In this document: positions 1 to 64,000 of the stretch, piece after piece | Numbering within the stretch: position 1 is the stretch's first letter | How the letters are laid out: each line of letters begins with the position of its first letter | Assembly: GCA_963663225.1 (NCBI GenBank) | Contig: OY760142.1 | Coordinates: forward strand, 640,001 to 704,000 | DNA length: 64,000 bases | Reading direction: 5' to 3' | Source of the DNA: Nitrospirota bacterium | Lineage (GTDB): Bacteria; Nitrospirota; UBA9217 | Program-made: the position numbers and the translations under genes | The notes under the pieces: generated by a model | Databases searched by the model: none | Told to the model about the DNA's origin: nothing | The model's input: only the letters and a program-made list of their open reading frames with translations

Positions 1-1150
1 CTGTTCCGACTCCCTCCTGGTACCGCAGCCGCTGCAGCCGGAGGTTCTCCTCTGCCTGTGCCACCGATGTCTTCATGACCTCGATCCGCTGCTCCGAACT
101 CCGCAGATCCTGATGCGCGTTCTTTACATCCAGCCGGACCGCGTCAATGATCTTCTCTCTCGTGATCCGGAGCGAATGGAGTTCCGCTTTGCCCGCGGCC
201 ACCCTGGCACGGGTCCCTCCGCCGGACGACAGGTTGATGCTGATCCCGGCAAGCAAAGACCAGTTGTCCTGGTGCACGACGTATTGGTTCTCCTGGTACT
301 GGTATCCTCCCTGCAGGAAGAGGTTCGGCAGATATTCCGACCGGATGGACTTGATGCTTTCCTCCTGGCCTGAAATCCCGGCGTCTATTACCCCGATTTC
401 CGGACTCTCCGCCTCTGCCGTTGCCCAGGCCTGTTCGAGCGTTATGGCCGGTATCGGGCTTTTGGCGACCTCCTCCGGCTGTACCGGGTCATTTAACGGC
501 CGGAGCAGCTGGCTGTTCACCCGGGACGCCCGGAAGGACCGGAGGTTCTCTGCTAAAAGCAGCCGCTGGCGGGAATCCGCCAGCTTCACATCCGCTTCCA
601 GCACTTCGTTCCGGGTGACCACGCCCGCGCTATACCGCGCGTCGGCGTCTTTTTTGTGGCCTTCGTACCGCTGGACGTCTTCCCCGGCCACCTGGAGCAG
701 CTTGTCCGCTTCCAAAAGGTCATAATATGCAATGATAAAATCCAGGGCTGACCGGTTTGCGGCCCGCCGGGTCTCGATCTCTTTTGCTTTGAGTGCGTAT
801 TTTGCCGCGTCTATGGAAGAATAGGTCTTGCCGAAATCGTACAGTATCTGGGTGGCGCTCAGACCGTAGGCGTAATACCGGTCATTGGATGTGGGCATGG
901 TACCGAAGGGGGTTTTGGCCGCGGGCTGGTTTGCGAGCCACGTCTGGTTTGCGTAGACGTCGATCCTGGGAAACAGGCCGGAGCGCGCCGCCCATACGCT
1001 GCTCTGGGCAGACTCCTCGCGGGTCCGGGCTATCCGGATGTCCCGCCCCGTCTCCAACACAATCCGAAGACCCTCTCCCAAATTCAATGCCTCCGCTCCC
1101 AGTGGAAACAGAAAAACTATACATAGAAGTAAAAAAAATAGCTGCGGCAT
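1..1150 (-). CDS. TolC-family outer-membrane efflux protein (3' end runs off window)
   Basis: Absent from the ORF track because its stop lies outside the window. Manual translation from ATG at 1150 gives MPQLFFLLLCIVFLFPLGAEALNLGEGLRIVLETGRDIRIAR...ARSGLFPRIDVYANQTW...YGLSATQILYDFGKT, a signal peptide plus OEP/TolC-type motifs. Confidence 0.85.
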   Translation of the reverse strand, partial: MPQLFFLLLCIVFLFPLGAEALNLGEGLRIVLETGRDIRIARTREESAQSSVWAARSGLFPRIDVYANQTWLANQPAAKTPFGTMPTSNDRYYAYGLSATQILYDFGKTYSSIDAAKYALKAKEIETRRAANRSALDFIIAYYDLLEADKLLQVAGEDVQRYEGHKKDADARYSAGVVTRNEVLEADVKLADSRQRLLLAENLRSFRASRVNSQLLRPLNDPVQPEEVAKSPIPAITLEQAWATAEAESPEIGVIDAGISGQEESIKSIRSEYLPNLFLQGGYQYQENQYVVHQDNWSLLAGISINLSSGGGTRARVAAGKAELHSLRITREKIIDAVRLDVKNAHQDLRSSEQRIEVMKTSVAQAEENLRLQRLRYQEGVGT

Positions 1151-1325
1151 AAAGGGCCCTCGATAACAAGTAAAATGTAAGTAAGTACTATACTACACTA
1201 AAACAAGGGAAAAAAGTGAAGGTTCCGTCAACAATCATCACGTATATTCTGTGTATTTTTTCGCTTCACTCATCCACCCGGGCGGTTTATAGTGTCTCCA
1301 GCAGAGGTTGTGTAACGTGAAAAAC

Positions 1326-2252
1326 ATGCCGCTCGTAATTTCCGCCAGCAGAAGAACAGATATTCCGGCGTTTTATGCAGACTGGTTCGTAAACCGGCTG
1401 AAAGCAGGACGCGTTTTCGTTCTGAACCCGTACACGCACAAGCCGTTTTTGGTCTCGCTGCATCCCAAAGACGTCAGCGCAATCGTCTTCTGGTCAAAAA
1501 ACTATTTTCCTCTCCTGAATAAGCTGGAGGCTGTGGAACAGACAACAAAAAATCTGTTGTTTCATTTTAGCATAACCGCAAACAAAGAGCTGGAATCCGG
1601 CACTCCTGATATAAAAGACGCAGTGCGCGACTATCTGTTTCTTGCCAGGCGATATTCTCCAGAACAGGTCATCTGGCGGTATGATCCGGTCTGTATAACT
1701 GATGAACTGTCTTTTGCGGTATTTCAGGAACGGTTTGTTCACTGCGCTGAACTGCTGGGAGGATATGCAAAAAAAAGTTTCATAAGCTTTGCCCATCCTT
1801 ATAAGAAAGTCATCAGGAATCTGCATCAGCATTCCAAACAGACATTGGTTGATTTGTCCCAGGATAAAAAAAAGGAATACGCATTCCAGTTGGCGGAACT
1901 GGCAGAAAAGTGCGGCATCCGCCTTTTTGCCTGCTGCAATGATTATCTGGTTACCGGCCCCATACAAAAGGCCCGCTGTATAGACGGGCAGTATCTGTCC
2001 ACGCTCTTCCGGACTGCCATTGATACGCGCCCAGCCCATTCACGTAAAGAATGCACCTGTACAAGGAGCATGGATATCGGCGCATATGACACGTGCGCTC
2101 ACGGATGCTCGTACTGCTACGCGACCACGAACCACAAAAAAGCGGCTGACGTGCTTCGCCGGCATGATCCGGAATGGAATTCACTCACACGCCAAATCGA
2201 AGAATCCGAACTGCCAGCAATTGGTGAACAGACTATTCAATTTTTTCTGTAA
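1326..2252 (+). CDS. DUF1848 family protein (radical-SAM-like, C-terminal Cys cluster)
   Basis: N-terminal ISASRRTDIPAFY and C-terminal CxC...DIGAYDTCAHGCSYCYA are hallmark motifs. ATG at 1326 preferred over the upstream TTG at 1308. Confidence 0.85.
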   Translation: MPLVISASRRTDIPAFYADWFVNRLKAGRVFVLNPYTHKPFLVSLHPKDVSAIVFWSKNYFPLLNKLEAVEQTTKNLLFHFSITANKELESGTPDIKDAVRDYLFLARRYSPEQVIWRYDPVCITDELSFAVFQERFVHCAELLGGYAKKSFISFAHPYKKVIRNLHQHSKQTLVDLSQDKKKEYAFQLAELAEKCGIRLFACCNDYLVTGPIQKARCIDGQYLSTLFRTAIDTRPAHSRKECTCTRSMDIGAYDTCAHGCSYCYATTNHKKAADVLRRHDPEWNSLTRQIEESELPAIGEQTIQFFL

Positions 2253-2285
2253 GACATCCTATCCGAGCGTTTTTTAAACGGCATA

Positions 2286-2330
2286 AAATAGAAAGAGAGC
2301 AGGAACGGCATCCCTGCTCTCTTTCTATTT
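2286..2330. terminator. bidirectional intrinsic terminator
   Basis: Inverted repeat AAATAGAAAGAGAGCAGG...CCTGCTCTCTTTCTATTT between convergent genes. Confidence 0.8.
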
Positions 2331-2350
2331 ATATTTCTCTGGAAAAATGT

Positions 2351-3919
2351 TTATTTCAAAAGAGGCGGCACACTTGCCGGGAGGCGGCGAAGTTTTGTTG
2401 CCTGTTCAAATGAATAGGCCAGTTTGAAAAGAGTATCTTCGCTCCACGGCCTGCCGAAAAAGTCAAGTCCGATAGGAACGCCCAGCGGCGCGTTTTTCGT
2501 CGGCGACGAAAATCCCGCCGGAACGTCTATGGCGGGGAAACCCGTCAATGCGGCAAGGATTCCATTCCGATCCGCCTGGTTATACTCCCCGACCGGAACA
2601 ACAAGGCGTTTTTGCAGGGGATACACGATCGCGTCAAGCCGGTTGTCGGCCATCAGGCTCATGACTGTCTGCTGAAGCTTTGCATTCCGCAATAGCCGGT
2701 CTTTGTAATCAGGCTCATTGAGCGGGTTCTCAAAGTGCTGCGCGTCCGTCAGAAATTTTTCAAGAGTCGGCTTATGGTACGTGCCAACAGCAAGAAATTC
2801 CGCCAGGTTCTTGACTGGCGCTTTTGGGCCCAAACCCGTCAGATAATTGTTAAAAGCCGTCTTGAACTCATAGCGCTGGACATCGCCTTCCGCGTTTAGT
2901 TTGCCTGCATCGAAAGCGGGGTCGCTTATTTCAATGACGACCGCACCCTGTTTTTTCATGGTCTCGATCGCTTTTGCCATGACGCGGTTGACCTCTTCAT
3001 GCTCGGGTTTTGTTCCGAAAAGCGTTTTCAAAACCCCTATTCGCGCCCCTTTGAGTCCGTTCTTGTTTAAAGAAGCTGCATAGGATTTTGTCCGGCCGAT
3101 GCTCCAGGCAGTCACCGGATCTGCCGGATCATATCCCGTCATAACGTCCATCATCAGGGCTGCATCTTTTACCGTGCGGACGATGGGACCGGTTGCGTCC
3201 TGCCACATTGAAACAGGGATAACCCCCGCCCTGCTCAGCAGTCCTTTGGTGGGACGCACTCCTACGGCATTGCACGCTGATGCGGGAGACCGGATCGAAT
3301 TGACCGTATCGGAACCCATTCCCAGAGTGCCGAAATTCGCGGCAATAGCAGCTCCCGTTCCGCCGCTTGAGCCACCCGGCGTCCTGGTGAGATCGTATGG
3401 ATCAAGCGTCTGCCCTCCGAGCGAACTTACCGTCGTCCCGGACAGGGCCATCTCATGCATGTTGGCTTTTGCGAGAATTAACGCGCCTGCAGACTTCAGT
3501 TTTTTCACCAGAAAACCGTCTTCGAGTGGCACCGATTTCTCGAGGACTTTAGATCCATCGGTCGTCGGCATGTCAGCTGTATCATAATTGTCTTTCAAAA
3601 TAGTCGGAATGCAGTGTAACGGCCCAACGAACCCGGATTTCGCGTATGCCTTATCAAATCCGTCTGCAATTTCCAGCGCCTTCGGATTGACCAAAAGAAT
3701 AGAGTTAAGCGCGGGGCCCTTTTTGTCATAGGCGTCTATCCGGGCAAGATACATCTCTACAAGTCCGCGGCAGGTCAATTTCCCCGATTTCATTGCAGAA
3801 TGAATACCGGTAACAGTCGTTTCCTCCAGCGTAAACTTCCTGTCTTGCGCCACACTATTGAGAGCAAAAGCGAATAACAGTACAATGACAAATCCAAAAA
3901 TCAATTTTCTCTTACTCAT
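2351..3919 (-). CDS. amidase-signature family amidase, probably exported
   Basis: ILKDN (catalytic Lys), PGGSSGGTGAAIAA and GSDTVNSIRSP motifs, plus an N-terminal signal peptide MSKRKLIFGFVIVLLFAFALNSVAQ. An RBS (AAGGAG) precedes ATG 3919. Confidence 0.85.
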   Translation of the reverse strand: MSKRKLIFGFVIVLLFAFALNSVAQDRKFTLEETTVTGIHSAMKSGKLTCRGLVEMYLARIDAYDKKGPALNSILLVNPKALEIADGFDKAYAKSGFVGPLHCIPTILKDNYDTADMPTTDGSKVLEKSVPLEDGFLVKKLKSAGALILAKANMHEMALSGTTVSSLGGQTLDPYDLTRTPGGSSGGTGAAIAANFGTLGMGSDTVNSIRSPASACNAVGVRPTKGLLSRAGVIPVSMWQDATGPIVRTVKDAALMMDVMTGYDPADPVTAWSIGRTKSYAASLNKNGLKGARIGVLKTLFGTKPEHEEVNRVMAKAIETMKKQGAVVIEISDPAFDAGKLNAEGDVQRYEFKTAFNNYLTGLGPKAPVKNLAEFLAVGTYHKPTLEKFLTDAQHFENPLNEPDYKDRLLRNAKLQQTVMSLMADNRLDAIVYPLQKRLVVPVGEYNQADRNGILAALTGFPAIDVPAGFSSPTKNAPLGVPIGLDFFGRPWSEDTLFKLAYSFEQATKLRRLPASVPPLLK

Positions 3920-3994
3920 TGCAGACTCCTTCCTTTCTGGCAAAATTTCCGGACTTTCCCGAACAGAATCCAGGTTTTAGACAGAATAAGCGTG

Positions 3995-4726
3995 TCATTT
4001 CTTCAGAAACCTATTGATAAACAGAAAATGTTTCTCCATCATTTTTACCGCTAAATTTTCATCTCCTTTCATAAGCGCGTTATAAACGTTTTTATGAACC
4101 TCGATAAACTGCTTTCCGATGTTAGGAACGGACAAAACGCCCGCACGCCGCTCATAATGGCTGTGTCGCAAAAAAGCGTCAATGATCTCGTAAACAAACA
4201 CGAACAAATCATTATGCGTGGCGCGCATGATTGCGAGATGAAACTCAACGTCTGTTTCCACTCCCAACTGATTTCTCGTAAGGTTTTTGGGCATGCGCCC
4301 GATTATCTCTTTAATATAGGCCAGTTCCTGAGGGGTCGCCCGTTTGGTTGCGAGCCGTACGGCTTCGCACTCAAGCGTGAGCCGCAATTCCAGAATGTTC
4401 TCGGAAATGGTCGGTTTCAGCATCAGCATCAATTCAAAGAAAGAAGCGAGCGAGTGTACGTTCGGGGGAAGTATATACGATCCCTGCCCCGGCACACTGA
4501 CGATAATGCCGATCATTTCAAGAGCCCGCAAAGCCTCCCGGAGACTTGCACGGCTTACACCGATACGGCTTCCCAGTTCGCGTTCCGGCAGGAGCCGGTC
4601 TCCCGATTTCAAGCCGCCTTTCAGAATTTCTTCCTTAAAATGCCGCAGGATGGTATCGAATGGCTTCGACTTGATAAGTGCAAGTGAAAGGCTCGTTTTG
4701 TCTTTGTCTGTTTGCGGTCTGTTCAT
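3995..4726 (-). CDS. FadR/GntR-family transcriptional regulator (FCD domain)
   Basis: GDRLLPERELGSRIGVSRASLREAL winged HTH and DVEFHLAIMRATHN FCD motif. Confidence 0.9.
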   Translation of the reverse strand: MNRPQTDKDKTSLSLALIKSKPFDTILRHFKEEILKGGLKSGDRLLPERELGSRIGVSRASLREALRALEMIGIIVSVPGQGSYILPPNVHSLASFFELMLMLKPTISENILELRLTLECEAVRLATKRATPQELAYIKEIIGRMPKNLTRNQLGVETDVEFHLAIMRATHNDLFVFVYEIIDAFLRHSHYERRAGVLSVPNIGKQFIEVHKNVYNALMKGDENLAVKMMEKHFLFINRFLKK

Positions 4727-4735
4727 GGTTTATTG

Positions 4736-4753
4736 TGGTCTGCTCCTGGTCTG
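4736..4753. promoter_or_regulatory. putative FadR-type operator (TGGTCTG direct repeat, 11-bp period)
   Basis: TGGTCTG at 4736-4742 and 4747-4753, in the leader of the regulator and downstream of a TTGACA promoter on the minus strand. Resembles the TGGT-containing half-sites of FadR-subfamily regulators. Confidence 0.45.
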
Positions 4754-5085
4754 TTTTAGATACCATACTATGATGCCAATTACTCTGTCAAGCAGAAATA
4801 TTCTTCTCTTTCCGGAAAACTCTTCTCCAGTTGACAAGTTTCCAGGAATATCCTACATTATTAAAAATTACCAGCCGCGGCTTTCGCGAAAACCCAAAAA
4901 AAAAGGTTTTGTCATCAAGAGCACAGTGCAAAGAACCTGGCCGCTCCGATGCAACAGCTTATATTTTGTCGCGATTTTTTATATTGTCACCGGCCAGCCT
5001 CAGGATTAGCATGGCAATGCACACTGCGGAGAGCATTTTTTTACGTCTTAAGTAACTATAAAGCCAGGGTGGAGGAATTCGATAC

Positions 5086-5796
5086 ATGCAGGACAAAAGG
5101 CGACACAAACGGTTCAAAGTTGATCTGATGGAAATAAACGGCAAAATGAGCCTGGCAAACAGCGTGAAAATCATCGACATCAGCTATGGCGGCATCGCCA
5201 TTAAAGCGGACAGAAGGCTGAACATTTCCAAGGAAGTTGTCATCAAGCTCGGCGAAAAAGCAAAATCCATCGATGTTCGAGGCATTGTGGTCCGCTCCGA
5301 ACTGACCGGTATGGAGCCGCGGTCTGATGGAGAAAAGGTCTTGTTTTATACGGCAGGCATCATGTTCAAGGAAGGCCAGGCGAACATTATTGAGGATTTC
5401 CTCGGTTCGATCGAACAGCACAAGCATACAACCGTGCCGATCATGGTTGACCGCAGGTTGAGCATCCGGTTTCGTATCACCGATTCACACCAGAATATTT
5501 TAAGCTATCCCGCGCAGTTCAAGTTGACGGAAATCAGTCTGAGCGGCATGCGCATCCAGTCCGAGCAACCCTTGGACAAAGAAAGCCTGATCCCCATGGA
5601 ACTGTCCCTGAATGCAGACAGCTCCGTAACATTTATCGGCCGGGTCGCTTCCTGCACGATGATCAATACAGAAGGGCAGACGTATTACGAAACCGGTGTG
5701 GAATTCAGGAACCTGACCGATGAGGATACAGAGCTGCTCAAAATGTTTATAGACTACCTGGCGGATTCACAATCAGCGAGCACCGGAAGTCAATAA
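5086..5796 (+). CDS. tandem PilZ-domain protein (c-di-GMP receptor)
   Basis: Two RxxxR...D/ExSxxG motifs (DKRRHKRF...DISYGG and DRRLSIRF...EISLSG), with a GGAGG RBS. Confidence 0.85.
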   Translation: MQDKRRHKRFKVDLMEINGKMSLANSVKIIDISYGGIAIKADRRLNISKEVVIKLGEKAKSIDVRGIVVRSELTGMEPRSDGEKVLFYTAGIMFKEGQANIIEDFLGSIEQHKHTTVPIMVDRRLSIRFRITDSHQNILSYPAQFKLTEISLSGMRIQSEQPLDKESLIPMELSLNADSSVTFIGRVASCTMINTEGQTYYETGVEFRNLTDEDTELLKMFIDYLADSQSASTGSQ

Positions 5797-5872
5797 AAAA
5801 ACCGGATGCGGCGCTTCATGACACACCAACCCTTCGCATGCGCATCCGCTTCAATATTCCGGGCATACCCGT

Positions 5873-7060
5873 ATGAAAAAAATCTTTTTTGCCATTATAT
5901 TGCTTTTCGTGCTCATTTCCTGCACTTCAAAACCATTGCCGGTAACAGATCCGCGTGACGCGCTCACGCCTGTCTCCTGGTGGAAGGCGGCAGAGCCCGG
6001 CGATGATATGGTTTTCGAAGGCATGGCCGCCGCCATACGCCAGAACCTCGAATATTTAAAGAAACTCCCTCCGGATACCGTCATGCAGACCGGACAAGAA
6101 ATGTCCACGGCACTTGAAATGACGGTGACGCTTCAGAACTTTCTTCTGATCATTGAAAATGACTCTCTTTCCTATGGCCAGAAAATCGAGCACATCAAAA
6201 AAAATTTTATACCATATCAAGCGGCAGGCAAGGATGGGCGGGGAACGATGCAGTTTACCGGCTATTACGAACCGATGATTTCCTGCAGGCTGAGGTCGGA
6301 CGAGACATTCCGGTACCCGCTGTATAAAAAACCGGATGACATCATAGAGGTAGACCTCTCTCTTTTCGGCAACGGCTTTCCTCAGAATAAGCTTTTGGGC
6401 AGACTGGAAAACAAAAAAATCGTTCCCTATTACTCCCGCGATGACATCGACCAAAAAAAGGCCCTCTCCGGAAAGGACCTCGAACTGCTCTGGTGTAAGA
6501 ACCTCGTTGATATTTTTGTGTTGCAGGTCCAGGGGTCGGGCAGGGCCGATTTGGGAAACGGCACGGTCATAAGCGTGCTGTACAACGGACAAAACGGCAG
6601 GCCGTACAAAAGTATCGGCAAATACCTGATAGATTCCGGCGCTATAAGCAAAGAGAAGATGTCGATGCAGGCGATCCGCGCATATCTGCGCGACCATCCG
6701 GATGAAACGACCTCGATCCTTGGCCGGAATCCCAGTTATGTTTTCTTCCGGACGGACTCAGCACCGTCAATCGGCAGTATCGGCGTGCCGCTCACTCCCG
6801 GACGCTCCATTGCAACGGACAGCAGGCTTTTCCCGAAAGGCGCTCTCGGTTTTCTGGTTTCACAGAAGCCGGTCTTTGAAAACGGGACGATCATATCCTG
6901 GGCGCCGTTTACCCGGTTTGTGCTGAACCAGGACACCGGCGGTGCGATCAAAGGCGCGGGCAGAGCGGACCTGTTTTGGGGACAAGGACAGGAAGCGGAA
7001 CTCGGCGCCGGATCAATGCAGCATGAGGGAAAATTGTACTTTTTGATGCGGAAAAAATAA
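5873..7060 (+). CDS. mltA: membrane-bound lytic murein transglycosylase A (lipoprotein)
   Basis: Lipobox LISC, with FTGYYEP, LQVQGSG, NPSYVFF and QDTGGAIKGAGRADLFWG (3D domain) motifs. Confidence 0.93.
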   Translation: MKKIFFAIILLFVLISCTSKPLPVTDPRDALTPVSWWKAAEPGDDMVFEGMAAAIRQNLEYLKKLPPDTVMQTGQEMSTALEMTVTLQNFLLIIENDSLSYGQKIEHIKKNFIPYQAAGKDGRGTMQFTGYYEPMISCRLRSDETFRYPLYKKPDDIIEVDLSLFGNGFPQNKLLGRLENKKIVPYYSRDDIDQKKALSGKDLELLWCKNLVDIFVLQVQGSGRADLGNGTVISVLYNGQNGRPYKSIGKYLIDSGAISKEKMSMQAIRAYLRDHPDETTSILGRNPSYVFFRTDSAPSIGSIGVPLTPGRSIATDSRLFPKGALGFLVSQKPVFENGTIISWAPFTRFVLNQDTGGAIKGAGRADLFWGQGQEAELGAGSMQHEGKLYFLMRKK

Positions 7061-7298
7061 CGAAAGAGACAGCATAACCGCTGTGTGCACTAATAGCATC
7101 CGGTAGTTGTAATGTCATTTTCCACGTGGTCATGCGCGTGGATCTCCTGATAACCATCTGTTTCCCCTCTCTGGCGCTGCAACTGCCGGTCTTGTTCGTG
7201 TTGATGTAGTCGGAATATTATACTGTACATTTGTCATAACGACCGCAGCGTATTATCCCTCCCTGTTTTCTCCTGACGGACGCCGCTCTGTAGCAAAA

Positions 7299-7643
7299 CT
7301 ACTTTTCCTGCGTAAGTGAATAATGCGGATCATGAATGGATTCGCTGCGGCAGACCGGACACCTCCCCGGTTTTTTGAGCCGTTCCCGTTTCTGAAAAAG
7401 AAATCCGCACTTCACGCATTCCGCAGGCTGTATTGCAAGGCGTCTGCCGGTATGATGGAGCATCGCACGGATATGCTCCAGATGTTCGTATATATCTTTC
7501 TCCGGAACGCCGATTCTGCCGGAAAGCTCCAATGCCGACACAGGCCCTTCTTGCAGTTCAACAAGCAGCTTGCGTCGGATGGTATCGCTTGCGGCAACGG
7601 GTGAGCGCAATCCTGATTCATGCTTTTTTTTAACGTTGTCCAT
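7299..7643 (-). CDS. HTH plus Zn-ribbon transcriptional regulator (COG3357-like)
   Basis: wHTH (SALELSGRIGVPEKDIYEHLEHI) followed by CVKCG...RCPVCRSESI. Confidence 0.8.
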   Translation of the reverse strand: MDNVKKKHESGLRSPVAASDTIRRKLLVELQEGPVSALELSGRIGVPEKDIYEHLEHIRAMLHHTGRRLAIQPAECVKCGFLFQKRERLKKPGRCPVCRSESIHDPHYSLTQEK

Positions 7644-7770
7644 GGAGAAAGCATATCCTGTCTTCGTATTTTAGTCCAGAGAAAGCAACTGCACGACGGA
7701 CAGTGATCCTCTGGTCTTCCGGGATTTCGGACCGTTGACAAGCTCCTGCACTTCTTGTAGTATACGGTCA

Positions 7771-7920
7771 CTTGTTCTCAGGGCGGGGTGAAATTCCCCA
7801 CCGGCGGTGTCCCGCGTTTCGGCGGGGAGCCCGCGAGCGCTCCTTCCATGCAGGAAGGAGGTCAGCAGATCTGGTGAAAAGCCAGAGCCGACGGTCACAG
7901 TCCGGATGAAAGAGGACAAG
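7771..7920 (+). ncRNA. FMN riboswitch (RFN element)
   Basis: Canonical segments CAGGGCGGGGTGAAATTCCCCACCGGCGGT, AGCCCGCGAGCG, GCAGATCTGGTGAAAAGCCAGAGCCGACGGTCACAGTCCGGATGAAAGAGG. P1 is CTTGTTCTC/GAGGACAAG. It lies upstream of ribB and after a TTGACA-17-TAGTAT promoter. Confidence 0.97.
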
Positions 7921-8033
7921 GCGGTTGCCTGTCACAGACGGCATGCCTTGCACACGGTTGCCCTCACGCGTGGGGGAAACTGCCTGCCCTTCGCCCTGGT
8001 TCTGGTACATAATACTACAACAGGAGGATTACC

Positions 8034-8741
8034 ATGAATCAGAATCTGCTTGCGCAATTCGGAGATGCCGAACAACGCGTACAGAAAGCCTTGGACTCAC
8101 TTCGTAAAGGCAGCGGCGTGCTGGTCGTTGACGATGAACAGCGCGAAAATGAAGGCGATTTGATTTTTGCCGCCGAGTTTCTTACCAAACCCCAGATGGC
8201 CATGATGATCCGCGAATGCAGCGGCATCGTATGCCTCTGCCTGCCGGGAGAAAAAGTGCGGTCACTTGCCCTGCCCATGATGGTGAGCAATAATTCCAGC
8301 CGCTATCAAACGGCATTCACGGTTTCCATCGAAGCAGCCCGGGGAGTCACAACCGGCGTATCGGCAGCCGACCGTGTTACAACAATTCGAACAGCCATTG
8401 CCGACAACGCGCAGCCGGGTGACCTTAACCGGCCGGGTCATATATTCCCGCTCAGCGCCAGACCCGGCGGGGTCCTCGAACGCCCCGGCCATACGGAAGC
8501 AACCGTAGACCTGATGCGTCTTGCCGGATTGAAACCATACGGGGTGCTCTGCGAGCTCACAAACCCGGATGGCAGCATGGCCCGTCTGCCGGAAATCGTT
8601 AGCTTCGCCAAAAAGCACTCCATGGCCCTGCTCTCCGTGGAAGATTTGATAACCTACCGCCGCACGCAGGACGTGGTGCCAGTCTGTTCACTCACCCAAA
8701 ACGCATCGGCTCGCAATTTCAACCACGAGGACATAGGGTGA
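8034..8741 (+). CDS. ribB: 3,4-dihydroxy-2-butanone-4-phosphate synthase
   Basis: [29 protein letters not shown] and [11 protein letters not shown] motifs, under FMN riboswitch control. Confidence 0.95.
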
Positions 8742-8850
8742 CCGCCGCGAAGAGCGCGCCTTGACAACCCTGGAAGAAAAGAGTAACATACGCCGTTCTC
8801 GAAAGAATACGAACGTATTAAGGACGTAGAAAAAAGGAACGCACATAACC

Positions 8851-9555
8851 ATGACAACAGGAACAAGAGACCGTTTTGTACATAAAATTTTTACCACGGT
8901 GGCGCCGTATGTGGATTTGCTGACCCGCAGCTTCAGCCTCGGAATGGACCACTATTGGCGGAAACGCGCAGTGGCCATATCAGGCATAAAACGGGGAGAC
9001 CGCGTGCTCGACGTATGCGCGGGTACGGGAGAACTCTCCTTTATTCTTGCACGCACCGTGGGAAACGAAGGCTCCATTGTAGGGTCCGATTTCTGCGAAA
9101 ACATGCTCGAACTTGCGCGGAAGAAACAGGGTGACAAGTACGCCAACATCACGTTTTTGTTTGCCGACACGAAGAAAGTCCCCTTCCCAGACAATAGTTT
9201 TGATGCGGTAACCGTTGCCTTCGGAATGCGGAATATTCCGGACACCATTCTCGCGCTGAAGGAAATCCGCAGAGTGCTGAAGCCCGGAGGAAAATTTCTC
9301 TGCCTTGAGCTGACCAGACCGCAGAACCGCTGGTTTCTCGCAATTTATAAATGGTATATTTTTCGGATCATGCCGTTCATCAGCAATCTTGTGATGAAAA
9401 CAGCCGAGCCGTTTCTCTATCTTCCCCGCTCGATCGAGGAATTCTACCAGCCGCCGGTGTTTCGCGAGATCATCATGAAGAACGGCTTTGCCGACGTGCG
9501 CGTGAACTCCATGACCATGGGAATCGCAACGATATACCGGGCCTGCAAACCGTAG
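8851..9555 (+). CDS. ubiE: UbiE/MenG demethylmenaquinone methyltransferase
   Basis: VLDVCAGTGE SAM motif, FDAVTVAFGMRN and RVLKPGG. Confidence 0.85.
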   Translation: MTTGTRDRFVHKIFTTVAPYVDLLTRSFSLGMDHYWRKRAVAISGIKRGDRVLDVCAGTGELSFILARTVGNEGSIVGSDFCENMLELARKKQGDKYANITFLFADTKKVPFPDNSFDAVTVAFGMRNIPDTILALKEIRRVLKPGGKFLCLELTRPQNRWFLAIYKWYIFRIMPFISNLVMKTAEPFLYLPRSIEEFYQPPVFREIIMKNGFADVRVNSMTMGIATIYRACKP

Positions 9556-9596
9556 CATCCAGGGCTCTCCCCATTGCTGTTTTGCTGCCAGATGAA

Positions 9597-9635
9597 AAAT
9601 AAAAGCCACCGGTTATTATCGGTGGCTTTTTTATT
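9597..9635. terminator. bidirectional intrinsic terminator
   Basis: AATAAAAGCCACCG...CGGTGGCTTTTTTATT between convergent ubiE and ntrC. Confidence 0.8.
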
Positions 9636-9678
9636 GCCGTGCTTCGAAAGACTACGACGGCACAACGTCAAACCGCGA

Positions 9679-11130
9679 TCATCTATCCGTGAATTCCTCG
9701 TCCTCTTCGCCGCTAAACGGACCTTTGATGCCAAGCTCCTTGATTTTTTTCCGGAGAGTATTTCTGTTGATCCCGAGAAGATTCGCTGCGCGCACCTGGT
9801 TTCCTTCCGTCTTCTTGAGGACCAGGGTAAGAAGAGGCTTTTCGACACGCTGCAGCACCATGGAATAAATGTCCCCTTGTTCGAGACCGCCCATGCGCTC
9901 CACGAGATCGGCGAGTTTTTCTTCCAAAAAATTTTCGAAGGAAAGCGGCGCTCCCTGGCTGGGTCTGAAAACCTGGGGCGGCAATGCGTCCGGGAATACC
10001 TTATCCCCCTGTGCAAGGGTCATCGCGCGCTGAATTGCATTCTCCAGTTCCCGCACGTTTCCCGGCCAATCATAGGCACGGAGAATCTTGAGCGTCTCCG
10101 GAGTGAGAATCTTCGCCTTGCCCGAGACTGACTGGTGTTTTTGCACAAAATATTCCGCAAGAGGAATAATGTCATCCTTGCGTTTTCTGAGCGGCGGAAT
10201 ATTGATCTGAATGACGTTCAAGCGGTAAAAAAGATCCTCCCGAAACTGCTTTTCGCGCACGGCTTTGTCCAGGTCCTGGTGTGTGGCCGCGATCACCCGC
10301 ACATCGGTCTTGATTGATTCGGTCCCGCCGACCCGCTCGAATTCACGTTCCTGCAGCACCCGGAGAAGCTTGCCCTGCAGCGGAAGATTCATATCGCCGA
10401 TTTCATCAAGAAACAGCGTCCCGCCCGCGGCTGCCTCAAATTTTCCGATCTTTCTGGCCACCGCGCCGGTAAAAGATCCTTTTTCGTGGCCGAAAAGCTC
10501 GCTTTCAAGAAGCTCCGACGGAATGGCTGCGGAATTCACTGCCATAAACGGACGCCCCGCTCGCTTGCTGTGATAATGAATAGCCCGGGCAACAAGTTCC
10601 TTGCCGGTGCCGCTCTCCCCGTGGATCAGGACTGTTGCGTCGCTTTCCGCAACGCGTCCGATCGTTTTGTATATTTCCTGCATGGCAGGCGTATTGCCGA
10701 CCAGTCCTCCTTCATATTTTCCCCTTACTTCGGCCCGGAGCGCATTGACCTCGAGTGAAAGGCGTCTGACATCCATCGCTTTTCGTACAAGAATGCTTAC
10801 TTCATCAAGATCAAAGGGTTTGGTGATGTAATCAAACGCCCCGCGCCTCATCGCTTCGATCGCGTTCTGCATGGTGGCCTGGGCAGTCATAATGATAACC
10901 GAAATATTTTTCCCGGCTTCTTGTATCTTTGCCAGCGCTTCGAACCCGGACATCCCCGGCATGCGGATATCCATAAGCGCAACGGCGATGTCTCCCTCGT
11001 TGATACGGTCAAGGCCTTCCTGGGCATTCCTCGCAAGCACCGTTTCCATCCCGTCTTTTTCGAGCGCTTTTTTAAGCACCCAGCGGACGCTCTCATCATC
11101 ATCAACGATCAGAATTTTTTCATTCATCAT
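9679..11130 (-). CDS. ntrC: NtrC-type sigma54-dependent response regulator
   Basis: REC domain, AAA+ domain ([33 protein letters not shown]) and Fis HTH (AANLLGINRNTLRKK). Lies downstream of ntrB and near amt/PII genes. Confidence 0.88.
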   Translation of the reverse strand: MMNEKILIVDDDESVRWVLKKALEKDGMETVLARNAQEGLDRINEGDIAVALMDIRMPGMSGFEALAKIQEAGKNISVIIMTAQATMQNAIEAMRRGAFDYITKPFDLDEVSILVRKAMDVRRLSLEVNALRAEVRGKYEGGLVGNTPAMQEIYKTIGRVAESDATVLIHGESGTGKELVARAIHYHSKRAGRPFMAVNSAAIPSELLESELFGHEKGSFTGAVARKIGKFEAAAGGTLFLDEIGDMNLPLQGKLLRVLQEREFERVGGTESIKTDVRVIAATHQDLDKAVREKQFREDLFYRLNVIQINIPPLRKRKDDIIPLAEYFVQKHQSVSGKAKILTPETLKILRAYDWPGNVRELENAIQRAMTLAQGDKVFPDALPPQVFRPSQGAPLSFENFLEEKLADLVERMGGLEQGDIYSMVLQRVEKPLLTLVLKKTEGNQVRAANLLGINRNTLRKKIKELGIKGPFSGEEDEEFTDR

Positions 11131-11166
11131 ATCAACTCTCTCGGTTTCCAGCTGTGGATGCGCGTA

Positions 11167-12276
11167 TCATCCCGCCAGCGGTAAATACACACTGAATGTG
11201 GTGCCCTCATCCGGCCGGCTGTCCACTTTGATCGTGCCCAGATGATCCTGCACAATCTGATAGGAAAGCGCCAGGCCAAGGCCTGATCCTCTGTCTTTGG
11301 TCGTAAAAAAAGGCGTAAAAATATCCGCCAAGTGTTCCTGTTTTATGCCGGGGCCGGTGTCGCCAATCTTAACGACCATGAGCCTGTGCTTTTTCCCATC
11401 CGTCTGCACGCTCGTAAAAAAATCGGACATCCTCGTGATCACGGTCAGCTTTCCTCCACCAGGCATCGCCTCAATCGCATTCTTGATGATATTCAAAAAC
11501 ACCTGAACCAGCTGGTCCTCATTTCCGATAATATCCGGAAGGCTCGGATCATATAGCCGGGTAAGAACAGTGCCGGTTTCCCGCACGTTTCCCTCTTGCA
11601 GCAAAAGAACGCGGTCCAGAATGCTGTGAATATTATGGGCGCGCATCTCCCGGGGCTTCAGGCGCGTAAAATCGAGAATCTCTTCAAGCACGCTGTTCAG
11701 GCGGTCGGCCTCCTTGAGAATCACATCAAGATATTCTCCAAAATTTCCCTTGACGGCAGCCGCTGCCGAACGGAGTTCCGACTGCAGAAGCTGAGCTGCT
11801 CCGCGTATGCCGACCAGCGGATTTTTGACTTCATGCGCTATCCCTACCGCAATCATTCCCAGAGTTGTCAGGCGGTCGGAGCGGCGCATGCGTTCTTTGA
11901 GGTCCCGTACACTCTCCTGATCGCGGATAGACAGGATAAGTCCCGTCGGCCGTCCCTCACGGTCCGTGAGCACGGATGTTACAAAACCCACGGGCAGCGG
12001 GGACCGGTGTTTTGACACCAGTTCGGCTTCATAATCAGAATAGGACCTGCCGCTCGAAAACGTTTTTTCTATCTGTTTTTTGACGGCAGGATTATCGGGA
12101 AATATTGCATAAACACTTGTTCCTATCGCGTCCGCTGCAGCAATGCCGGTCATTTCTTCCGCAGCACGGTTCCAGATCAAAACCGTACCATCCAAATCCG
12201 TTACGACAACACCGTCAACAATGCCGGCCAGAATATCAGCAGTAAGATCGGGTATGCGTGTTGAAATAGGAGTCAT
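11167..12276 (-). CDS. ntrB: NtrB-type PAS sensor histidine kinase
   Basis: PAS domain, AHEVKNPLVGIRGAAQLL H-box (NtrB signature), YDPSLP and HATPase G boxes. Confidence 0.88.
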   Translation of the reverse strand: MTPISTRIPDLTADILAGIVDGVVVTDLDGTVLIWNRAAEEMTGIAAADAIGTSVYAIFPDNPAVKKQIEKTFSSGRSYSDYEAELVSKHRSPLPVGFVTSVLTDREGRPTGLILSIRDQESVRDLKERMRRSDRLTTLGMIAVGIAHEVKNPLVGIRGAAQLLQSELRSAAAAVKGNFGEYLDVILKEADRLNSVLEEILDFTRLKPREMRAHNIHSILDRVLLLQEGNVRETGTVLTRLYDPSLPDIIGNEDQLVQVFLNIIKNAIEAMPGGGKLTVITRMSDFFTSVQTDGKKHRLMVVKIGDTGPGIKQEHLADIFTPFFTTKDRGSGLGLALSYQIVQDHLGTIKVDSRPDEGTTFSVYLPLAG

Positions 12277-12393
12277 ACGTAATTGATAGCACAATATATT
12301 TGATGATTCAAGTTAATTTGTGGTATAGTGCCGCTCACTGCTGATATCCGGCCGGCTGTCTTTTCGGAAAGCGGCGCCGCAACGATTTTTGCC

Positions 12394-13257
12394 ATGTTTA
12401 ATATCCGCCTTCTTCTCGTCGCCTTAATATGGGGCGTTAATTTCGCCGTTGTAAAATTCGCGCTCGCGGAGTTTCTGCCCCTGAGTTTTACGGTCGTCCG
12501 GTTCTTTCTGGCGGCGCTCTTCCTTATCACCGTCATGGTTTTGAACAAGGAGCCGCTTTCGGTCGACCGTCAGGACCGTGCCGCGCTTGTTCTGCTCGGC
12601 ATTATCGGCATCACCCTGTATAACCTGTTCTTCATGTACGGACTGAACTATACATCAGCCTCAAATTCCGCGCTGATTATCTCCCTCTCGCCGCTTTTTG
12701 CGGTATTCATTCAGTCCCTCAGTGGGAACGAGCGAGTCACTGCCCGTATCATCGCCGGCCTGGCACTGGCTTCCGCAGGCGTATTTCTGATCATCAGAAG
12801 CCATTATGGTGAATTCAGTTTTTCCTCGTCGGGTTTTTTCGGCGATCTTCTGACTCTTTGCGGCGCTGTGCTTTGGGCATTCTATACGCTCAAGGCAAAA
12901 CCGCTGCTCCTGAAATATTCGCCGCTGAAAGTCACGGCATACAGCATTGCGGCAGGAACCATCGTGCTCCTTCCCGTCAGCGCGTACGAACTGGCACAGC
13001 AATCATGGTCGGGCATCTCGCTGCAATCCTGGTTCGCACTCGGCTTTTGCGCTTTCATCGCCGCCGGCGTGGCCTTCACGCTCTGGTACCAGGGAATACA
13101 GCAAATAGGCGTCACCCGCACCATCGTATATCATTATCTTATGCCGTGTGTCGCAGTGGTATTTGCGGCACTTTTTCTCGGTGAACGCATCACTCTTCTC
13201 CAAGTGATAGGAGGCACCGCCGCCCTTATCGGCGTATTGATTGTCCAGCGGCGGTGA
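12394..13257 (+). CDS. EamA/DMT family transporter
   Basis: About 10 hydrophobic segments with LIWGVNF and ALFLGERIT motifs. ATG 12394 preferred because the GTG at 12328 overlaps a -10 box. Confidence 0.85.
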   Translation: MFNIRLLLVALIWGVNFAVVKFALAEFLPLSFTVVRFFLAALFLITVMVLNKEPLSVDRQDRAALVLLGIIGITLYNLFFMYGLNYTSASNSALIISLSPLFAVFIQSLSGNERVTARIIAGLALASAGVFLIIRSHYGEFSFSSSGFFGDLLTLCGAVLWAFYTLKAKPLLLKYSPLKVTAYSIAAGTIVLLPVSAYELAQQSWSGISLQSWFALGFCAFIAAGVAFTLWYQGIQQIGVTRTIVYHYLMPCVAVVFAALFLGERITLLQVIGGTAALIGVLIVQRR

Positions 13258-13269
13258 ACAGGTTTATTT

Positions 13270-14622
13270 CTATGAAGAATATCCTGCCTCTCCATGCTGC
13301 GTTATATCAAGTCCTTCCGTTTCCTGATCCGCATTCACCCGCAGCCCCCCGACCGCTTCAATGACCTTCAGCACAACCAAACTGACAACGAACGAGTAAG
13401 CGGCAACGACAACCACGGCCCCTGCTTGAATAAGCAACTGCTTTGCATTGCCGAAAAACATTCCGTTCGCACCCGCCGCATTTACCGCGAGGGATGCGAA
13501 AAGCCCTGCCATCAAGGTTCCGACCATCCCGCCGACACCGTGCACGCCAAAAGCATCGAGAGAATCGTCATAGCCATACTTTGTTTTTGCGTTCAGGGCA
13601 ATGTAGCATACAATGCCGGCTGCCATCCCGAACAAGAGGGCCGGAAGGGGTCCCACAAATCCGGCCGCTGGCGTAATCGTCGCAAGACCGGCGATTGCCC
13701 CTGTAGCAGCGCCGAACATGGTAGGTTTGCCGCGATGGATCCACTCTACTGCGATCCAGGCGATCGTGGCTGCGGAAGCAGCTGCGTGCGTTGAGATGAA
13801 TGCGGAAGCGGCAAGGGCGCCGGAGGATAGAGCGCTTCCGGCATTGAATCCAAACCAGCCGAACCAGAGCAGCCCCGCACCGAGAACCGTCATTGGCAGA
13901 TTATGCGGGGGCATGGATTCGCGCAAAAAACCTTTTCTTCTGCCGATAAACAGCGCCGCGGCCAGCGCGGAAAAACCCGAAGTAACATGGACGACGATGC
14001 CGCCGGCAAAATCAAGCGCCCCCAGATTCCTGAGCCACCCTCCTGTCCCCCAGACCCAATGAGCAACAGGGTCATACACCACGGTTGTCCAGACGATCGT
14101 AAAAATCAGGAATGCGGAGAACTTCATGCGTTCCGCGAACGCTCCGCTGATCAACGCAGGGGTGATTACCGCAAACATCATCTGGTACAGCATAAAAACC
14201 ATATGCGGTATGGTGGGCGCATAATCTGCGTTCGGCAAAAAATCCACGCCGCTCAGTCCCGCCCAGCCCAGACTGCCGATAATGCCTTTGATGTCAGGGC
14301 CAAACGAAAGCGAGTAGCCGAACAAAATCCATTGAACGCTGACCACTGCAATGGCTATGAAGCTGTGCATGATCGTGCCGAGCACGTTCTTTCTGCGGAC
14401 CATGCCTCCGTAAAACATGGCAAGACCCGGCGTCATGAGCATCACCAATGCCGTTGATACCAGCATCCAGGCTGTGTCTCCTGTGTCGATCTTTGCAGCC
14501 GATGCGCCGGTCGGCGCAGCAGCAGCTGACAGAGGGCTCTCCTGTGCTGCGGCAAAGGGTGCAAATACCAGAAAACAGAGCAGCACAACTGCCGTTATTT
14601 GAAGTAAATCTTTTCTAATCAT
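13270..14622 (-). CDS. amtB: ammonium transporter AmtB (copy 1)
   Basis: [27 protein letters not shown] and DDSLDAFGVHG. Twin-His pair intact. Confidence 0.95.
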   Translation of the reverse strand: MIRKDLLQITAVVLLCFLVFAPFAAAQESPLSAAAAPTGASAAKIDTGDTAWMLVSTALVMLMTPGLAMFYGGMVRRKNVLGTIMHSFIAIAVVSVQWILFGYSLSFGPDIKGIIGSLGWAGLSGVDFLPNADYAPTIPHMVFMLYQMMFAVITPALISGAFAERMKFSAFLIFTIVWTTVVYDPVAHWVWGTGGWLRNLGALDFAGGIVVHVTSGFSALAAALFIGRRKGFLRESMPPHNLPMTVLGAGLLWFGWFGFNAGSALSSGALAASAFISTHAAASAATIAWIAVEWIHRGKPTMFGAATGAIAGLATITPAAGFVGPLPALLFGMAAGIVCYIALNAKTKYGYDDSLDAFGVHGVGGMVGTLMAGLFASLAVNAAGANGMFFGNAKQLLIQAGAVVVVAAYSFVVSLVVLKVIEAVGGLRVNADQETEGLDITQHGEAGYSS

Positions 14623-14671
14623 GTAGCTAAATCCTCCCTGAGTTTATACATACGATTACACGCTTATCAAT

Positions 14672-15067
<396 letters not shown>

Positions 15068-15073
15068 TTATTT

Positions 15074-15089
15074 AGCAAGGCGTATGCCA
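15074..15089 (-). promoter_or_regulatory. sigma54 (-24/-12) promoter of glnK-amtB
   Basis: Minus strand reads TGGCATACGCCTTGCT, with correct GG-N10-GC spacing. Confidence 0.85.
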
Positions 15090-15278
15090 CAGACAGCCAG
15101 AAAAAAGAAAGAATAAATCCTTTGATTTTGTGCTGTTTTTTATCTTTTCATTTTTGCGAACGGGAATTTTATCCATCTCGCAGTCTATTTGTTAGGCATG
15201 TGTATAATTAGTAGGCATGACATAACAGCACCAGGTCTTTGCGAAGCATGGACAGGAGGAGCAAAGCAATACGTCTAC

Positions 15279-15319
15279 ATAATAATTATTATTGACAAAT
15301 AATTATTATTAACTATAAT
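15279..15319 (+). promoter_or_regulatory. sigma70 promoter overlapped by two Per/Fur-box cores
   Basis: TTGACA (15292-15297) and TATAAT (15314-15319), with ATAAT-T-ATTAT at 15282-15292 and 15299-15309. Confidence 0.75.
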
Positions 15320-15326
15320 GAAACGT

Positions 15327-15737
15327 ATGGACAAATATAGAAACATCGGCTTTAAACTCACCCCGCAGAGACTGGCTATTCTGGATTACCTGGAAGGAAA
15401 TCTACAGCATCCTTCTGCTGACGATATTTACCAGGCGGTACTCAAGGAATTCCCGACAATTTCCTTTGCAACGGTCTATACGACTCTTGCGGAGTTGAAA
15501 CGGAGAGGCAGACTGCTTGAACTCACGACCAATCCTAACAAAAAACACTACGATCCTGAAACAAGTGAACACAGCCATCTTCTCTGCACGCGTTGCAACC
15601 GGATATTCGATATTCCTGTCGAGTACACGCTGGTGCTGCCGGAAAGCGTTAAAAGAAATTTTACTATTACGAGAAGCCATCTTGATTTTCACGGTCTCTG
15701 CCCGAACTGCAGAAAAAATCGTCCGGAAAAAAAATAA
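15327..15737 (+). CDS. perR: Fur-family regulator, PerR-like
   Basis: KLTPQRLAIL, HPSADDIY, ISFATVY, HSHLLCTRC...D and CPNC motifs, upstream of sod and rubrerythrin. ATG 15327 chosen because ATG 15318 overlaps the -10 box. Confidence 0.8.
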   Translation: MDKYRNIGFKLTPQRLAILDYLEGNLQHPSADDIYQAVLKEFPTISFATVYTTLAELKRRGRLLELTTNPNKKHYDPETSEHSHLLCTRCNRIFDIPVEYTLVLPESVKRNFTITRSHLDFHGLCPNCRKNRPEKK

Positions 15738-15853
15738 TAGTGCAGCAACGGGCACCGGAGCAGCTGATTTTCCCCGTTTTTCGAACGCCACGAAAAACAT
15801 TTTGTCTGCTATACTATAGCAATCGGACTAAATATTAAAAGGAGGAAGCAGTT

Positions 15854-16432
15854 ATGGCTTATACAGCAAAAGAGTATTCAAAACTTATCGGGATGGCCGG
15901 GTTCAGCGAAACCCTGCTCAAAAATCATTTTACGCTGTATCAGGGGTATGTGACCAATACAAACAAGGTGCTTGATACTCTCGATCAAATGGCCAAAGAC
16001 GGCAAGACAGCAACACCGGAATTTGCAGAGCTCAAACGCCGTCTCGGCTGGGAATTCAACGGAATGCGGCTTCATGAATATTATTTCGAAAATCTGGGCG
16101 GCAAAAGCGGCATTGATAAAAGCGGTTCGCTGATCAAAAAAATCGCTGAAAGTTTCGGCAGCTATGAAGCATGGGAAAAGGATTTCAGGGCAACAGGCGC
16201 CATGCGCGGCATCGGTTGGGTTGTTCTATACCAGGATGCTCTGTCCGGAAGGCTTATCAATTTCTGGATCAATGAACATGATGTTTCCCATCCTGCCGGG
16301 TGCAACCCTCTGCTTATCATGGACGTGTTCGAGCACGCCTTCATGCTTGATTATGGGCTCAAACGCGCAGATTACATCGAATCGTTCTTTAAAAATATTA
16401 ACTGGACTGCTGTTGAAGCGCGAATAAAATAA
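15854..16432 (+). CDS. Fe/Mn superoxide dismutase family protein
   Basis: HFTLYQGYV, LHEYYFENL and MDVFEHAF metal ligands, with an AAGGAGG RBS. Confidence 0.88.
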   Translation: MAYTAKEYSKLIGMAGFSETLLKNHFTLYQGYVTNTNKVLDTLDQMAKDGKTATPEFAELKRRLGWEFNGMRLHEYYFENLGGKSGIDKSGSLIKKIAESFGSYEAWEKDFRATGAMRGIGWVVLYQDALSGRLINFWINEHDVSHPAGCNPLLIMDVFEHAFMLDYGLKRADYIESFFKNINWTAVEARIK

Positions 16433-16472
16433 AACACAGGATCAATTGGAAAAAGAAAGGAGATTGTTAATA

Positions 16473-16970
16473 ATGCCAACATCAGAGAAAAACCTGCAGG
16501 ATGCCTTTGCCGGCGAGTCCCAGGCCAACAGAAAGTATCTTGCGTTTGCAAAGAAAGCGGAACAGGAAGGCTACACCCAGGTGGCGAAACTGTTCAGGGC
16601 TGCGGCTGCGGCAGAAACCATCCATGCACATAACCACCTGAAGGAACTCGGTGGCATCAAGTCTACGGCGGAAAATCTGCAGGAGGCCATCAATGGAGAA
16701 TCGTATGAGTTCCAGAAGATGTATCCGCAAATGATCGCCGACGCCAAGGCAGAAAGCAACGACAGGGCCCTCAAAACATTCAATTACGCGAATGAAGTGG
16801 AAAAAATCCATGCAGCGCTGTACCAAAAGGCACTGAACAAACTTGGCAAAACAAAAGAAACCTTCGATTATTATGTCTGCAGAGTATGCGGATATACCGC
16901 TGAAGGTGAAGCTCCTGATACCTGCCCGGTCTGTAAATCAGGCAAAGTTGCATTTATGAAAGCAGAATAA
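16473..16970 (+). CDS. rbr: rubrerythrin
   Basis: AFAGESQANRKY, ETIHA and EKIH diiron motifs, plus a C-terminal rubredoxin domain CRVCGY...CPVC. Confidence 0.92.
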   Translation: MPTSEKNLQDAFAGESQANRKYLAFAKKAEQEGYTQVAKLFRAAAAAETIHAHNHLKELGGIKSTAENLQEAINGESYEFQKMYPQMIADAKAESNDRALKTFNYANEVEKIHAALYQKALNKLGKTKETFDYYVCRVCGYTAEGEAPDTCPVCKSGKVAFMKAE

Positions 16971-17005
16971 CGGTCACCTGTTTCCCGGAAAACCATCGGT
17001 CCCTG

Positions 17006-17040
17006 AAAAGGAGGCAAGCTCCGTCTTTGCCTCCTTTTTC
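17006..17040 (+). terminator. intrinsic terminator after rbr
   Basis: AAAAGGAGGCAA...TTGCCTCCTTTTT. Confidence 0.8.
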
Positions 17041-17262
17041 ATCAAAATCATCCATGCAATAACGGCCTCCACCCGTTGAGTCACGTTGTTCCTGTTGTTG
17101 ACTAATCCGGTTTTTTTTTGTAAAATCATTCCTAAAGTTGTGTCTGCTTATCAGTGCAAGCGATTTTTTCCTGAACCCTTTCCTTCACTGCGCTATCGGA
17201 GTATCAACTTCACCACGACTATCCGTTATGGTCTGAGGAGCTTTCAGTAACCATGGCCATAC

Positions 17263-18216
17263 ATGAAAGGTTTGCATATGCCTATTACGCTTGAACCCCG
17301 ATCCTTCTTAGACAAACTCTTGTCGCTTTATGGCAAAAAACGTGCATTTTACACATTGGAGCACGAATCGACACCGGCCTATTGCATCATCAGACGGGAA
17401 GGATTTCTTCAGGCATTGTTCAGAAAAAAAACCAGTCCACTGCCCGCGGGATGGCTGTATTCTGATGCACCCGCTTTTCGAACCGACGCAGAATACATCG
17501 CTGATTATACGGACGCGCTGTTCGGTAAAGGCCTCGGTCGTCAGCACAAGCTGGAACAAGCTCTTGCAGATTTCGACAGGGTGGTGGCACGCTGCAGCAA
17601 AAAGGAATCACCCGAGTTTAAAAAATCCGTTGCAGGGGCTCTGCTGCACAAAGGGTTCATTTTATACAAAATGTATAAAGAACCTGAGGCCAGAGCTGCG
17701 TATGAAGAAATCATTGCGCGCTACGGCAACGAGCAGGCCATTGAACTCAAGCAGGCGGTCGCCGAGGCGATGATAGGAAAGGGTAATACGTTCGAATGGG
17801 ACGACCTGTCAAAAGCTGTCTCCGCTTACGATGATGTCGTACGGCGCTTTTCCGGCGAGCAGTCAACTGAACTTAAAAAATGGGTAGCCGGCGCTTTGAT
17901 ACGAAAAGGCAACACACTCAAGTGCAACAATCCCGAACGTGATCTGGCCCCGGCAATACGTGCGTATGATGAGGTAATCGAACGTTTTGGCAATGAACAG
18001 TCCGTAGAGCTCAAAAAATATGTAGCCGAAGCGCTGATAAGCAAAGGAAATCTGTACAAAATGTATGACAAGCTCCCGGAAGCCCTGGCGGCCTATGAAG
18101 AAGTGACCAGGCGCTTTGAGGGAGAAGAGTCGGCCGAGATGAGGCTGTTTCTTGCCGAGGCGCAGTGCTACCACGATTTAGACCATCGAAGTTTAACAAA
18201 ACGAAAGAAACCGTGA
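17263..18216 (+). CDS. TPR-like alpha-solenoid repeat protein
   Basis: About five ~43-aa repeats of the form A..AYDEV..RF..E.S.ELK..VA.AL..KG. The start could alternatively be 17278. Confidence 0.7.
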   Translation: MKGLHMPITLEPRSFLDKLLSLYGKKRAFYTLEHESTPAYCIIRREGFLQALFRKKTSPLPAGWLYSDAPAFRTDAEYIADYTDALFGKGLGRQHKLEQALADFDRVVARCSKKESPEFKKSVAGALLHKGFILYKMYKEPEARAAYEEIIARYGNEQAIELKQAVAEAMIGKGNTFEWDDLSKAVSAYDDVVRRFSGEQSTELKKWVAGALIRKGNTLKCNNPERDLAPAIRAYDEVIERFGNEQSVELKKYVAEALISKGNLYKMYDKLPEALAAYEEVTRRFEGEESAEMRLFLAEAQCYHDLDHRSLTKRKKP

Positions 18217-18304
18217 GTTCTTTACGACTAGTTGCTATTTGCGTGACGTATACGCCCCCTTCCCGTTCATGAGCAGTCTGTGACGGCGTCCCGCTTTTCG
18301 GCAC

Positions 18305-18340
18305 AAAAAAAGGTTGGCATGTAATACAACATGCCAACCC
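18305..18340 (-). terminator. intrinsic terminator after PII gene
   Basis: Minus strand GGTTGGCATG...CATGCCAACC followed by a T-run. Confidence 0.8.
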
Positions 18341-18361
18341 AGGGAGGATCACAGCGATCTG

Positions 18362-18769
<408 letters not shown>

Positions 18770-18787
18770 TTACGACATCTCGCTTCA

Positions 18788-20143
18788 TTATGAATTGTAC
18801 GCATGCTCTCCATGCTGGCTTTCATCAAGACCGACCGTTTCCTCTTCCGCATCGACACGCAGACCAACGATCAGTTTTACAATCATGAATATGACAAATG
18901 TCACGACTGCGCAGTAAACAGCGGTCACCAAAATCGCTTTTATCTGGATCCACACCTGGATCGGATTGCCGTAGAACAATCCCTTGCCTGCATCATTGAT
19001 TGCGGGGTCAGCAAAAAATCCGGTAAGAAGCGCGCCAATCGTCCCGCCAACACCGTGAATCCCGAATGCATCAAGAGTATCATCGTATCCCAATTTCCGT
19101 TTTACGACGGCAACCGCATAGAAGGGAATAACGCCTGCTGCGATGCCGATGACCAGTGCTCCGATGATATTTACAAAACCTGCGGCCGGCGTGATGGCAA
19201 CAAGACCTCCAACCGCACCGGATGCAAGACCCAGCATGGTCGGCTTGCCGGAATGTTTCCATTCGACGAACATCCATGATAATGCAGCCATGGCAGTAGC
19301 CGTGTTGGTGTTGATGAACGCCGCACCGGCAAGGCCGTTCGCAGCAACCGCAGAACCCGCATTAAAGCCGAACCATCCGAACCAGAGCAATCCCGCTCCG
19401 GTCACCACCAGCGTCAGATTGCTCGGAAGAATAGGTTTGGTTTTTCTATTTCCGAGAACGAGGGCGCCGACAAGGGCCGCGATACCGGCGTTAATATGCA
19501 CAACCGTGCCGCCCGCGAAGTCCAGTGCTCCTGCCTGTGCCAGAAATCCTCCGCCCCAGACCCAGTGCGCAATCGGAACATATACAAAGCTGAACCAGAG
19601 TACGCAGAAAAGCAGCCACGCGGAAAATTTCATTCTTTCGATGTAGGCTCCGCTTGCCAGTGCAACGGTGATTGCAGCGAATGTCAGCTGGAACACCACA
19701 AATATCTGCTCTGGGATCGTCTTGGCAAGATCCGTTATGCTGTTCACACCGACTCCGCTCAGGAACAGTTTGTCCGCTTTTCCTATCCAGCCGCTTACAT
19801 CCGTACCAAATGCAAACGTGTATCCATAGAGAACCCAAAGAACGCTCACAATGCAGAAAGCAACAAAACTCATGGCCATAGTATTGAGCGAATCCTTGCG
19901 CTTTGCCAAACCGCCGTAAAACAGCGCCAAACCAGGCACTGTCATCAGCATGACGAGTGCCGTTGCAACAATCATCCAGGCTGTGTCGCCTGTATCAATC
20001 TTAAGCGGCGCTGCGGGAACCGCAGCGGCAGCAGCCGCAGGTGCCGCGGCCTCTTCCGCCAGAACGATTGCGGGAGCCGCAAGTACTGTCATAGCAAAGA
20101 ACAGTACAATCAAAACAATTGATTTAAGAAATGGACCTTTCAT
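18788..20143 (-). CDS. amtB: ammonium transporter AmtB (copy 2)
   Basis: [27 protein letters not shown] and [11 protein letters not shown]. Confidence 0.95.
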
Positions 20144-20184
20144 TGTAACCTCCTGTCTTATGCATTACTGTTGCTATTGCCGGT

Positions 20185-21300
20185 TTACCACGTGTACATA
20201 ACACCCAGCGCCAACGTGTCCTGCTGCTTTTTCGTATTACCGTCAAACGAGTTTCTGTTCGACCAGTCATGCCGGTATTCCGGTCTCAGAATCAAGCTGT
20301 TGAGCAGCCGGGTTTCACAGGTAAGTGTTATTTCCTTCATTTCCTGGGCAGTACCGGTTCTGGCACCGTTGCGATCGTTGAAGTATTCACCCCTGAGCGC
20401 GATGCTGTGCATATCAGTGATGTCGTATTTCACAATCGTGGAAATGCCATGCCAGCTTGCATTCAGGTCGCCCGCGCCTTTTTCTTCATACCCAAGATCA
20501 GCGTTCAAAATGATTGCAAGCGGTTTTATTGGTTTAATCGTGGCCACTAGGTCGGCCAGTGATCGTTTGTTGCTGTTATTGTTGTTCTGCTCCGGACCGG
20601 TTATTAAATTGAGGCTGCTGGAGAAGTGATCAGCCGGCGCAAAACCGATGCTGAGGCCGTAGGATTTTCCTTTGTTGTTGTCGCTTGCATTGTCCCATCC
20701 ATTGACTGCCAGAATTGCAGCTGATACAGCATCGGTAAAATTGTAACCAATTTTAATTCCTGTGTGCGTAAGCGGTTCAGCGTAGTTGAACAGGAATGAA
20801 CGGGAATAATTCGGATTGTCACGTGCTTCGATGACTTCCGCTCCGATGAAGGTCGCCATTTTACCGAAATCTATCCGAACTCCCTTGCCGAGTGGTGCAA
20901 GATAGCTGATATAAACCTCCGTTAAATCAAAAGGTTGATCGGATGTTCCGAGCCCAGTAGCATGAATATATTTTGCTGTCTCTCCTGCCGAAAGCTTCAC
21001 TTTAAAACCGAGACTGTTCGCTGTCGCGGGGTCCTTGGCAAAAACAATCTGTGCCATATCCAGCATGAAGCTGTTTGCTTTTTGATCGAATATTCTAAGA
21101 TCATTTACGCCGGAATCGGGACTATTGAAATTGTAATTATAACTGCCCTGAAGATAGATGCTCAAACCGAGTGCTTTTTTAATTTCATCTACATTTGGTC
21201 CGGATGCCGGTTTTGCATCTTCTGCAAATACCGGAGAACCGAACATCGTTGCGCCCGCAAGAAGCAGCGCTGCACACAAAGCCTTAACTGTTTTACTCAT
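20185..21300 (-). CDS. putative outer-membrane beta-barrel porin (DUF1597/BBP2-like)
   Basis: Signal peptide, GAEVIEARDNPNYSRS and RPEYRHD motifs, amphipathic strands, and an aromatic C-terminus (GVMYTW) typical of a BAM signal. Confidence 0.8.
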   Translation of the reverse strand: MSKTVKALCAALLLAGATMFGSPVFAEDAKPASGPNVDEIKKALGLSIYLQGSYNYNFNSPDSGVNDLRIFDQKANSFMLDMAQIVFAKDPATANSLGFKVKLSAGETAKYIHATGLGTSDQPFDLTEVYISYLAPLGKGVRIDFGKMATFIGAEVIEARDNPNYSRSFLFNYAEPLTHTGIKIGYNFTDAVSAAILAVNGWDNASDNNKGKSYGLSIGFAPADHFSSSLNLITGPEQNNNNSNKRSLADLVATIKPIKPLAIILNADLGYEEKGAGDLNASWHGISTIVKYDITDMHSIALRGEYFNDRNGARTGTAQEMKEITLTCETRLLNSLILRPEYRHDWSNRNSFDGNTKKQQDTLALGVMYTW

Positions 21301-21414
21301 ATGTTCCTCCCCCCTCTTTCTTATTCTCCTGTTCTTTTACAACAGGATATTTTTATGAAAGCCTCCGGAGCCTTCTGAAAGTTGTGTATGAACAACTTCC
21401 TTGCTAAGATATTT

Positions 21415-21430
21415 TGCAAGGCATATGCCA
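21415..21430 (-). promoter_or_regulatory. sigma54 (-24/-12) promoter of porin-amtB-PII operon
   Basis: Minus strand reads TGGCATATGCCTTGCA. An IHF-consensus site TATCAATCTGTTA lies at 21458-21470. Confidence 0.85.
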
Positions 21431-21576
21431 CAATGGAGAGGCAGGTACTACAGGGGATAACAGATTGATAATGTTGAAGAGATTAGACAGTGTGATGAGT
21501 GCAGTATTGAATGAGGATTTTTTGCAGAAGATATATTTTAATCATCTGATTAAAAATAATGCAGGATTGTGAAGCG

Positions 21577-22413
21577 TTACACGCTGATTCTGAAGCCGGC
21601 ATAACCAGGCTTCACCATTTCCCCGAGTGAAGCGCGCAGCGATTCCACGGCCGTGTCTCCGGTGCAATGGCAGGGCACGACTACATTCATATTCAATGTT
21701 CTCAGTACTGCGTTTGTTTTCGCCAGACGTTCCGCGGAAGAACTTCTAAGATGCAAACCGCCGATAATAGCTGCAATAGTCGATTCACCCGACGCATTAC
21801 GGACAGCGGCAATGGTATTAATAATGCCGGAGTGGCTGCAGCCGGAAATGATGATGAGCCCTTGGGGGGTCTTCATCCACAGGGCCTGGTCGTCATCAAT
21901 AAGGTCGCGAGTCCGGGCTTCAGCGTCCAGAAAAAACGGCCCGCCGGTGTCCTCAAAATCTGTTTTTCTCGGAATGGGGCCGGTCAGGCCGATACCCGGC
22001 GCGACAAACACCGGCTGCGTCGTTACGTGCAGCCGGTCTGATGGCACTCCCGCCAGGGCGGCTTGCGCATCCTGCGGCATGTGGACTGCTTTGGCTTTGT
22101 CTGGCGACGGAATACTGTAACGCAGTATCCCTGCGGCCGGATGAACATAAACGTGTGCTTTTGCATTTTTCCTGAGGATATGGGAAATTCCACCGGAGTG
22201 GTCGTAATGGCCGTGGCTCAATATAACTGCATCGGCATCTTCAAGCCGGATACCGAGTTTTTCTGCGTTATGAGCCAGGGCTTTTTCATGACCGGTATCG
22301 AAAAGGATGCGACTGCCCCCCATCTCGATCCAGAGGGAAAACCCGTGTTCTGTGATCAGGCCTTCACCGGCTTTGTCATCCACCAGTACGGTAATCGTTG
22401 CAGTAGCGTCCAT
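21577..22413 (-). CDS. MBL-fold metallo-hydrolase (COG1237-like)
   Basis: EHGFSLWIE, LFDTG, LSHGHYDHSGG, GCSHSG, GGLHL and PCHCTG. Confidence 0.88.
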   Translation of the reverse strand: MDATATITVLVDDKAGEGLITEHGFSLWIEMGGSRILFDTGHEKALAHNAEKLGIRLEDADAVILSHGHYDHSGGISHILRKNAKAHVYVHPAAGILRYSIPSPDKAKAVHMPQDAQAALAGVPSDRLHVTTQPVFVAPGIGLTGPIPRKTDFEDTGGPFFLDAEARTRDLIDDDQALWMKTPQGLIIISGCSHSGIINTIAAVRNASGESTIAAIIGGLHLRSSSAERLAKTNAVLRTLNMNVVVPCHCTGDTAVESLRASLGEMVKPGYAGFRISV

Positions 22414-22428
22414 TTCATCATGCCGCAA

Positions 22429-22809
22429 TTAATGCGCGCACCCTCCGCCATGACTGTGTCCGCCACAGCACTGGGAAAGCGTCAACTCGGCAAGCGTCCC
22501 GTTCCGGAACATCTCGATATTCTGCCGCACCGTGCCGCCCTGGGAGCGGTATACTTTCAGCCCCATTCTATTCAAGCCGTTCAGCGCGCCTGCGCCGATG
22601 CCGCCCACGACAATCGCATCCACCTGCCGGTTGTCGAGCGCTTTCATCGGGCTGCACATGCCGTGCGCATGGTGCTGGTCGCGGTTGTTTATTACGTCGA
22701 CCGTGTTTGCATCGATGTCGACAACCAGAAACATCGGCGCTGAACCAAAGTGGTTGTACACCGTGCTGTCCATCCCTTCTTCATTTTGTACCGGAAAACA
22801 AATCTTCAT
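22429..22809 (-). CDS. NifB/NifX (IssA-like) family protein
   Basis: MKICFPV, HFGSAPMF and VGGIGAGA motifs, with a Gly/His/Cys-rich tail CCGGHSHGGGCAH. Confidence 0.85.
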   Translation of the reverse strand: MKICFPVQNEEGMDSTVYNHFGSAPMFLVVDIDANTVDVINNRDQHHAHGMCSPMKALDNRQVDAIVVGGIGAGALNGLNRMGLKVYRSQGGTVRQNIEMFRNGTLAELTLSQCCGGHSHGGGCAH

Positions 22810-22838
22810 ACTAAATCTCCTTTTTTAATGAAATATTA

Positions 22839-23114
22839 TTACTCAAACACAATCGCCCCGCCCTGCGTCAGGGCCATGGCAACTTTTTTTCTCGCCGCGG
22901 CAAGGATTCTTTGAACGGTCCCGCGTGATACACCCATACGAACGCCTGCTTCCTCCTGGGTCAGCCCATCAAGATCACAAAGCTTCAAGGACTCGAGTTC
23001 ATCCCGGGAAAGGGTAATCCGCATAACCTCACTCATCGGGATACCGGTAGGCTTGAACGCTTTACCGCGGAATTGACATCCGCAGAATCTCGGTTTTTTA
23101 CATCGAGGAGACAC
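22839..23114 (-). CDS. DUF134 family predicted DNA-binding protein
   Basis: PR.KK.R...FKPTGIP, DELESLKLCDLDGLTQEEAGVRMGVSRGTVQRIL..ARKKVA. GTG start at 23114. Confidence 0.88.
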   Translation of the reverse strand: MSPRCKKPRFCGCQFRGKAFKPTGIPMSEVMRITLSRDELESLKLCDLDGLTQEEAGVRMGVSRGTVQRILAAARKKVAMALTQGGAIVFE

Positions 23115-23133
23115 TACACCACCCCCAGCATTC

Positions 23134-23147
23134 TGTGCATATGCACA
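23134..23147. promoter_or_regulatory. perfect 14-bp palindrome TGTGCATATGCACA, candidate DUF134 operator
   Basis: Lies immediately downstream of a minus-strand TTGACA-17-TATCAT promoter and upstream of the DUF134 RBS. Confidence 0.6.
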
Positions 23148-23230
23148 AAATGATACTCGAAACATCTCATGTTGTCAATATCTTTTTGTCGAAACACGAC
23201 GCCTAGCATTACAGTCCTGATAAGCGAATA

Positions 23231-23263
23231 ACACAAAGGCGCCATGTGGCGCCTTTGTGTTTT
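23231..23263. terminator. intrinsic terminator ending the YeeE operon
   Basis: ACACAAAGGCGCCA-TG-TGGCGCCTTTGTGT inverted repeat with A/T flanks. Confidence 0.8.
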
Positions 23264-23306
23264 CTAAATCAGTCGGTTTTCTTAGAGATAACGAAGATAT
23301 CTGTAA

Positions 23307-23408
23307 TTACTTTGCTCCACCTTGTCGTGGGTCCCCACGGTAGCCCAAAGCTTTCCAATCAAGCCGCCCTTTCGCACCGTGGCAATCATTGCACTTGGGC
23401 GCAACCAT
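23307..23408 (-). pseudogene. 33-aa CxxCH mini-ORF, probable remnant of an octaheme (tetrathionate reductase-like) cytochrome c C-terminus
   Basis: GGAGG RBS, then ATG giving MVAPKCNDCHGAKGRLDWKALGYRGDPRQGGAK*. No signal peptide. Below the ORF-track cutoff. Confidence 0.6.
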
Positions 23409-23471
23409 GCGTGCCTCCCTCTGTGAATTGACTTCTGTATATGTCAGCTCGCATTCACACGGAATTTATAC

Positions 23472-23933
23472 TTATCTCCGCCTCCAACCGCTCCAGACAG
23501 GATAACCGTTTTCATCTCGAAGTTTTAACACTTCCTCTCCTTTCTTTATCTCTGCCGCAATAAGAGCGGGACTGCCATTGAAAACAATCCTTGAACCTTT
23601 GGCTTCAATTTTGTCGTTTACGTTTATTTTGACATCCTGATTTTCAAGATACCATGTCGGCCCGAGATGAACGGATATATTTCCTTTGGCGGTTTTCAAA
23701 AGAACATGCATACCATGCGACATTCCCCGCATCGGAGCGATTAGGTCCACTGTTACTACTTCTCCGCTGACAACTTCAACGGTCTTGGGATCATACATCC
23801 GCCCGTATTGGGAGCCCATGCCCCATCCGCCGCTTCCTTTCCACATCATGCCGGGTTGAGCAAAAGATTCCATCGCCAACAAAGGGCACAAGAGAAGCGC
23901 AAACAAAAGTAGTATGATTCTAACTTTTCTCAT
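23472..23933 (-). CDS. exported OB-fold-like protein with Gly/Met-rich linker
   Basis: Signal peptide MRKVRIILLLFALLLCPLLAMESFAQ and a YDPKTV..VSGEV...VHLGP.WYL...GSR...LRDENG.P.W pattern, with an AAGGAG RBS. Confidence 0.7.
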   Translation of the reverse strand: MRKVRIILLLFALLLCPLLAMESFAQPGMMWKGSGGWGMGSQYGRMYDPKTVEVVSGEVVTVDLIAPMRGMSHGMHVLLKTAKGNISVHLGPTWYLENQDVKINVNDKIEAKGSRIVFNGSPALIAAEIKKGEEVLKLRDENGYPVWSGWRRR

Positions 23934-23967
23934 ACGCACTCCTTTATTCATAATTGTGTGTAGAACA

Positions 23968-24495
23968 TCAGAGGCCTTTTTTCTCAAACCATCGGAAAAG
24001 CAGCAATGTTCCGACTGTGAAAACGACGATCACCACCCAGTGATTGACGCCAAGCATCTGCGGGACGGTAATCTTCCCGAAGACTCCCCATGTCAGCACG
24101 GTTTCTTTTAACGCAGGATACGCCTCTGCAAAGATGGCAGCACCGGTCAACATGCCCAGAATGCCCCAGACCGCATCCCATCTTCCTTCCCCAAGAGCCC
24201 CCATCTGGGTGCCGGGACAATATCCGAGCACGCCCCACCCAAGCCCGAAGATAAGTCCTCCCAGCACCTGAGCTCCGATGATGGTCGGCTTGATCTGCAA
24301 TTTCACAATCCCAAAGTCCTTCAGAAGATAAACGCCGATCATGGCGACAAGAATGCTCGAAAGCATGAATTTGACAATGGTCATATCCATCAGCCGCAGC
24401 GCGCCGACCTGCTTGTCATATCTGATCACTCTGCCTTTCTGGAGCAGAAATCCGAACATAATGCCGGTCACCAGTCCCAAGAGAAGTATGTTCAT
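23968..24495 (-). CDS. YeeE/YedE sulfur-transport family protein (second subunit, Cys form)
   Basis: GIMFGFLLQK and GGLIFGLGWGVLGYCPGT motifs. The start overlaps the upstream stop (ATGA). Confidence 0.9.
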   Translation of the reverse strand: MNILLLGLVTGIMFGFLLQKGRVIRYDKQVGALRLMDMTIVKFMLSSILVAMIGVYLLKDFGIVKLQIKPTIIGAQVLGGLIFGLGWGVLGYCPGTQMGALGEGRWDAVWGILGMLTGAAIFAEAYPALKETVLTWGVFGKITVPQMLGVNHWVVIVVFTVGTLLLFRWFEKKGL

Positions 24496-25016
24496 CGCCG
24501 GTCACCCCCTCCGTACAGAATGCGCGCCATAACAATTCCGCCTACAAAAAAACAAACCAAGGCAATAAATCCGCTCACCGCAAGCTGAAGCGAACCGCTC
24601 AGCCCATGGCCGCTCGGTCAGCCATCAGCCAGACGGGCGCCGAACATCGCCACGGCGCCTCCGAGAAACGCCGCAGCCGCCCGCTTTGGCACACTCGGGC
24701 CGAAACGTTCCATCCACATGTCAGGCACGGCTTTCCATTGGAAACTCCGTGATGCAAAAGCCGCAATCAAGGCACCAATAAATATTCCGACTACAAACAT
24801 CCATTGCCAGTCTATTTTCGGCACCTCTTTGATAAAATACGCCATGGACGCCACGCGTTCTGACGCCACGGTCTGCTCGATCATTCCGGCTGTTTTCACA
24901 AACGTTGTTGATGCTCCGAGAAACTTGTCCGCCGTAAGAACGGCAAACAGCGACACGAGCCCGCTCAATGCGCCTGCCACATACGGGTTCCATCCTGCAT
25001 CTTGTTCAGATTTCAT
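24492..25016 (-). CDS. YeeE/YedE family protein with in-frame UGA (probable selenocysteine) at 24618-24620
   Basis: WNPYVAG, LGASTTF and DWQWMFVVGIFIGA, then GARLADG-UGA-PSGHGLSGSLQLAVSGFIALVCFFVGGIVMARILYGGGDRR*. The frame stays open and family-like past the UGA and ends overlapping the next ATG. Confidence 0.88.
24584..24603 (-). promoter_or_regulatory. candidate bacterial SECIS hairpin
   Basis: mRNA GCUG-AGCG-(GUU)-CGCU-U-CAGC. The apical loop begins with G 22 nt after the UGA, and the stem has a bulged U. Confidence 0.7.
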
Positions 25017-25278
25017 TCCGGCCTCCTTTCAAGAAGTAATTTGTATATGCGATTTTATGCAACTATGTAATAAGGGTAGCAAGGAGACTGCGGTCTGTCA
25101 AGAAAACGGGAAAAAATTTGCCGTATTTTATAAATGATGATTCATCGAACTTAAGGAATATATCGCTTTGAGAATACCAGTTGGGGAAATGGCTGGCTCT
25201 GCGGAGAATCTGCGGACTTCACAGTTGTGTGGCAACCGATCCTGCGATCCGAAGATATGGTGAATTTTTTGGTGTCGG

Positions 25279-27285
25279 TTATTCTACTTTTACTCCAATC
25301 GCCATCTCCTGCTGACGCAGAGATCGGATCTTGTCGCGCAGTTCTGCCGCTGTTTCAAAATCCAGCTCCTTTGCAGCAGCCCGCATCTGTTTTTCGAGCG
25401 AGGCAATCAGGGCGGGGATGTTCACCGTGGAGATATACTCTCCGGCATCCTCAGCGGCCAGAGGAACGGTGAAGTAATCTTGCTCGTACACAGTGCGCAG
25501 TGTTGCTTGTATGTTTTTCTTTATGGATTGCGGCGTAATATTGTGTTTCTTGTTGTATTCTTCCTGCATCATGCGGCGTCTGTTTGTCTCAGCAACCGCG
25601 GCGCGCATGGAATCTGTGGTGGTATCGGCGTAGAGTATCACCCGGCCATTTACATTTCTTGCCGCTCGCCCCATGGTCTGAATGAGTGAGCGGGTGGAGC
25701 GCAGAAATCCTTCCTTGTCCGCATCCAGAATCGCGACCAGGGACACTTCGGGAATGTCGAGGCCCTCCCGCAGAAGGTTGATGCCGACCAGTACATCATA
25801 CTTGCCGAGACGCAGGTCTCGAATAATGTCGACACGCTCAAGCGTGTCGATGTCTGAATGGAGATAGGCCACTTTTACATTCAATTCCTTGTAATGCTCC
25901 GTCAGGTCCTCCGCCATGCGTTTTGTCAACGTAGTGACAAGCACCCGTTCCCGCGCCTCTGCGCGCGCCCGGATTTCGTTGAGCAAATCATCCACCTGAC
26001 CCTGCACCGGGCGGATGACGATCTGCGGATCGGTCAGGCCTGTGGGACGGATCACCTGTTCAATGATCCTGGTGCCGCTCTTCTCCACTTCGAAATCTGC
26101 CGGCGTTGCGGAGACATAAACGGTCTGATGCACCCGCTCTTCAAACTCCTGAAAATTGAGCGGGCGGTTGTCGAGCGCCGAGGGCAGGCGAAAACCATAG
26201 TCCACCAGGGTGGTTTTCCGTGCGCGATCGCCGTTGTACATGCCGCCGATCTGGGGAATGGTGGCATGAGACTCGTCCACAAACAGCAGATAGCCTTTTG
26301 GGAAGTAATCAAGCAGTGTGGGCGGCGGTTCTCCCGGCGCCCTGCCTGAAAGATGGCGCGAATAATTTTCTATGCCGTGGCAGTAGCCCATCTCCTGGAT
26401 CATCTCAAGGTCGAACATCGTCCTCTGCTCGATCCGCTGAGCTTCGAGCAGCTTGTTCATTTTCCGAAAGTACTGGAGACGTTCCCTCAGTTCGTCATGG
26501 ATGCCGTCGACGGCGGCCTTCATCCGCGTTTCCGGGATCACATAATGGCTGTTCGGATACACCGCGATTTTATCCAGTTTCCGGATCGCCGTTCCCAGGA
26601 GCGGATCGAACACGGCAATCGAATCGATTTCGTCACCGAACATCTCGATGCGGACCGCCGTGTTTTCGTACGACGCGGGGAAAATTTCGACCACGTCGCC
26701 GCGCACCCGGAACGTCCCTCGCTGAAAATCAAAATCGTTCCGCTCATACTGGATGTCGACGAGCTTTCGCAGCATCTCGTTTCGTTCAATGCGCTGGCCC
26801 TGTTCCAGAAAAAGCAGCATGCCGTGGTAGGCCTCGGGCGATCCCAGGCCGTAAATGCAGGAAACAGAAGCAACGATGATCACATCGCGCCGTTCGAAGA
26901 GCGCAGTGGTGGCAGCGTGGCGCATGCGGTCAATCTGCTCGTTGATGGAGGAATCTTTTTCAATGTACGTGTCCGTGGTCGGCAGGTATGCTTCGGGCTG
27001 GTAGTAATCGTAATAGGAGACAAAATATTCAACAGCATTCTCCGGAAACAACTCTTTAAATTCATTGTAGAGCTGGGCAGCAAGCGTTTTGTTGTGCGCA
27101 ATGACCAGCGCCGGTTTCTGTATTTTCTCCACCACGTTCGCTATAGTGAAGGTTTTTCCGGAGCCGGTGACCCCCAACAGAACCTGGTGCGGCAGTCCTT
27201 TACTGATGCCTTCGGCCAGTTTATCGATGGCCTGGGGTTGATCGCCGGTCGGCTTAAAATCAGATACAATTTTGAACGGAGGCAT
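25279..27285 (-). CDS. uvrB: excinuclease ABC subunit B
   Basis: [35 protein letters not shown] and a C-terminal UVR domain. Confidence 0.98.
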
Positions 27286-27452
27286 GAAAGAATATTATCC
27301 TTTATAAGCAGCGGTGTCAATGCACGGAAGGTTGCGGTCCAGGACCATTCTGAGACGCGGGGTGCAGGAGGAGCAGAAAAACGAAACCGTGCTGAAAAAC
27401 ATCTCTCACGGGTATTTTGAGAAAATCCGGTTGCACCAATATCGTCCGGATG

Positions 27453-28361
27453 TCATGTGCTTTTTTTCTTTCCACCCGCGCACAGGAGAATATTCAAAAA
27501 TTCACGGCAGAGATGAGAGTGGGTTTTCTTCTTTAACAGAATAGCGTGAAAGTGGCGTTCAAGCGGCACACCCTTGATCCGGACCGCTGCAATGCGGCCC
27601 GCTTCCCTGTCATCACGAAGCGCCCGGATGGAAAGGATGGAGATGCCGATCCCCGCCTTCACAGACTGGCGTACTGCGTCATTGTTCCCGGCGACTGCAA
27701 CAACATTCAGATCGCTGATGCAAAACCCCGCCTTCTCCAGCCGCTCTTCCGTAATACGCCGGGTGCCGGACCCTCTTTCGCGCAGCACAAATGGTTCCCC
27801 GGCCAGGGCCGCAACCGGGACACTTCTCTTCCGCGCCCAGGGATGGCGGGGAGAAACGGCCAGTACCAGTTCGTCTGTAAACAGCGCATGAACTTCCAAA
27901 CGCGGATCAGCAGGACGTGCACCTACAACGCCGATGTGCACATCATTCGTCAGAACGGATTCCGTCACGCTTGCCGTGTCCCCTATTTCCAGATGTAGTG
28001 TTGCGTTTGGATATTTTGCTTTGAACGCGCTGATATACACGGGAAGGACGTATGACCCCGGAATGGTGCTGGCGCCAATTCGTAACATTCCCGTAACGTT
28101 CCCGGAGAGCCCTCTGATCTCCTCCCGGATGTGGTCGCGAAGCGCGAGAAGCTCTTGTCCTGAGCGAAGCAAAATTTCCCCTGCTTCCGTCGGAATGACC
28201 CGTTTTCCGATGCGGTCCAGAAGTTTTACACCGAGCTCCGCCTCCAGGTTTTTAATGTGACCGCTCACCGTTGGCTGGGTAAGATACAGCGCTTCCGCTG
28301 CCCTGGAGAAGCTGCGGAATTTCATGAGAGAACAGAATATTTCGATATGATGTAAATCCAT
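27453..28361 (-). CDS. LysR-family regulator, CysL-like (copy 1)
   Basis: MDLHHIEIF...SFSRAAEALYLTQPTVSGHIKNLE, GASTIPG and LRERGSGTR. Confidence 0.9.
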   Translation of the reverse strand: MDLHHIEIFCSLMKFRSFSRAAEALYLTQPTVSGHIKNLEAELGVKLLDRIGKRVIPTEAGEILLRSGQELLALRDHIREEIRGLSGNVTGMLRIGASTIPGSYVLPVYISAFKAKYPNATLHLEIGDTASVTESVLTNDVHIGVVGARPADPRLEVHALFTDELVLAVSPRHPWARKRSVPVAALAGEPFVLRERGSGTRRITEERLEKAGFCISDLNVVAVAGNNDAVRQSVKAGIGISILSIRALRDDREAGRIAAVRIKGVPLERHFHAILLKKKTHSHLCREFLNILLCAGGKKKST

Positions 28362-28435
28362 AGAAAAGGCGGGCCATCCGCGCGGTAAAAAATCCGCGGC
28401 CTGCCCGGTTTTTGCACCAGCAGGTTTCCGGCTGT

Positions 28436-29332
28436 TCAAGGGACTTTATGTTCGAACAGTTTTTCAAGAAAAGCACGGCAAAGAGGCAAACGGCTTTTCC
28501 CCTTGAGCAAAACGATGAAAAAATTACTTACCAGGGGAAGCTCCTTGATCCGTACTGCCGCCAGATGATTTGTGGCGATATCATTCTGAATCGCCCTGAG
28601 AGAAAGAACTGCGATGCCGAGTCCGGCCTTCACCGCCTGACGGACCGCATCGCTATTGCCTGCTATAACGACCGGATTCAGCTCCGCAAAAGACATTCCT
28701 GCCTCTTCAAGCCGCTCTTCCATAACATGGCGGGAACCCGGTCCTTTTTCGCGCACGATCAGCGGTTCATCCGCCAGTTCTTCCACCGTGACGGTTTTTC
28801 TTTTCACCCATGCATGATCTGCAGGAACGGCAACCACAAGTTCGTCCTGCAGGAACGGGTGGATCTCCAGGCGAGGATCGGTAGAGCGCAAGCCCACAAC
28901 GCCGATGTGCAGATCGCCGGCCAGCACAGACTCGGTCACCCGCGCGCTATTGCCGATTTCAAGGCGAATGAACGCTGACGGATGCTCCTGCTTGAACATT
29001 TTGATAACGGAAGGAAGAACATATCCTCCGGGAATGGAACTTGCGCCGATTCTCAGGCTGCCGGTGACATTTCCGAGAACACCTTCGATTTCCTGCCGGG
29101 TCTGGTCGCGGAGTGTGAGAAACTTCTGTCCGGCACGGTACAACACATCACCTGCTTCCGTGGGGACCACCCGTTTGCCGATCCGGTCGATAAGTTGCAC
29201 TCCGAGTTCGGTCTCGAGGTTTTTGATATGACCGCTCACGGTCGGCTGGGAAAGCCGTAGCATCTTCGCGGCTTTGGAAAAACTGCGGAGTTTTACGAGA
29301 TAATAGAATATTTCGATGTGATGTAAATCCAT
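28436..29332 (-). CDS. LysR-family regulator, CysL-like (copy 2, tandem paralog)
   Basis: MDLHHIEIF...SFSKAAKMLRLSQPTVSGHIKNLE, GASSIPG and VREKGPGSR. Confidence 0.9.
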   Translation of the reverse strand: MDLHHIEIFYYLVKLRSFSKAAKMLRLSQPTVSGHIKNLETELGVQLIDRIGKRVVPTEAGDVLYRAGQKFLTLRDQTRQEIEGVLGNVTGSLRIGASSIPGGYVLPSVIKMFKQEHPSAFIRLEIGNSARVTESVLAGDLHIGVVGLRSTDPRLEIHPFLQDELVVAVPADHAWVKRKTVTVEELADEPLIVREKGPGSRHVMEERLEEAGMSFAELNPVVIAGNSDAVRQAVKAGLGIAVLSLRAIQNDIATNHLAAVRIKELPLVSNFFIVLLKGKSRLPLCRAFLEKLFEHKVP

Positions 29333-29372
29333 GAAAAAACCGGAGTGTAAATTGCGTGCATACCGCTGTACG

Positions 29373-30881
29373 CTACGGTCCTCTTAATTCTTCTTTCTCA
29401 TAGTCTCTCAGAAATTGCGTCAAGAGCCTCACCCCGATGCCCGTAGCGCCTTTTGGCGTATACGGCCGCTCTTTATCGGCCCAGGCCATTGCCGCTATGT
29501 CGAGATGCACCCAGGGATGCTTCTGCACAAATTTGGAAAGCAGCGCCGCAGCGGTAATAACCCCTCCTGCTCGTCCACCGGCATTTTTCATATCCGCAAT
29601 ATCACTCTTGATCAGATCGTAATACTCATCCCACAACGGCAGCTCCCATACGCGCTCCCCGGTTTTTTCCCCGGCTGTGCGCATCCGCGCCTTTAATGCG
29701 TCGCTGGTGCCGAGCATGCCGGTGGCTTCATTTCCCAACGCAATGGAACACGCACCGGTGAGCGTCGCGATGTCTACAATAGCCGCAGGTTTGTACCGGC
29801 ATGCATAGGACAGAGCATCGGAAAGGACCAGTCTTCCCTCCGCATCCGTATTGACGATCTCAATCGTCTGTCCTGACATTGTCCGCAGCACGTCCCCCGG
29901 CTTGTACGCGCGGCCGCCCGGCATATTTTCCGTAGCAGGCAGCAAACCAACGATATTCAGAGGAAGCTTCAATGCTGCAGCCGTCCGCAAGGCACCCAGC
30001 ACGGCAGCCCCTCCGGACATGTCGTCTTTCATCTTGTCCATGTTTTCCGCCGGCTTGATTGAAATGCCACCGGAGTCAAAGGTAATTGTTTTGCCTACCA
30101 ATGCAATGAACGGCTTCTTGCCGCCGCGCCGATATTCAAGAACGATAAACTGGGGTGGCTGCGCGCTGCCGGATGCCACCCCCAGGAGTCCTCCCATGCC
30201 GAACCGCTGCATTTGTTTGCGTTCGAACACCTGGACTTTCAAGCCAAATTCTTTCGCGACCTTTTTCGCCTGTAGGGCAATGGCCGTCGGAGTCATATCG
30301 GCAGGCGGTGCACTCACCAAGTCCCGTGCCATGATGGTTGCATCCGAAATTATTTTTCCAACAGCCGCGCCTTGCCGCAGCCCGCTGATCAGAGCTGGCT
30401 CTCCTGTCACGATGGTACATAGTTCGACAGCACTAGCGGAGCCGTTATCTTTGTCGGTTTTGTATTGCAGGAACCGGTAGAGTCCGAGCATGCTTCCTTC
30501 GACCACGGCCTGGCCCAGCACTTCCGCATCCAGAGCAAGGCCGTCAACAGCGACCGCGATATCCCTTGCTCCGGCCTTTCGCAAAGCAGATGCCGCTTTA
30601 CCCATGGCCTGCCGCAGCCTGTTCTGCGTGAATTCACTTCGCTTGCCCAACCCGGCGAGTACCAGCCGTTCAGCTGCGATCCTGCCGTCTGGATACAGCA
30701 GAGAGACAGCACCGGGCTTCGGTTTAAAATCACCCCGTTTGAGAAGACGCCCGATCATCCCGCCGAGCGCCGAATCCACGCGTCCGGGGACATCTCCCGG
30801 CGTTTCATCATCAAAACACAGAATGACCGCCCCGTTGGTCTTCGTACTCTCTATTGTTCCTGTTGCTACATTGATTTTCAT
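29373..30881 (-). CDS. pepA: leucyl aminopeptidase (M17)
   Basis: VGKTITFDSGG, MKDDMSG, NTDAEGRL and DIATLTGA. Confidence 0.95.
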   Translation of the reverse strand: MKINVATGTIESTKTNGAVILCFDDETPGDVPGRVDSALGGMIGRLLKRGDFKPKPGAVSLLYPDGRIAAERLVLAGLGKRSEFTQNRLRQAMGKAASALRKAGARDIAVAVDGLALDAEVLGQAVVEGSMLGLYRFLQYKTDKDNGSASAVELCTIVTGEPALISGLRQGAAVGKIISDATIMARDLVSAPPADMTPTAIALQAKKVAKEFGLKVQVFERKQMQRFGMGGLLGVASGSAQPPQFIVLEYRRGGKKPFIALVGKTITFDSGGISIKPAENMDKMKDDMSGGAAVLGALRTAAALKLPLNIVGLLPATENMPGGRAYKPGDVLRTMSGQTIEIVNTDAEGRLVLSDALSYACRYKPAAIVDIATLTGACSIALGNEATGMLGTSDALKARMRTAGEKTGERVWELPLWDEYYDLIKSDIADMKNAGGRAGGVITAAALLSKFVQKHPWVHLDIAAMAWADKERPYTPKGATGIGVRLLTQFLRDYEKEELRGP

Positions 30882-31031
30882 ACACACCCACCGCCAAGAA
30901 GAAGCTGCCGCTGTTCACTGTGGCGCACAAGAGTTCTGTCCGCAGCTTCGGGATCTCATCCCAGCCACCATGCTCGTTACAGCCCATCGCACCAAGCTGT
31001 TATTTTCATACGCGATGCAACAGTGTCTGTT

Positions 31032-31259
31032 TTATGCAGATGCTTTCTCTTCCGCCGGCTTCGCCTCGGCTGCCTTCTTCCCGGCCGACTTGTATGCTTT
31101 CGCAGCACGGAGCTTCCGCTGGGCGCGCTTTACTTTCTTGCGGGTCTTGCGCACTTCAGGATCGCTTTTTTTGCCGGCTGTTTTTGTGGATGTTTCCGAT
31201 GCTTTTTGCTTCAACTTTTTAATTTTTTCCTGAAGCGCTTCCTGGTTCACTTTGATCAC
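31032..31259 (-). CDS. small very basic Lys/Ala-rich hypothetical protein
   Basis: AGGAGG RBS before GTG 31259 and an upstream TTGATT-17-TATTAT promoter. Sequence includes VRKTRKKVKRAQRKLRAAKAYK. Confidence 0.7.
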   Translation of the reverse strand: MIKVNQEALQEKIKKLKQKASETSTKTAGKKSDPEVRKTRKKVKRAQRKLRAAKAYKSAGKKAAEAKPAEEKASA

Positions 31260-31413
31260 GGTAAATCCTCCTAAAAAAGGCAAAATGGTCTTCTGGTATT
31301 CCTGTGGTACAAAGACACATAATAGACAAAACTTCCCGCAAAATCAAGAGATTTCATCGCCTCACTCCTGTTCGCTGTTCCTTTTTAAGTAAAAACTGAT
31401 TATAATGCCGCAT

Positions 31414-32088
31414 ATGAAAGGGTTTCTGTTCAACGCGCTGCTGGTCGCGGCTGGAAGCATACTCGGGCTCCTCGTGGGGAAAAAAATTCATTCCGCAGTA
31501 AAAGACGCCGTATTCAACGTCCTCGGATTAGTGACCGCCTTCGTCGGCATAAAAATGAGCCTGAACGGGGGAGACATCATCCCCATCGTCTTTTCGCTGG
31601 TGCTCGGATGCTTCGCTGGAAGCATGATGAGACTTGAAGACCGTTTGCATGGGCAGCTGAACCGTCTGAATGAGTCATATCTTTCCGGAAAATATGATAT
31701 AGAAGGCTTTCTGGTGGCGAGTACGCTTTTTTGCGTAGGGTCCATGATGATCATCGGCTCGCTCAAAGACGGATTGTATAATGACAGCACACTCATCAAA
31801 ACGAAATCAGTTCTTGACGGCTTCGCGGCCTTTGTCTTTGCGTCCCGATACGGGCTTTCCGTACTGTTCTCAGCTCTCACGGTTCTGGTTGTACAGGGCA
31901 CATTAACAGCCTTCTCCAGCGCGCTTACGTTTCTCGCAACAGACCGCATGATGAACAACATCGACGGAGTAGGCGGCATTATCGTTCTTGCCATCGGCCT
32001 GAATCTCTTGAAGCTCAAAACCATAAAAACCATCGACATGCTTCCGGCAATCGTGTTGATAGTTCTGTACGGAATAGGGGTGGGATAG
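31414..32088 (+). CDS. DUF554 family membrane protein
   Basis: GFLVASTLFCVGSM.IIGS..DGL, KSVLDGF and LVVQG motifs. Confidence 0.88.
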   Translation: MKGFLFNALLVAAGSILGLLVGKKIHSAVKDAVFNVLGLVTAFVGIKMSLNGGDIIPIVFSLVLGCFAGSMMRLEDRLHGQLNRLNESYLSGKYDIEGFLVASTLFCVGSMMIIGSLKDGLYNDSTLIKTKSVLDGFAAFVFASRYGLSVLFSALTVLVVQGTLTAFSSALTFLATDRMMNNIDGVGGIIVLAIGLNLLKLKTIKTIDMLPAIVLIVLYGIGVG

Positions 32089-32133
32089 CAGGCAGACTAT
32101 TCCAAACGAAGATATAACTACGAGGAGGAGCAT

Positions 32134-33120
<987 letters not shown>

Positions 33121-33334
33121 TATTCGGCATAGGATGATGACAATACTCTTCTTGAAAAGAACCTGGGATCAATTCCCGGCATGAAATGTATTGCCGAAGT
33201 CAGCTTTCTGTGATAGTATTCATGTGCAACTAATATCTCATCTGCAACCAGCCGCTGATACAACAGGATACACCAGCAAATCTTTCTTGTGAGCGTTCCG
33301 GAAACACGCTTTCAGGAACGCTTGGAGTGTACGC

Positions 33335-36300
33335 ATGCCCTGGCTGCTCCCTTCTGTGATTGCCGCGTTCGTCGGCACCTTCGTTCTAACCATTGTTTAT
33401 TTTTATCTCTACACGCAGGATCGTCAGAAATTCCTCTTGATCTGGACCATCGGCTGGTTCATTTATCTCCTTCGCTATGGATTCATGCTGGTTATGACTC
33501 TGGCGGATGAAGCACTGTTCCTCAACGCAACATATCATCTGATGGCCCTGGCAAGCGGAGTACTGCTTCTCTGGGGAACTTCGCTTTTTATCGGCAAGCC
33601 CTTCAGCAAAACATGGCCGGCAGGGGCCGCTGTGATCGGTGCATGGACCGTGTTGTCCATTATACAAAACGCTCCATCCCTCATGGTGACGCTGCCTGAT
33701 TTTTTCTTCCTCGGCGCACTCTATATATGGAACGGGATACTATTATTACGCACGTACAAGAATCCTGAAGGAAAAGTCGTCGGTGGGACGTTTATTGTTT
33801 GGGGCCTGCATAAAATGGACTACCCGTTCATCCAGCCGGTCACTCAGCTTGCCCCTTGGGGATATCTGCTCTCGGCGATCATTGAACTGTCGGTGGCCAT
33901 CGGCATTCTGGTCGTTTATTTCAAAAAAATGAAGCAGCAGGTGGCTGAAGAGGAAGAACGGTTTAAATCGCTTTTTGAGAACAATTATATCGTCTCGATG
34001 ATTGTTGATCCGGAAAACGGACGCATTGTGGAAGCGAATGCTGCGGCATCAAAATTTTATGGATGGTCCCGCGAGCACTTAACGTCCATGAAAATTACTG
34101 ATATCAATACGCTGTCACCGGATGGAGTCCATGCAGAGCTGAAGGCGGCCAAAAACCACCAACAAAATCGCTTTTTGTTCAAACATCGCAGGGCTGACGG
34201 ATCTATCAGAGACGTTGAAGTTCACAGTGGTCCGATACAGATCCAAGGGAGGACAATCCTGCATTCAACCATCCATGACATCACCGACAGAAAGCGCATC
34301 GAAGACTCGCTCCGGCTGAATGAATTCCGTCTGGCCAGCCTTCTGGAATTGTCGGAAATGTCGGAAAAACCCGAGAAAGAGCTGACCAACTTCGCCTTGG
34401 AGAGGGCCATTGTCCTGACCAAAAGCATGATCGGCTATCTGGCTTTTCTGAACGCTGACGAAACGGTGCTTACAATGTATTCCTGGTCCCGTGTTGCAAT
34501 GCAGGACTGCCGCCTTCTTACGAAACCGATCGACTATCCGCTGACGACCTGCGGACTGTGGGGAGAAGCGGTGCGCCGGAGAAAAGCAGTCATCACAAAC
34601 GATTATCAGGCCCCGAATCCATCGAAAAAAGGGTATCCCGACGGCCATATTCAGATCAGACGCCACATGAACATTCCGCTCTTTGACGGGGACCGAATTG
34701 TTCTCGTCGCGGGCGTCGGCAATAAAGAAGATCCGTATGAAGAAGATGATGTCAAGCAGCTTACGCTGATGATGGACGGGATGTGGAAAATCCTGAAATC
34801 AAACCGGGCAGAGAAAGCGCTCTATGAAAGTGAAGAACGGTTTAAACGCCTCGTCCAAAACACCAGCGATTTAATAACGGTGCTGAACGAACGCGGCATA
34901 CAGATGTCTGTCAGCGGCCCCCTTGAAAAAATACTGGGATATGCGGAGAATGAACTGGTCGGTACCAGCTGTTTCGATCTGATCCACCCCGACAACCTGG
35001 ACTTCACCGTAAAAACGTTCGCCGAAATTGTCATGCAGCCAAGTGCCTCCCGCAGGCTTGAATTCCGCTGCCGTCATAAGAACGGAACCTGGGTGGCCAT
35101 GGAAGCCGTCGCGACCAACCTGCTTTACGACCCGATTGTAAAAGGAATCGTTGTAAACCTCCGGGATATTTCAGAACGAAACAAGTTCCAGGAGCAGCTT
35201 CAGCAGGCGATGAAAATGGAGGCGGTCGGACGGCTGGCTGGCGGGGTCGCGCACGATTTCAATAACCTGCTTACCGCCATCACGGGAAACATCGACCTGG
35301 CCAGGAGAGGACTCCCCGAATTCTGCAGCCTCTCCCCGTATTTGAACGAGGTGAACAAGGCCGCGGACAGCGCCGCTTCATTGACCCACCAGCTGCTTGC
35401 GTTTTCTCGCAAACAGATCATCGAGCCGAAAGTAATAAACTTGAACGCCCTAGTGAAAAATATCGAACAGATACTAGCCAGGATCCTGGGAGAGGACATT
35501 GAACTCCTGACGATTCCGGCCCCGGACCTGGGTTCGGTCAAAGTCGACCCCGGGCAATTTGAACAGGTGCTGATGAACCTTGCAGTCAATGCCCGGGATG
35601 CAATGCCGCACGGAGGCAAGCTCATCATTGAATCGTCCGACATCGTTCTGGATGAAAAATACTGTGCGGTCCATCCACAGGTAACGCCCGGCAAGTTTGT
35701 TCTACTTGTCGTAAGCGATACAGGGCAAGGGATGAATGAAGAAGTAAAAAAACGCCTCTTCGAACCGTTCTTCACCACAAAAGCCCTGGGACAGGGAACC
35801 GGCCTGGGCCTGGCGACCATTCTCGGCGTAATTGAACAGGCAGGCGGCAGCATCGAAGTATATTCGGAAATCGGCAAAGGGACAACGTTCAAAATCTATC
35901 TGCCGCACACCGGAGATGCTCCTGAAAAACCCGCTTCCGGCGTCTCGTCTCCGGACCTGCCCGCGGGAAGCGAAACGATTCTTGTCGTGGAAGATGATGC
36001 GGGCGTTCGTAAAGTCGCGCTGATGATTCTGGATGAGCTGGGGTACCGGCTGTTGCACGCATCCGACGGGCCTGAAGCCATCAGGCTGGCGGAAAGCCAT
36101 GCCGGACAGATTCACCTCTTAATGACTGATGTTGTCATGCCGGGAATGAACGGACGGGAGCTTTCAACGCGGCTGCTTAAGGACCGTCCGGATATGAAAG
36201 TGTTATTCACCTCCGGGTATACCGAAGATGTGATTGTACATCACGGTGTGATCGAAGCAGATCTGAATTTTATCAGTAAGCCCTATCATCCTCGGGCTCT

Positions 36301-36364
36301 GGCCAGAAAAATACGGAACGTATTGGATGCAAAAACAACGGGGTCGAATTCATCGCCGACATAA
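33335..36364 (+). CDS. hybrid sensor histidine kinase (multi-TM, PAS, GAF, PAS, HisKA, HATPase, REC)
   Basis: About 7 N-terminal TM helices, AGGVAHDFNNLL, NLAVNARDAM, GTGLGL and a REC domain (LLMTDVVMP). Confidence 0.92.
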   Translation: MPWLLPSVIAAFVGTFVLTIVYFYLYTQDRQKFLLIWTIGWFIYLLRYGFMLVMTLADEALFLNATYHLMALASGVLLLWGTSLFIGKPFSKTWPAGAAVIGAWTVLSIIQNAPSLMVTLPDFFFLGALYIWNGILLLRTYKNPEGKVVGGTFIVWGLHKMDYPFIQPVTQLAPWGYLLSAIIELSVAIGILVVYFKKMKQQVAEEEERFKSLFENNYIVSMIVDPENGRIVEANAAASKFYGWSREHLTSMKITDINTLSPDGVHAELKAAKNHQQNRFLFKHRRADGSIRDVEVHSGPIQIQGRTILHSTIHDITDRKRIEDSLRLNEFRLASLLELSEMSEKPEKELTNFALERAIVLTKSMIGYLAFLNADETVLTMYSWSRVAMQDCRLLTKPIDYPLTTCGLWGEAVRRRKAVITNDYQAPNPSKKGYPDGHIQIRRHMNIPLFDGDRIVLVAGVGNKEDPYEEDDVKQLTLMMDGMWKILKSNRAEKALYESEERFKRLVQNTSDLITVLNERGIQMSVSGPLEKILGYAENELVGTSCFDLIHPDNLDFTVKTFAEIVMQPSASRRLEFRCRHKNGTWVAMEAVATNLLYDPIVKGIVVNLRDISERNKFQEQLQQAMKMEAVGRLAGGVAHDFNNLLTAITGNIDLARRGLPEFCSLSPYLNEVNKAADSAASLTHQLLAFSRKQIIEPKVINLNALVKNIEQILARILGEDIELLTIPAPDLGSVKVDPGQFEQVLMNLAVNARDAMPHGGKLIIESSDIVLDEKYCAVHPQVTPGKFVLLVVSDTGQGMNEEVKKRLFEPFFTTKALGQGTGLGLATILGVIEQAGGSIEVYSEIGKGTTFKIYLPHTGDAPEKPASGVSSPDLPAGSETILVVEDDAGVRKVALMILDELGYRLLHASDGPEAIRLAESHAGQIHLLMTDVVMPGMNGRELSTRLLKDRPDMKVLFTSGYTEDVIVHHGVIEADLNFISKPYHPRALARKIRNVLDAKTTGSNSSPT

Positions 36365-36725
36365 TGGACCCGGGAAGCATGTATTCACGGCATCGACGAT
36401 TCAAACAAATGTAATTTGCCTCCCGCTCATATGCTCATATTGATGACATATTCTCTGCTTATGGTTTTCCAGACTCCTTGCTAATTACAATTACTCTCGT
36501 CCAAAATCCCGGGTATTTCATCTAAGCGCTGTATTTAATAGATAAAATCTGGTATACTTTCTTTCTACAGCGGACAGCTGGAATGAAAGGCCGAACGGAA
36601 TACTTTCCTGCGATTGTTGCTGCGGACGAAAGCGATAGCATCGCCAGGTGAAGGAAAAAGAAAAATCACGATAATTTTACTAAACGGAGAGCAAAAAGTA
36701 TTTACCAAATTAAGGGAGCAGCTAT

Positions 36726-37721
36726 ATGAGCATAGAACAATATGGAAAGAAAATAGCGCTGCATTTTTATCGGGAAATGAACAAAATCCGATTTTTTGAG
36801 CTGAGCGCGGCGGAGCTGTTCAAGCAAGGATTGTTATCAGGCAATATCCACACCTATGCCGGACAGGAGGCCGTTGCCGTGGGTGCCTGCCAGGCGCTAA
36901 AGCCGACTGACTACATAGCATCCACTCACCGCGGACACGGACATTGTCTGGCAAAAGGAGGCAATCCGGGCAGCATGATGGCGGAGATATTCGGCAAGGC
37001 CACGGGATACTGTAAAGGCAAAGGCGGGTCCATGCACATTGCCGCGGTCAATCTCGGGATTCTGGGCGCCAACGGCATTGTCGGCGCGGGAATTTCCCTC
37101 GCCGCCGGTTCGGCCCTGGCCTCCAAAGCTATGGGTACGGACGAGGTATCTCTTGCTTTTTTTGGCGACGCAGCATCGAACCAGGGCAGTTTTCATGAAG
37201 CGGTCAATATGGCCGCTGTCTGGAAGCTCCCGTGCATTTTTTTATGTGAGAACAATAAATACGGCGTCTCGGTGTCCATCAACCGCGTCTGCAGCGTTGA
37301 AAATATTTCTGACCGTGCAAAGGCATACAATATCCCCGGTGTAATCGTCGACGGGAACAGTGTCTTTGCCGTGTATGAAGCCGTCAGAGCCGCGGCAGAC
37401 CAGGCACGAAAAGGGGGAGGGCCGACCCTGATCGAGTGTGAAACCTACCGGCACCGGGGACATTACGAGGGCGATCCCCAGGCGTACAAATCATCGGAGG
37501 AAATGGAGAAATGGAAGCTGCGGGACCCGATCCTGCTGCTGAAAACCGATATCCTGCAGCAGAGCATCGCCACTCCGGCAGAACTGGATGCTGTTGCTGC
37601 AGAAGTGAAAGCGGAAATTGAGGCGGCCGTGGAATTTGCAAAGCAATCTCCCTATCCGTCAATTGATCAGGCGACAACCGATGTCTATGCGACGGACAAT
37701 GAAAGGAGCGTTGCGAAATGA
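36726..37721 (+). CDS. TPP-dependent dehydrogenase E1 alpha subunit (acetoin/pyruvate DH-like)
   Basis: GQEA, THRGHGH, GKGGSMH, FFGDAA...ENN and TYRHRGH. Confidence 0.92.
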   Translation: MSIEQYGKKIALHFYREMNKIRFFELSAAELFKQGLLSGNIHTYAGQEAVAVGACQALKPTDYIASTHRGHGHCLAKGGNPGSMMAEIFGKATGYCKGKGGSMHIAAVNLGILGANGIVGAGISLAAGSALASKAMGTDEVSLAFFGDAASNQGSFHEAVNMAAVWKLPCIFLCENNKYGVSVSINRVCSVENISDRAKAYNIPGVIVDGNSVFAVYEAVRAAADQARKGGGPTLIECETYRHRGHYEGDPQAYKSSEEMEKWKLRDPILLLKTDILQQSIATPAELDAVAAEVKAEIEAAVEFAKQSPYPSIDQATTDVYATDNERSVAK

Positions 37722-38695
37722 GAACAATCACGTACGGGCAGGCCATCAGCGAGGCCCTGCATGAGGAAATGCTCCGCGATAAAGCGGTGATAATACTGGG
37801 TGAAGACGTGGGTGTCATGGGCAACGTTTTCGGAATTACCAAGGGTTTTATTGAAGAGTTCGGCGCCCAGCGAATGATCGACACGCCCATCTCTGAAGCG
37901 GGCTTTACCGGCATGGCTGTGGGCGCGGCAATGCGGGGACTGCGCCCGGTGGTGGAACTGATGTATGTCGATTTTTCAGCTGTATGCATGGACCCCATCG
38001 TGAACCAGGCGGCTAAAATGCGCTATATGACCGGCGGTCAGGTAAAGATACCCATGGTTGTCCGTGCTCCCGGCGGTGCAGGGCGCAGAAATGCGGCCCA
38101 GCATTCCCAAAGTCTGGAAGGTATTTTCACCCAGTTCCCCGGCCTGAAAGTAGTTACCCCAAGCACTCCCTACGATGCGAAAGGACTTTTAAAAGCAGCA
38201 ATTCGCGATGACGATCCTGTTGTCTTCCTGGAGCACAAGATGCTCTATCGTCAGCAGGGAGAAGTGCCCGCCGAAGAATACGTCATTCCACTTGGAAAAG
38301 CAGATGTCAAAAAAACCGGGGGAGACGTCACGATCATCACTTATTCACGCCAGGTGTCGTTTGCCCTGGAGGCGGCAAAGAAGCTCGCGAATGAGTGGGA
38401 CATTGATGCAGAAGTTGTTGATATCAGGACGCTGGTTCCCCTGGATTGGGAAACGATAGCTGCTTCAATCAAGAAGACGCGTAGAGCGGTCGTGGTGCAG
38501 GAGGCCGTCCAGCGGGGCGGGTATGCGGCGGAAATTATGGCGCAGATCATGGAGCATGCTTTTGATGATCTGGATGCGCCGGTAAAACGGGTCACCGGTC
38601 TGAATACCGTCATTCCCTTCAGCCCGGCGCTCGAAGATCATGTGTATCCCCAGCCAAACGATATCATCGCTGCTGTGAAAGCCATGCTTAGATAG
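37718..38695 (+). CDS. TPP-dependent dehydrogenase E1 beta subunit
   Basis: GEDVG, DTPISE, QHSQS and FLEHK. Start overlaps the alpha-subunit stop. Confidence 0.92.
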   Translation: MRTITYGQAISEALHEEMLRDKAVIILGEDVGVMGNVFGITKGFIEEFGAQRMIDTPISEAGFTGMAVGAAMRGLRPVVELMYVDFSAVCMDPIVNQAAKMRYMTGGQVKIPMVVRAPGGAGRRNAAQHSQSLEGIFTQFPGLKVVTPSTPYDAKGLLKAAIRDDDPVVFLEHKMLYRQQGEVPAEEYVIPLGKADVKKTGGDVTIITYSRQVSFALEAAKKLANEWDIDAEVVDIRTLVPLDWETIAASIKKTRRAVVVQEAVQRGGYAAEIMAQIMEHAFDDLDAPVKRVTGLNTVIPFSPALEDHVYPQPNDIIAAVKAMLR

Positions 38696-38722
38696 CTCGA
38701 GTTGATACAGTTCAGGAACAAT

Positions 38723-38763
38723 AATAAAAGGCGCTGTCTGCAGAAGGCAGCGCCTTTTATATT
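38723..38763. terminator. bidirectional intrinsic terminator
   Basis: ATAAAAGGCGCTG...CAGCGCCTTTTAT between convergent genes. Confidence 0.8.
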
Positions 38764-38779
38764 CGCCACCGTTGTTCTG

Positions 38780-39313
38780 TTATTCTCCTTCAAATTCCGT
38801 CAGAGCAAACACGTTATATCCCTTGTCCAATATCTTCTTCTTTCCGCCGACATCCGGAAGGTCGACAACAAACGCCATCTCCACGACAATGCCGCCCAGC
38901 TTTTCGACAAGCGCCGCCGCGGCCAGCGCAGTGCCGCCGGTAGCAAGAAGATCATCAACCACGATTACCCGTTCGCCTTTTTTCAAGGCATCTTTATGGA
39001 TTTCAATTCTGTCCGTACCGTACTCAAGATCGTATTCCTGCACCACAACCTCAGCCGGGAGCTTGCCTTTCTTCCGGATGGGAATGAACCCTTTTCCCAG
39101 GGTGTACGCAAGCGCTGAACCGATTATAAAACCCCGCGATTCGATTCCCACAATGGTGTCAAAGTTGAAATCCACATTGATGTATCGCTGGGTCAGGTTG
39201 TCGATGACCAGACGGAAACCTACAGGGTCTTTGATAAGTGTCGTTATATCGCGAAACATGATGCCCTTTTTGGGATAATTCGGAATGGTCCTGATTTTCG
39301 ATTTAATAGTCAT
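38780..39313 (-). CDS. apt: adenine phosphoribosyltransferase
   Basis: YPKKGIMFRDIT, GIESRGF, RKKGKLP and VVDDLLATGGT. Confidence 0.96.
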   Translation of the reverse strand: MTIKSKIRTIPNYPKKGIMFRDITTLIKDPVGFRLVIDNLTQRYINVDFNFDTIVGIESRGFIIGSALAYTLGKGFIPIRKKGKLPAEVVVQEYDLEYGTDRIEIHKDALKKGERVIVVDDLLATGGTALAAAALVEKLGGIVVEMAFVVDLPDVGGKKKILDKGYNVFALTEFEGE

Positions 39314-39388
39314 CGTTGCCTCTCCTTATTTTTTTCGGTGGTAACTTGCACAAAACGCATCTGTTCATCCGGTATCGTGTTTCAAAAC

Positions 39389-39970
39389 TCAACAAGATCC
39401 GCGTTCCGCATTCCCGGTCTCCTCATACTGCTCCACCCCGATCCGGTAGAGGTCACCTCCATAGATATCATTCGCCACAATCGCCGGGAAATTATCGACT
39501 TCAAGCCGCATGATTGCTTCCGCACCCAAATCCTGGAAGAAGGCCACTTCCGCCTTTTTTATGGTCTTGGAAATAAGCGCGCCGGCGCCGCCGATGGCAG
39601 CAAAATAGACGGCCTTGTGCCGCTGAATGGCGTTCTTTACCTCCTGACTGCGAGGACCCTTGCCAATCATTCCCTTCAGCCCCTGTTCCAGCAGCGCAGG
39701 GGTATAGTTGTCCATGCTGTGGCTCGATGCGGGCCCCGCAGAGCCGATGAGGCTCCCCGGCGGTGTCGGCGTGGGACCAGTGTAATAAATGATCTGACCT
39801 TTCAGATCAAACGGCAGCTTCTCACCCTTTTTGCAGTGTTCCACCATGCGTTGATGAGCCCTGTCTCTGGCGGCATAAAGCACGCCGGTAATCATTACAC
39901 GGTCCCCGGCCCTGAGCTTTTCAATAACGTCGTCTGTCAGCGGCGGTTTTATTGTCATGGAATCAGTCAT
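39389..39970 (-). CDS. class I fumarate hydratase/tartrate dehydratase beta subunit
   Basis: ARDRAHQR, IYYTGP, MIGKG and D..G.DLY motifs. Confidence 0.9.
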   Translation of the reverse strand: MTDSMTIKPPLTDDVIEKLRAGDRVMITGVLYAARDRAHQRMVEHCKKGEKLPFDLKGQIIYYTGPTPTPPGSLIGSAGPASSHSMDNYTPALLEQGLKGMIGKGPRSQEVKNAIQRHKAVYFAAIGGAGALISKTIKKAEVAFFQDLGAEAIMRLEVDNFPAIVANDIYGGDLYRIGVEQYEETGNAERGSC

Positions 39971-40026
39971 TTGGCCACCCACCTGAAGCTGCTCCTGAAA
40001 AAAGTACGAGTCCGGCTTAAGCGCTT

Positions 40027-40866
40027 TTATAATATGATCGTTTTGTGTCTTGCTGCATGACAATTAATATTCACGGCCACCGGCAGACTGGCCATATGAC
40101 ACGGGAAGCTTTCCACGTGAATTGCCAGTGCGGTCACTTTGCCGCCGAGTCCTTCCGGGCCGATTCCTGTTTTGTTCACCGCTTTCAGCAGCAGCTCTTC
40201 CAGCGAAGACAGCTCCAGTTTCGCATTGGGGCTCCCGACCGGCCTAAGCAGCGCTTTTTTAGCGAGAAGAGCCGCTTTTTCGAAATCTCCGCCGATTCCC
40301 ACTCCGACAACAACCGGCGGACAGGGATTGGCGCCTGCCTTCCGTACGCATTCGAGCACGAAGTTTTTGACGCCGTCCACCCCTTCAGTGGGATTGAGCA
40401 TACGGATCACGCTCATGTTCTCGCTCCCTCCCCCTTTGGGCATAAACGATATTTTGAGCTTGTCGCCGGGCACCAGTTCCGTGTAAATAATGGCAGGAGT
40501 ATTGTCGCCGGTATTTTTCCGGCTGATCGGGTCCACCACGGATTTCCGGAGATGCCCCTCTCGATATCCCTTGCGGACGCCTTCATTAATTGCATCCACG
40601 ATAAAACCATTCTTGATTCTGAGGTCCTGGCCGATTTCGACAAAAAAAATGGCAATGCCCGTATCCTGGCAGAGGGGAATATGGTCCTCACGCGCAATGC
40701 GCGCATTCTCCTGCAGAAGCCCGATGATTTCCTTCGCCGTGGGAGCCGTTTCTATTTCAGCCGCCCGTTCCAGGGCCGTCAACACATCGTCGCTCAGAAT
40801 ATAGGCTGCTTCAATGCACATCTGAGCGACTATATCCCGTATTTCGTCAACATGAATTTCCCGCAT
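40027..40866 (-). CDS. class I fumarate hydratase/tartrate dehydratase alpha subunit (Fe-S)
   Basis: PLCQDTG, KGGGSEN, ANPCPP and NCHAAR. Confidence 0.92.
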   Translation of the reverse strand: MREIHVDEIRDIVAQMCIEAAYILSDDVLTALERAAEIETAPTAKEIIGLLQENARIAREDHIPLCQDTGIAIFFVEIGQDLRIKNGFIVDAINEGVRKGYREGHLRKSVVDPISRKNTGDNTPAIIYTELVPGDKLKISFMPKGGGSENMSVIRMLNPTEGVDGVKNFVLECVRKAGANPCPPVVVGVGIGGDFEKAALLAKKALLRPVGSPNAKLELSSLEELLLKAVNKTGIGPEGLGGKVTALAIHVESFPCHMASLPVAVNINCHAARHKTIIL

Positions 40867-40898
40867 CGTTTGTCCGCCGCATACTGTACGCGCAGGCG

Positions 40899-42176
40899 CT
40901 ACAGTTTCGTTATTTTGATCTTGGTTATTTTTCTTCCCTCAAGTTCGAGGACTTCAAGCTTCAGGTTTTTGTATTTGAGCAGTTCTCCGACTTTCGGCAT
41001 GCGGCCGAACAAACCAAACAGAAATCCGCCGAGGGTGTTGAATTCCTTCGATTGAAGGTTGGACCCGATTAGTTCATTCACTTCATCGAGCGCTGATTGG
41101 CCGGAAACCACCAGGTTCTTCTCATCCACGATCTGGACGTCTTTTTCCTCCGCTTCCAGTTCATCGTGAATGTTCCCGACAATTTCTTCGATAAGATCTT
41201 CCAGCGTAACGAGTCCTGATGTACCCCCGTACTCGTCGATAACAATGGCAATCTGGAACCGGTCCCGCTGCATCTCGGCAAGAAGCTCGCTGACCCGCTT
41301 GTTTTCCGGAATAAAATACGCCGGCCTGATAAACTGCCGGATGCCGGCTTCTCGGTTGACATCTCGGGTTGACATGGCAACGAGAATGTCCTTAATGTAC
41401 AGAATGCCGATCACCGTGTCTATCGTTTCTTCAATGACCGGGTAGCGGGAGTATCCGAACTCCGCAACAAGGGAAAAGACCTCCCGCAGTGTCGCATTTG
41501 CGGGCACGCTTATAATTTCAGTCCGCGGCCGCATCGCCTGCGATGCAAGCGTGTCGCCGAATTCAAAAACTTTGTGGAGTAGCTCCTTTTCCTCTTCCTT
41601 GAGGGAACCGCGCTCCTCGCCGAGGTTGATCATGTTTTTGATGTCTTCCTCGGTGACTACGGCGGCGCAGGACGTTCCCTCCGGACCAGGCCCCACCATC
41701 AAATCCGCTGTCTTCGTCAGAAATCTGGACACCGGTGACAGCAGGCGCACAACCGGCCGCAAAAAGGGAGCGGCCAGCAGCGCGAAACGGTCGGGATTTC
41801 TGCAGGCAACGCTCTTCGGGGCAAGTTTGGCAAAAAAAACAATGAGCAGCGTCATGAAAAACGCCGCGAGCCCTGCAGCAGGATACAGCCACGTCAGCAG
41901 ATTCATGGCGATAACCGCGCCGAGAACCGCCGCAAGGACAATGAAAAAATTTTCTGCCAGCAACAGGGTGGAATGAAGAATATCGGATTCCTGCAGCAGG
42001 AGAAGCGCTGCTGCTGCCTTGGTATCTCCGGATTCCGCCATCTGCTGTAAGCGGGATTTGCTTAAAAAAACCACCGCGGTTTCCGAAGCCGCAAACAGTG
42101 CTGCAAAAACGACACTGAGACATGCGATGGCCAGCGGAAGCCAGAAATGGAGTATCACGGTCGTATTCGTATCCAT
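40899..42176 (-). CDS. CNNM/HlyC-CorC family transporter (DUF21-CBS-CorC)
   Basis: ASETA, MRPRTEI, YSRYPV, IDEYGGTSGLVTLED and TLGGF. Confidence 0.9.
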   Translation of the reverse strand: MDTNTTVILHFWLPLAIACLSVVFAALFAASETAVVFLSKSRLQQMAESGDTKAAAALLLLQESDILHSTLLLAENFFIVLAAVLGAVIAMNLLTWLYPAAGLAAFFMTLLIVFFAKLAPKSVACRNPDRFALLAAPFLRPVVRLLSPVSRFLTKTADLMVGPGPEGTSCAAVVTEEDIKNMINLGEERGSLKEEEKELLHKVFEFGDTLASQAMRPRTEIISVPANATLREVFSLVAEFGYSRYPVIEETIDTVIGILYIKDILVAMSTRDVNREAGIRQFIRPAYFIPENKRVSELLAEMQRDRFQIAIVIDEYGGTSGLVTLEDLIEEIVGNIHDELEAEEKDVQIVDEKNLVVSGQSALDEVNELIGSNLQSKEFNTLGGFLFGLFGRMPKVGELLKYKNLKLEVLELEGRKITKIKITKL

Positions 42177-42216
42177 AGTACGGTTCTACAAACAGATTGC
42201 TGACTGAAGTACGAGA

Positions 42217-44013
42217 TTATACTTTTTCTCCCGTTACCCTGATGACTTCGTCAAAGGTCGTCGCCCCCGACAGCATCTTTTGCACCGCAGCGTCGCGAAG
42301 ACCGATCATGCCGTCTTCGATCGCGGTTTTCCTGAGCAGTTCAGCATCCGACTTCTCTCTGAGAATATCTCTGATTTTGTCGTTCACTTCCATGACTTCA
42401 AAGATACCGCTCCGCCCCCTGTAGCCGGTGCCCCTGCAGAGCGTGCATCCTTCACCGTATTTCACCGCGATCTTTCTGCTTTTGTCCGCAATGAGTCCGA
42501 TCGCCTCCGCCTCTTCCGGCAGCAGTTCGTACGTTTTCTCGCAGTTGGAGCAAACCGTTCTGACAAGCCGCTGGGCCATGACGCCGATCACCGTGGAAGA
42601 GATGAGATACGGGGGGACTCCGAGATCAAGAAGCCGGATGATCGCACTGGGAGCGTCATTGGTGTGAAGCGTGGAAAAAACAAGATGGCCGGTGAGCGCC
42701 GCCTGAACCGCGTTTTCCGCGGTTTCAAGATCGCGGATCTCGCCTACCATGATGACGTCCGGGTCCTGTCGCAGGATGGTGCGTAGCGTGCTTCCGAACG
42801 TAACGCCGATCTGCGGCTGAACGCTCACCTGGTTGAACTTATCGTAGACCATTTCGATGGGATCTTCGATGGTCACCACATTGACCGCAGGCAGAGCAAT
42901 TAACTTGAGCGCCGAATAAAGCGTCGTTGTTTTTCCGCTGCCGGTGGGACCGGTCACCAGAACGATACCGTGCGGCCGGGCAATGAAGGAGCGAAACAGT
43001 TCGTACTCCCGCGGGGAGAAGCCGAGTTCCTCCAGGTTTTGGAGCAGGATTTCCGGGTCGAATATCCTGATTACGATTTTTTCGCCAAAGGCGGTCGGCA
43101 TGGTGGATACGCGGAGTTCAACTTCGCGATTTTTGAATTCCGTCTTGATTCTTCCGTCCTGGGGCCGTCTCTTTTCGGCGATGTCCATGCGGGAGAGCAT
43201 TTTGATGCGCGAAACAAAAGCCGGATGCACCGCTTTGGGGATTTTGTGGACGGTATTCAGCACACCGTCTATCCGCAACCGGACTTCGCTTGCGTCTCGC
43301 TTGGGTTCAATGTGGATATCGCTCGCCCGCTGATCGAACGCATACCGGAGCAAAAACTCGACCGCATTGACGACATGTTTGTCCGTAGCCTCGATTTCGG
43401 ACACGGACTTCATTTTGACGAACTGTTCGAGATTTCCCAGATCCACTTCCGACGTCAATTCCTTTGCCGCTGCGGAGACCGACGAGCGGAATCCATAGAA
43501 CTCGGTTATGATCTTCAGGATGTCGCTTTTCGGGGAAACAACGCGTTTGACCTTGTATCCCATGCGCTCTACATTCTCAACAACCTCGATATTGTAGGGG
43601 TCCGATACGGCAAGGGTAATGCTGTCAGTGTCCCGATCCAAGGGGATGGAAATGCTTCTGCGGGCAAACGCCCGGGAGAGGATTTGGGTGGTAATTTCAG
43701 GGTTGAGTTTCAGCGGGTCAATTTTCACAAAAGGCAGACCCGCATGCTGTGCTACGATCTCGGTAATCGCATCCTCTGTCAAAATCTGGCCGGGAGCTCC
43801 GGGTATCTCGAGGTTGAGCGATGATGCTACTTCGATCGCTGATATTTCGTCCTCGATATGGACTCTGCCCCGCTGTAGCGAGTCTCCCCTGGCTTTCAGC
43901 AGCTTCATTCTCTGCGTATCTTGCTTAATATTGATTTCCCGGGCTTGTTCAGGGTTCAATTTCCCGGCTTTGATTAACATATCGCACAGAAGGTTGGTCG
44001 TCAGCTTTGTCAT
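42217..44013 (-). CDS. GspE/PilB-family secretion or pilus ATPase
   Basis: ASDIHIEP, GPTGSGKTTT, TIEDPIE, LRQDPDVIMVGEIRD, STLHTN and a tetracysteine Zn motif. Confidence 0.92.
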   Translation of the reverse strand: MTKLTTNLLCDMLIKAGKLNPEQAREINIKQDTQRMKLLKARGDSLQRGRVHIEDEISAIEVASSLNLEIPGAPGQILTEDAITEIVAQHAGLPFVKIDPLKLNPEITTQILSRAFARRSISIPLDRDTDSITLAVSDPYNIEVVENVERMGYKVKRVVSPKSDILKIITEFYGFRSSVSAAAKELTSEVDLGNLEQFVKMKSVSEIEATDKHVVNAVEFLLRYAFDQRASDIHIEPKRDASEVRLRIDGVLNTVHKIPKAVHPAFVSRIKMLSRMDIAEKRRPQDGRIKTEFKNREVELRVSTMPTAFGEKIVIRIFDPEILLQNLEELGFSPREYELFRSFIARPHGIVLVTGPTGSGKTTTLYSALKLIALPAVNVVTIEDPIEMVYDKFNQVSVQPQIGVTFGSTLRTILRQDPDVIMVGEIRDLETAENAVQAALTGHLVFSTLHTNDAPSAIIRLLDLGVPPYLISSTVIGVMAQRLVRTVCSNCEKTYELLPEEAEAIGLIADKSRKIAVKYGEGCTLCRGTGYRGRSGIFEVMEVNDKIRDILREKSDAELLRKTAIEDGMIGLRDAAVQKMLSGATTFDEVIRVTGEKV

Positions 44014-44063
44014 AAAAATACCGCGAAGTCACAGTCCTCAATTGCACAAGATGGCTTAAACAT

Positions 44064-44093
44064 AAAAGGCCCCCACGAATGCTAGGGAGGGCC
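44064..44093 (-). terminator. probable intrinsic terminator upstream of the GspE/PilB gene
   Basis: Minus strand GGCCCTC...GGGGGCC followed by TTTTATGTTT. Confidence 0.5.
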
Positions 44094-44240
44094 ATGCTTG
44101 CAAGAGTAACTTATTGTGGACGACCAAATACGCTGGTGTTGATAATACAGAACAGATCCCGCTTACAGCTTTTTCCCGGGACAGCGTCCTGTCACAAGAG
44201 AATTGTCGAATATGAATCAAGCCGGTTTCCGCAGAAGTGT

Positions 44241-44468
44241 TTATAGTATTCTGGTGGCTACTGAACGGGTAACCGTTAGCTCTTTTACCTGCTGGCCGAG
44301 CTTCTCTGTCAAAAGTTCCTGCTGCGCCTCGTTCAGGCGAAGCCGAAAAACACGGAGTTTGTTCAATGAACGCTTTGAGAGATATATTTCGTGGAGCTCA
44401 AAACCGATCTGCTTTTTGATATCCGCACTCTGCTGTGCCGTCAACTCAAGTTTAACAGCCTCTTCCAT
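44241..44468 (-). CDS. small hypothetical protein with internal two-fold repeat
   Basis: Has its own TTGAAT-17-TATAAT promoter and an AGGGGG RBS. 75 aa. Confidence 0.7.
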   Translation of the reverse strand: MEEAVKLELTAQQSADIKKQIGFELHEIYLSKRSLNKLRVFRLRLNEAQQELLTEKLGQQVKELTVTRSVATRIL

Positions 44469-44579
44469 TGAACGTACCCCCTGAAGTTGATTATAGGCAT
44501 TTTACTGATGAAATTCAAGTCTTTTTTCCCTATGCGACTTCTTCCAAACGGGATACAGACTGCAAAAAAACCGAGATTG

Positions 44580-46271
44580 TCATACCTGCATTACCAGCTT
44601 TTCGACTATTTCCCCGACCACTTGATCGGCTTTTATCTTTTCAATCGCTCCGGTTTTCCGCACTTTTAATTCGACAAAACCTTCCTTTAAGTTTTTCTCG
44701 CCGATAACAATGCGATACGGTATGCCGATGAGATCGGCATCCTTGAACTTAACGCCCGCTCGTTCATCGCGGTCATCCAGCAGAACTTCGAAACCTTTTT
44801 CCTCCAGCCCCGTGTAAATCCCTTCTGCAACATCCATTGTTGACACGTCTTTCACATTCACCGGAATAATCTGAATATGAAACGGCGCTATGGAGAGCGG
44901 CCAGATGATTCCGTTTTCGTCGTTGCCCTGTTCGATGGCCGCCGCCGCAATCCGCGCGGGGCCGATGCCGTAGCTGCCCATGATAATCGGCTTCTCAACG
45001 CCGTTTTCATCCAGATAGTTCGCCTTCAGGGGGACGGAATACTTCGTTCCGAGCTTGAAGATATTGCCGATCTCGATTACCCGTTCTATGCGGAGGGGCT
45101 TGCCGCACCGGATGCACGCATCGCCCGCTGCTGCCGAATGAATATCCGCGAACTCAGCATCGGCGAAATGACCGGCCGCTGACACCCCTTTTGCATGATA
45201 TCCTTCCTTGTTTGCTCCTGCGACATAAACGCCCTGCCGGAGAGATGGATCGGCGATTTTCCGCACAGAGTGACCCATGGGGCCGATGAACCCGGCTGGC
45301 ACTCCGAGGATGTTCTTTACTTCATCTTTCTGCGCGGGCCGGTGCGGACCGATAAGCTTGGCAAGTTTCTTCTCGTGCAACGTTTGATCGCCGCGCACCA
45401 GGGCAAGAACCGGCTCTTTTTCGCTCATTACCAAGATTGATTTAACCAGCAGGCCGGGTGAAAGCTTCAGAAAACGGGCGACTTCTTCAATCGTGCGCTT
45501 TTCCGGCGTTGCCACTTCCTCATACGCCCAAACCGGGAAATCCGGCGACCGCGGAATTGATTCGGCAAGTTCCACGTTTGCCGCATATCCACAGGAGTCG
45601 CACAGTGCGACATCGTCCTCGCCTGCTGCGGACGGAGCCATGAATTCGTGCGCCATGGAGCCTCCCATGAGGCCGGTATCGCTCTGGACGACGCTGAATG
45701 CAATGCCGCAGCGGCTGTAGATTCTCTTATATGCGTCGAGATGAAGTTCGTAGGACTTGTCCAGGCCCTCCTGGTCCCGGTCGAAACTATAGGAGTCTTT
45801 CATGATGAATTCGCGGGTCCTGAGCACGCCGCTCTTGGGACGGGCCTCGTCCCGCAGCTTGGTCTGCAACTGGTACCAAATCTGCGGCAGTTCACGATAG
45901 GAACGGATATCATGGGCGGCCAGCCAGGTCATGGTTTCTTCATGCGTCATGGCCAGACACATGTCGCGACCGCCCCGGTCCTTCAGGCGGAACATCTCAT
46001 CGCCGATGACATCCCATCTTCCGCTTTGCTGCCATACTTCACCGGGGTTCAGCACGGGCATGGTCACTTCCTGACCGCCGATGGCGTTCATTTCTTCACG
46101 GATGATCCGGTTGATTTTTTCCATCACCCGCTGTCCGAGGGGAAGATAAATATAGAGTCCTGCGGCAAGCTGGCGCACAAATCCCGCGCGCACCATCAGT
46201 TTGTGTGAAATTGACTCCGCTTCCGCCGGGGCCTCTTTCAACGTGGGAATAAACAGATGAGAATAACGCAT
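44580..46271 (-). CDS. proS: proline--tRNA ligase
   Basis: KLRDEARP, REFIMKDSYSF, INS editing domain, EIGNIFKLG and GSYGIG. Confidence 0.97.
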   Translation of the reverse strand: MRYSHLFIPTLKEAPAEAESISHKLMVRAGFVRQLAAGLYIYLPLGQRVMEKINRIIREEMNAIGGQEVTMPVLNPGEVWQQSGRWDVIGDEMFRLKDRGGRDMCLAMTHEETMTWLAAHDIRSYRELPQIWYQLQTKLRDEARPKSGVLRTREFIMKDSYSFDRDQEGLDKSYELHLDAYKRIYSRCGIAFSVVQSDTGLMGGSMAHEFMAPSAAGEDDVALCDSCGYAANVELAESIPRSPDFPVWAYEEVATPEKRTIEEVARFLKLSPGLLVKSILVMSEKEPVLALVRGDQTLHEKKLAKLIGPHRPAQKDEVKNILGVPAGFIGPMGHSVRKIADPSLRQGVYVAGANKEGYHAKGVSAAGHFADAEFADIHSAAAGDACIRCGKPLRIERVIEIGNIFKLGTKYSVPLKANYLDENGVEKPIIMGSYGIGPARIAAAAIEQGNDENGIIWPLSIAPFHIQIIPVNVKDVSTMDVAEGIYTGLEEKGFEVLLDDRDERAGVKFKDADLIGIPYRIVIGEKNLKEGFVELKVRKTGAIEKIKADQVVGEIVEKLVMQV

Positions 46272-46319
46272 GCAACCTCCAAAACACGGACCGCGGAGAG
46301 AGCGCAGGCATGGCTGGCT

Positions 46320-47408
46320 CTACTCTTTTTCCCGGTTTCCGCCTTCAGTTTTTTTTTGTCTGGCCAGCGCTTCAGCTTCACCAACCAAGGCATCCGCCAG
46401 TTCTGCTTCGGGGAGTTTTCTGATGATTTCCCCATGCTTGAACAACAGTCCGATTCCCTTGCCGCCTGCAATGCCGACGTCTGCTTCACGCGCTTCTCCC
46501 GGTCCGTTCACTACGCAACCCATGACTGCAACCGTCAGAGGTTCTTTGATGCCGGCAAGCCGCCTTTCTACTTCCTGGGCAAGGCTGATAATATCTATTT
46601 CCGTTCTGCCGCAGGTCGGGCAGGAAATAACGTTTACACCGCGCTGCCTGATGCCGAGCGACTTCAGGATCTCGTATCCAACACGCACTTCTTCCACCGG
46701 GTCGGCAGTAAGAGAAACCCGCAGCGTGTCACCGATGCCTTCGGCAAGCAGGATGCCGAGCCCCACGCTTGATTTGATCGTTCCGGAAAAAATCGTACCA
46801 GCCTCGGAAATGCCGATATGAAGCGGATAATCGGATCTGCCGGAGAACAGCCGGTACGCCTGTACCGTCGTAAGCACATCCGATGCTTTGAGCGAGACTT
46901 TGATACTCGTAAAATTCAGCTCTTCAAGAATGCGAATATGCCCAAAAGCGCTCTCCACGATGGCTTCCGGAGTAGGATGCCGGTATTTCTCGAGCAGCTG
47001 TTTCTCCAGAGACCCCGCATTCACGCCGATGCGGATGGGGATGCCGTTGTCGCTGCACGCCCTCACCACTTCAGCAGTTTTTTCCTTCCCCCCGATGTTC
47101 CCGGGATTGATGCGAAGCGCATCTACTCCCTGCTTTACCGCCTCAACGGCAAGCCGGTAGTCGAAGTGGATATCGGCAATCAGCGGAAGAGACGTTCCCT
47201 TTCTGATCTGCCCGAGGGCGCGAGCCGCGTCATTGTCCGGCACCGCCAAACGCACCACCTCACAACCAGCTTGTTCTAGCCTCATGATTTGCGCCAGTGT
47301 CTCCTGGACGTTTCTCGTGTCCGTATTGCACATGGACTGAACAACTACAGGCGCGTCTCCGCCGATCCTCAGCGCGCCGAGTGATATCTGCCTGGTCTTC
47401 TTACGCAT
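46320..47408 (-). CDS. ispG: HMBPP synthase
   Basis: VQSM, ADIHF, RINPGNIG, IRIGVNAGSL, SCPTCGR and MGCVVNGPGE. Confidence 0.97.
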   Translation of the reverse strand: MRKKTRQISLGALRIGGDAPVVVQSMCNTDTRNVQETLAQIMRLEQAGCEVVRLAVPDNDAARALGQIRKGTSLPLIADIHFDYRLAVEAVKQGVDALRINPGNIGGKEKTAEVVRACSDNGIPIRIGVNAGSLEKQLLEKYRHPTPEAIVESAFGHIRILEELNFTSIKVSLKASDVLTTVQAYRLFSGRSDYPLHIGISEAGTIFSGTIKSSVGLGILLAEGIGDTLRVSLTADPVEEVRVGYEILKSLGIRQRGVNVISCPTCGRTEIDIISLAQEVERRLAGIKEPLTVAVMGCVVNGPGEAREADVGIAGGKGIGLLFKHGEIIRKLPEAELADALVGEAEALARQKKTEGGNREKE

Positions 47409-47480
47409 AATGGTATCGCTCATAGGAATGAATATCCGCAAACGTTCTGTTTCCCGATTCTGCCGGGTAGGAACAAGAGT

Positions 47481-48764
47481 CTACTTGGTGAAAAACATTC
47501 TCATGATATCGTTGTAAGACACCACCACAATCAATGTTATCAGCAATGCCGCCCCGATGCTCTGGGCCACTTCCATGGTCTTGCGCGAGAGCGGTTTTTT
47601 CCGGATCACCTCAATGATCAGGAACAGGACCAGCCCTCCATCGAGCACCGGAATGGGGAGCAGATTCAGAATGCCGAGAGAGATGCTTACAAATGCGAGA
47701 AACAGTAAAAACGACGAAAGCCCGGCGGCCGCGGCCTGGCCTGACATCTGTGCTATCATGACCGGTCCGCCGATATTTTTGATGGAGATGTTCAGGCTGA
47801 ACAGCTGCTTTAAGGTAATAAACGTAAGGTCCATTAAATCTATCGTTTTGCTGAAACCGAGTTGCACAGACTCAAGAAATCCGTATCTGACCAGCACTTG
47901 TTTAATAATGGGTTCCACGCCGATCACATATCTTCCGTTGTCTATAATCGGGGTCACGGATTTTTCAATACGCTTTCCCTCGCGTTCCAGCAGAAGCGTG
48001 AGTTTTTCCCCTTTGCTCTCGCGTATCAGTGTGGAGAACTGGTTCCAGTGATAGATAATACGGCCATTTACGGCGATGATTTTGTCGTTCACTTTGATGC
48101 CACCCTGCTCGGCGGGAAATTCCGGTTTCAGCCTTCCGATCTCCGCCGGCATATCAGGAACGAGACCCGAAGTGCCGATTTTAAATTCCGTCGCGGTCGC
48201 AGGCCGGAGCGCCAAATTCTTTTTCTCCCCGTGCCGTTCGACAACAACCGTCACCTCTGTTTCCGGGTTCACCGCGATCAGGGCCAGCGCCTTCGACCAG
48301 TCGGTGATGCTCCTTCCATTTACCTTCTCGATCACATCGCCGGCCATGAATCCTGCCCGTTCTCCCGGTGAATTTTTTTCCACATAGCCGACCTTCGCAG
48401 GCCCTTCGGAATAGGTCCCGATCATGAACACAAGCGGCATTACCAGAAATGCGAGCAGAATATTCGTAAGCGGACCCGCGATTCCGATCTTTATCCTTTG
48501 CCACACGGTTTTGGACTGAAACTCTCCGGCGTCGCCCGTCGGCTCTTCGTCCGGGTTTTCTCCGGCCATTTTCACATAACCGCCGAGCGGAAGCGCGGAA
48601 ATGAGATATTCCGTATCCCCCTTTTTAAAGCCGACAAGCTTCGGCCCAAATCCCAGCGAAAACTTTTCCACCCGGACGCCGGCCCGCTTCGCCATGATGA
48701 AGTGGCCGAACTCGTGCACAAACACGAGGATGCCGATCACGATCAGAAAATATATCAGTGTCAT
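47481..48764 (-). CDS. rseP: RIP metalloprotease RseP
   Basis: HEFGH, two PDZ domains and NLLPIPVLDGG. Confidence 0.96.
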   Translation of the reverse strand: MTLIYFLIVIGILVFVHEFGHFIMAKRAGVRVEKFSLGFGPKLVGFKKGDTEYLISALPLGGYVKMAGENPDEEPTGDAGEFQSKTVWQRIKIGIAGPLTNILLAFLVMPLVFMIGTYSEGPAKVGYVEKNSPGERAGFMAGDVIEKVNGRSITDWSKALALIAVNPETEVTVVVERHGEKKNLALRPATATEFKIGTSGLVPDMPAEIGRLKPEFPAEQGGIKVNDKIIAVNGRIIYHWNQFSTLIRESKGEKLTLLLEREGKRIEKSVTPIIDNGRYVIGVEPIIKQVLVRYGFLESVQLGFSKTIDLMDLTFITLKQLFSLNISIKNIGGPVMIAQMSGQAAAAGLSSFLLFLAFVSISLGILNLLPIPVLDGGLVLFLIIEVIRKKPLSRKTMEVAQSIGAALLITLIVVVSYNDIMRMFFTK

Positions 48765-48928
48765 TATTGCTCCTTACTACCATTTAGATTACTGCACAGG
48801 TTTTATTCCTCAGGATTCGCCGACGGTGTACATATCATTCAGAAAGAAAGCATGCATGAGCCGAAAGAAGAACCATGATTGCATTTTCCTTTTTTTTCGA
48901 ACAGCATATGCGAGTGAGTCGTCCGCTG

Positions 48929-50092
48929 TTATCCGTGCATTTTCGTTTCGACGATTTTTTCCGCTTTCTGTCGGGCCCAAATATCCGCTTTCAGCGCCTC
49001 TTCGACGGTCTTAAGGGGAAACGGCGTATGGGACTCCATTGTCGCTTTAATCACGCGGGCGATGTCGTTGTAACCGATTTTTTCCTCTAAAAAATATCTG
49101 ACGGCAATTTCGTTTGCCGCTGAAAGCACTGCCGGCATGGTGCCGCCGGCCGTAAAGGAGTCATACGCAAGAGCAAGACACGGGAATCGCTCCATGTCGG
49201 GCTCCTCGAATGTCAGCGTGCCGACCGAGGCAAGATTCAACGCTGGCGATACGTCAGGAAGTCGTTCGGGATACGAAAGTGCATAGGCAATGGGCCCTTT
49301 CATGTCGGGCATGCCGAGTTGTGCCAACACCGCATGGTCTTGAAATTCCACCAGAGAGTGAATAATGCTCTGCGGATGGATGAGCACCTTGATCCTTTCC
49401 GGCTCCATGCTGAAAAGCCAACGCGCTTCGATCACTTCCAGCCCCTTGTTCATAAGGGTTGCCGAATCAATGGTGATTTTCCTGCCCATGCTCCAGTTCG
49501 GATGATTGAGGGCCTGCGCCAACGAAACGGTTGCAAGATCTTTCTTTGAATATTTGCGGAACGGCCCACCCGATGCGGTCAGGATCAGTTTTATAATATG
49601 CCTGCATGCACCCGCCTGCAGACACTGAAAAATGGCGCTGTGCTCGCTGTCCACAGGCAGGATGGACACTCCGCGTGCGCGGCTTTCCGCCATGACAAGT
49701 TCACCCGCAGTCACCAGCACTTCCTTGTTTGCAAGCGCTATGTTTTTGCGTGCACGGATCGCCGCCATCGTGGGCACGAGTCCGGCTGTCCCGACAATGG
49801 CGGAGACCGTGGTGTCTGCTTCTTCTGCAGCCGCAACCTGGATCATGCCTTCTATACCATGCATGACGCGGACCTTCAAGTCAGAGCATCTGTTCTTCAG
49901 GATGTCCGCCGGTTTTTCTCCGGCAACCGCGACGAGGTCCGGTTTGAACAATCTCACCTGTTTTTCCAGAAGATCAATGTTGTTTCCTGCTGCAAGGGCG
50001 ACAACACGAAATTGGTCGGGAAATTTTTCCACCACCGCAAGCGTGGATTGCCCGATGGAACCGGTAGAACCCAAGAGGGAAATTTTTTTCAT
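48929..50092 (-). CDS. dxr: 1-deoxy-D-xylulose 5-phosphate reductoisomerase
   Basis: GSTGSIG, LANKE, PVDSEHSA and WSMGRKITIDSATLMNKGLEVIE. Confidence 0.98.
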   Translation of the reverse strand: MKKISLLGSTGSIGQSTLAVVEKFPDQFRVVALAAGNNIDLLEKQVRLFKPDLVAVAGEKPADILKNRCSDLKVRVMHGIEGMIQVAAAEEADTTVSAIVGTAGLVPTMAAIRARKNIALANKEVLVTAGELVMAESRARGVSILPVDSEHSAIFQCLQAGACRHIIKLILTASGGPFRKYSKKDLATVSLAQALNHPNWSMGRKITIDSATLMNKGLEVIEARWLFSMEPERIKVLIHPQSIIHSLVEFQDHAVLAQLGMPDMKGPIAYALSYPERLPDVSPALNLASVGTLTFEEPDMERFPCLALAYDSFTAGGTMPAVLSAANEIAVRYFLEEKIGYNDIARVIKATMESHTPFPLKTVEEALKADIWARQKAEKIVETKMHG

Positions 50093-50154
50093 GTTGTTTC
50101 ACTCCACAGCGTAACGCTGCCGCAAATCGCAGCAACGTTCGAATGTATATGGAC

Positions 50155-50958
50155 TTATCTGGTCATTAAGTAGCAATACAGTATCGGTGCGGCAAACAGC
50201 ATGCTATCCATGCGATCGAGAATTCCGCCATGTCCGGGAATTATTCCGCCTGAATCTTTGAGTCCTGATGCCCGTTTTAGCAACGATTCAACCAGGTCGC
50301 CTATCGTACCGACCACCGCAAGCACGAGTGCAATTCCGATTGCCTCTCCAATTCCGAACGGAATCGCCTGCATAAACCATATTCTGCAGACAAGCGCCAT
50401 TCCCACGGACGCGATCAGCGCTCCGGCGAATCCTTCGATGCTTTTCTTGGGGCTCACTTTTTCATACAAACGGTGTTTGCCAAAGGGGATGCCGATGGCG
50501 TAGGCGCCGATATCCGACGCCCAAATTACAAAATAGAGGAACACAAGCCATTGTTTTCCATCAACGCCCATGCGGATCAGGATTTGAAACGCAAACAATA
50601 CTGCAACATAGAATATGCCGGCGAGCGTAAATGCTATGTCGTCGATTGCTCCTTCCACGGGCCGTCGGGAAAAGAGCCGTGCAACCATGACCAGCATAAT
50701 GCATCCCGCCATAAAAAAAATTTCCGCGCCTCGGGGAAAAGGATGATATGCCTCAAGGATAATCAGCACCCCGGCCAGAATGCCGAGGCCGGCACAGGGG
50801 CTGCTTCCGCGGGTCCGGGCCATGCGGTAAAATTCATATTGCCCCATCGCCGCAGTAAGCATAAGCAGCGCTGCAAAATACACCGGCGGCAGTTCCCACG
50901 TGACCGCGTAAAAGATGGGAAGAAACAAAAGCCCAGAAATCACTCTCTTATACAGCAT
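50155..50958 (-). CDS. cdsA: phosphatidate cytidylyltransferase
   Basis: SPKKSIEG and GDLVESLLKR...KDSG.IIPGHGGILDR.D. Confidence 0.95.
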   Translation of the reverse strand: MLYKRVISGLLFLPIFYAVTWELPPVYFAALLMLTAAMGQYEFYRMARTRGSSPCAGLGILAGVLIILEAYHPFPRGAEIFFMAGCIMLVMVARLFSRRPVEGAIDDIAFTLAGIFYVAVLFAFQILIRMGVDGKQWLVFLYFVIWASDIGAYAIGIPFGKHRLYEKVSPKKSIEGFAGALIASVGMALVCRIWFMQAIPFGIGEAIGIALVLAVVGTIGDLVESLLKRASGLKDSGGIIPGHGGILDRMDSMLFAAPILYCYLMTR

Positions 50959-51009
50959 GCATTGTCTCCATAGGGTCAGGTCTGTATCGGGGTGAAACGC
51001 GGGGCGTTG

Positions 51010-51789
51010 TCACGGTTTTTGCAGCAATTGTTCCTGCGTAAGGCCGAATCTGCGCTGGCGGCCCTGGTAATCCAGAATCGCGTCAATAAGATCTTTTTCC
51101 ACAAAATCAGGCCAGAGCGTATCGGTAAAGTAAAGCTCGGTGTACGCCGCTTGCCAGAGGAGAAAGTTGCTGATGCGCTTTTCACCGCTCGTCCGTATGA
51201 TCAGATCAGGATCAGGAAGGCCCGCAGTGTCAAGATGAGCGGATAATGATTCTTCGGTGATGCTGTCCGTTGGAGCGATTTCGGTGCGCAGCCTGTTGAT
51301 TGCTTCCAGTATTTCACCCCGGCCGCCGTATGATAAGGCGAGATTCAGGATCATTCCCGAGTTGTTGGAAGTTTCAGAGACTGCTTTCCCCACCCAGCCC
51401 TGCACAGACATCGGAAGCTTTTCAATCCTGCCGATGGTTCGAAACCGGATATCGTTTGTTTTCATGGTCGCTATCTCAGTCTCGAGATAGTGCCCCAGCA
51501 TGTCCATCAGAAAGCCAACTTCTTCTTTGGGCCGCCCCCAATTCTCGTCGGAAAAAGCGTACAGAGTGATCACCGGTATTTTAAGTTGGCGGCACTGCTC
51601 CGTCACGCGCCGCACGGCATCCACGCCTTTTTTATGCCCGGCAATACGCGGCAGGCCTCTGCGCAATGCCCACCTTCCATTGCCATCCATAATAATGGCG
51701 ATGTGCCTCGGCAAACTCTGAGTATCCAGCTGCGCATAAAGCCGCTCTGGTATCAGGCTTTTGCTGTTTATGTTTTTTTCTGTCTTCAT
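51010..51789 (-). CDS. uppS: undecaprenyl diphosphate synthase
   Basis: HIAIIMDGNGRWA, FSDENWGRP and IRTSGEKRISNFLLWQ. Confidence 0.97.
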   Translation of the reverse strand: MKTEKNINSKSLIPERLYAQLDTQSLPRHIAIIMDGNGRWALRRGLPRIAGHKKGVDAVRRVTEQCRQLKIPVITLYAFSDENWGRPKEEVGFLMDMLGHYLETEIATMKTNDIRFRTIGRIEKLPMSVQGWVGKAVSETSNNSGMILNLALSYGGRGEILEAINRLRTEIAPTDSITEESLSAHLDTAGLPDPDLIIRTSGEKRISNFLLWQAAYTELYFTDTLWPDFVEKDLIDAILDYQGRQRRFGLTQEQLLQKP

Positions 51790-51881
51790 TAAATTCCAGT
51801 TGCCGGAAAACGCACTCTTGTGCTAGAGTGATTTTATCAGCACCAAACAACCGGCAACCGTCCGAAAAGATCCAGTTGGAT

Positions 51882-53744
51882 TTACTTTATCGTATAGGAT
51901 GTTACCTGAATGGTGTCGCTCTTTATCCACCAGCCGGGAATCTTCGCCAGAACATAAAGCTTGCCTTTCACATCCTGTTGCTTGAGTAGTTGAAAGTCCA
52001 TCACGATCCCCTGAACCTTCCTTATGTTGAACCGTTCCTCAAGCCTCGCATTGTTCCAGCTCAGCCCCACAAATTCAGCATCCTTGTATCCGGGTATAAA
52101 CTTAATTCCGATGGTATCAAGGTACGGGACAGCATTATTTTTAGGCACGATGATTTCCTCTTTGCCGTCACCGTTCAGATCGAGTGCGAGCACCCGGCCC
52201 CGAATCCTCGCTTTTTCTCGTTCAAGAGATACCGGAGGGTTGCCTGTTTTTTCTGCTTGTTCTGAGGCGGCTTTTATAAAGTCAGCATCGTGTCCTGTTA
52301 TAGGTTTGATTACCGTTGTTCCGACTGCTGGATATTTTTCTTCGCTTTTCCAAATGACGCTGTTATTTGCATAAACGACCAGTTGATCATTATTATTCAA
52401 AGATACCAGGAGCGGCTGGGACTCTCCCATGTCGGCGATTACAAAGCCATAAAGTTCTACACCCTTCGGAAGCGGAAACTCGAGTCCTGCAACGTATTTT
52501 CCTTCCGCCCAAGAGTATTGCTTCGGCTTTCCGGCATAAAATGTTACCGGGTCATAGTTCTGGCCGATCAGAATGTCTCCTTTGCCGGGGTATTTTACAA
52601 CCCGCAGGAAGCCTGGCATTGCCGCTATCCGGCTGAAAATGCCGTTCTGGAGCGCCATGACATACGAAATCACTTTTTCGTTCTGCATGGCAGTCACGAA
52701 GATTTCCGGTTTGCCGTCGCTGTTAATGTCGGCAACATCAATGTTGATGTGCGTTATCTCACCGGAAGCAAACGGTACTGATTCCGACCATTCTTCTCTC
52801 CATCCCGTTGACTCCTGCAAATAGATATGCAGTCTTATGCCATCAGAAAAAATATAGTGCAGAACACCATTTCCTGCGAGATCAGCAACAGCAAACAACC
52901 GGGCGTCAAACGGAAGCCTCGGTATGACTTTCCCGTCTGACACAAAGCTTTTTCCTTCGGCAAAGAAGCTGGTCTCCTCTCTGTCCGGAGCAAAAAACGG
53001 TTTCACGTCCGTGAGCGATTCTTTCCTGGTTTTCAGGTCAAGCATGGCCATGATCGTATTGATCGGCCTCGCGTTATCTGCATAATACATCCCTGCCGTC
53101 ACCAGAAGTTTACCTCCCTCCGATGGATAAATTTCAACGGCAGCGACCACGTCAAGCGCAAACGTACGTCCCATTTCTTTGATCAAGGAGGCATCGCGTT
53201 GTTTCCGGTCTTTCAGAAAGGCCGCCATAGTGTCGTTCTCGACAACTGAAAATCTTCCGAGTTCGTTCAAACGGCGGGAAAGTTCCTGCATGATTCCCGC
53301 CTGGGCAACCCGCAACGGTATGAGGGCAATCCGGATTTTTTTGGGCGTGATCCGGGCCGTGTCCCCCGGCTGCGGTTGTTTGATCTTTTTAATGACGCGT
53401 ATCGTGGACGACGTTTCTCCCACCTCGGAAACTTCTGCTTCTCCGACTTCCTCTTCCATGCGGCCAAGCACTGTTCCGTTCACCGGGTGGAGTATTTCCT
53501 TGCCTGCGCGCCAAAGCGACAACGTCACGCCAGCTTTCAGCCCGTCTTTGCTGCCCAACGCCACCATCAGCGTTTCTCCCTGAACGGTTTTTATTTCACC
53601 CTGCACCTTGGGAAAATAGGAAGAAATGGCGCTCGCAAGCTCATTGACCGAGGTATATTCTTCCACCCCAAGCGGCTTTTCCGCGCTGCCGGCTGTTGCA
53701 ACAAACATTATGACCGGCAAAAACAGCATAAGGAACTTTTTCAT
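51882..53744 (-). CDS. exported VCBS/FG-GAP repeat protein
   Basis: Signal peptide and ADINSDGKPEI, DLNGDGKEEI and ADLAGNG repeats. Confidence 0.75.
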   Translation of the reverse strand: MKKFLMLFLPVIMFVATAGSAEKPLGVEEYTSVNELASAISSYFPKVQGEIKTVQGETLMVALGSKDGLKAGVTLSLWRAGKEILHPVNGTVLGRMEEEVGEAEVSEVGETSSTIRVIKKIKQPQPGDTARITPKKIRIALIPLRVAQAGIMQELSRRLNELGRFSVVENDTMAAFLKDRKQRDASLIKEMGRTFALDVVAAVEIYPSEGGKLLVTAGMYYADNARPINTIMAMLDLKTRKESLTDVKPFFAPDREETSFFAEGKSFVSDGKVIPRLPFDARLFAVADLAGNGVLHYIFSDGIRLHIYLQESTGWREEWSESVPFASGEITHINIDVADINSDGKPEIFVTAMQNEKVISYVMALQNGIFSRIAAMPGFLRVVKYPGKGDILIGQNYDPVTFYAGKPKQYSWAEGKYVAGLEFPLPKGVELYGFVIADMGESQPLLVSLNNNDQLVVYANNSVIWKSEEKYPAVGTTVIKPITGHDADFIKAASEQAEKTGNPPVSLEREKARIRGRVLALDLNGDGKEEIIVPKNNAVPYLDTIGIKFIPGYKDAEFVGLSWNNARLEERFNIRKVQGIVMDFQLLKQQDVKGKLYVLAKIPGWWIKSDTIQVTSYTIK

Positions 53745-53819
53745 GCTTCCCGTACTCCTTTTCTCTCTGCTGCTTTAATAATCTTTTTTAACTTTCAATC
53801 CCGCACAGTATGTCGTATT

Positions 53820-56033
53820 TCACTGAACTCTCATTGCGACCTGTGCTTCCCATGACTGTCCGGGTAAAAGCGAAATACGCCATATCGGCATCACCATGGA
53901 GCTCTGGAATACCCGCTCGAATCCCGCTTCCGACTGTGAAACGGTCTCCACCGGCGCACGCCAGAGCAGGGCCGGCTGTGAAAACACCAAGGCAAGCCTG
54001 ATCTTCTGCCATTCATCCACAAGGCTCACCTGACACACCCCGTTTGATTCGCCTGTTGACGCAAGATTTCTTTTTTCCAGCGCATGCCCGGGAATTTCAT
54101 AATAGCGGTCAGGGGCGTTTCCGGCAAGAAGCGAAAAATTAAACTCGCTTCCGAAATCCGTCGTAAGTTCACAATCGCCCAGGTTCTCAATCCTGTACCG
54201 AATGCAGACCTCGGGAACGGCGCTCTGCAGTAACAGTTCTTTCCTGACCTGCACGCCGATCCCGGCCACCGTCCCTTTGCGCGCCAGGGTCACCGTTGCA
54301 CGATTTTTTGCTTTTCTGCATAGTGTTTCATAAGCACCAAGCACAAAATCTCCGGCCTCATGATACTTGCATCTCATGAATCCCGCCAGGTCCGCGCCCG
54401 GGCCGAGAAAATGATCAAGGAGCGTCCCCCGGACATACCAGTCGTAAAACAGGTGCTGCTGGAGTCCGTCCTCCTTTACCATTACCCGTTCATGGATCGT
54501 TTTTGCACCGCCGTCGTGAGTTCCGCCGGCAGAGGCATTGACAGCTTGAAGAATCTTTTCGTGATACCCCTCTTGTCTGCGCGTCAGCGTGTTCATCAGA
54601 TTAAACGAACGCGGCTTCCAGTCAAGCTCGGTTATTCTGCCACCTTCAGACGGCTCTATAAACAGGTTCAGCAACTCGGAATTCAGCATGATTTCTTTGT
54701 TGCCGTCCAGATCAAAATCTCCTTGTTCAATCTCCAGCCAGGTTACGGGATCACTTTTTGTCCGGGCCGGTCGTCTTGTTCCTGTTTTGGATGTCCGGTC
54801 TTTCTCCTTGCATTGATGTCGCACGGTATCTGCAAGGACCTCGGCCTCGATGAGATGTTCGTATACCGCTGAGCGCAGGTGCGGCAAATAAAGTCCGCCG
54901 AATACGCCGTGCCAGTATGCGTCATTGCACTGGGCCTGATACAGATGATCGGTCATTCGTGACGCGGTCTGCCCTCTCTTCGATCCTTGCGGAACGGAAA
55001 CGCTCAGGGCATCATGAACCTTTTCGCTCACCATCATCATCCGTTTGTGCAGGTGATTGCTTTCGGAATATTTGGCCAGGAAGTTTCTCCAGATCCCGCC
55101 CTTGATGAACGGTCTCAGTCCTTCGAAATCAGGAGTATTTTTCACCTTGGCCAGTGCACGATCATACTCCATCATAGCTCGCGTCGGAAGAGTCCATTCC
55201 CCCATTTCCATATAAGACGCCGTCGGAAGATACACCCTTCCCCGGGGCGGCTCCTTGGCCAGGTATTCCGAAAACGTCGTGGTTTCCAGCCAGTCGCTGT
55301 TCTGCTCGATCAGGGCAAACAACCGTTCAAGCCATTGTTCTTCGTATACGGAATGAAACGTCTCGGGCCATACGCCGAACTTCTCCCCGTCGTCGGCCAT
55401 AACCATCAGGCGGTTGCGCTCCTGCGAACGCAAACCTGCAAGAAGTTCTATGGTTTCTTCCGGCCTGTGAAACGGGATTAAATACCGGAGCCGCTCACTT
55501 CCCGGGAAAATACGTACAAGGCTGTTTTGGTCCTCGGTAAGATAGTAGCCGTCGAGTTCATCATCATGGAGACCGGCCATCTTAAAATGAAAATCATCAA
55601 CTACGACATGGTTTATTCCTGCGGCGGCAATGGCCTTTGCCAGATGCGGTTCCCAAACCCGTTCGGCAAGCCACATGCCCTGCGCATTATAGCCGACAGT
55701 ACAGCGTATGTAATCGGAAAGCGCGCAGATCTGTCCAGTTTTATCAGCATCCGGCAGCACGGCAATTACGGGCTCATAGAATCCGCCCGAAAGTATCTCC
55801 GCCCGTTTTGCAGATACAAGCGCTTTCAGTTTTTGAATAAATTCCGGATGGTGTTTTTCAAAAAAATGATAGAGAATTCCTGTGTAATGGAGCACAATCT
55901 TGATCTTCGGGTGGCGTTCCAACACCTTGATAAACGGGAGATAGGATTTTTGGTATGCCTCCTCGGCGACGAACTCAAAATTGCCGACCGGTTGATGGTT
56001 ATGAATCGTGAAAATAAACTGTACTTTCGGCAT
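53820..56033 (-). CDS. GH57 alpha-amylase / 4-alpha-glucanotransferase
   Basis: HNHQPVGN, WLAERVWE (nucleophile), DDGEKFG (acid/base), QCNDAYWHG and SQSEAGFE. Confidence 0.92.
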   Translation of the reverse strand: MPKVQFIFTIHNHQPVGNFEFVAEEAYQKSYLPFIKVLERHPKIKIVLHYTGILYHFFEKHHPEFIQKLKALVSAKRAEILSGGFYEPVIAVLPDADKTGQICALSDYIRCTVGYNAQGMWLAERVWEPHLAKAIAAAGINHVVVDDFHFKMAGLHDDELDGYYLTEDQNSLVRIFPGSERLRYLIPFHRPEETIELLAGLRSQERNRLMVMADDGEKFGVWPETFHSVYEEQWLERLFALIEQNSDWLETTTFSEYLAKEPPRGRVYLPTASYMEMGEWTLPTRAMMEYDRALAKVKNTPDFEGLRPFIKGGIWRNFLAKYSESNHLHKRMMMVSEKVHDALSVSVPQGSKRGQTASRMTDHLYQAQCNDAYWHGVFGGLYLPHLRSAVYEHLIEAEVLADTVRHQCKEKDRTSKTGTRRPARTKSDPVTWLEIEQGDFDLDGNKEIMLNSELLNLFIEPSEGGRITELDWKPRSFNLMNTLTRRQEGYHEKILQAVNASAGGTHDGGAKTIHERVMVKEDGLQQHLFYDWYVRGTLLDHFLGPGADLAGFMRCKYHEAGDFVLGAYETLCRKAKNRATVTLARKGTVAGIGVQVRKELLLQSAVPEVCIRYRIENLGDCELTTDFGSEFNFSLLAGNAPDRYYEIPGHALEKRNLASTGESNGVCQVSLVDEWQKIRLALVFSQPALLWRAPVETVSQSEAGFERVFQSSMVMPIWRISLLPGQSWEAQVAMRVQ

Positions 56034-56173
56034 GTCGTCAAGACCTCAAGTTTCCTCGAAATTTTATGAGGATACAGTTTGAAATATTAGCCTTATAGCT
56101 CCGAAAAGTCAATCAAAAACAGGGAAATAGAGGGGTACTGGGGAAGTTCGGAAGAGAGAATTTACGGTCCCGC

Positions 56174-57556
56174 TCAGTCTCTTACTTCAATTCCAAACGA
56201 TTTGATCTTCCGGTGAAGATTGCTGCGTTCCACGCCGATGGCATCCGCCGTCTTGCTTATGTTGCCTCCGTTTTCCGCAAGTTTCCGGGTAATGAACTCA
56301 CGCTCAAATTCGGCGCGGGCATCCCTGAGTGTGGAAAATCTTGAAGTAACCGCGACCGCGACGGTCAGCGCGGATTTGCTCCCGGACTTGTCAGTATTGA
56401 CCGGTGGAGGAACCTCCTGGATGCCGATTCGGTGACCTGGGATCATGATGACCAGCCGCTCGATGATGTTCCGGAGTTCACGGACGTTTCCCGGCCATGG
56501 ATAACGGACAAAGAGTTCAAGGGCCTCAGTGTCCATCGTTTTCACTTTTTGTCCGTATTCCCTGGAAAACTCCAGCAGGAAGTATTGGATCAGCCGGGGA
56601 ATATCGTCAGATCGTTCGCGGAGCGGAGGAACTTCAAGCGGGAGGACATTCAGCCGATAATACAGGTCTTCACGGAATATGCCTTTTCTGATCTCATCAC
56701 CAAGATTCTTGTTCGATGCTGCAATCACCCGCATGTCCGCTTTGAGCGTTTTCGTGCCGCCCACGCGCTGGAACTCCTGTCCCTCCAGCACGCGCAACAC
56801 CTTGGCCTGCGTGGCAAGGGTCATGTCGGCAATTTCATCAAGGAAAATTGTACCGCCGTCCGCGACCTCGAATTTTCCGCGTTTCATTCCGGTCGCGCCG
56901 GTAAAGGCGCCCCGTTCATGCCCAAAAAGCTCACTTTCGATCAACTCCTGAGGTATGGCTGCACAGTTTACTTCCACAAAAGGGCCGTCTGCACGCCTGC
57001 TGGCGCGGTGAATCGCCCGTGCAACAAGCTCTTTTCCTGTACCGCTCTCACCATGAATAAGCACCCAGCCGTTTGTGGGACCGGCAAGGGCAATTTGCTG
57101 CTTCAGCGACATGATCTGTCTGCTCTCTCCCACAATTTCGTACCGTCGTTCAATACGCTGTCTGAGTGTCTGATTTTCTTCACGCAAGCGGTATTCTTCC
57201 AGGCCGTGTTGAACTACCAGTATCAAGTGGTCCAGCTGCGGCGGCTTGACTAAAAAATCGTAGGCTCCCATTTTGACCGTTTTGACCGCAGTATCGATTG
57301 TACCGTGACCGGTGACCATGATTATGGGCATTTCAGGCCTGATATCCTTGATCCTGCGCAGTGTCTCGATGCCATCCATCTCAGGCATGGCAATGTCAAG
57401 CAGTACAAGAGACGGCTGTATCTCACTTAGGAGGTCAATGCTTTCCCTGCCGGAGGCAGCAGTCACGACGTCGTAACCTTCATCGCGCATTACGTCTGCC
57501 AAACTTTTACGAACGCTTTCTTCATCGTCGATTATCAAAATGGTTTCATGCGGCAT
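56174..57556 (-). CDS. NtrX-like sigma54-dependent response regulator
   Basis: REC domain, [24 protein letters not shown] and an HTH ([12 protein letters not shown]) typical of NtrX-like proteins. Confidence 0.88.
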
Positions 57557-57684
57557 AGGAAATACTGTAGCAGATTTTCAACAGTGTGTAAAGCACGGGA
57601 CCTGCCGGAAAGTCACAACATCATGTATATGACTGAATTAACGTAGTTTTTTTGAAACTGAACCTGCGTTTTGCAACTGATCCG

Positions 57685-58167
57685 TCAAAGTTTATACCCG
57701 ATTTTTCTTAAAAAATCCTTGCGCATCGCTTTATCACCGGCGCCTTCAATGCCTTTCGGTGGAAAACCATCGATAACACCGAGGATCCCTTTGCCCTGAT
57801 CCGTCGACGCCACCACCACTTCAAGCGGATTTGCCGTGGCGCAGAAGATTCGACAAACTTCCGGGCAGTTCTTGATCTGGTTCAGGACATTGATCGGGAA
57901 GGCGTTTTTCAGCATGACGCAGAACACATGGCCGGCGCCGATTGATTGCAAAATCTTCGTGCAGGATTCGATAAGACCGTCATCGTTGCCCTCCGTACGG
58001 ATAAGGCAGGGACCGGAAGCCTCTGTAAACGCAATGCCGAACTTTGCCTGCGGCACCGTGCCGGCGATAATTTCATACAAGTCTTCCGCTGTTTTTATAA
58101 AGTGGGTCTGGCCGAGAATAATATTGCAGCCATCAGGAATTTCAACTGAAACAGTATTCAGATTCAT
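57685..58167 (-). CDS. adenosine-specific kinase family protein
   Basis: NIILGQTHFIKTAED, FTEASG, CRIFCATANP and GVIDG...GYK. Confidence 0.88.
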   Translation of the reverse strand: MNLNTVSVEIPDGCNIILGQTHFIKTAEDLYEIIAGTVPQAKFGIAFTEASGPCLIRTEGNDDGLIESCTKILQSIGAGHVFCVMLKNAFPINVLNQIKNCPEVCRIFCATANPLEVVVASTDQGKGILGVIDGFPPKGIEGAGDKAMRKDFLRKIGYKL

Positions 58168-58256
58168 AGGACCTCCTTCAGAGAGAAATCTGCGCACTGT
58201 CTGTTACTATACCAGATTTTAGCAATGGGAGGAACCCGTGATGAAATTTTTGAGCG

Positions 58257-58955
58257 CTAGAGAGGATTTTTGTACAGAACCGGGGACTCGGTACCGTTTT
58301 GAAGCAGATCAAGCATGCGGGCGATGGACTCATCGTGAAGCTCGCGAATATAATCCTTGTCCATGCCCCACTTCCGCTTTCCATTCAGAAAGGAAAGAAA
58401 AACCATGCTCTTGTACAATCTTTTGTTGGTTTTGAAGGAAAACATATAACGGTCAAGTGAGCTCTCCAGAAGCAGGTCGCTTCTTTTGCGCACATGTTTG
58501 CTGATTAAAACCGTCTGGAGCCAATAGGTTTTGTCGATGAGGCTGTCCGCCTGCATTTCCATCCAGGTATGCCCCATATTGCCCTTTTCGTCCGTAAGAG
58601 CCTCATGTGCCACGGAATCAGCAGCGAGATGGCTCAGATATCCGTAGGCGAAAGCGCGTTCAGGCCATGTTTTCGCCTGATCCAGAAGCTTGAGCCCGAC
58701 ATCCCAGGAATGTGAGCTTTTGTCTTCGGGAAGATACTTTTTCCCAAGGATGATGTCGGCCATCAGATTGCCGTACAGAAAATCCTGTTTGTGCTTTCGT
58801 AAAAGTGCAAGAATGCCCGCGGGAATCAATGAAGTATACGACAGAAGTTCATTGCCGAGATACATATGGGTCAAAGGCCCCCATGCAAACGCAAAAGACG
58901 GAACGAGCAGAAATCCCACTACCAGAAGAACAAAATACATGAATAATACCGGCAC
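58257..58955 (-). CDS. zinc-dependent phospholipase C family protein
   Basis: Signal-like N-terminus, then WGPLTH, HSW, GYLSHLAADSVAH and HTWME. The start could alternatively be ATG 58940. Confidence 0.8.
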   Translation of the reverse strand: MPVLFMYFVLLVVGFLLVPSFAFAWGPLTHMYLGNELLSYTSLIPAGILALLRKHKQDFLYGNLMADIILGKKYLPEDKSSHSWDVGLKLLDQAKTWPERAFAYGYLSHLAADSVAHEALTDEKGNMGHTWMEMQADSLIDKTYWLQTVLISKHVRKRSDLLLESSLDRYMFSFKTNKRLYKSMVFLSFLNGKRKWGMDKDYIRELHDESIARMLDLLQNGTESPVLYKNPL

Positions 58956-59099
58956 CTTCTCAACAAGTATGATAAAAACAACGGGATATGTTAACTCTCA
59001 GAAACCAGGGCGTCAATATTTTTTTGCAAAAAAATACGTAATCCTTTGGACTTGTTTAGAAAATAACTACAATTTCTTGTCGGATAGCCGGGGAAAAAA

Positions 59100-59327
59100 T
59101 TACTTGCACCCTGCGCACGAGGAAGACGTGCAGCCGCCGCAACCGGAGCTGCCTCCGGAGGAGTCTGCCGCTGGACTGTTTGAAGACCTGCCCATACCGA
59201 AGCGGGACATCCGCTTGCTTGTTTTCCTTGAACCGCATTTCTCGCAGGCTACTTCAGGATTCGATCCGAAAACAAGCTTTTCAAAATCGGCACCGCAGCC
59301 GTTGCAATGATATTCGTAGATAGGCAT
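59100..59327 (-). CDS. FmdB-family zinc-ribbon protein
   Basis: MPIYEYHCNGC...FE...CEKCGS, with a Cys-rich tail. Confidence 0.88.
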   Translation of the reverse strand: MPIYEYHCNGCGADFEKLVFGSNPEVACEKCGSRKTSKRMSRFGMGRSSNSPAADSSGGSSGCGGCTSSSCAGCK

Positions 59328-59362
59328 AATGATTCACGCTCGCAGCAAACCTGTCTAGATTC

Positions 59363-60010
59363 CTATTTCTTCTCCAGTTTTTTCCAGTCAGAGAGGAATT
59401 TTTCAATTCCAATGTCAGTGAGAGGATGCTTTGTGAGTTGGTCGATCACGCTGAAAGGAATCGTGGCAATATGGGCGCCGGCCAGCGCTGCATCAACCAC
59501 ATGAAGCGGATTTCTTACACTTGCGACAATAACCTCGGTCGCATAGCCATAGTTGTCAAAAATTGTAACAATCTGCCGTACGAGATCAATACCATACGTG
59601 CTGATATCGTCCAATCTCCCCACGAAAGGGCTCACATAAGCAGCACCGACCTTGGCGGCAAGCAGTGCCTGGGAAGGAGAAAAAACCAGCGTCATATTGA
59701 CTTTGATCCCGCGCTCCGCCAATATTTTTGTCGCCTTGAGGCCATCTTTGGTCATGGGAAGCTTCACAACGATATTCTTGTGGATCTTCGCCAGATCAAC
59801 ACATTCTGCCACCATCTTATCTGCTTCGAGACTCACCGCTTCCGCGCTTATCGGACCATCTACGATTGAGCAAATTTCGGTGATTACCTGTTTAAAGTCC
59901 CGTCCTTCCTTTGCTATCAGCGAAGGATTGGTCGTCACGCCGTCAACCACTCCAAGACTTGCCGCTTCCCGGATTTCTTTTACGTTTGCTGTGTCAATAA
60001 AAAATTTCAT
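59363..60010 (-). CDS. fsa: transaldolase / fructose-6-phosphate aldolase
   Basis: [30 protein letters not shown] and HPLTD.GI. Confidence 0.93.
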
Positions 60011-60226
60011 GATCCATCTCCTTCACCGGGCGGTTTCCGAGAAACTGCCGGTTTCTCAATTTACGTGTTGCATTTTATGGCATTTATACGCGACTGTCAA
60101 GCCAAGGCAGCATTGCTCGGAATTGAATTGACAAACATGCAGGGATTGGCGAGCTTGTTTTGTATAAAAGCTCCTGCGGGACATGCACGCCGCGGGGCTT
60201 TCTCAGCGCAACTGTTTTTACTGCAA

Positions 60227-60478
60227 TCAGTCTTGTTTTTCGTATTTCCTGGCGCAGGCTTCCGTGCAAAAATAATACGTTTTGCCGTCAATGCGCCGTG
60301 AGACGGCACGGTGCTTCACCACATAGGTATTGCATTCCGGATCGAGTACCATCTCTTCGCCGGGAAGGCGGTCTTTCCGTTCTGTACCGGTGTTTGCACT
60401 GATTACCGACCGGATTGCTGCTTTTGCGGCATAGTACAACAGAATAACAACTGCCAAAATAACAAGATAGCGTACCAT
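60227..60478 (-). CDS. membrane-anchored YHS/TRASH domain protein
   Basis: N-terminal TM helix and MVLDPEC.TY...YYFCTEAC. Confidence 0.8.
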   Translation of the reverse strand: MVRYLVILAVVILLYYAAKAAIRSVISANTGTERKDRLPGEEMVLDPECNTYVVKHRAVSRRIDGKTYYFCTEACARKYEKQD

Positions 60479-60525
60479 GTAAATACCTTGGCTCCTACTT
60501 CAAGCAGGCTGCGGAATCCTGCAAA

Positions 60526-62085
60526 CTAATGCCTGAAATGCCGCATCCCTGAAAACACCATTGCGATACCCTGCTCATCGGCTGCCTTGATCACCTCTTC
60601 GTCCCTGATGGATCCACCGGGCTGAATGACTGCCGTCATTCCGGCTTTTGCAGCTTCATCAAGTGCATCGCGGAAGGGGAAAAATGCGTCCGATGCGACC
60701 ACCGTGCCCTTCAGCGGAAATTGGGCTTTCATGACGGCAATCCTCACCGAATCCAGACGGCTCATCTGGCCGGCTCCAATGCCAATGGTCCGGTCTTTGG
60801 TTGCAAAAATAATTGTATTGGACTTCACATGTTTACACACTTTCCATGCGAACGCGAGTCCCTCATATTCGTCGTCCGTGGGTTTTCGCCGTGTCGCCAC
60901 TACCAGTTTTCTGATGTCCGCTATCGAGCCGAGATCCCGGTCCTGGTAGATCAGTCCTCCTACAATCTTTTTCAAGTCCATACCCTCTGGTGCACCTTTG
61001 ACGTTAGGGCCGATATCGAGCAGGCGTACGTCTTTTTTCCGCTTCAGCTCCTGGAGGGCATCAGGCGCAAATTCCGGCGCGACGACAACTTCCACGAATG
61101 TCGAGGTGATTTCCTTGGCTGTTTCAATGTCGACCATGCGGTTGAAGGCAATTACTCCGCCGTAGGCCGACACCGGATCGCACTCACGCGCTTTGCGATA
61201 GGTATCAACCAGCGCTCCTCCGACAGCCACACCACAGGGGTTGTTGTGCTTTACGATCACCGTCGCTGTCTGTTCATACTCTTTTGCAAGCTCAAGTGCG
61301 CTGTTTGCATCAAGGAAATTATTGAAAGACATCTCTTTCCCGTGGAGTTGCTTCGCATTGGCTACCGACGGTTCCTTGCGTCCGAATTCACGGTAGAAGG
61401 CGCCCTGCTGATGAGGATTTTCTCCATAGCGGAGATTCTGCACTTTTTCAAATTGAAGCGTAAGAATATTGGGAAACCGGGTTTTCTCCTCATCAGGCAC
61501 CTGGCTGTCGAGCCATGCCGAGATGGCGCTGTCGTACCGGGCAGTGTGCAGAAAGACCGTCCGGCACAGGTCGAAACGGGTCTTGGCTGATACTTCCCCG
61601 GTCTTTTTAATTTCATCGAGCACGCGTCCGTAATCCCTCGGAGAAACCACGACGGCCACGTCAGTGTAATTTTTTGCCGCTGAGCGCAGCATGGTCGGAC
61701 CGCCGATGTCGATGTTCTCGATTGCTTCTTCGAGCGTGCAGCCTGGTTTTGCAACAGTCTGTTCGAAGGGGTACAGGTTCACCACCACGAGGTCAATCGG
61801 TTCGATGCCGTGCTCTTTCATCTGCCGAACGTGTTCGGGGTCGTGCCGTTTGCCGAGAAGTCCCCCATGGATTTTCGGATGCAGCGTCTTGACCCTGCCG
61901 TCGAGCATTTCGGGAAACCCCGTGAACTCGGAAACATCCTTCACGCTTACTCCGCCGTCCCTTAAAAGTTTGGCTGTACCACCCGTTGAAAGAATTTCGA
62001 TGTTCAGTGCCTCAAGCCCTTTGGCAAAATCAAGAATCCCATGTTTATCAGATACACTAATGAGCGCGCGCTTTATTTTAGCCAC
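60526..62085 (-). CDS. purH: bifunctional AICAR transformylase / IMP cyclohydrolase
   Basis: [32 protein letters not shown] and SDAFFPF. Confidence 0.98.
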
Positions 62086-62243
62086 GGTGGTCCTCCCAAG
62101 AAATATGTGAAATTATGGCAATAGTAACCGGAAAAGGTCGGAATGTCAATTTGCAATTTCCAGGTGGGACAACAGGCCCTTGCGCAAACAATTAACACTG
62201 TCTGCGCAAAGACCTGAATGTGCTGTCGGGAATGTATTGTGCG

Positions 62244-63590
62244 TTACGGGGTGCTCTTGTTCTCTTTTTCTTTTCTGTACGATTCTGCCAGCAGGGAAAT
62301 ATAATGAGTTACCTTCTGGTTTTTCCCGTAGCGGTGTGAAAAGTCAAGTAATTGCATGGCGCACCCGGGGCAGCCCGTTGTGATGGTATCTGCTCCGGTG
62401 CTGTTGATGTCCTGTATTTTCTTTTTACCGATTTCCGCTCCGGTTTCGTAGTGGGTCAAGATGTACGTTCCGCCCATTCCGCAGCATGCGTCGGGTTTTG
62501 ACATCTCTTTGAGGGTGACACCGGGAATGCTTTTGATGATCTCGCGCGGTTCGTTGAAGACTTTCATGGTTTTTTTCAGATGGCAGGAGTCGTGGTAGGT
62601 CACCACGGCATCTATCATCCCCTTGGGTTTGCGGTATTTGACCACGTTGATGAGAAACACCGATATTTCGTAAACGCGTTTGCTCCAGTATTCCGCCTTG
62701 GGACCATAAACAGGGTCCCCGCTCAAAAGTTCCTTGTAGTCATGCTGCCAGCACCCCCCGCAGGAACCGCAGCCGACGATCATGTAGTCAGCGCCTGTCT
62801 CTTCCATGGCGTCGATGTTATTTCTGGCGAGAACGCGCGCTGATTCAACATCGCCATGGGCGAATACGGCAACGCCGCAGCAGTTTTGCTTTTTGGGAAT
62901 GTGCGTTTCTACATTGTTTTCTTTCAGTATATCGACAATATCCACACCGTTTTCGGGATAAAAGTAGTTGATGGAACAGCCCGTGAAAAACGCCGCCTTG
63001 ATTTTCGGGTTTGCCGTCTTAACAACTTCTGACATGCGCTCACGGAACGGAAGGGATGTCAATTCGGGCATTACTTTGTCTGAATCGAGACCCAGGCTCC
63101 CACCGACCATCGCAAAAGGCGCTCGCGGTGACACCAGTTTCTGGTCTTTCATATTATAATCGCGGAACGCTATTCCCGATAAGGCTGCTCCGACCTTCAT
63201 TCCGGCATCGAACAATTTGGGGTTCTTGAGCATGCTGAAAATCATCTTCTTGACCCAGAACACTCCTTTTTTTCTTACCAGAGCCGCTCTCATCGCCAGC
63301 ATGATCTTGTCGAAATTGACCTTTGTCGGACAGTTTTGCATGCACGACTTGCACACGAGGCAATTGAAAAGCATCTTGTAGACTTTCGGATCGTCCACCG
63401 AAAGCTCACCGGAAAGTACCGCCTCGGAAACCGCCACTTTTCCGCGTGCGACCCCCGCCTCCACCTTGTCCGTTCCATAAATGGGGCAGACCGCCATGCA
63501 ATTGCCGCACTTCATGCATCTGTCTACTTCCTTTTTTATAAGTTCCATTTCATCATACACGGTTTTATCCGGTTCCACAGTCTGCACCAT
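62244..63590 (-). CDS. GlcF-like Fe-S protein (2x[4Fe-4S] plus two CCG domains)
   Basis: CMKCGNCMAVCP, CLVCKSCMQNCP, QNCCG, YHDSCHL, CCGMGG and CPGC. Confidence 0.88.
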   Translation of the reverse strand: MVQTVEPDKTVYDEMELIKKEVDRCMKCGNCMAVCPIYGTDKVEAGVARGKVAVSEAVLSGELSVDDPKVYKMLFNCLVCKSCMQNCPTKVNFDKIMLAMRAALVRKKGVFWVKKMIFSMLKNPKLFDAGMKVGAALSGIAFRDYNMKDQKLVSPRAPFAMVGGSLGLDSDKVMPELTSLPFRERMSEVVKTANPKIKAAFFTGCSINYFYPENGVDIVDILKENNVETHIPKKQNCCGVAVFAHGDVESARVLARNNIDAMEETGADYMIVGCGSCGGCWQHDYKELLSGDPVYGPKAEYWSKRVYEISVFLINVVKYRKPKGMIDAVVTYHDSCHLKKTMKVFNEPREIIKSIPGVTLKEMSKPDACCGMGGTYILTHYETGAEIGKKKIQDINSTGADTITTGCPGCAMQLLDFSHRYGKNQKVTHYISLLAESYRKEKENKSTP

Positions 63591-64000
63591 CAGCGCACCT
63601 CTTTAACGGGAACCATCTTCCCGGGGTTGATAATGTAATTGGGATCAAGGGCTTCCTTGACGCTTTTCAGGAGGTTGAGGCCGTTCTGGCCGATTTCATC
63701 GCCGAGATACTTCATCTTTGCGATTCCGATGCCGTGCTCGCCGGAAAGGGTGCCGCCAAAACTGAGTGCTGAAGCGAATATCTCATCAACTGCCTTGTGG
63801 ACGCGCGCCATTTCTTCTTTGTTGTTTTTGTCCGCAAGAATGGTCGGATGCAGGTTGCCGTCTCCGGCGTGGCCGAAGGTTCCGATGGTGACATTGTATT
63901 TTTTCCCGATGTTGGCACAGGCGGTGAGCATGTCCGTGATCCTGGACCGGGGGACCGTCGCATCTTCTATGATCACGCAATTTCCCAATTGCGCGAGGGC
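63590..64000 (-). CDS. GlcD/D-lactate dehydrogenase-like FAD-linked oxidase (C-terminal part; 5' end outside window)
   Basis: EDATVP, GHAGDGNLHP, SGEHGIG and DP..IINPGK. Confidence 0.9.
   Translation of the reverse strand, partial: ALAQLGNCVIIEDATVPRSRITDMLTACANIGKKYNVTIGTFGHAGDGNLHPTILADKNNKEEMARVHKAVDEIFASALSFGGTLSGEHGIGIAKMKYLGDEIGQNGLNLLKSVKEALDPNYIINPGKMVPVKEVR

Follow-up and report, generated by a model that had tools for sequence, protein, structure and literature searches.

The window, a stretch of 64,000 nucleotides, carries on its minus strand two adjacent genes for half-size subunits of the YeeE/YedE family, the first of which contains an in-frame TGA. This first gene (24492..25016) is predicted to encode a selenocysteine (Sec)-containing subunit of the PmpA-like, C-terminal-half type, as judged from its translation with TGA read as U, its match to PF04143 and its orthologues. 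It starts at an ATG (25016-25014), 5 nt downstream of a Shine-Dalgarno-like AGGAGG read directly from the sequence (25022..25027, minus strand), and translated with TGA as U it has 174 codons. The standard ORF (24618..25016, minus strand) has only 132 amino acids, ends with the residues GARLADG and stops at the TGA at 24620-24618. After this codon the frame runs on as PSGHGLSGSLQLAVSGFIALVCFFVGGIVMARILYGGGDRR up to a second TGA at 24494-24492. The partner gene (23968..24495, minus strand; 175 amino acids) encodes a PmpB-like subunit of the N-terminal-half type, assigned by PF04143, DUF6691 and alignment to the structure 6LEO, with Cys93 in the motif LGYCPGT. Its ATG (24495-24493) and the stop of the Sec gene share 4 nt (ATGA). 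The first-pass annotation had read the frame past the TGA to an overlap with the partner's ATG, and the TGA=U translation confirmed this. It had also expected automated annotation to cut the gene short, and the existing protein-collection call at the locus (P0012) is indeed the truncated 132-amino-acid form.

PF04143 (Sulf_transp) recognised both halves above its cut-off of 27 bits. The Sec subunit, read through, scored 85.5 bits over profile positions 174-309 of 310, and the partner scored 50.1 bits over positions 18-149, with a further 30.1 bits to DUF6691. The partner adjoined the Sec or Cys form of the gene in 97/97 loci and is its sole constant neighbour. The other neighbours in the window were found beside the pair in few loci (uvrB in 3/97, the LysR gene in 1/97, and the genes for an MBL-fold protein and a secreted 153-amino-acid protein in 5/97 each). 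Since they are not conserved there, we left these four genes out of the system. A simple promoter and terminator scan of the minus strand gave nothing convincing upstream of the Sec gene, with no sigma-70-like promoter in the 262-nt spacer to uvrB.

Next, we mapped both subunits onto the solved YeeE structure. In a phmmer search against the PDB, residues 67-168 of the Sec subunit matched residues 237-328 of 6LEO, and the partner aligned to residues 4-116 (E-values of 9e-06 and 2e-06 for the two halves). The in-frame UGA (24618..24620, minus strand), which corresponds to residue 133 in the motif G-U-P-S-G-H, fell on Cys293, and Cys93 of the partner fell on Cys91. Cys293 of Spirochaeta thermophila YeeE was reported to contact thiosulfate at position I, and the C91A and C293A mutants fail to complement (Tanaka 2020, PMC7449682). 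By alignment, the predicted Sec position is thus the equivalent of an essential, thiosulfate-contacting cysteine in the periplasm-facing funnel. The Cys91 equivalent of the partner was Cys in 82 of the 83 loci that covered it. The Cys22 position was occupied by Ile or Leu (Q-K/R-x-x-V-I/L-R) in 60 of 62 scored partners; the other two were without the motif.

The TGA codon coincided with the invariant Cys133 column of the motif G-A-R-L-A-x-G-C-x-S-G-H (alignment A1). Among 85 non-duplicate orthologous loci, the codon at this column was TGA in 60 and TGC or TGT in 25. When the best 80 of 580 relatives in species-representative genomes were considered, we counted 55 TGA, 17 TGC and 8 TGT. In 41 related genomes, seven of the eight close orthologues (60-99% identity) had TGA on the Cys column, while the eighth, from the same genus and 80% identical, had TGC. 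Full-length orthologues aligned over the whole readthrough protein at 60-97% identity, and the peptide 3' of the UGA was near-invariant, xSGHGLSGS(L/V)QLA. These closest relatives come from genomes of Nitrospirota, Thermodesulfobacteriota and Bacillota, and most of them have the Sec form.

Sec codons were also seen at other positions of the family. The Cys293-equivalent Sec at the periplasmic entry was present in the window gene and also in L121, while P0122, a second gene of the same genome, had Sec at the Cys22 equivalent, the cytoplasmic exit. Seven genomes (L135-L141) encoded a double-Sec chain combining the Cys22 and Cys293 positions. Other YeeE homologues of this phylum thus have Sec either at the Cys22 equivalent or at two sites. 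As far as published catalogues could be searched, they contained neither Sec-at-Cys22 nor double-Sec YeeE forms.

Downstream of the UGA lies a SECIS-type hairpin (24584..24603, minus strand) with an 8-bp stem, one bulged U and an apical loop GUU, identified by folding, covariation and the bSECIS criteria. The stem is formed by G24603-G24596 and C24592-C24584, the loop is G24595-U24594-U24593, and 22 nt separate the UGA from the loop. According to section 5 of PMC13188914, a bSECIS element has an apical loop of 3-9 nt, a stem of 4-16 bp, a G in the first two loop positions, a distance of 16-37 nt from the UGA and an MFE <= -7.5 kcal/mol. The hairpin, with its GUU loop, bulged 8-bp stem, 22-nt distance and energy of -11.5 kcal/mol, lies within all four published criteria as worded there. 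The same local energy was -3.38 +/- 1.87 kcal/mol in 2000 synonymous recodings of the same peptide, none of which folded as stably (0/2000). Shuffling the dinucleotides of a wider stretch of 66 nt did not set the sequence apart (z = -1.11), so the hairpin is supported by the synonymous-recoding control and by the comparison across genomes, and not by this shuffle. An Rfam scan of 24300-24800 gave no match at E <= 10, which is uninformative, since the coverage of bacterial SECIS elements by Rfam was unchecked.

Across 56 distinct Sec sequences, the hairpin pairing was kept in 94.0% of cells, compared with 24-49% when the 3' partners were slid, and one stem pair covaried (GC 30, AU 22, GU 1, other 3). 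The fold energy was -10.67 kcal/mol for Sec loci and -5.47 kcal/mol for Cys loci, and among loci with the identical peptide PSGHGLSGSLQLAV it was -10.38 (n=36) and -5.44 kcal/mol (n=9), respectively; the loci are phylogenetically related, so the significance of these Sec-versus-Cys differences is overstated. The apical sequence GGUUC occurred in 54/62 Sec rows and 10/26 Cys rows. In Cys orthologues coding for the same peptide, the hairpin has decayed.

The genome encodes the complete Sec machinery. We found selA (597.1 bits, cut-off 268), selB (375.9 bits, cut-off 242) and selD (372.2 bits, cut-off 125), the last with one in-frame TGA of its own. The tRNA-Sec gene (selC) scored 62.8 bits, above the curated cut-off, and ARAGORN also called a tRNA-SeC with the anticodon tca. 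With these results, every checkable element of the interpretation in the first-pass annotation was borne out. It had placed the UGA on the relay Cys of a GARxAxGCxSGH motif, with the partner keeping its Cys (GYCPG), and had described the hairpin with a G-initiated loop 22 nt after the UGA. It had also named Cys or UGA at this column in homologues, with a conserved downstream peptide and hairpin, and the presence of selA, selB, selC and selD as the observations to look for, and all of these were found. The prediction that the UGA at 24618-24620 is a genuine Sec codon, and the gene a bacterial selenoprotein gene, is well supported.

Altogether, the pair is very probably a split, PmpA/PmpB-like transporter of the YeeE/YedE family, whose first half is predicted to be a genuine selenoprotein with Sec at the Cys293 equivalent. 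SelB and tRNA-Sec would decode the UGA as Sec under the direction of the intra-coding hairpin, giving a subunit of 174 residues instead of a truncation of 132. The Sec would take the place of the single conserved relay Cys of the C-terminal-half-type subunit, and the Cys91 equivalent, at the pathway's centre, would come from the partner; Cys22, the third Cys of full-length YeeE, is absent. The two halves probably form a heterodimer, and the pair may import thiosulfate or sulfane (zero-valent) sulfur. In such a pathway, the more nucleophilic selenol, with its lower pKa, could capture the outer sulfur of the substrate at the entry site and pass it to the thiol of the partner. A broader idea, that the YeeE family of this phylum uses Sec as a positional and directional relay element while the central Cys91 stays Cys, is tentative and we hold it to be doubtful. 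If true, it would mean transient covalent Se-S/S-S exchange (group translocation) and not the hydrogen-bond hand-over proposed for TsuA.

The cargo of the same selenoprotein could instead be a selenium species (selenite, selenide or selenosulfide), as proposed for YedE. The YedE family has been tied to selenium metabolism (PMC5322559), the organism uses Sec, and the window proteins match the YedE models, though weakly: the pair scored at best 35.3 bits against TIGR04112 (cut-off 200) and 28.7 bits against NF033796 (YedE/FdhT; cut-off 350). However, these scores are far under the cut-offs, whereas a bona fide YedE (TIGR04112, 494.9 bits) is encoded elsewhere on the chromosome, outside the window, where it adjoins selD and a YedF-like gene. 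Moreover, Cys forms are common in the same orthologue group, and the neighbours that we found carry sulfur-trafficking domains. A gene for a pyridine-nucleotide-disulfide oxidoreductase lay beside the pair in 15/85 loci; in two of them it was read at full length (800-801 amino acids), and the one scanned was fused to rhodanese, TusA and DsrE domains. Selenium as the cargo is therefore unlikely. On the sulfur side, E. coli YeeE is described as requiring YeeD (PMC11073785); the window held no TusA/YeeD-type gene beside the pair, and the five TusA-family matches of the genome sit elsewhere. The TsuA equivalog models also gave scores below their cut-offs, with 53.2 bits for each half against NF052577 (cut-off 400), and 39.1 bits for the Sec half and 31.7 bits for the partner against the TsuA/YeeE model NF041049 (cut-off 645). 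Since neither subunit reaches the TsuA or the YedE/FdhT cut-offs, the assignment of a substrate by homology is weak.

We also considered whether the UGA might serve as a selenium-dependent switch in addition to its catalytic role. At low selenium, the 132-residue fragment would be made and the coupled partner would go down, which would make the recoding regulatory as well as catalytic. The start of the partner overlaps the far stop of the Sec gene, an arrangement (ATGA) found in 57/62 scored loci with Sec and Cys types pooled, so translation of the partner could depend on ribosomes passing the UGA. However, the Cys forms share this overlap, and the coupling is thus not specific to the Sec forms. 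We judge such a switch to be very unlikely.

That the TGA is a true stop, either in a gene recently inactivated by a nonsense mutation or in one with a naturally truncated product, would agree with the ORF of 132 amino acids obtained by standard gene calling. Against this, the TGA recurs at the same column in the majority of loci, across several phyla, and the reading frame beyond it is both intact and conserved. Together with the conservation and covariation of the hairpin and the full set of Sec genes, this makes a true stop highly improbable. Reads with TGC or TGT, which the first-pass annotation had named as the sign of an assembly error, did not appear: four sequencing runs showed no alternative letters at 24618-24620 while neighbouring wobble sites did vary. 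Some of these data are raw reads from a related population, while run X2 may itself come from the source sample and so not be independent. A look for RNA runs covering the locus gave none, and the run that bears the label RNA-Seq is probably DNA. With the related population differing at neighbouring wobble positions, the same TGA in independent assemblies and nothing found in favour of an error, a misread TGC or TGT codon is a practically negligible explanation.

The selenoprotein reading has a direct consequence for annotation, as the gene should be entered as a selenoprotein of 174 residues and not as a fragment of 132. Since the Sec form is the majority among the closest relatives, many such gene calls are probably truncated. 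A Sec on Cys293 of a solved YeeE structure also gives a concrete, testable hypothesis in a family where the chemistry of transport is not yet settled, and raises the question whether a selenol at the entry site captures thiosulfate or sulfane sulfur better.

The novelty that the first-pass annotation implied was not borne out: reviews of 2022 and 2026 (PMC9312934, PMC13188914) already list a selenoprotein of the "YeeE/YedE thiosulfate transporter family" with the motif GUxSG. In the second, several more transporters are given as predicted selenoproteins. The catalogued protein, a prediction from comparative genomics only, belongs to the same Pfam family and has the same Sec motif (GUPSG here); its exemplar, WP_012471001.1, is likened to the window gene by family and motif only. 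The entry, as worded in the reviews, comes without residue mapping, partner subunit or SECIS description. The main texts of the primary sources of the reviews (PMC2398784, PMC5029168) do not contain the wording YedE or YeeE, and the entry is presumably in their supplements. The window gene is an additional, probably mis-annotated member of this already predicted family, and it opens no new category.

Among the nearest known relatives, YedE, a putative selenium transporter, and YedE/FdhT belong to the same superfamily, and archaeal YedE is described as split into two genes (PMC5322559). The pair differs from them in its scores, far under their cut-offs, and in its location away from selD, beside which the true YedE of the genome lies. 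TsuA/YeeE of S. thermophila and E. coli (PDB 6LEO, 6LEP, 8J4C; PMC7449682) shares a homologous fold, as judged by sequence, and the pair retains the LD-loop motif around Cys293 and the LB-loop motif around Cys91. TsuA/YeeE, however, is a single chain of 330-350 amino acids with three relay cysteines (Cys22, Cys91 and Cys293) that works with YeeD/TsuB, while the pair is split, is without Cys22 and an adjacent TusA-like gene, and has a predicted Sec for Cys293. A close parallel is PmpA/PmpB of Serratia sp. ATCC 39006 (Li 2024, PMC11582611), two adjacent half-size genes, where PmpA resembles the C-terminal half (Cys on Cys293), PmpB resembles the N-terminal half (Cys on Cys91), and a heterodimer was proposed. 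Set beside these proteins by their published description only, the window pair shows the same Cys293/Cys91 split and falls under the PmpA/PmpB-type definition of a split YeeE. PmpA and PmpB have about 130 amino acids, four predicted helices and a Cys in both halves, whereas the window pair has 174 and 175 amino acids and a predicted Sec in its PmpA-type half.

With the standard stop, the minus-strand ORF at 24618..25016 encodes 132 aa, ends in ...FGARLADG and is closed by the TGA at 24620-24618. When this TGA was read as selenocysteine (U133), the frame gained 41 more residues (PSGHGLSGSLQLAVSGFIALVCFFVGGIVMARILYGGGDRR) and ran up to a second TGA at 24494-24492. The second TGA shares 4 nt (ATGA) with the ATG of the partner ORF (23968..24495, minus strand, 175 aa, including LGYCPGT); this translation and the ATGA overlap bear out the continuation to the partner ATG proposed in the first-pass annotation. 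An AGGAGG lies 5 nt before the first ATG of the Sec gene. The overlap was found in 57 of the 62 loci scored by script (the other 23 of 85 were unscored), and the partner was positioned 3' of the Sec/Cys gene in all 97 loci, an obligatory two-gene unit. The partner was also said to keep its Cys (GYCPG), and 82 of the 83 loci covered have a Cys codon at this central position. The sole locus with TGA at this position (L072, an uncultured Syntrophaceae record; LGY-U-PGT vs LGY-C-PGT) has a TGA in the first gene as well, and may represent either a heterodimer with Sec in both halves or an error.

Six-frame searching of 41 related genomes gave a match in 30, of which 8 were close orthologues (60-99% identity). 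Exactly one in-frame TGA was present in seven of these and none in the eighth, from the same genus (80% identity). In the alignment the TGA falls where every Cys homologue has its Cys, and the 20 aligned loci comprise 7 U and 13 C. A wider scan, limited to a single genome per species, yielded 580 relatives; among the best 80, the column was TGA in 55, TGC in 17 and TGT in 8. Since one of the two search patterns demanded a Cys codon, the search itself did not raise the Sec share. Of the 80, three duplicated earlier loci, and the non-duplicate set holds 60 Sec and 25 Cys loci, so that homologues do carry Cys or UGA at this column. By record label, the Sec loci belong to Nitrospirota, Thermodesulfobacteriota (Syntrophaceae, Desulfobacteraceae and Syntrophorhabdaceae, the last including the cultured Syntrophorhabdus aromaticivorans UI), Negativicutes and others. 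In a quick maximum-likelihood tree, three Sec sequences including that of the window form a clade whose sister is the same-genus Cys sequence (SH-aLRT 97). The tree requires at least 9 Sec/Cys changes, 3 of them forced by well-supported branches, and therefore indicates repeated Sec/Cys exchange.

The hairpin whose loop was placed 22 nt after the UGA is present as described and is conserved in the Sec loci. On the minus strand, G24603-G24596 pairs with C24592-C24584, with one bulged U and a GUU loop. Across 60 Sec sequences (56 distinct), 94.0% of the cells of the 8-pair structure were paired, compared with 24.1-48.9% in a control in which the 3' partners were moved by 1-3 columns. One pair covaries (GC 30, AU 22, GU 1, other 3), and both of its changes are synonymous (Gly third position, Leu first position). 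Unpaired cells in two of the upper pairs represent a shifted-register variant with a GUUC loop. For nt 15-39 after the Sec/Cys codon, the 60 Sec loci gave a folding energy of -10.67 +/- 1.46 kcal/mol and the 25 Cys loci one of -5.47 +/- 3.04; nominal P values overstate significance because the loci share ancestry, but the direction is clear. Loci with an identical peptide (PSGHGLSGSLQLAV) gave -10.38 (Sec, n=36) vs -5.44 kcal/mol (Cys, n=9), and the same-genus Cys orthologue spells the same peptide in codons that disrupt the stem. The window hairpin (-11.5 kcal/mol) was reached by 0 of 2000 synonymous recodings. [quoted passage not shown]

Both proteins match Pfam PF04143 (Sulf_transp; cut-off 27). 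The Sec half (85.5 bits) covers profile positions 174-309 of 310, the C-terminal half, and the partner (50.1 bits) covers positions 18-149, the N-terminal half, and also matches DUF6691. Neither reached the curated NCBIfam cut-offs for TsuA or YedE/FdhT. In a solved-structure search, Sec-half residues 67-168 aligned to residues 237-328 of Spirochaeta thermophila YeeE (6LEO), placing U133 on Cys293, and partner residues 6-120 aligned to 4-116, placing Cys93 on Cys91; the partner has Ile at the Cys22 position. According to the available text of Tanaka et al. 2020 (PMC7449682), Cys293 sits in a positively charged indentation on the periplasmic side, in contact with bound thiosulfate at position I, and C22A complemented while C91A and C293A did not. 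In the accessible part of Li et al. 2024 (PMC11582611), the short PmpA corresponds to the C-terminal and PmpB to the N-terminal half of YeeE, each with one conserved Cys (PmpA on Cys293, PmpB on Cys91), and a PmpA/PmpB heterodimer is proposed. By analogy, the Sec half and its partner would form a PmpAB-like heterodimer equal to one YeeE chain, with Sec at the periplasmic entry and the partner Cys at the centre.

The partner gene was the only constant neighbour. The commonest other neighbour was a pyridine-nucleotide-disulfide oxidoreductase (15 of 85 loci), located upstream of the pair in L039 and L047 and downstream in L050, L075, L082, L090, L092, L095, L099, L101, L103 and others; none adjoins the pair in the window. 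It was read full-length (800-801 aa) in two Geobacter-type Cys loci, and the one scanned, in L047, also carries fused rhodanese, TusA and DsrE domains, which suggests that cytoplasmic persulfide or polysulfide reduction may be coupled to the transporter. Next in frequency among the loci examined were cNMP-binding (7), NifX-like (7), DUF134 (7-11) and ferredoxin-like (6) genes. In the window, uvrB lies upstream of the pair, and a putative DUF134 regulator (22839-23165, minus strand) and a NifX/NifB-like (Nitro_FeMo-Co) gene (22429-22809, minus strand) lie 3' of it. DUF134 and NifX-like genes occur near the pair in about 7-11 examined loci, mostly from Nitrospirota, and a ferredoxin-like gene often accompanies them. 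The ORF 34 nt 3' of the partner (23472-23933, minus strand) encodes a 153-aa protein whose N-terminus resembles a signal peptide; we found no Pfam family for it and a weak MamS match (19.7 bits vs a cut-off of 200). Five of the 97 loci have a homologue of this protein next to the YeeE pair, directly upstream in a Pelobacter record.

Given the TsuA homology and, at a minority of loci, sulfur-trafficking neighbours, the cargo would be thiosulfate or sulfane sulfur. This fits the thiosulfate response of YeeE genes reported in PMC9431562 and the uptake of zero-valent sulfur by PmpAB-like proteins stated in PMC11582611, as far as the available portions of these papers go. The main functional rival is selenium as cargo. 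This reading is weakened since the window's own genome has a separate true YedE (TIGR04112, 494.9 bits) beside selD, in a selenium-metabolism cluster outside the window (L109, G000:C1:517500-524500). The cluster also encodes a YedF-like protein (N-terminal fragment match, 52.3 bits, against a cut-off of 110) and a double-rhodanese protein whose matches to rhodanese selenoprotein models stay below threshold.

The genome, one 3.255-Mb contig of which the window is 640001-704000, encodes the Sec machinery that the first-pass annotation had asked for, all above the cut-offs: selA (597.1 bits, cut-off 268), selB (375.9, cut-off 242), selD (372.2, cut-off 125, with one in-frame TGA of its own) and tRNA-Sec (62.8 bits, gathering score 47; ARAGORN call tRNA-SeC, anticodon tca). 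A second RF01852 match (48.9 bits, 144 nt, 522308-522451) directly adjoins selD; ARAGORN called no tRNA there. Four sequencing runs listed no alternative letter at 24618-24620, and thus neither the TGC nor the TGT that would have pointed to an assembly error, while wobble sites 24609, 24615, 24627 and 24633 differ among related populations in the same runs. One long contig, which may stem from the sample of origin, is identical over 24579-25100. Public metagenome contigs break or branch at 24570-24620, at the UGA and hairpin, where depth goes up; this fits a near-identical conserved segment common to several community members. The machinery, the Sec/Cys column, the conserved hairpin and the invariant TGA in the reads therefore make it very unlikely that the TGA is a pseudogene stop or an assembly error. 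The UGA reading is confirmed, and the earlier Sec interpretation is supported.

The same genome carries, outside the window, a full-length YeeE-like PF04143 gene of 327 codons (L108:1940-2923 = G000:C1:1737939-1738922, plus strand). Its one in-frame TGA, codon 32, is at the Cys22-equivalent position (QRGRF-U-MLS) and is followed by a 6-bp hairpin; Cys occupies the Cys91-equivalent and Asp the Cys293-equivalent position. Its sole close orthologue, L111 (96% identity, same genus), shares this TGA, and an ATG right after the TGA makes a shorter product possible. Among 151 genomes of the phylum, 7 have full-length homologues in which both the Cys22 equivalent (QRGRY-U) and the Cys293 equivalent (GG-U-TVGH) are TGA, each TGA followed by a hairpin, with GGU in the loop after the second: L135:983-2071(-), L136:987-2006(-), L137:142-1233(+), L138:962-2050(+), L139:1019-2110(-), L140:1007-2104(+) and L141:960-2051(-). 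One of these genomes (G036) also encodes a further copy (L126) in which both positions are Cys. A single-TGA homologue in one genome (L121:1477-2559, minus strand) has its TGA at the Cys293 equivalent (GG-U-NIGH). The catalogues in the available text of PMC13188914 and PMC9312934 give the GUxSG form only, and the Cys22-position and double-TGA forms may be uncatalogued variants.

The novelty first attached to a YeeE/YedE selenoprotein did not hold. A selenoprotein of the YeeE/YedE (thiosulfate transporter) family (PF04143, exemplar WP_012471001.1) is catalogued in both reviews, in the text accessible, and the 2026 review (PMC13188914) gives its motif as GUxSG and includes it in a group of several predicted transporter selenoproteins. 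The window gene thus adds a new member to a selenoprotein family that is known but still purely predicted. The family name is absent from the main texts of the primary papers cited for the entry, which presumably stands in their supplements. The reviews, in the text accessible, give the catalogue entry only, and the titles and abstracts of the other papers found on YeeE/YedE selenoproteins point to no biochemical or structural work on the Sec form. Within the literature searched, our analysis adds a description of the SECIS element, the placement of Sec on Cys293, the PmpAB-like split architecture and the finding that most of the closest relatives carry Sec. Compared with PmpA/PmpB, as described in the part of the literature available, the window pair has the same split architecture, but its halves are larger (174/175 aa vs about 130 aa) and its PmpA-type half carries Sec where PmpA has Cys.
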